Origin: a virus | Lineage: Duplodnaviria; Heunggongvirae; Uroviricota; Caudoviricetes | IMG/VR virus record: IMGVR_UViG_2563366822_000004 | Strand: one strand, 5' to 3' | Length of the DNA: 6,706 bases | Shown here: positions 1-6,706 of the stretch, one piece after another | Position numbering within the stretch: position 1 is the first letter of the stretch | Layout: every line of letters begins with the position of its first letter | Notes under the pieces: generated by a model | Seen by the model: the letters and a program-made list of their open reading frames with translations, nothing else | Databases searched by the model: none | Told to the model about the DNA's origin: nothing | Program-made: the position numbers and the translations under genes

Positions 1-1545
1 TATCTGCTGCTGATACGCCTGCGCTATCCACACCGGACGTGAGAGTCCGGCTTTTTCCCGCTCTGCAGATTCCCTGACCTGCTGGCGGAAAATGTCCTGA
101 TAATCCTCGCCCATCAGCGCCAGCTCTTTCTCATACGTGCTCAGTCCGGCCTCAATGCGCATCACTGATTCCTGAACCTCCTTGAGCCCGTCAATGGCCA
201 TTCTTCCGGCTCCAATCCACTCAGCCCGTGACCAGGCTGATCGCGCCTGATAAAAATCAAAACGTGCCCGTGGCGGACGAATAATCCCCCGAAGAAGTGC
301 CTCTTCCAGCCAGCAGGAAAACATCTGCGTGGCCAGCCGGGCCGCAATAAATTTTCGCCGCCCCATAAAATAGCGCCACGACTCATTGGCGGATGCGCGG
401 GCACTTGAATAACTGACCTTCGAGTAATCACGGGACAACTGTTCGTAGGAAACGCCAAGACCGGCGGCGATATACCGCAGCAGCGCCTGTTCAAGCGCCG
501 AAAATCCATTGTCTGAATCCTGCGCGGTCTGAAGTTTCAGATCATCACCGGGGAAAAGGTGCGGAATTTTGACACCGCCCAGCGTCACGCTATTCGTGTC
601 ATACCAGGTGGAGAACTTATCCAGAATATTAATAAGCGGATTATCCTTCTGCCCCTGCGGCGCACCGGCGATATATTCAAAGGCCTTTTCGGTATCAAGG
701 TCACTTTCAATCGTCGCTGCATACATCGCCTTCACTATGGCCGACTGAAGCTGTGTTGCCTGCAGGGAATCGAGCATCTTCAGCCGTTCCATTACGCTGT
801 AAAACTGATTGGCCCCACGGGTCTGCCCGTCCTCCACCGGCTCGAAAATATGCAGCATGGCCGGACGCCCGGTGGGAAGTTCACGCGGGATCCGTTCCCA
901 TCGTCCACTCCCAGAGAACGGAAAATCATCCTCACAGATATGGTACGCAACGGCACGACCATATCGATCGACCTCCACACCGGCCCGCAGAAAACGGTTC
1001 CCCATACCGTGTCCTGGCGTGTCCACCCGTTTCGGACTCACGGCTTTAAAACGCGTACGAAACAGTTGCGTGCTCTCCGTATCCCAGACCGGCTGCACAA
1101 AGATTTCGCCGTTAAACGCATGAACGCCCACACCTTCACGAATAAATTCCGTAAACGTGCGTTTCTCTTCCACGTCGATCTCGCCAGACATCCCTTCGGC
1201 GTATTCCGACCAGGCCGCCTCCACCTCATCGACAAAACTTTTTGCCGCAGTCTCCCGCATCCCCAGCCAGCGCCAGTTCGGACGGTAGCTGATCAGAAAC
1301 ATATGCCCGACAATATGATCCTTATGCAGGGCCACCGCATTGGCCGCTATCCCGTTATTGCGCACCAGATCATCTGCCCGGGCATTCCCCAGACGCAACG
1401 CAGGCAGCAGGGCTGCATCGGCACTCTGCGCCGGTGGCAACCACTCCGCCATTTGCCCGCCAAATCCTGCGCCGCCCCCGTTGTAGCTGAGACTCTCACG
1501 AAGCGGAACGCCGTTCACATCAATCAGGACAGGCGTTCGTTTCAT
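1..1545 (-). CDS. B: Phage portal protein (lambda gpB-like), partial; C-terminal ~18 aa lie beyond the window start
   Basis: Minus-strand frame is open from the ATG at 1545..1543 to position 1. My translation starts MKRTPVLIDVNGVPLRESLSYNGGGAGFGGQMAEW, matching the lambda gpB N-terminus as I recall it; the window-edge codons read LSRPVWIAQAYQQQI, matching the gpB C-terminal region. Absent from the ORF track only because no stop falls inside the window. Confidence 0.93.
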   Translation of the reverse strand, partial: MKRTPVLIDVNGVPLRESLSYNGGGAGFGGQMAEWLPPAQSADAALLPALRLGNARADDLVRNNGIAANAVALHKDHIVGHMFLISYRPNWRWLGMRETAAKSFVDEVEAAWSEYAEGMSGEIDVEEKRTFTEFIREGVGVHAFNGEIFVQPVWDTESTQLFRTRFKAVSPKRVDTPGHGMGNRFLRAGVEVDRYGRAVAYHICEDDFPFSGSGRWERIPRELPTGRPAMLHIFEPVEDGQTRGANQFYSVMERLKMLDSLQATQLQSAIVKAMYAATIESDLDTEKAFEYIAGAPQGQKDNPLINILDKFSTWYDTNSVTLGGVKIPHLFPGDDLKLQTAQDSDNGFSALEQALLRYIAAGLGVSYEQLSRDYSKVSYSSARASANESWRYFMGRRKFIAARLATQMFSCWLEEALLRGIIRPPRARFDFYQARSAWSRAEWIGAGRMAIDGLKEVQESVMRIEAGLSTYEKELALMGEDYQDIFRQQVRESAEREKAGLSRPVWIAQAYQQQI

Positions 1546-1748
1546 AACCTCACTCCCAGCGGACGACGGCGACGTCGGGTTGTCCCCAGTACCGACTCCG
1601 CATCACTGATCGCCCGGTTAAGCTCATCCAGAGAAGCCACCGTATATTCAATTCTGCGACCATCTTTCTGGACAGACACCACCCGTTTACCGGTTAATAA
1701 ATCAAGGCGCGCCTGACGCAGCGCCTGCAGTTCAGCGACTGTAACCAT
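1542..1748 (-). CDS. W: Head-tail joining / head completion protein (lambda gpW-like), 68 aa
   Basis: ORF-track protein [36 protein letters not shown]... resembles lambda gpW (68 aa, recalled motif LMTGKRVATVQKDGRRVEF). A GGAGGAG Shine-Dalgarno lies just upstream of the ATG at 1748. Its TGA stop overlaps the portal ATG (ATGA junction at 1542-1545), as in lambda W/B. Confidence 0.85.
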   Translation of the reverse strand: MVTVAELQALRQARLDLLTGKRVVSVQKDGRRIEYTVASLDELNRAISDAESVLGTTRRRRRPLGVRL

Positions 1749-3660
1749 TCACTCCTCCGGACAGCTTCGCTGCCAGTTCTTTAAGGGTTGGCCGGGTCGT
1801 CTCTTCTTCCCGGGATTTTGCCAGTACAGCCAGATCAAGCTGCCAGCGTTGCACGGACACACGTAATGCCGCGTAGGCATACACCAGGCAGTCCAGCGCT
1901 TCGTTACGCCGCTTTTTGTTATCCCACAGCAGACGCATCTTTCCTTTTTCCCACTTCTCCACAAGCTCTTCCGCCACCAGTTGCTGCGCCTCTGTCTGCG
2001 AAAAAATCTCCGGATCATCAGGAAAACGGATGGCATACGACGTGGCTTCATCCGCAGGAGTGGGATCGGCTTTCATACGGGCATAGAGAATTTCTTTTGC
2101 GGTGTCCGTCCCCACTTCACACAGATACACGCCCCGCTGATTGCGGGTTTTCGGCATGGTGATCACCGGCTTGCCATAGACAGATGCGCCTTTTACCGGC
2201 AGCACCCGGAAAACACCGTGTTTTTTTGACCTCTGATAGACAATTTCACCATCGATCCCCCCGGTGTCCCAGCAGACACGGGAAATGGTCATTTCGGTTC
2301 CGTCTGCATGGCAGTATTTTTTGTTGATCGCCGCATCCACACGTAACAGCGTCTCTTCCTCATCGGGACGGCCCATAATGATGATTTTATCCACCAGAAA
2401 AGCTTCCTCTCCCGGAGCCCATCCCCAGACATACATCTCAAAACGGTTTCGCTGCGAGTCAATGCCCGCCGTCAGATAAACCACCCGGGAAGGCACCGCA
2501 GCCGTGTAACGCACAACCTTATCCATCAGCACCTGGTGATCGAGTTTTTCGCCCACGGCCTCTTCCCAGGTCTCGCCCAGCGTGGTGTTCACAAAGGTTT
2601 TCAGGCCGTTGGGATCTTTCAGTGCATCCAGCCAGTCATAGACAATCTGTACCCAGGTGGTGAACGGACTGTACGCCGTCCAGATATGGAATGTGATGGA
2701 GCGCGGCGGCGGAATTTCATTATCCGCGGCGCTGAAAAATGTCAGACCGTCACGAGTCCACATGCCCGTGTTTTCACAGATCCACCGCCCGTTACTCTGG
2801 TCAAGCTCAGACTGATGGATCACACAGCCATGATGCTCACAAAGGTAGAAAACACTTTCTGGCTTATTCTTCTCCCACTTAAGACCGAAAGGCGAGGCAT
2901 CATCGCCAAATTTCAGATACTGCTCCTCCCCACAGTGCGGACAGGGCACATAAAAACGCATGAAATGTGCCGACTCGTTAGCGGCTTTTTCGATCTGGCA
3001 GGAGCCTTTGATTTTAGGCGTCGAGCCGCGAATGGATTTTGGCCATACAGAGCCCTCAATACGTTTATCCCCCAGCAGGGTTGGCGAACCCTCTTTTTCA
3101 ACATCCGGTTCGAACGAGGAAAGCTCGTCATAACAAACCACATCCACGGATTTTTCACGGTAGTTTTTTGCTGCCGCTCCCCCCAGACACCAGAAACCCA
3201 CACCGGAGGAAAAACGCTTCAGGGTGAGCGTATTATCGCGGTGTTTTCTTCCGAACCATGGAGCCAGCTCCAGCAATGCAGGAACATCCCTTATCGTTGG
3301 CTCAACATGAGATTTCATAAAATCTTCAGCAGCTGAGTCCGTGGGCTGAAAAAGAAGGCTGTTGCGTGATTTATGCTCAATAAAATAAGCCTCCACTCCC
3401 AGCAACATCTTTGTATAACCAACACGGGCAGATTTAATCAGGTTAACAGTGCGAATCAAATCGTTGCCCATACAGTTCATGATGCCAACCTGAAACGGCA
3501 GTGTTTCCCACCGCCCCGGGGTATAAGACGACTCTTTAGGAAGGTAATAATGTTTATTGGCCCACTGAACTGTCGTCAGTGGAACAGGAATAATGAGAGA
3601 TAAAAGCCCTGTAGCTATCGCACCGGCTGCATTAGCTGCCTTCTGTGCGTCTGAAATCAT
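1732..3660 (-). CDS. A: Terminase large subunit (lambda gpA-like), ~642 aa
   Basis: The track ORF 1732..3702 contains [67 protein letters not shown] and [14 protein letters not shown], colinear with lambda gpA as recalled. Start chosen at the ATG at 3660 (MISDAQ...), which gives a lambda-like length and a ~29-nt overlap with the Nu1 3' end; the in-frame ATG at 3702 is an alternative. Confidence 0.95.
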
Positions 3661-4180
3661 CGATCCACCCGCCCACGTTTTCACCGGCCTTAGCTGCAAC
3701 ATTGGAGGCTTTCGCGATTTCAGTTTTCACCACATCAAGGTGTGATGGTGAAATGTCCGGATATTTACGCTGTAATGTCAACGGCACACGCACAAGTATC
3801 CCCGAAATCTCCTGTGCCACACGTTGCAGAATGAAGGTAAACAGTTCAGTTTCCAGCACCACTCCGTCTTCACGGGCATTTTTCAGTTCCTGCGCATCTG
3901 CCTGCGCTTTTGTGAGCCGGTAGCGTTCATAGTCAATGGTGCCGGGTTGTAAATCTGACTCCGCTGCCGCACGCAAATCGGCCAGTTCTTTGCGGAGCTT
4001 TTCGTTTTCGATATCAGTTTCCCTCTGCGCATACCACTGAATTGCCATGGCAGTATCAAATACAGATTCAATGCCCTTACTGCCTTTGGAGACGCAAGGG
4101 AGCCCCTGAGACTGCCAGCGTTCAATCGTCCGCGGGTCCACGTTAAAAATTTCGGCAAGCCTCTTTTTATTAACCTTCAT
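3632..4180 (-). CDS. nu1: Terminase small subunit (lambda Nu1-like), ~182 aa
   Basis: Translation [36 protein letters not shown]...[48 protein letters not shown] is colinear with lambda Nu1 (MEVNKKQLADIF...[47 protein letters not shown]). The track ORF begins at a TTG at 4204; the ATG at 4180 matches the lambda start and sits ~176 nt from cosN, as in lambda. Confidence 0.93.
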
Positions 4181-4204
4181 AGAACAACCCATTATCAAAT
4201 ACAA

Positions 4205-4355
4205 GGCCCGACATGAAAACGCCAGAAAAAGGCATTTTCGGACACTTTCATGTCGGACATTTATGAATGCAATATTAAAAAAAACAAAAAGTTATATTCG
4301 AGAAGTACCGACACGATTTTCCCTGAAAAATTTTCATAAATAGTGAAAAACCGCG
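4205..4355. promoter_or_regulatory. cosB-like terminase-binding region between cosN and Nu1
   Basis: Perfect 11-bp inverted repeat CCGACATGAAA (4208-4218) / TTTCATGTCGG (4246-4256), 27-bp spacer, at the position where lambda has its inverted R2/R1 sites. A related motif (CGTGTCGG on the minus strand, about 4304-4316) sits where R3 would be. The ~45 nt next to cosN closely match lambda; the R-site region does not. Confidence 0.6.
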
Positions 4356-4367
4356 AGGTCGCCGCCC
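4356..4367 (-). other. cosN: 12-nt cohesive-end sequence identical to lambda (GGGCGGCGACCT on the minus strand)
   Basis: Plus-strand AGGTCGCCGCCC at 4356-4367 is the exact reverse complement of the lambda cohesive end. The flanking minus-strand sequence CTCGCGGTTTTTCACTATTTATGAAAATTTTTCAGGG closely matches the lambda left-end sequence as recalled. Confidence 0.88.
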
Positions 4368-4420
4368 CGTAACCGGTCGGATCGCCGGAAAGGACCCACG
4401 AAATGATAATGATTATCATC
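4368..4420 (-). other. Phage right-end sequence next to cosN, expected to contain cosQ
   Basis: Minus-strand GATGATAATCATTATCATTTCGTGGGTCCTTTCCGGCGATCCGACCGGTTACG is near-identical to the last ~50 nt of the lambda right end as recalled. It includes the near-palindrome ATGATAATGATTATCAT (4402-4418). The exact cosQ boundaries are not resolved here. Confidence 0.5.
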
Positions 4421-4479
4421 TATATAAGGTTTATCACAACATGTGTGTACGCCATCAAACCACGAGAAATAATCAATTA

Positions 4480-4512
4480 TGACGCAGGTATCGTATTAAT
4501 TGATCTGCGTCA
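4480..4512. promoter_or_regulatory. Candidate operator: perfect 8-bp inverted repeat TGACGCAG-N17-CTGCGTCA upstream of the RHH-like gene
   Basis: Read directly from the sequence (4480-4487 and 4505-4512). It lies 60-95 bp upstream of the 4574 start codon in an AT-rich stretch with -10-like hexamers (e.g. GATAAT at 4535-4540). Confidence 0.3.
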
Positions 4513-4573
4513 AATTAACGTAAAAGCAACTTCTGATAATACAAATCAGCAACACTGAATATGGGGAAACATT

Positions 4574-4759
4574 ATGTCATCAAAGAACAGAACGCGCAGA
4601 ACAACAACCCGCAACATCCGATTTCCAAACCAGATGATTGAACAAATTAACATCGCTCTTGATCTGAAAGGTTCAGGAAACTTTTCAGCGTGGGTTATTG
4701 AAGCCTGCAGAAGAAGGCTGTCAACAGAGAGTTCGGGTATGAATTACATAATTAAGTAA
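4574..4759 (+). CDS. Small ribbon-helix-helix-like DNA-binding protein (61 aa), conserved prophage protein of unknown function; possibly DUF3950 / YlcI-like
   Basis: ATG at 4574 with GGGGA Shine-Dalgarno ~6 nt upstream. Sequence MSSKNRTRRTTTRNIRFPNQMIEQINIALDLKGSGNFSAWVIEACRRRL fits the Arc/CopG/MetJ pattern: basic N-terminal tail, a short beta-strand (IRFP), then two helices. Position (next to cos, opposite strand to nu1) matches my recollection of ylcI beside nohD in E. coli DLP12; that assignment is from memory and unverified. Confidence 0.6.
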   Translation: MSSKNRTRRTTTRNIRFPNQMIEQINIALDLKGSGNFSAWVIEACRRRLSTESSGMNYIIK

Positions 4760-4891
4760 CATGGTGTTCACAGAACACGCAGTTACCGGACACATCAGTT
4801 TTCCATTCGCTCCCTGGCAGTACAGGCTTCCCCTCTGACGGGATAGCCTGAAAAAATAACGCAGAAAATTATTTGTTATAATTAATATAAC

Positions 4892-5032
4892 TTACTCAAA
4901 AAAAAGCGACGAGAAAATCAGCATCAACGAACAATAAGCGCCAATACGTGATAACAAATGGCAGCCATATTTATCTGCAGTATAAGCAATGGACAGGATA
5001 ACCACACCAGAAACCGTCAGCATAAAATCCAT
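4892..5032 (-). CDS. Hypothetical small hydrophobic protein (46 aa), speculative
   Basis: Below the ORF-track size threshold; found by manual translation: MDFMLTVSGVVILSIAYTADKYGCHLLSRIGAYCSLMLIFSSLFFE, two hydrophobic stretches. GGGGAAG lies 5 nt upstream of the ATG at 5032. Sits in the AT-rich region, convergent with the 4574-4759 gene. No homology recognised. Confidence 0.22.
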   Translation of the reverse strand: MDFMLTVSGVVILSIAYTADKYGCHLLSRIGAYCSLMLIFSSLFFE

Positions 5033-5382
5033 TTGAACTTCCCCGGACAAAATCGACTCATCTAAAGATTTACAGCTCTTTTTATTATCAATATGTTAAA
5101 AGTAAAATAAACAGATGTTCAATAACACGAATACAAAAACGTGCTGAAATTCAATGAATCCATTTCTGTGTCATCAATTAATAGTGATAAACATCCGGCT
5201 TCTTCCACCATCGCACCGGACAGGCGACTATGAGGGGACAACGCCGCGCTCCGTTAACGCGGTAAACCCCGGTGTGTATCGTTTTTGATTATCCCCGCAC
5301 ACTCGCGCAGAGGAGTCTCCCGGTCGGGCTGCGGTCTCTGTTAATGCGGGGATACGGCGACAATACCGCGCATCAGCAAAAC

Positions 5383-5850
5383 TTATTTCAGGCACTGAGT
5401 GCGGATATATTCCTGCGCCACTTCCAGCTGCTTCTGCATCAGCATCAACCGCTCTCTGAGAGTGAAATAATCCCGTTCAGCGGTGTCTGCCAGTCGGGGG
5501 CCGGTTGCATTATCCACGCCGGAGGTGGTGGGGGCTTCACGCACGGTACCGGGGCAGGTGGCGTTGATCCGCAGGCGCTTACGACCAGCGGCAACGTCAG
5601 CGCGCAGAGTTTCATTTTCAGCTCTCGCATCGGCTAATTCCCTCGAGTATCTGGCATCAAGTGCAGCAACATCACGCTGGCGCTGCTGCATATCAGTAAT
5701 GGTTGCATTTGCCTGCTCCAGCTCACTGACTTTTTTATCGCGCTGCTCTTTGTAGGTTATGGCGTTATCACGGTAATGATTCAGCCCCAGACTAAGCGCA
5801 CCACAGGCCACCAGCAGGGCAATGATGACCACGCACAGTACGCGGTTCAT
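5383..5850 (-). CDS. Rz: Spanin, inner-membrane subunit (i-spanin, lambda Rz-like), 155 aa
   Basis: MNRVLCVVIIALLVACGALSLGLNHYRDNAITYKEQRDKK...DMQQRQRDVAALDARYSRELADARAEN...VAAGRKRLRI...TTSGVDNATGPRLADTAERDYFTLRERL is colinear with lambda Rz as recalled (AVNHYRDNAITYKAQRDKN...RQRDVAALDAKYTKELADAKAEN...SPRLADTAERDYFTLRERL). N-terminal transmembrane segment present. Confidence 0.93.
   Translation of the reverse strand: MNRVLCVVIIALLVACGALSLGLNHYRDNAITYKEQRDKKVSELEQANATITDMQQRQRDVAALDARYSRELADARAENETLRADVAAGRKRLRINATCPGTVREAPTTSGVDNATGPRLADTAERDYFTLRERLMLMQKQLEVAQEYIRTQCLK
5445..5630 (-). CDS. Rz1: Spanin, outer-membrane lipoprotein subunit (o-spanin, lambda Rz1-like), 61 aa, embedded in the +1 frame of Rz
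   Basis: MRELKMKLCALTLPLVVSACGSTPPAPVPCVKPPPPPAWIMQPAPDWQTPLNGIIS has a lipobox (VSAC) and the proline-rich stretch CVKPPPPPAWIMQP..DWQTPLNGIIS, near-identical to lambda Rz1 as recalled. Nested entirely within Rz, as in lambda. Confidence 0.9.
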   Translation of the reverse strand: MRELKMKLCALTLPLVVSACGSTPPAPVPCVKPPPPPAWIMQPAPDWQTPLNGIISLSESG

Positions 5851-5851
5851 T

Positions 5852-5950
5852 TCACCACCAGCGTATCTGACCGATGAAATAACCGGAGGCCATAATCACA
5901 AACACCAGCCAGATAAGAATGAACTTCCAGGTGGATAATTTTTCAGCCAT
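5852..5950 (-). CDS. Hypothetical small transmembrane protein (32 aa) immediately upstream of Rz, speculative
   Basis: Manual translation: MAEKLSTWKFILIWLVFVIMASGYFIGQIRWW, one hydrophobic helix. GGGAG lies ~9 nt upstream of the ATG at 5950. Its TGA stop (5854-5852) is one nucleotide from the Rz ATG (5850), i.e. a translational-coupling geometry. Occupies a ~300-bp R-Rz spacer that lambda lacks. Confidence 0.3.
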   Translation of the reverse strand: MAEKLSTWKFILIWLVFVIMASGYFIGQIRWW

Positions 5951-6025
5951 CACTCGAATCTCCCGAATCAGTTTGCTAAAATCAAACACACTTTCTCCTT
6001 TGACTTTTCCAGAGTCAGGAAACAC

Positions 6026-6058
6026 AAAACCCCGCTTGCAGCCAACAAACGGGGTTTT
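6026..6058 (+). terminator. Terminator-like hairpin (9-bp stem AAAACCCCG / CGGGGTTTT, 15-nt loop) followed by a T-rich tract
   Basis: Read from the sequence: stem arms at 6026-6034 and 6050-6058, then TTTTTACTTTTATT on the plus strand. The minus strand has a weaker U-tract (UUUUGUGUUU). The loop is long for a canonical intrinsic terminator. Confidence 0.3.
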
Positions 6059-6148
6059 TACTTTTATTCACTTACATTTTGCCAGTTCGCAGGATTTCGT
6101 GTTATCCGTCCGCCTTGGCCAACGTCATTGATTAGCAAAATATTCTGC

Positions 6149-6496
6149 TTATCTGTCGATTCCCCAGCACGCCAGCGCGCTCTCCTGGTCACGACGGGAT
6201 ACCTGACCGTAACAGTTATTTGAGCGAATACGGCAGTCTCTGCCACCGTCCTTAATCCACCAGCGAATCGCCTCACACGCTCCCCTGCGATCACCTGCAT
6301 TAATTCGTTTATAAAACGTCGACGGAAAACACTTACCGGGGCCAATGTTGTACGGACAGAATGACGCGATCCCCGCTTTCTGGGGTTCACTCAATGGCAC
6401 TCTGATGTTTTTCTCCACCCATGCCAGCGCCTTATCACGCTCAATGGCGTTAACCCGGTCGCATTTTTCCTTCGACAACTTCATGCCCGGAACGAC
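6149..6496 (-). pseudogene. R: Phage endolysin (lysozyme family), 3' fragment; N-terminal ~55-60 residues removed by the IS insertion
   Basis: Minus-strand translation ...VVPGMKLSKEKCDRVNAIERDKALAWVEKNIRVPLSEPQKAGIASFCPYNIGPGKCFPSTFYKRINAGDRRGACEAIRWWIKDGGRDCRIRSNNCYGQVSRRDQESALACWGIDR matches the C-terminal two-thirds of lambdoid lysozyme-type endolysins (phage 21 R-like). Upstream of codon V at 6496 the frame runs into IS sequence and a stop at 6529-6527; no N-terminal signal-anchor region or catalytic Glu region is present in the window. Confidence 0.85.
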
Positions 6497-6706
6497 TGAA
6501 GTGGTCAACAAAAACTGGCCACCGAGTTAGAGTTTTTCCAGTATCGATTTTCCGATTCGTTTGGGGGTAATCCACCGTTATATTCGTGCGGTCTTAGTGC
6601 GCTGTAATATCCAACGATATAGTCCGTTATGGCGTGAGCTGCCTCGCTGAAGCTTACGTAACCCACCACCGGCATCCATTCGTTCTTCAGACTCCTGAAG
6701 AAGCGT
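6497..6706 (-). mobile_element. IS3-family insertion sequence, terminal ~210 bp (IS911-like right end); element continues beyond the window end
   Basis: The sequence starts with TGAAGTGGTCAACAAAAACTGGCCACC at 6497 (TG...CA-type IS3-family terminus) exactly where endolysin homology ends. The minus strand encodes a transposase C-terminus that ends inside this terminal repeat, as is typical of IS3-family orfB. IS911 identity is from memory of the terminal sequence, not a search. Confidence 0.8.
6505..6706 (-). CDS. IS3-family transposase OrfB (DDE integrase), C-terminal 66 aa, partial
   Basis: Minus-strand translation RFFRSLKNEWMPVVGYVSFSEAAHAITDYIVGYYSALRPHEYNGGLPPNESENRYWKNSNSVASFC ending at the TGA at 6507..6505. 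The FFxSLK...E and RPHxxNGGL(S/P)P motifs are the conserved C-terminal signature of IS3-family OrfB. Confidence 0.85.
   Translation of the reverse strand, partial: RFFRSLKNEWMPVVGYVSFSEAAHAITDYIVGYYSALRPHEYNGGLPPNESENRYWKNSNSVASFC

Follow-up and report, generated by a model that had tools for sequence, protein, structure and literature searches.

The interval between positions 4760 and 5382 of the window (the whole stretch of 6,706 nucleotides analysed here) rather probably combines two features, independent of each other, from the late region of a lambdoid prophage: a moron carrying a small open reading frame, here called ORF46, and a conserved structured RNA of the late transcript. The late region of this prophage corresponds to the minus strand of the window. 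The RNA element is conserved in structure, in strand and in its fixed position and orientation. The features of the interval and its neighbours are listed in Table 1.

Table 1. Features in and around the interval 4760-5382 of the window
Feature	Position	Strand	Basis or remarks
ynfO/ylcI (DUF3950)	4574-4759	+	Convergent with ORF46; Pfam PF13132 (E 9e-19), NCBIfam YlcI_YnfO_N, RefSeq annotation
AT-rich module (moron), about 420 bp, 37% GC	4760-5171	-	Junctions versus phages without the module; composition
ORF46, MDFMLTVSGVVILSIAYTADKYGCHLLSRIGAYCSLMLIFSSLFFE	4892-5032	-	RefSeq WP_000347013.1, hypothetical protein
Slippage-prone T8 tract (plus-strand A8), 3' end of ORF46	4898-4905	-	Indels
Shine-Dalgarno-like GGGGAAG	5038-5044	-	Read from the sequence
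Promoter-like TTTACA-17-TATGTT, overlapping the conserved block	5069-5097	+	Promoter scan
Candidate ORF46 promoter region	5078-5122	-	-10 TAACAT 5093-5098, -35 TTGAAC 5117-5122, spacer 18 nt
Conserved structured RNA, about 183 nt, 60% GC	5192-5375	-	Begins 8 nt past the Rz stop; covariance model R1
Terminal hairpin of the RNA, UCCGG[UGCGAUGGUGGAAGAAG]CCGGA	5194-5220	-	Covarying stem, conserved loop
5' domain of the RNA, long irregular hairpin, helices P1-P4	5276-5366	-	Pairing in the alignment
Rz i-spanin gene	5383-5850	-	Last lysis gene before the RNA element
Rz1, embedded in Rz	5445-5630	-	

Composition of the interval and the inserted module

The interval had been described as AT-rich cargo with a possible small membrane protein. 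Its composition is in fact mixed, with 37% GC at 4760-5166 (30% in the region upstream of ORF46) and 60% GC at 5192-5375, so that this last third is richer in GC than Rz (56%) and the terminase genes (51%). The description as cargo with a membrane protein gene holds for 4760-5171, where an insertion, a coding signature and a two-helix prediction coincide, and fails for 5192-5375. Two other parts of the original prediction were confirmed: the distance from Rz to cos is about 1 kb, versus about 2.07 kb in lambda, and lambda bor is absent, as a tblastn search of the window with BorD gave no match and no ORF of suitable size is present. Besides ORF46, no ORF of at least 60 amino acids is found between ynfO and Rz.

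A match to the interval is found in over 4,100 of the 5,426 complete E. coli genomes, or more than three quarters, often in several copies. Only about 730 of them match it over the full length, and in the others the match is restricted to window positions 5187-5382, which hold the RNA element alone. The module itself is present in about 734 of the 5,426 genomes (approximately 14%, O104:H4 and O157:H7 among them) at 98.5-100% identity, and diverged lineages are rare besides.

The upstream junction of the module lies at 5171/5172, after the sequence ...ATTGATG, and homology to phages without the module picks up again inside the 3' part of ynfO, at position 4708 or lower. In these module-free phages the "...GGATGTT.AT..ATTGATG" of the RNA element is joined to the ynfO 3' end within about 40 nt. 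The module is thus interposed between sequences which are neighbours in related phages, and it deviates in GC content from the RNA element, Rz and the terminase genes. At the same junction other phages carry ybcV-ybcW (lambda, DLP12) or nothing. The moron would have landed directly 3' of the structured RNA, at a junction where inserts differ among phages.

The moron concept for lambdoid phages, exemplified by lambda bor and lom, HK97 gp15 and similar genes, was reportedly defined by Juhala and Hendrix. Like lambdoid morons, the module is a short, AT-rich, deviant insert with one small gene, co-oriented with the late operon and possibly equipped with a promoter of its own. Unlike bor, lom and HK97 gp15, to which ORF46 has no sequence similarity, it gave no canonical promoter or terminator in a scan, which 3' of ORF46 showed just a weak hairpin at 4764-4778.

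Reading frame and coding evidence for ORF46

The predicted 46-amino-acid ATG reading frame on the minus strand was recovered at its coordinates with an identical translation. It is already known, as it was annotated by PGAP and has a RefSeq entry as hypothetical protein. The original prediction had singled it out as the only protein-like frame; by size it does not stand out, since an ATG ORF of at least 46 amino acids arises by chance in 28% of mononucleotide shuffles and in 41% of first-order Markov sequences matched in length and composition. The T-rich sense strand, moreover, yields hydrophobic translations by default.

These two points favour the reading of ORF46 as a chance ORF in a non-coding module, which would be promoter or regulatory DNA, would give a non-coding RNA from a conserved block on either strand, or would consist of decaying leftovers of recombination. 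In line with this, ORF46 is an orphan without family, and the best-conserved piece of the module is not ORF46 but a non-coding block of 35 nt (5078-5112), which is perfectly conserved between lineages otherwise about 77% identical in the upstream region. That upstream non-coding stretch almost equals ORF46 in conservation: in the deepest lineage ORF46 is 82% identical, the sequence upstream 77% and the sequence downstream 63% with indels, so that ORF46 is barely above its non-coding surroundings upstream. The promoter-like site on the plus strand, which overlaps the conserved block, would in addition give an RNA antisense to the RNA element and Rz.

Against a chance origin stands the pattern of substitutions. 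The comparative alignment that had been suggested as a check for coding showed an excess of synonymous changes in the ORF46 frame (P about 0.01) over 157 copies, which represent 16 haplotypes in about four lineages. The frame is open in all 157. Thirty-six distinct substitutions comprise 17 synonymous, 19 non-synonymous and no stop changes, versus 11.0, 24.2 and 0.8 under neutrality. The probability of 17 or more synonymous changes is 0.012, and 0.006 once the absence of stops is counted. By event count, the ORF46 frame has the highest number of synonymous changes and is the sole one of the six in which no change creates a stop; the antisense frames over ORF46 contain stops and are not conserved. 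Single-pair dN/dS values were suggestive and non-significant, and the pooled event count was used in their place. Purifying selection is modest, with an omega of about 0.5, and pN/pS is 0.34-0.38 in deep comparisons. The 36 events come mostly from two deep lineages.

The start codon is retained across lineages, including one allele with an ATG to GTG swap, and so is the Shine-Dalgarno sequence. The latter had been predicted correctly and lies 8 nt before the ATG, and its GGGGAA is kept in a lineage that is 79% identical. The only indels among the 157 copies are +1 slips at the T8 tract, which alter just the last residues (LFFE*, LFF* or LFFFLSKLY*). We therefore regard a chance ORF as unlikely, although an alternative with some weight, and ORF46, judged by its substitution pattern, is probably a real, weakly constrained gene for a membrane protein of 46 residues. 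A literature search by accession and by peptide string found no published transcription or translation of ORF46.

Of the AT-rich promoter-like sequence that had been predicted upstream, the minus-strand site fits the consensus at 8 of 12 positions, which is under the threshold of the scan, but it lies inside the perfectly conserved 35-nt block. From these sequence features, either candidate site, on the plus or on the minus strand, might function as a promoter.

Predicted protein and possible role of ORF46

The product of ORF46 has a GRAVY value of 1.11 with two hydrophobic segments, and its AlphaFold2 model consists of two helices (residues 2-22 and 24-44) with a pLDDT of 72. No match was found in Pfam, NCBIfam, PHROG or PADLOC, nor in Pfam at E <= 10 with three variants. 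A HMMER search of 1.84 billion representative proteins gave no homologs beyond E. coli prophages, and a word-indexed search of 5.8 billion proteins returned only near-identical E. coli copies. Long matches in multiple stretches which appeared in the protein searches were rejected as hydrophobic noise.

The protein was originally suggested to be possibly a type I toxin. ORF46 does share with Hok/Gef, Ldr, TisB, Ibs, ShoB, ZorO and DinQ that it is hydrophobic and of membrane type, has less than 60 amino acids and resides on a mobile element, and for a frame in such a T-rich strand this trait is weak evidence. As the toxin of a type I pair it would be restrained by an antisense or nearby small RNA. 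A small, hydrophobic, prophage-borne and AT-rich gene, with a 5' UTR of about 50-60 nt should the candidate promoter hold, resembles this class in a generic way, but ORF46 matches no Pfam toxin family even at E <= 10, and an Rfam scan gave no antitoxin sRNA anywhere in the window at E <= 1, a search by sequence that a novel antitoxin RNA could escape. Complementary segments are limited to 12-17 nt, which is the level expected by chance; no cis-antisense promoter-terminator pair lies across ORF46, the locus has no tandem duplication, and the predicted fold has two short helices. Most type I toxins are described as having one transmembrane helix. A toxin-antitoxin pair is thus very improbable. 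The thermodynamic z-score of the ORF46 mRNA is non-significant.

The product would most likely form a hairpin in the inner membrane, with the acidic termini (D2, E46) in the periplasm and the loop with K21, H25 and R29 in the cytoplasm. Read-through along the late operon would allow ORF46 to be translated, and the gene may be expressed in the lysogen as well, from the conserved, AT-rich and promoter-like block that precedes it. HK97 gp15, which is predicted to be a small protein of the inner membrane, excludes superinfecting phage, and ORF46 likewise encodes a small predicted inner-membrane protein. By analogy with other small membrane proteins encoded by morons, its role would most likely be an accessory function at the level of the membrane, for instance in excluding superinfecting phage or in modulating lysis.

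A conserved structured RNA downstream of Rz

The non-coding remainder of the interval had been suggested to encode an sRNA. A structured RNA does exist, and the covariation of RNA structure that an alignment was expected to reveal is present at 5192-5375. It lies in the GC-rich third and ranks among the most conserved fixtures of the lambdoid late operon rather than as cargo, and nothing points to a free-standing sRNA, since the element lacks both a promoter and a terminator of its own. Covariance model R1 scores 206 bits in the window (E 1e-54, full length), 137 in lambda and 142 in K-12 DLP12, on one strand only.

The element is composed of a 5' domain, a variable hairpin in the middle and the terminal hairpin. 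In the 5' domain the helices are P1 (GUAUUGU/ACGAUAC), P2 (AUCCCCGCA/UGCGGGGAU with extensions), P3 (CGCAG/CUGCG) and P4 (CCC/GGG). These four are paired in 95-99% across alignments, and one-sided changes are almost all G·U wobbles; double changes include CG to GC in lambda and K-12 and CG to AU in the Salmonella type. The 3' terminal hairpin presents an invariant GGUGGAAGAA loop inside a covarying stem: the loop motif GYGRKGGUGGAAGAA is conserved, while six of the six stem pairs are changed on both sides. When 98 distinct copies were folded singly, the stems differed (GUCCGGU/ACCGGAC, GUCCUGU/ACAGGAC, CUCGAU/AUCGAG and others) and the loop was the same.

The whole model contains 41 pairs, with 94-97% of cells paired in alignments of closely related enterobacterial phages, which were retrieved by patterns that fix some columns, so that part of the apparent conservation is present by construction. 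In alignment A3, with 43 representatives, 97.5% of cells are paired, versus 33-64% with the 3' partners slid, and 11 pairs are changed on both sides versus 3.3 expected, a value reached in none of 500 shuffles. Alignment A6 is broader and takes in lambda, the Salmonella type, Raoultella and a third type. Here pairing holds in 94.5% of cells, and changes on both sides affect 16 pairs (7.7±1.7 expected) and 53 cells (11.9 expected). In neither alignment does any of 500 shuffles attain the observed value on any of five measures. The 158 G·U cells far exceed the 16 A·C cells, and from this excess the folding strand is that of the late transcript. The minimum free energy compared to shuffled sequences was non-significant (z = -1.24 for the sense and +0.15 for the antisense strand).

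Alternative identities of the element

The GC-rich element might be conserved as DNA, in the form of a recombination linker, a dyad bound by a protein or a hairpin of single-stranded DNA. It lies exactly on a mosaic boundary, with differing modules joined on either side, and its fold is thermodynamically unexceptional; G·T is also the most tolerated mismatch in DNA hairpins. Nevertheless, compensatory pairing is seen in five of eight helices, including the long-range pairs P1 and P2, which are about 60-90 nt apart. Long-range pairing is needless for a protein-binding site in duplex DNA, and compensatory substitutions are needless for a pure recombination linker, while the asymmetry between G·U and A·C singles out one strand, that of the late transcript. 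We consider conservation as DNA improbable.

Even less can be said for a small protein. In VT2-Sakai an annotated ORF (orf48, 86 aa, "Rz-like spanin") spans the element, and the window has a 55-amino-acid GTG ORF at 5228-5395. This frame has no ATG, overlaps Rz and has no family match; the reading frame switches midway between VT2-Sakai and the window, and variants differ by indels of 1-2 nt. Since reading frames shift among variants the RNA element is non-coding, and a protein product is scarcely credible.

Several identities were rejected for the structured RNA. Comparison excluded ybcW. An intrinsic terminator does not fit, as the sequence after the terminal hairpin is variable, is not rich in U and has no U-run, nor does a MITE, as by eye there are no terminal inverted repeats and the position is constant.

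Position, distribution and proposed function of the RNA

In all 139 copies examined Rz lies upstream and the terminase downstream, both co-oriented with the element, while the immediate neighbours differ. In lambda the element is at about 46,865-47,034, between bor and lambdap78. It is also found in K-12 DLP12, in Stx phages, in ES18-type phages of Salmonella and beside iss on ColV-type plasmids. A search of the 4,227 families of Rfam 15 with 4760-5382 gave no match at E <= 1. No description of the element was found in the literature on non-coding RNA between spanin and terminase genes of lambdoid phages or on borD/ybcV sRNAs, and a search of the literature on ribosome profiling of lambda gave nothing relevant. 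The part consulted of the EcOnc table of Hfq-CRAC peaks in EHEC (Sakai) has no peak close to where Sp5 is expected, although late genes are silent in lysogens without induction.

Given where it lies and how it is oriented in the Q-dependent late operon, and given established lambda biology, we infer that the element is transcribed as part of this operon. It would then be embedded in the late transcript at the point where the lysis cassette meets the packaging genes, and presumably acts in cis on the late mRNA. Our best guess is that it serves as punctuation for processing or stability where the lysis segment gives way to the morphogenesis segment. RNase III or RNase E might cut there, for example, and the hairpin left behind would shield the flanking mRNA. 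It may alternatively be a platform for a protein or for Hfq, bound by its purine-rich loop. We put forward tentatively, as something less than probable, that the element founds an undescribed family of structured RNAs, fixed in lambda-like late operons and acting in cis, where they would bring about processing or stabilisation or recruit a factor through the GGUGGAAGAA loop.

RNase III processing hairpins are found in polycistronic phage mRNAs, including the R-sites of T7, the lambda N-leader and sib. Like these, the 5' domain of the element is long and irregular, has internal loops and separates functional blocks within a long phage transcript, and an RNase III site is a plausible mechanistic analogue for it; the element is unrelated to them in sequence and has two extra hairpins and a conserved loop motif which such sites do not require. 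The put RNAs of HK022 are cis-acting antitermination elements of two stem-loops, about 70 nt in total, just 3' of early promoters. With put the element shares structure, conservation of structure, its proposed action in cis and residence in a lambdoid operon. In contrast to put, to which it has no similarity in sequence or structure, it resides in a late operon that already uses Q.

As a non-coding RNA borne by lambdoid prophages at a conserved position, the element may also be compared to AsxR, AgvB, the EcOnc set, PasA-D, STnc100 and Esr41. Its loop includes an A-R-N-like purine stretch (GAAGAAA), comparable to that of Hfq-binding prophage sRNAs. These prophage Hfq-binding sRNAs and anti-sRNAs of pathogenic E. 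coli span 50-240 nt, and own 5' ends or terminators are reported for some of them. Unlike these sRNAs, the element, at about 183 nt, lies downstream of Rz, and neither an own promoter nor an own terminator is seen for it. The Rfam models of AsxR, AgvB, STnc100 and Esr41 gave no match in the window. AsxR and AgvB, whose place is the stx/moron site 3' of pR' (PMC4104026), and PasA, PasC and PasD, described as adjoining the holin-lysozyme operon, were rejected as identities of the element since they are located at the end of the lysis cassette that faces pR' and the holin gene, and not 3' of Rz. PasB was rejected too, as it lies between tail genes I and J and its probe is missing from the window.

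Significance

ORF46 alone is a routine orphan moron gene and, if real, adds one more small membrane protein to those of prophages. The RNA element outweighs it, being widespread and present even in lambda, the best-studied phage, yet without an Rfam family. It marks the exact junction at which the morons bor/iss, rha, ybcV-ybcW and ORF46 are inserted, and for this reason it may bear both on the handling of late mRNA and on the acquisition of virulence-associated cargo.

Genomic context of the interval

The late region of a lambdoid prophage, transcribed in the sense of the minus strand, makes up the window, whose part 4200-5500 is present in approximately 263 complete E. coli genomes, O104:H4 strains among them, at approximately 98.5-99% identity. 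As the original prediction had it, the distance from Rz to cos is about 1 kb, against approximately 2.07 kb in lambda, and no bor homolog was found in the flagged interval between Rz and ynfO.

Coordinates of the features of the prophage late region
Feature	Position	Strand
Portal gene	1-1545	
gpW	1542-1748	
Large terminase	1732-3702	
Nu1	3632-4204	
Imperfect inverted repeat	4203-4261	
cos	~4340-4400	
ynfO/ylcI (DUF3950)	4574-4759	+
Flagged interval	4760-5382	
AT-rich module	4760-5171	
ORF46 (46-codon ORF)	4892-5032	-
T8 tract	4898-4905	
Promoter-like TTTACA-17-TATGTT	5069-5097	+
35-nt conserved block	5078-5112	
GC-rich RNA element	5192-5375	-
Rz	5383-5850	
Rz1, embedded	5445-5630	
Small transmembrane ORF (listed ORF 5852-6025)	5852-5950	-
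Endolysin gene	6149-6511	-
ORF fragment	6505-6675	-

The ynfO gene adjoins cos and is convergent with ORF46. Its product shows weak PHROG similarity to HicB-like antitoxins (phrog_497, E 0.012), and visual inspection suggests a ribbon-helix-helix DNA-binding fold; the last ~17 codons of the gene vary from phage to phage, since the moron's recombination joint lies within it. The cosB region has a 27-nt imperfect inverted repeat (78% complementary) shortly before the Nu1 start. The small ORF directly upstream of Rz (MAEKLSTWKFILIWLVFVIMASGYFIGQIRWW) has a single transmembrane segment and a match to phrog_6632 (E 5e-20), a family of unknown function; annotations of related prophages list it as "hypothetical", and it may be an unrecognised component of the lysis cassette. 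The endolysin gene is without the N-terminal part found in the 177-aa lysozyme of related prophages, and the ORF fragment adjoining it looks like the C-terminus of an IS3-family transposase. If this identity is right, the lysis cassette is broken by an IS element and the prophage would probably be defective.

Two-part composition of the interval

The interval is a composite of an AT-rich module and a GC-rich element. Used as a query it matched 4,145 of 5,426 complete E. coli genomes, with full coverage in only about 730, outside which matches were restricted to query positions 428-623 (window 5187-5382). Searched by itself, the AT-rich part matched 734 genomes, all except one with 98.5-100% identity. 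In the phage collection one record (PPyecE_EH1910) spans the whole interval and a second more than 80% of it, while the matches to Stx, lambda-like and Salmonella phages, hundreds in all, are limited to its GC-rich end. The AT-richness originally ascribed to the whole interval is found in 4760-5166 (37% GC), yet 5192-5375 has 60% GC. The GC-rich structured RNA, originally lumped into the largely non-coding remainder, is a more notable object of the interval than ORF46.

The AT-rich module and ORF46

The AT-rich module has the anatomy of a moron, an insertion junction combined with a deviant composition. In phages without the module the end of the GC-rich element ('...GGAAGAAACCGGGATGTT.AT...ATTGATG') reaches the 3' end of ynfO within ~40 nt; in the window ~420 additional bases follow ATTGATG (junction 5171/5172), and homology is back inside the ynfO 3' end. 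Cargo had been correctly sensed at this site. Upstream of ORF46, a 35-nt block is identical between lineages otherwise ~77% identical upstream, and holds a sigma-70-like candidate promoter for ORF46, TTGAAC-18-TAACAT, sub-threshold in the promoter scan. No canonical terminator was found 3' of ORF46. The plus-strand promoter-like sequence overlaps the 35-nt block and, if active, would yield a transcript antisense to the RNA element and Rz.

The ORF and its GGGGAAG Shine-Dalgarno sequence are both present, with the predicted translation. ORF46 is not a new find, since PGAP/RefSeq already annotates it as a hypothetical protein (WP_000347013.1), and the exact protein, never named, is on at least 1,000 contigs. 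Nor is its length unusual, an ATG ORF of at least 46 aa occurring in 28-41% of random sequences matched for size and composition. A T-rich sense strand gives hydrophobic translations by default. Family searches gave no protein family match, and the only relatives in a word-indexed search and an exhaustive HMMER search of 1.84 billion representative proteins were near-identical E. coli copies.

The frame is open in the SHP24 lineage (module 79% identical; 45 aa) and the P0007 lineage (90% identical); such single-pair evidence is weak, because random mutation leaves the frame open 48% of the time. In two deep comparisons pN/pS was 0.34-0.38 in the ORF46 frame, against 0.6-0.8 in the two other same-strand frames; reverse-strand frames gave 0.62-1.65. 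Viral and metagenome collections yielded 157 copies (16 haplotypes) for a pooled test, among them two additional diverged alleles of metagenomic origin, and the ORF was intact in every copy. This codon-level comparison across alleles favoured coding: the 36 distinct substitutions in codons 1-44 were 17 synonymous, 19 non-synonymous and 0 stop-creating, versus a neutral expectation of 11.0, 24.2 and 0.8 for the same transition/transversion mix (P = 0.012 for 17 or more synonymous; 0.006 counting zero stops too). Synonymous events are most numerous in the ORF46 frame, which alone among the six is free of stop-creating events. The T8 tract at the 3' end is the only indel site in the ORF, +1 slips in several lineages giving C-termini LFFE, LFF and LFFFLSKLY, each followed by a stop. 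One allele has ATG replaced by GTG, and the start codon is kept since GTG also serves as start. The best-conserved part is the C-terminal half, LLSRIGAYC[SA][LV][MI]LIFSSLFF. AlphaFold2 places helices at residues 2-22 and 24-44 with moderate confidence; charges are positive in the inter-helix loop and acidic at both termini. ORF46 probably encodes a genuine small membrane protein under weak constraint. Its translation would draw on late transcripts that read through, perhaps also on transcripts from its own promoter in lysogens, and by analogy superinfection exclusion or lysis modulation are the best guesses for its role.

Small size and hydrophobicity aside, no observation favours the type I toxin suggested originally. 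Family searches placed ORF46 in no toxin family, Rfam detected no antitoxin RNA in the window, no antisense transcription unit was found over the ORF, and segments complementary to it did not exceed 12-17-nt chance-level matches; the idea is unsupported.

Structure and covariation of the GC-rich RNA element

A degenerate pattern made from the invariant blocks of the element retrieved more than 120 IMG/VR viral contigs, and copies in E. coli, E. albertii, Escherichia sp. and Raoultella genomes; a second pattern added a Salmonella-type and a third variant type. The copies have sharp common ends ('UGCGC...' to '...GGAAGAAAC.GGA') and variable flanks. RNAalifold predicts three hairpins: a long irregular one that forms the 5' domain and is closed by a 7-bp long-range stem, a middle one that varies, and one at the 3' end.

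Covariation, which the original prediction had proposed to look for, was positive. In alignment A3 (43 representatives) 97.5% of cells pair, a share that falls to 33-64% once the partners are slid, and both-sided changes occur in 11 pairs versus 3.3 expected, none of 500 shuffles matching any of five measures. In the broader A6 (30 representatives, lambda included) 94.5% of cells pair, with both-sided changes in 16 pairs versus 7.7±1.7 expected and in 53 cells versus 11.9 (0/500 shuffles). In 98 distinct copies folded singly, the terminal hairpin keeps a constant 15-nt loop, GCGRKGGUGGAAGAA, on at least six stem sequences. One-sided changes are nearly all G·U, and G·U cells (158) far outnumber A·C cells (16), therefore the late-transcript strand is the folding strand. 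Fold stability, which showed no excess over shuffles (z = -1.24), counts against the structure. The element is likely a real conserved RNA structure.

A coding origin was rejected: the frame of the 86-aa 'orf48' of VT2-Sakai switches relative to the window, and variants differ by 1-2-nt indels. The orf48 CDS (NP_050547.1, 'Rz-like spanin'; NC_000902, 1944-2204) overlies the RNA element; with its GTG start and unconserved frame, it is probably a mis-annotation.

Possible function of the element

The late transcript of lambda is Q-dependent, and the element would sit inside such a transcript, at the boundary of lysis and morphogenesis. No promoter or terminator of its own was found, and a cis-acting mRNA element is the most economical reading. 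Its 5' hairpin, long and irregular, is similar to the RNase III processing signals of phages, and the invariant purine-rich loop is a putative binding site for a protein or Hfq; any specific function nevertheless remains doubtful.

The element has no match in Rfam 15, and no description was found in the openly accessible literature. Among known phage RNAs, AsxR and AgvB are located 3' of pR' at the stx/moron site (PMC4104026), PasA, PasC and PasD are described beside the holin-lysozyme operon (bioRxiv 10.64898/2026.05.13.724894), and PasB of E2348/69 lies between tail genes I and J (PMC8550237, Table S6); the PasB probe sequence is absent from the window. The part of the EHEC Hfq-CRAC table examined has no peak at the expected Sp5 position, a result that carries no information, since late genes are not expressed without induction.

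Distribution and genomic setting

A covariance model built from A6, which hits one strand only, scored 206 bits in the window. The lambda copy (137 bits, ~46,865-47,034) falls between bor and lambdap78, in a stretch without annotation, and that of the K-12 prophage DLP12 (142 bits, MG1655 579,006-579,176) between borD and ybcV. Copies scoring 157-204 bits, as high as those of E. coli phages, are carried by four short sequences, either contigs or scaffolds of MAGs, under the labels Nanosynbacter, Pseudomonas yangonensis, Thiomicrorhabdus and 'Proteobacteria bacterium'; these labels most likely reflect contamination or mis-binning and not true hosts. The viral contig L019 has two copies in the same orientation (5054-5236 and 6004-6186), ~950 bp apart, an arrangement consistent with moron insertion through recombination between element copies.

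Large ColV/iss-type plasmids (NZ_CP010149.1, 2934-3104) have a degenerate copy (86.5 bits), good conservation being limited to ~95 nt of the 5' domain, that adjoins iss, the bor homolog, and Rz/Rz1 remnants; it bears witness to a lambdoid ancestry of the iss region. Across the 139 copies examined, Rz always lies upstream and the terminase genes downstream, both co-oriented, while the immediate neighbour varies upstream (Rz, bor on the opposite strand, a 74-aa ORF or rha) and downstream (ybcV, ynfO, Nu1/TerL or ORF46). The element thus marks a fixed point in the late operon, on either side of which morons gather.

What the first reader, a model, noticed from the sequence alone, without database searches (positions are those of the whole stretch)
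6149..6706. IS3-family (IS911-like) element inserted into the endolysin gene: lysis-defective prophage
Endolysin homology stops abruptly at 6496 and is replaced by an IS3-type terminus and the C-terminal coding region of a transposase. What remains of R lacks its N-terminal region, so the canonical lysis cassette is broken, while portal, terminase and cos look intact. That combination suggests a cryptic or domesticated prophage that may package DNA but cannot lyse unaided. IS911 is abundant in Shigella and some E. coli lineages.
Basis: partly seen in the sequence, partly recalled or inferred. Interest (0 to 1): 0.55.

Follow-up and report, generated by a model that had tools for sequence, protein, structure and literature searches.

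The report
IS911-truncated endolysin gene in prophage remnant
A common E. coli jumping gene (IS911) cuts off the front third of a prophage's cell-wall-digesting lysis enzyme, leaving a dead gene fragment; this is an ordinary kind of prophage decay, found here in a single strain.

Summary
Similarity to intact lambdoid lysozyme genes of E. coli stops at window 6496. From 6497 the sequence is the right end of IS911: 36/36 to the published IRR and 210/210 to IS911 copies, including the last 66 codons of the transposase. What remains of R is codons 63-177 of a 177-aa Stx-phage-type SAR endolysin. The SAR membrane domain and the whole catalytic triad (E35, D44, T50) are gone, so the gene is a null.

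The window is a contig (KB732916.1:1219945-1226650) of an E. coli draft genome, GCA_000351925.1, bounded by scaffold gaps. Across the gap the other IS911 end does not abut the 5' half of R or a holin gene. It abuts an unrelated island next to yecE, and there is no target-site duplication. The IS therefore most likely marks a deletion or rearrangement junction. This locus then holds only the late arm ('R, Rz/Rz1, cos, Nu1, A, W, portal, head and tail genes), with no Q, holin, replication, immunity or integrase genes within 10 kb upstream. That would make it a non-inducible remnant rather than a packaging-competent, lysis-defective prophage.

The junction is private to this assembly. It is a known phenomenon of low interest.

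The parts
6497..6706 (-). Right-end portion of IS911 (210 nt). It runs to the contig end; the rest of the element lies in a scaffold gap.
   Evidence: 210/210 identical to IS911 copies in E. coli genomes and plasmids. It corresponds to positions 1-210 of the full copy L002 2001-3249.
6497..6532 (.). IS911 right terminal inverted repeat (IRR, 36 bp). Its tip, TGAAGTGG..., lies at 6497.
   Evidence: 36/36 match to the published IRR oligonucleotide IRRa (PMC2909936 Table 1).
6505..6705 (-). Last 66 codons plus stop of the IS911 transposase (orfB part of OrfAB).
   Evidence: Translation ends ...NRYWKNSNSVASFC*. Pfam rve_2 E=3.2e-5. PGAP annotates the identical DNA as IS911 family transposase.
6149..6496 (-). 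3' remnant of a SAR-type GH24 endolysin gene (R): codons 63-177 plus stop. The SAR domain and catalytic triad are missing.
   Evidence: 100% identical to residues 63-177 of the 177-aa lysozyme WP_024239084.1. Pfam PF00959, profile positions 27-125 only. The alignment to phage 21 R (3hde) places E35, D44 and T50 in the missing part.
6149..6511 (-). Chimeric 120-aa ORF. A TTG start and five codons (MLTTS) come from the IS911 IRR and are fused in frame to the R remnant. This is an annotation artefact, not an enzyme.
   Evidence: ORF list. It is on record as WP_077635173.1 'glycoside hydrolase family protein', seen on one contig only.
6026..6058 (-). Terminator-like GC-rich hairpin downstream of the R stop codon.
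   Evidence: Consensus scan. One such site is expected by chance, so this is weak evidence.
5852..6025 (-). Small ORF between R and Rz. A shorter version is annotated as a hypothetical protein in relatives.
   Evidence: No Pfam hit.
5383..5850 (-). Rz (i-spanin), 155 aa, full length.
   Evidence: Pfam Phage_lysis E=8e-49. Same length as in intact relatives.
5445..5630 (-). Rz1 (o-spanin lipoprotein) embedded in Rz in another frame. It has a lipobox (VSAC) and a proline-rich body.
   Evidence: ORF translation. Assignment is by sequence features and position only.
4574..4759 (+). YlcI/YnfO-family (DUF3950) gene between the lysis genes and cos.
   Evidence: Pfam DUF3950 E=9e-19. Annotated the same way in a relative.
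4356..4367 (-). cosN, the 12-nt cohesive-end sequence GGGCGGCGACCT.
   Evidence: Exact match. The phage 21 genome records begin here (query 2130 = window 4367).
3632..4180 (-). Terminase small subunit Nu1, 182 aa.
   Evidence: Pfam Phage_Nu1 E=2e-81. Gene call in L013.
1732..3660 (-). Terminase large subunit gpA, 642 aa.
   Evidence: Pfam GpA_ATPase and GpA_nuclease. Gene call. 97.5-97.8% nucleotide identity to phage 21.
1542..1748 (-). Head-tail joining protein gpW, 68 aa.
   Evidence: PF02831 gpW in the gene table.
1..1545 (-). Portal protein gene: the first 515 codons, cut by the contig end and a scaffold gap.
   Evidence: PF05136 Phage_portal_2. An N run starts right after L013 16511 = window 1. 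Relatives have about 530 aa.

Best explanation
Window 6149-6706 is the junction between the right end of an IS911 copy and the 3' two-thirds of a lambdoid SAR-endolysin gene. IS911 entered R between or at codons 63/64 in the same orientation as R. The enzyme's export and anchor domain and all three catalytic residues lie upstream of that point, so the remaining 115 codons encode no lysozyme activity. In the source chromosome the same IS911 copy, bridged by a scaffold gap, has as its other neighbour an unrelated island beside yecE, with no target-site duplication. The most likely history has two steps. First, IS911 inserted into R. Second, an IS-mediated adjacent deletion, or recombination with a second IS911 copy, removed or moved away 5' R, the holin, Q and the whole early region. 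What is left at this locus is a phage-21-like late arm ('R-Rz/Rz1-cos-Nu1-A-W-portal-head-tail) with no way to be induced, replicated, transcribed from the late promoter, or to lyse the cell. Shown directly: the exact junction, the identity of the IS, the loss of residues 1-62, and the different outer flank without a duplication. Inferred: that a single IS copy spans the gap, the order of events, and the phenotype. The confidence of 0.72 is for the whole statement, including the rearrangement. The core claim, that IS911 truncated the endolysin into a null allele, stands at about 0.97.
For: Junction and IS identity. Truncation: the remnant equals residues 63-177 of intact 177-aa alleles. The E-x8-D-x5-T triad is at E35/D44/T50, with the same numbering as phage 21 R, PDB 3hde; the motif definition is from PMC9239132. 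Pfam covers profile positions 27-125 only. Source scaffold: the window is L013 9806-16511 reversed. IS911 IRL and the orfA start lie at L013 8215-8445 (230/231 identical) in the orientation expected for one copy. They are separated from the window's IRR part by 1360 N. The outer flank of IRL is the yecE-side island, 97-99% identical to L014 up to L013 8205. The flanks read ...GTGGT|IS911|GTCGTT..., so there is no duplication. There is no similarity to 5' R, holin, esterase or the Q region of intact relatives anywhere in L013 or L017. Intact relatives carry Q-...-holin-ORF-lysozyme-Rz in that order. TSD-less IS copies are commonly explained by inter-IS recombination or adjacent deletion (PMC11708052). 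Recency: the remnant and Rz region are 100% identical over 697 nt to 19 complete genomes. The junction is absent from 5426 complete E. coli genomes, GTDB representatives and JGI metagenomes.
Against: The link between the two IS911 ends is a scaffold join, not contiguous sequence. One IS911 copy needs 808 missing bases, but the gap is written as 1360 N. Other gaps in this scaffold are also off by 140-250 nt. Only about 10 kb upstream of the junction could be read, so the 5' part of R and the early region might sit elsewhere in the genome after an inversion. Nine orphan bases (TGAAGTGGT) between the island and the IRL are unexplained. An exact 63-aa N-terminal lysozyme fragment is on record in other NCBI assemblies, so simple insertions or contig breaks at this site may exist elsewhere.
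Confidence: 0.72

Rival explanations
1. Simple IS911 insertion. The 5' 189 nt of R, the holin and the rest of an otherwise complete prophage lie directly on the far side of this IS copy, with a GTC duplication. The scaffold wrongly joined the window to another IS911-ended contig. The prophage would then be: intact apart from R.
For: The join is across an N gap inside a multicopy repeat, and the stated gap (1360) is 552 nt longer than one IS911 copy needs. A 63-aa product, M1-V63, is exactly what a GTC duplication followed by the IS911 TGA tip would give, and it is on record on 12 other NCBI contigs.
Against: The two IS parts have the orientation expected of one copy. Scaffolders link unique flanks, and other gaps in this scaffold are similarly imprecise. 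No holin or 5' R sequence lies within the 10 kb upstream. No complete E. coli genome has either junction of such a simple insertion.
Confidence: 0.2
2. Assembly chimera. The junction at 6496/6497 is not real but was created when the assembler joined reads of a lysozyme gene and of IS911.
For: The junction lies only 210 nt from a contig end, and both sides are repeated sequences in E. coli genomes.
Against: The break in homology coincides to the base with the biological tip of the IS911 IRR. A chimera would have no reason to do that. There is no shared sequence between R and IS911 at the junction that could mislead an assembler.
Confidence: 0.02
3. The 120-aa ORF (6149-6511, minus strand) is a functional, shortened glycoside hydrolase, as its RefSeq name suggests, so lysis is not abolished.
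For: RefSeq lists it as a protein, WP_077635173.1, not a pseudogene. Pfam Phage_lysozyme passes its threshold.
Against: It lacks residues 1-62 of the family, including E35, D44, T50 and the SAR export domain. Its first five residues are read from the IS911 inverted repeat. No sigma-70-like promoter is found at the junction.
Confidence: 0.01

Closest known systems
IS911 (IS3 family; described from Shigella dysenteriae, studied by the Chandler laboratory)
   Same: The 36-bp IRR is identical to the published one. The 441 visible bases (210 + 231) differ at one position from a full 1249-bp copy in E. coli ST2747. The layout is the same: orfA start beside IRL and orfB end beside IRR.
   Different: This copy has no 3-4 bp target duplication, and its two flanks come from unrelated contexts. 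About 808 internal bases are unsequenced. Nine extra bases identical to an IRR tip precede its IRL.
SAR endolysins of lambdoid phages (phage 21 R, PDB 3hde; R of Stx phages such as BP-4795 and 933W)
   Same: Intact alleles of this gene are 177 aa and 96-97% identical to R of BP-4795 and Stx1a phages. They align with phage 21 R with the same E35/D44/T50 numbering and have an Ala/Gly-rich N-terminal hydrophobic stretch. They sit downstream of a 71-aa class II (pinholin-type) holin.
   Different: The window keeps only residues 63-177, with no SAR domain and no catalytic triad. No holin gene is adjacent in the source scaffold.
Phage 21 packaging and head module
   Same: cos, Nu1, A, W and portal are 97.5-97.8% identical in DNA to phage 21 (M81255.1, OL657228.1), and cosN is exact.
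   Different: The lysis genes are of the Stx-phage type rather than the phage 21 alleles, which is the usual lambdoid mosaic.
IS-decayed cryptic lambdoid prophages of E. coli K-12 and Shigella (DLP12, Rac, Qin and the like; from general knowledge, not tested here)
   Same: A prophage arm left behind after an IS-associated truncation, with some late or lysis genes still open.
   Different: The sequence here shows no decay. It is 100% identical to intact alleles and private to one assembly, so the event looks recent rather than an old fixed remnant.

Membership tests
IS911 / IS3 family insertion sequence | Terminal inverted repeat of 36 bp beginning 5'-TG, identical or near-identical to the IS911 IRR | tested here: met
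   Window 6497-6532 is 36/36 identical to the published IRR.
IS911 / IS3 family insertion sequence | Nucleotide identity to IS911 along the element (isoform level, above about 95%) | tested here: met
   210/210 (window) and 230/231 (IRL side in L013) against the full copy L002. The central 808 nt or so lie in a scaffold gap and were not seen.
IS911 / IS3 family insertion sequence | orfA and orfB joined by a programmed -1 frameshift, giving a DDE transposase | tested here: inconclusive
   Only the last 66 codons of orfB (rve_2) and the first 53 codons of orfA (HTH_Tnp_1) are sequenced. The frameshift site and DDE residues lie in the gap. Identical DNA elsewhere is annotated with a programmed frameshift.
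IS911 / IS3 family insertion sequence | 3-4 bp direct target duplication flanking the element | tested here: not met
   The flanks are ...AAGTGGT and GTCGTTCC.... This bears on the history of this copy (rearrangement), not on what the element is.
GH24 phage lysozyme, SAR endolysin type | Phage_lysozyme (PF00959) domain | tested here: met
   E=3.3e-15, but only profile positions 27-125 of 125 are covered.
GH24 phage lysozyme, SAR endolysin type | Catalytic triad E-x8-D-x5-T | tested here: not met
   E35, D44 and T50 of intact alleles lie upstream of residue 63 and are absent from the window.
GH24 phage lysozyme, SAR endolysin type | N-terminal weakly hydrophobic signal-anchor-release domain | tested here: not met
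   The stretch GLSAAVLALIAAGAPAP of intact alleles (residues 8-24) is absent. The ORF instead starts with MLTTS, read from the IS.
Complete lambdoid lysis cassette (holin, endolysin, spanins) | Holin gene upstream of the endolysin | tested here: not met
   Relatives have a 71-aa class II holin 400-600 nt upstream of R. Nothing similar is found in L013 or L017.
Complete lambdoid lysis cassette (holin, endolysin, spanins) | Rz/Rz1 spanin pair downstream | tested here: met
   Rz is 155 aa, Pfam E=8e-49. The embedded 61-aa ORF has a lipobox.
Inducible lambdoid prophage | Q antiterminator with late promoter, replication, immunity and integrase genes contiguous with the late region | tested here: not met
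   Upstream of the IS the scaffold goes straight to the island and yecE'-yecN-cmoA-cmoB-torZ. This depends on the scaffold join, and the rest of the genome could not be searched.

The most novel reading that the evidence does not exclude
The IS911 copy may not be the relic of two ordinary steps (insertion, then recombination or adjacent deletion). It could be the product of one non-canonical, duplication-free transposition event coupled to a large deletion. Such an event would have fused a phage-21-like late arm to the yecE island, and the orphan 9-nt IRR-like tip (TGAAGTGGT) directly before the IRL would be its footprint. That would be a natural example of the IS-centred rearrangements recently reported from laboratory evolution (PMC11708052).
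Probability: 0.08. Interest if true: 0.35.

Novelty: already known. Interest (0 to 1): 0.08.

Why it matters
It matters little beyond annotation. It shows that WP_077635173.1 ('glycoside hydrolase family protein') is a truncated chimeric ORF that should be flagged as a pseudogene. It also shows that this prophage region in the strain should be scored as a defective remnant when prophages or inducibility are counted. IS-mediated erosion of prophages in E. coli and Shigella is a well-known process, and this is one more instance, apparently recent and private to one strain.

Tried and rejected
- Look-up of the 111-aa ATG-started product. It returned unrelated contigs: contig-edge fragments (L003, L004, L011, which start 12-13 nt inside the remnant) and Logan/ENA contigs with single-base frameshifts at varying positions (L005-L010). 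None carries IS911. These are not the same event.
- Junction 30-mer in GTDB species representatives and JGI metagenomes: no match.
- Predicted reciprocal junction (5' R + GTC + IS tip): absent from JGI metagenomes and from complete E. coli genomes.
- The orphan-tip junction TGAAGTGGTTGAAGTGGCACACTG in GTDB representatives: none.
- Hybrid outward promoter from the IRR -35 (TTGACC) driving 'R-Rz. The consensus scan finds no promoter on the minus strand at the junction, and the best -10 candidate at 17-nt spacing is CATGAA. Rejected as unsupported.
- Rfam and tRNA scans of the window: nothing.
- Integration site of a close relative (strain 21AH004). It is at ompW, not yecE, so it gives no help in reconstructing the original arrangement.
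- The paper on IS911 IR-targeted insertion (PMC2546779) is not held.

Full report
**1. What is in the window**

Read on the minus strand, the window is the late-gene start of a lambdoid prophage. In order it holds:
- a truncated lysozyme gene (6149-6496);
- a small ORF (5852-6025);
- Rz with embedded Rz1 (5383-5850 and 5445-5630);
- a DUF3950 gene on the other strand (4574-4759);
- cosN (4356-4367, exact GGGCGGCGACCT);
- Nu1 (3632-4180), terminase A (1732-3660) and W (1542-1748);
- the first 515 codons of the portal gene (1-1545).

The cos-to-portal stretch is 97.5-97.8% identical to phage 21. Intact alleles of the lysozyme are 96-97% identical in protein to R of BP-4795 and Stx1a phages.

**2. 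The observation**

Megablast of 5800-6706 against 5426 complete E. coli genomes gives many matches, 19 of them 100% identical. Every listed match ends at query 697, which is window 6496. No genome covers 80% of the query.

The remaining 210 nt (6497-6706) are 100% identical to copies annotated as IS911 family transposase. In a full copy (L002 2001-3249) they are the end that follows the transposase stop codon. The first 36 nt equal the published IS911 IRR at every position (PMC2909936). The minus-strand frame 6505-6705 gives the last 66 residues of the transposase.

**3. What is lost from R**

The intact gene in a genome that is 100% identical across the remnant encodes 177 aa. The window keeps residues 63-177 without a single change.

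Alignment with phage 21 R (PDB 3hde) has the same numbering and places the lysozyme triad E-x8-D-x5-T at E35, D44 and T50 (motif as given in PMC9239132). All three residues, and the Ala/Gly-rich hydrophobic N-terminus (residues 8-24) that serves as the signal-anchor-release domain in this class, lie in the missing 62 residues. Pfam accordingly matches only profile positions 27-125.

The 120-aa ORF that RefSeq lists as WP_077635173.1 starts at a TTG inside the IRR. Its first five codons are IS sequence. It is not an alternative intact enzyme.

**4. Where the window comes from and what lies beyond it**

An exact look-up of the 120-aa product finds a single place: scaffold KB732916.1 of E. coli assembly GCA_000351925.1. 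The window is the reverse complement of L013 9806-16511, which is KB732916.1:1219945-1226650. It is a contig bounded by runs of N on both sides. This explains why the window stops inside the IS and inside the portal gene.

On the far side of a 1360-N gap the scaffold continues with the other IS911 end. IRL and the first 53 codons of orfA lie at L013 8215-8445, are 230/231 identical, and have the orientation expected for one copy.

The DNA outside that end is not R. It is a dam-like methyltransferase gene and a 277-aa ORF belonging to an island next to a truncated yecE, followed by yecN, cmoA, cmoB and torZ. The same island, 97-99% identical, occurs at yecE in other E. coli. Similarity ends at L013 8205.

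The flanks read ...AAGTGGT | IS911 | GTCGTTCC..., so there is no 3-4 bp duplication. Nothing similar to 5' R, the holin, the esterase or the Q region of intact relatives is present in the 24.8 kb read around the window. Intact relatives have Q, methyltransferase, tRNAs, esterase, class II holin, an ORF, lysozyme and Rz in that order.

**5. Interpretation**

The endolysin gene is a null allele created by IS911. That much is shown directly.

The absence of a duplication and the unrelated outer flank indicate that this IS copy now sits at a rearrangement junction. Such junctions arise by adjacent deletion or by recombination between two IS911 copies, which are the usual explanations for TSD-less IS copies (PMC11708052).

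If so, the locus retains only the late arm of the prophage, cut off from Q and the late promoter and from replication, immunity and integration functions. 'Packages but cannot lyse' is then too generous, because the element would not be induced or express its late genes at all.

This step depends on a scaffold join:
- One IS911 copy needs 808 missing bases, against 1360 N written.
- Two other gaps in the same scaffold are also off: 1834 N for 2085 real bases in the head genes, and about 140 nt too many in another IS.

I give the rearrangement reading about 0.7 and a simple insertion with a misjoined scaffold about 0.2.

The late arm is collinear with an intact relative as far as the tape-measure gene, apart from gaps. 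Nu1, A, W and Rz have full length.

**6. Age and spread**

The remnant and the Rz region are 100% identical to intact alleles in 19 of the listed complete genomes, so there is no sign of decay after the event. The junction was not found in:
- 5426 complete E. coli genomes;
- GTDB species representatives;
- JGI metagenomes.

The chimeric ORF is on record from one contig only. The predicted reciprocal junction is absent as well. This looks like a recent, strain-private event. There is no evidence of domestication.

**7. Loose ends**

- Nine bases, TGAAGTGGT, lie between the end of island homology and the IRL tip. They are identical to the first nine bases of the IRR and are in direct orientation. 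I could not explain them, and the combined 24-mer does not occur in GTDB representatives.
- An exact 63-aa N-terminal lysozyme fragment is on record on 12 short NCBI contigs. This is the product expected if the IS911 TGA tip follows a GTC duplication. These contigs could not be fetched, so IS insertions or repeat-induced contig breaks at this same point may exist in other isolates.

**8. Verdict**

IS-eroded prophages are commonplace in E. coli and Shigella, so novelty is nil and interest is low.

Noticed in passing
L013 8206-8214 (source scaffold, left IS911 junction; outside the window): Nine orphan bases, TGAAGTGGT, lie between the yecE-island flank and the IS911 IRL tip. They are identical to the first nine bases of the IS911 IRR and are in direct orientation to the IRL tip. 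They could be a footprint of an earlier IS end, a tip duplication or an assembly quirk.
   Followed up: partly
window 6149-6511 (-): RefSeq carries the chimeric 120-aa ORF (TTG start and five codons from the IS911 IRR, plus the R remnant) as an ordinary protein, WP_077635173.1 'glycoside hydrolase family protein', rather than as a pseudogene.
   Followed up: yes
L005-L010 (Logan and ENA contigs): The same lysozyme gene appears split into 66-aa and 111-aa ORFs by single-base frameshifts at different positions in different contigs. These are most likely low-coverage assembly errors rather than real pseudogenes.
   Followed up: partly
NCBI proteins EEZ2260882.1, EFJ2374111.1 and others (P0001, P0002): An exact 63-aa N-terminal fragment of this lysozyme (M1-V63) is on record on 12 + 3 short contigs. 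It ends at the very codon where IS911 sits here, which hints at recurrent breaks or insertions at this site in other isolates.
   Followed up: partly
L013 1279-2700: About 1.4 kb, partly N gap, is inserted between torZ and cmoB relative to other E. coli. An ORF starting MEHELHYIGID runs into the gap, suggesting another insertion sequence.
   Followed up: no
L014 11990-17050 (E. coli tcmA_3, yecE island): About 100 nt from the point where IS911 sits in the source strain, another strain carries IS3-family and IS21-family elements. This stretch of the island seems to collect insertion sequences.
   Followed up: no
window 6026-6058 (-): A GC-rich hairpin followed by a T-rich stretch lies just downstream of the R stop codon and before the small ORF and Rz. 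It is terminator-like inside what is normally one late transcript. The scan expects about one such site by chance.
   Followed up: no
window 1-4367 (-): The packaging and head module (cos, Nu1, A, W, portal) is 97.5-97.8% identical to phage 21, while the lysis genes are of the Stx-phage (BP-4795/933W) type. This is an ordinary lambdoid mosaic.
   Followed up: yes
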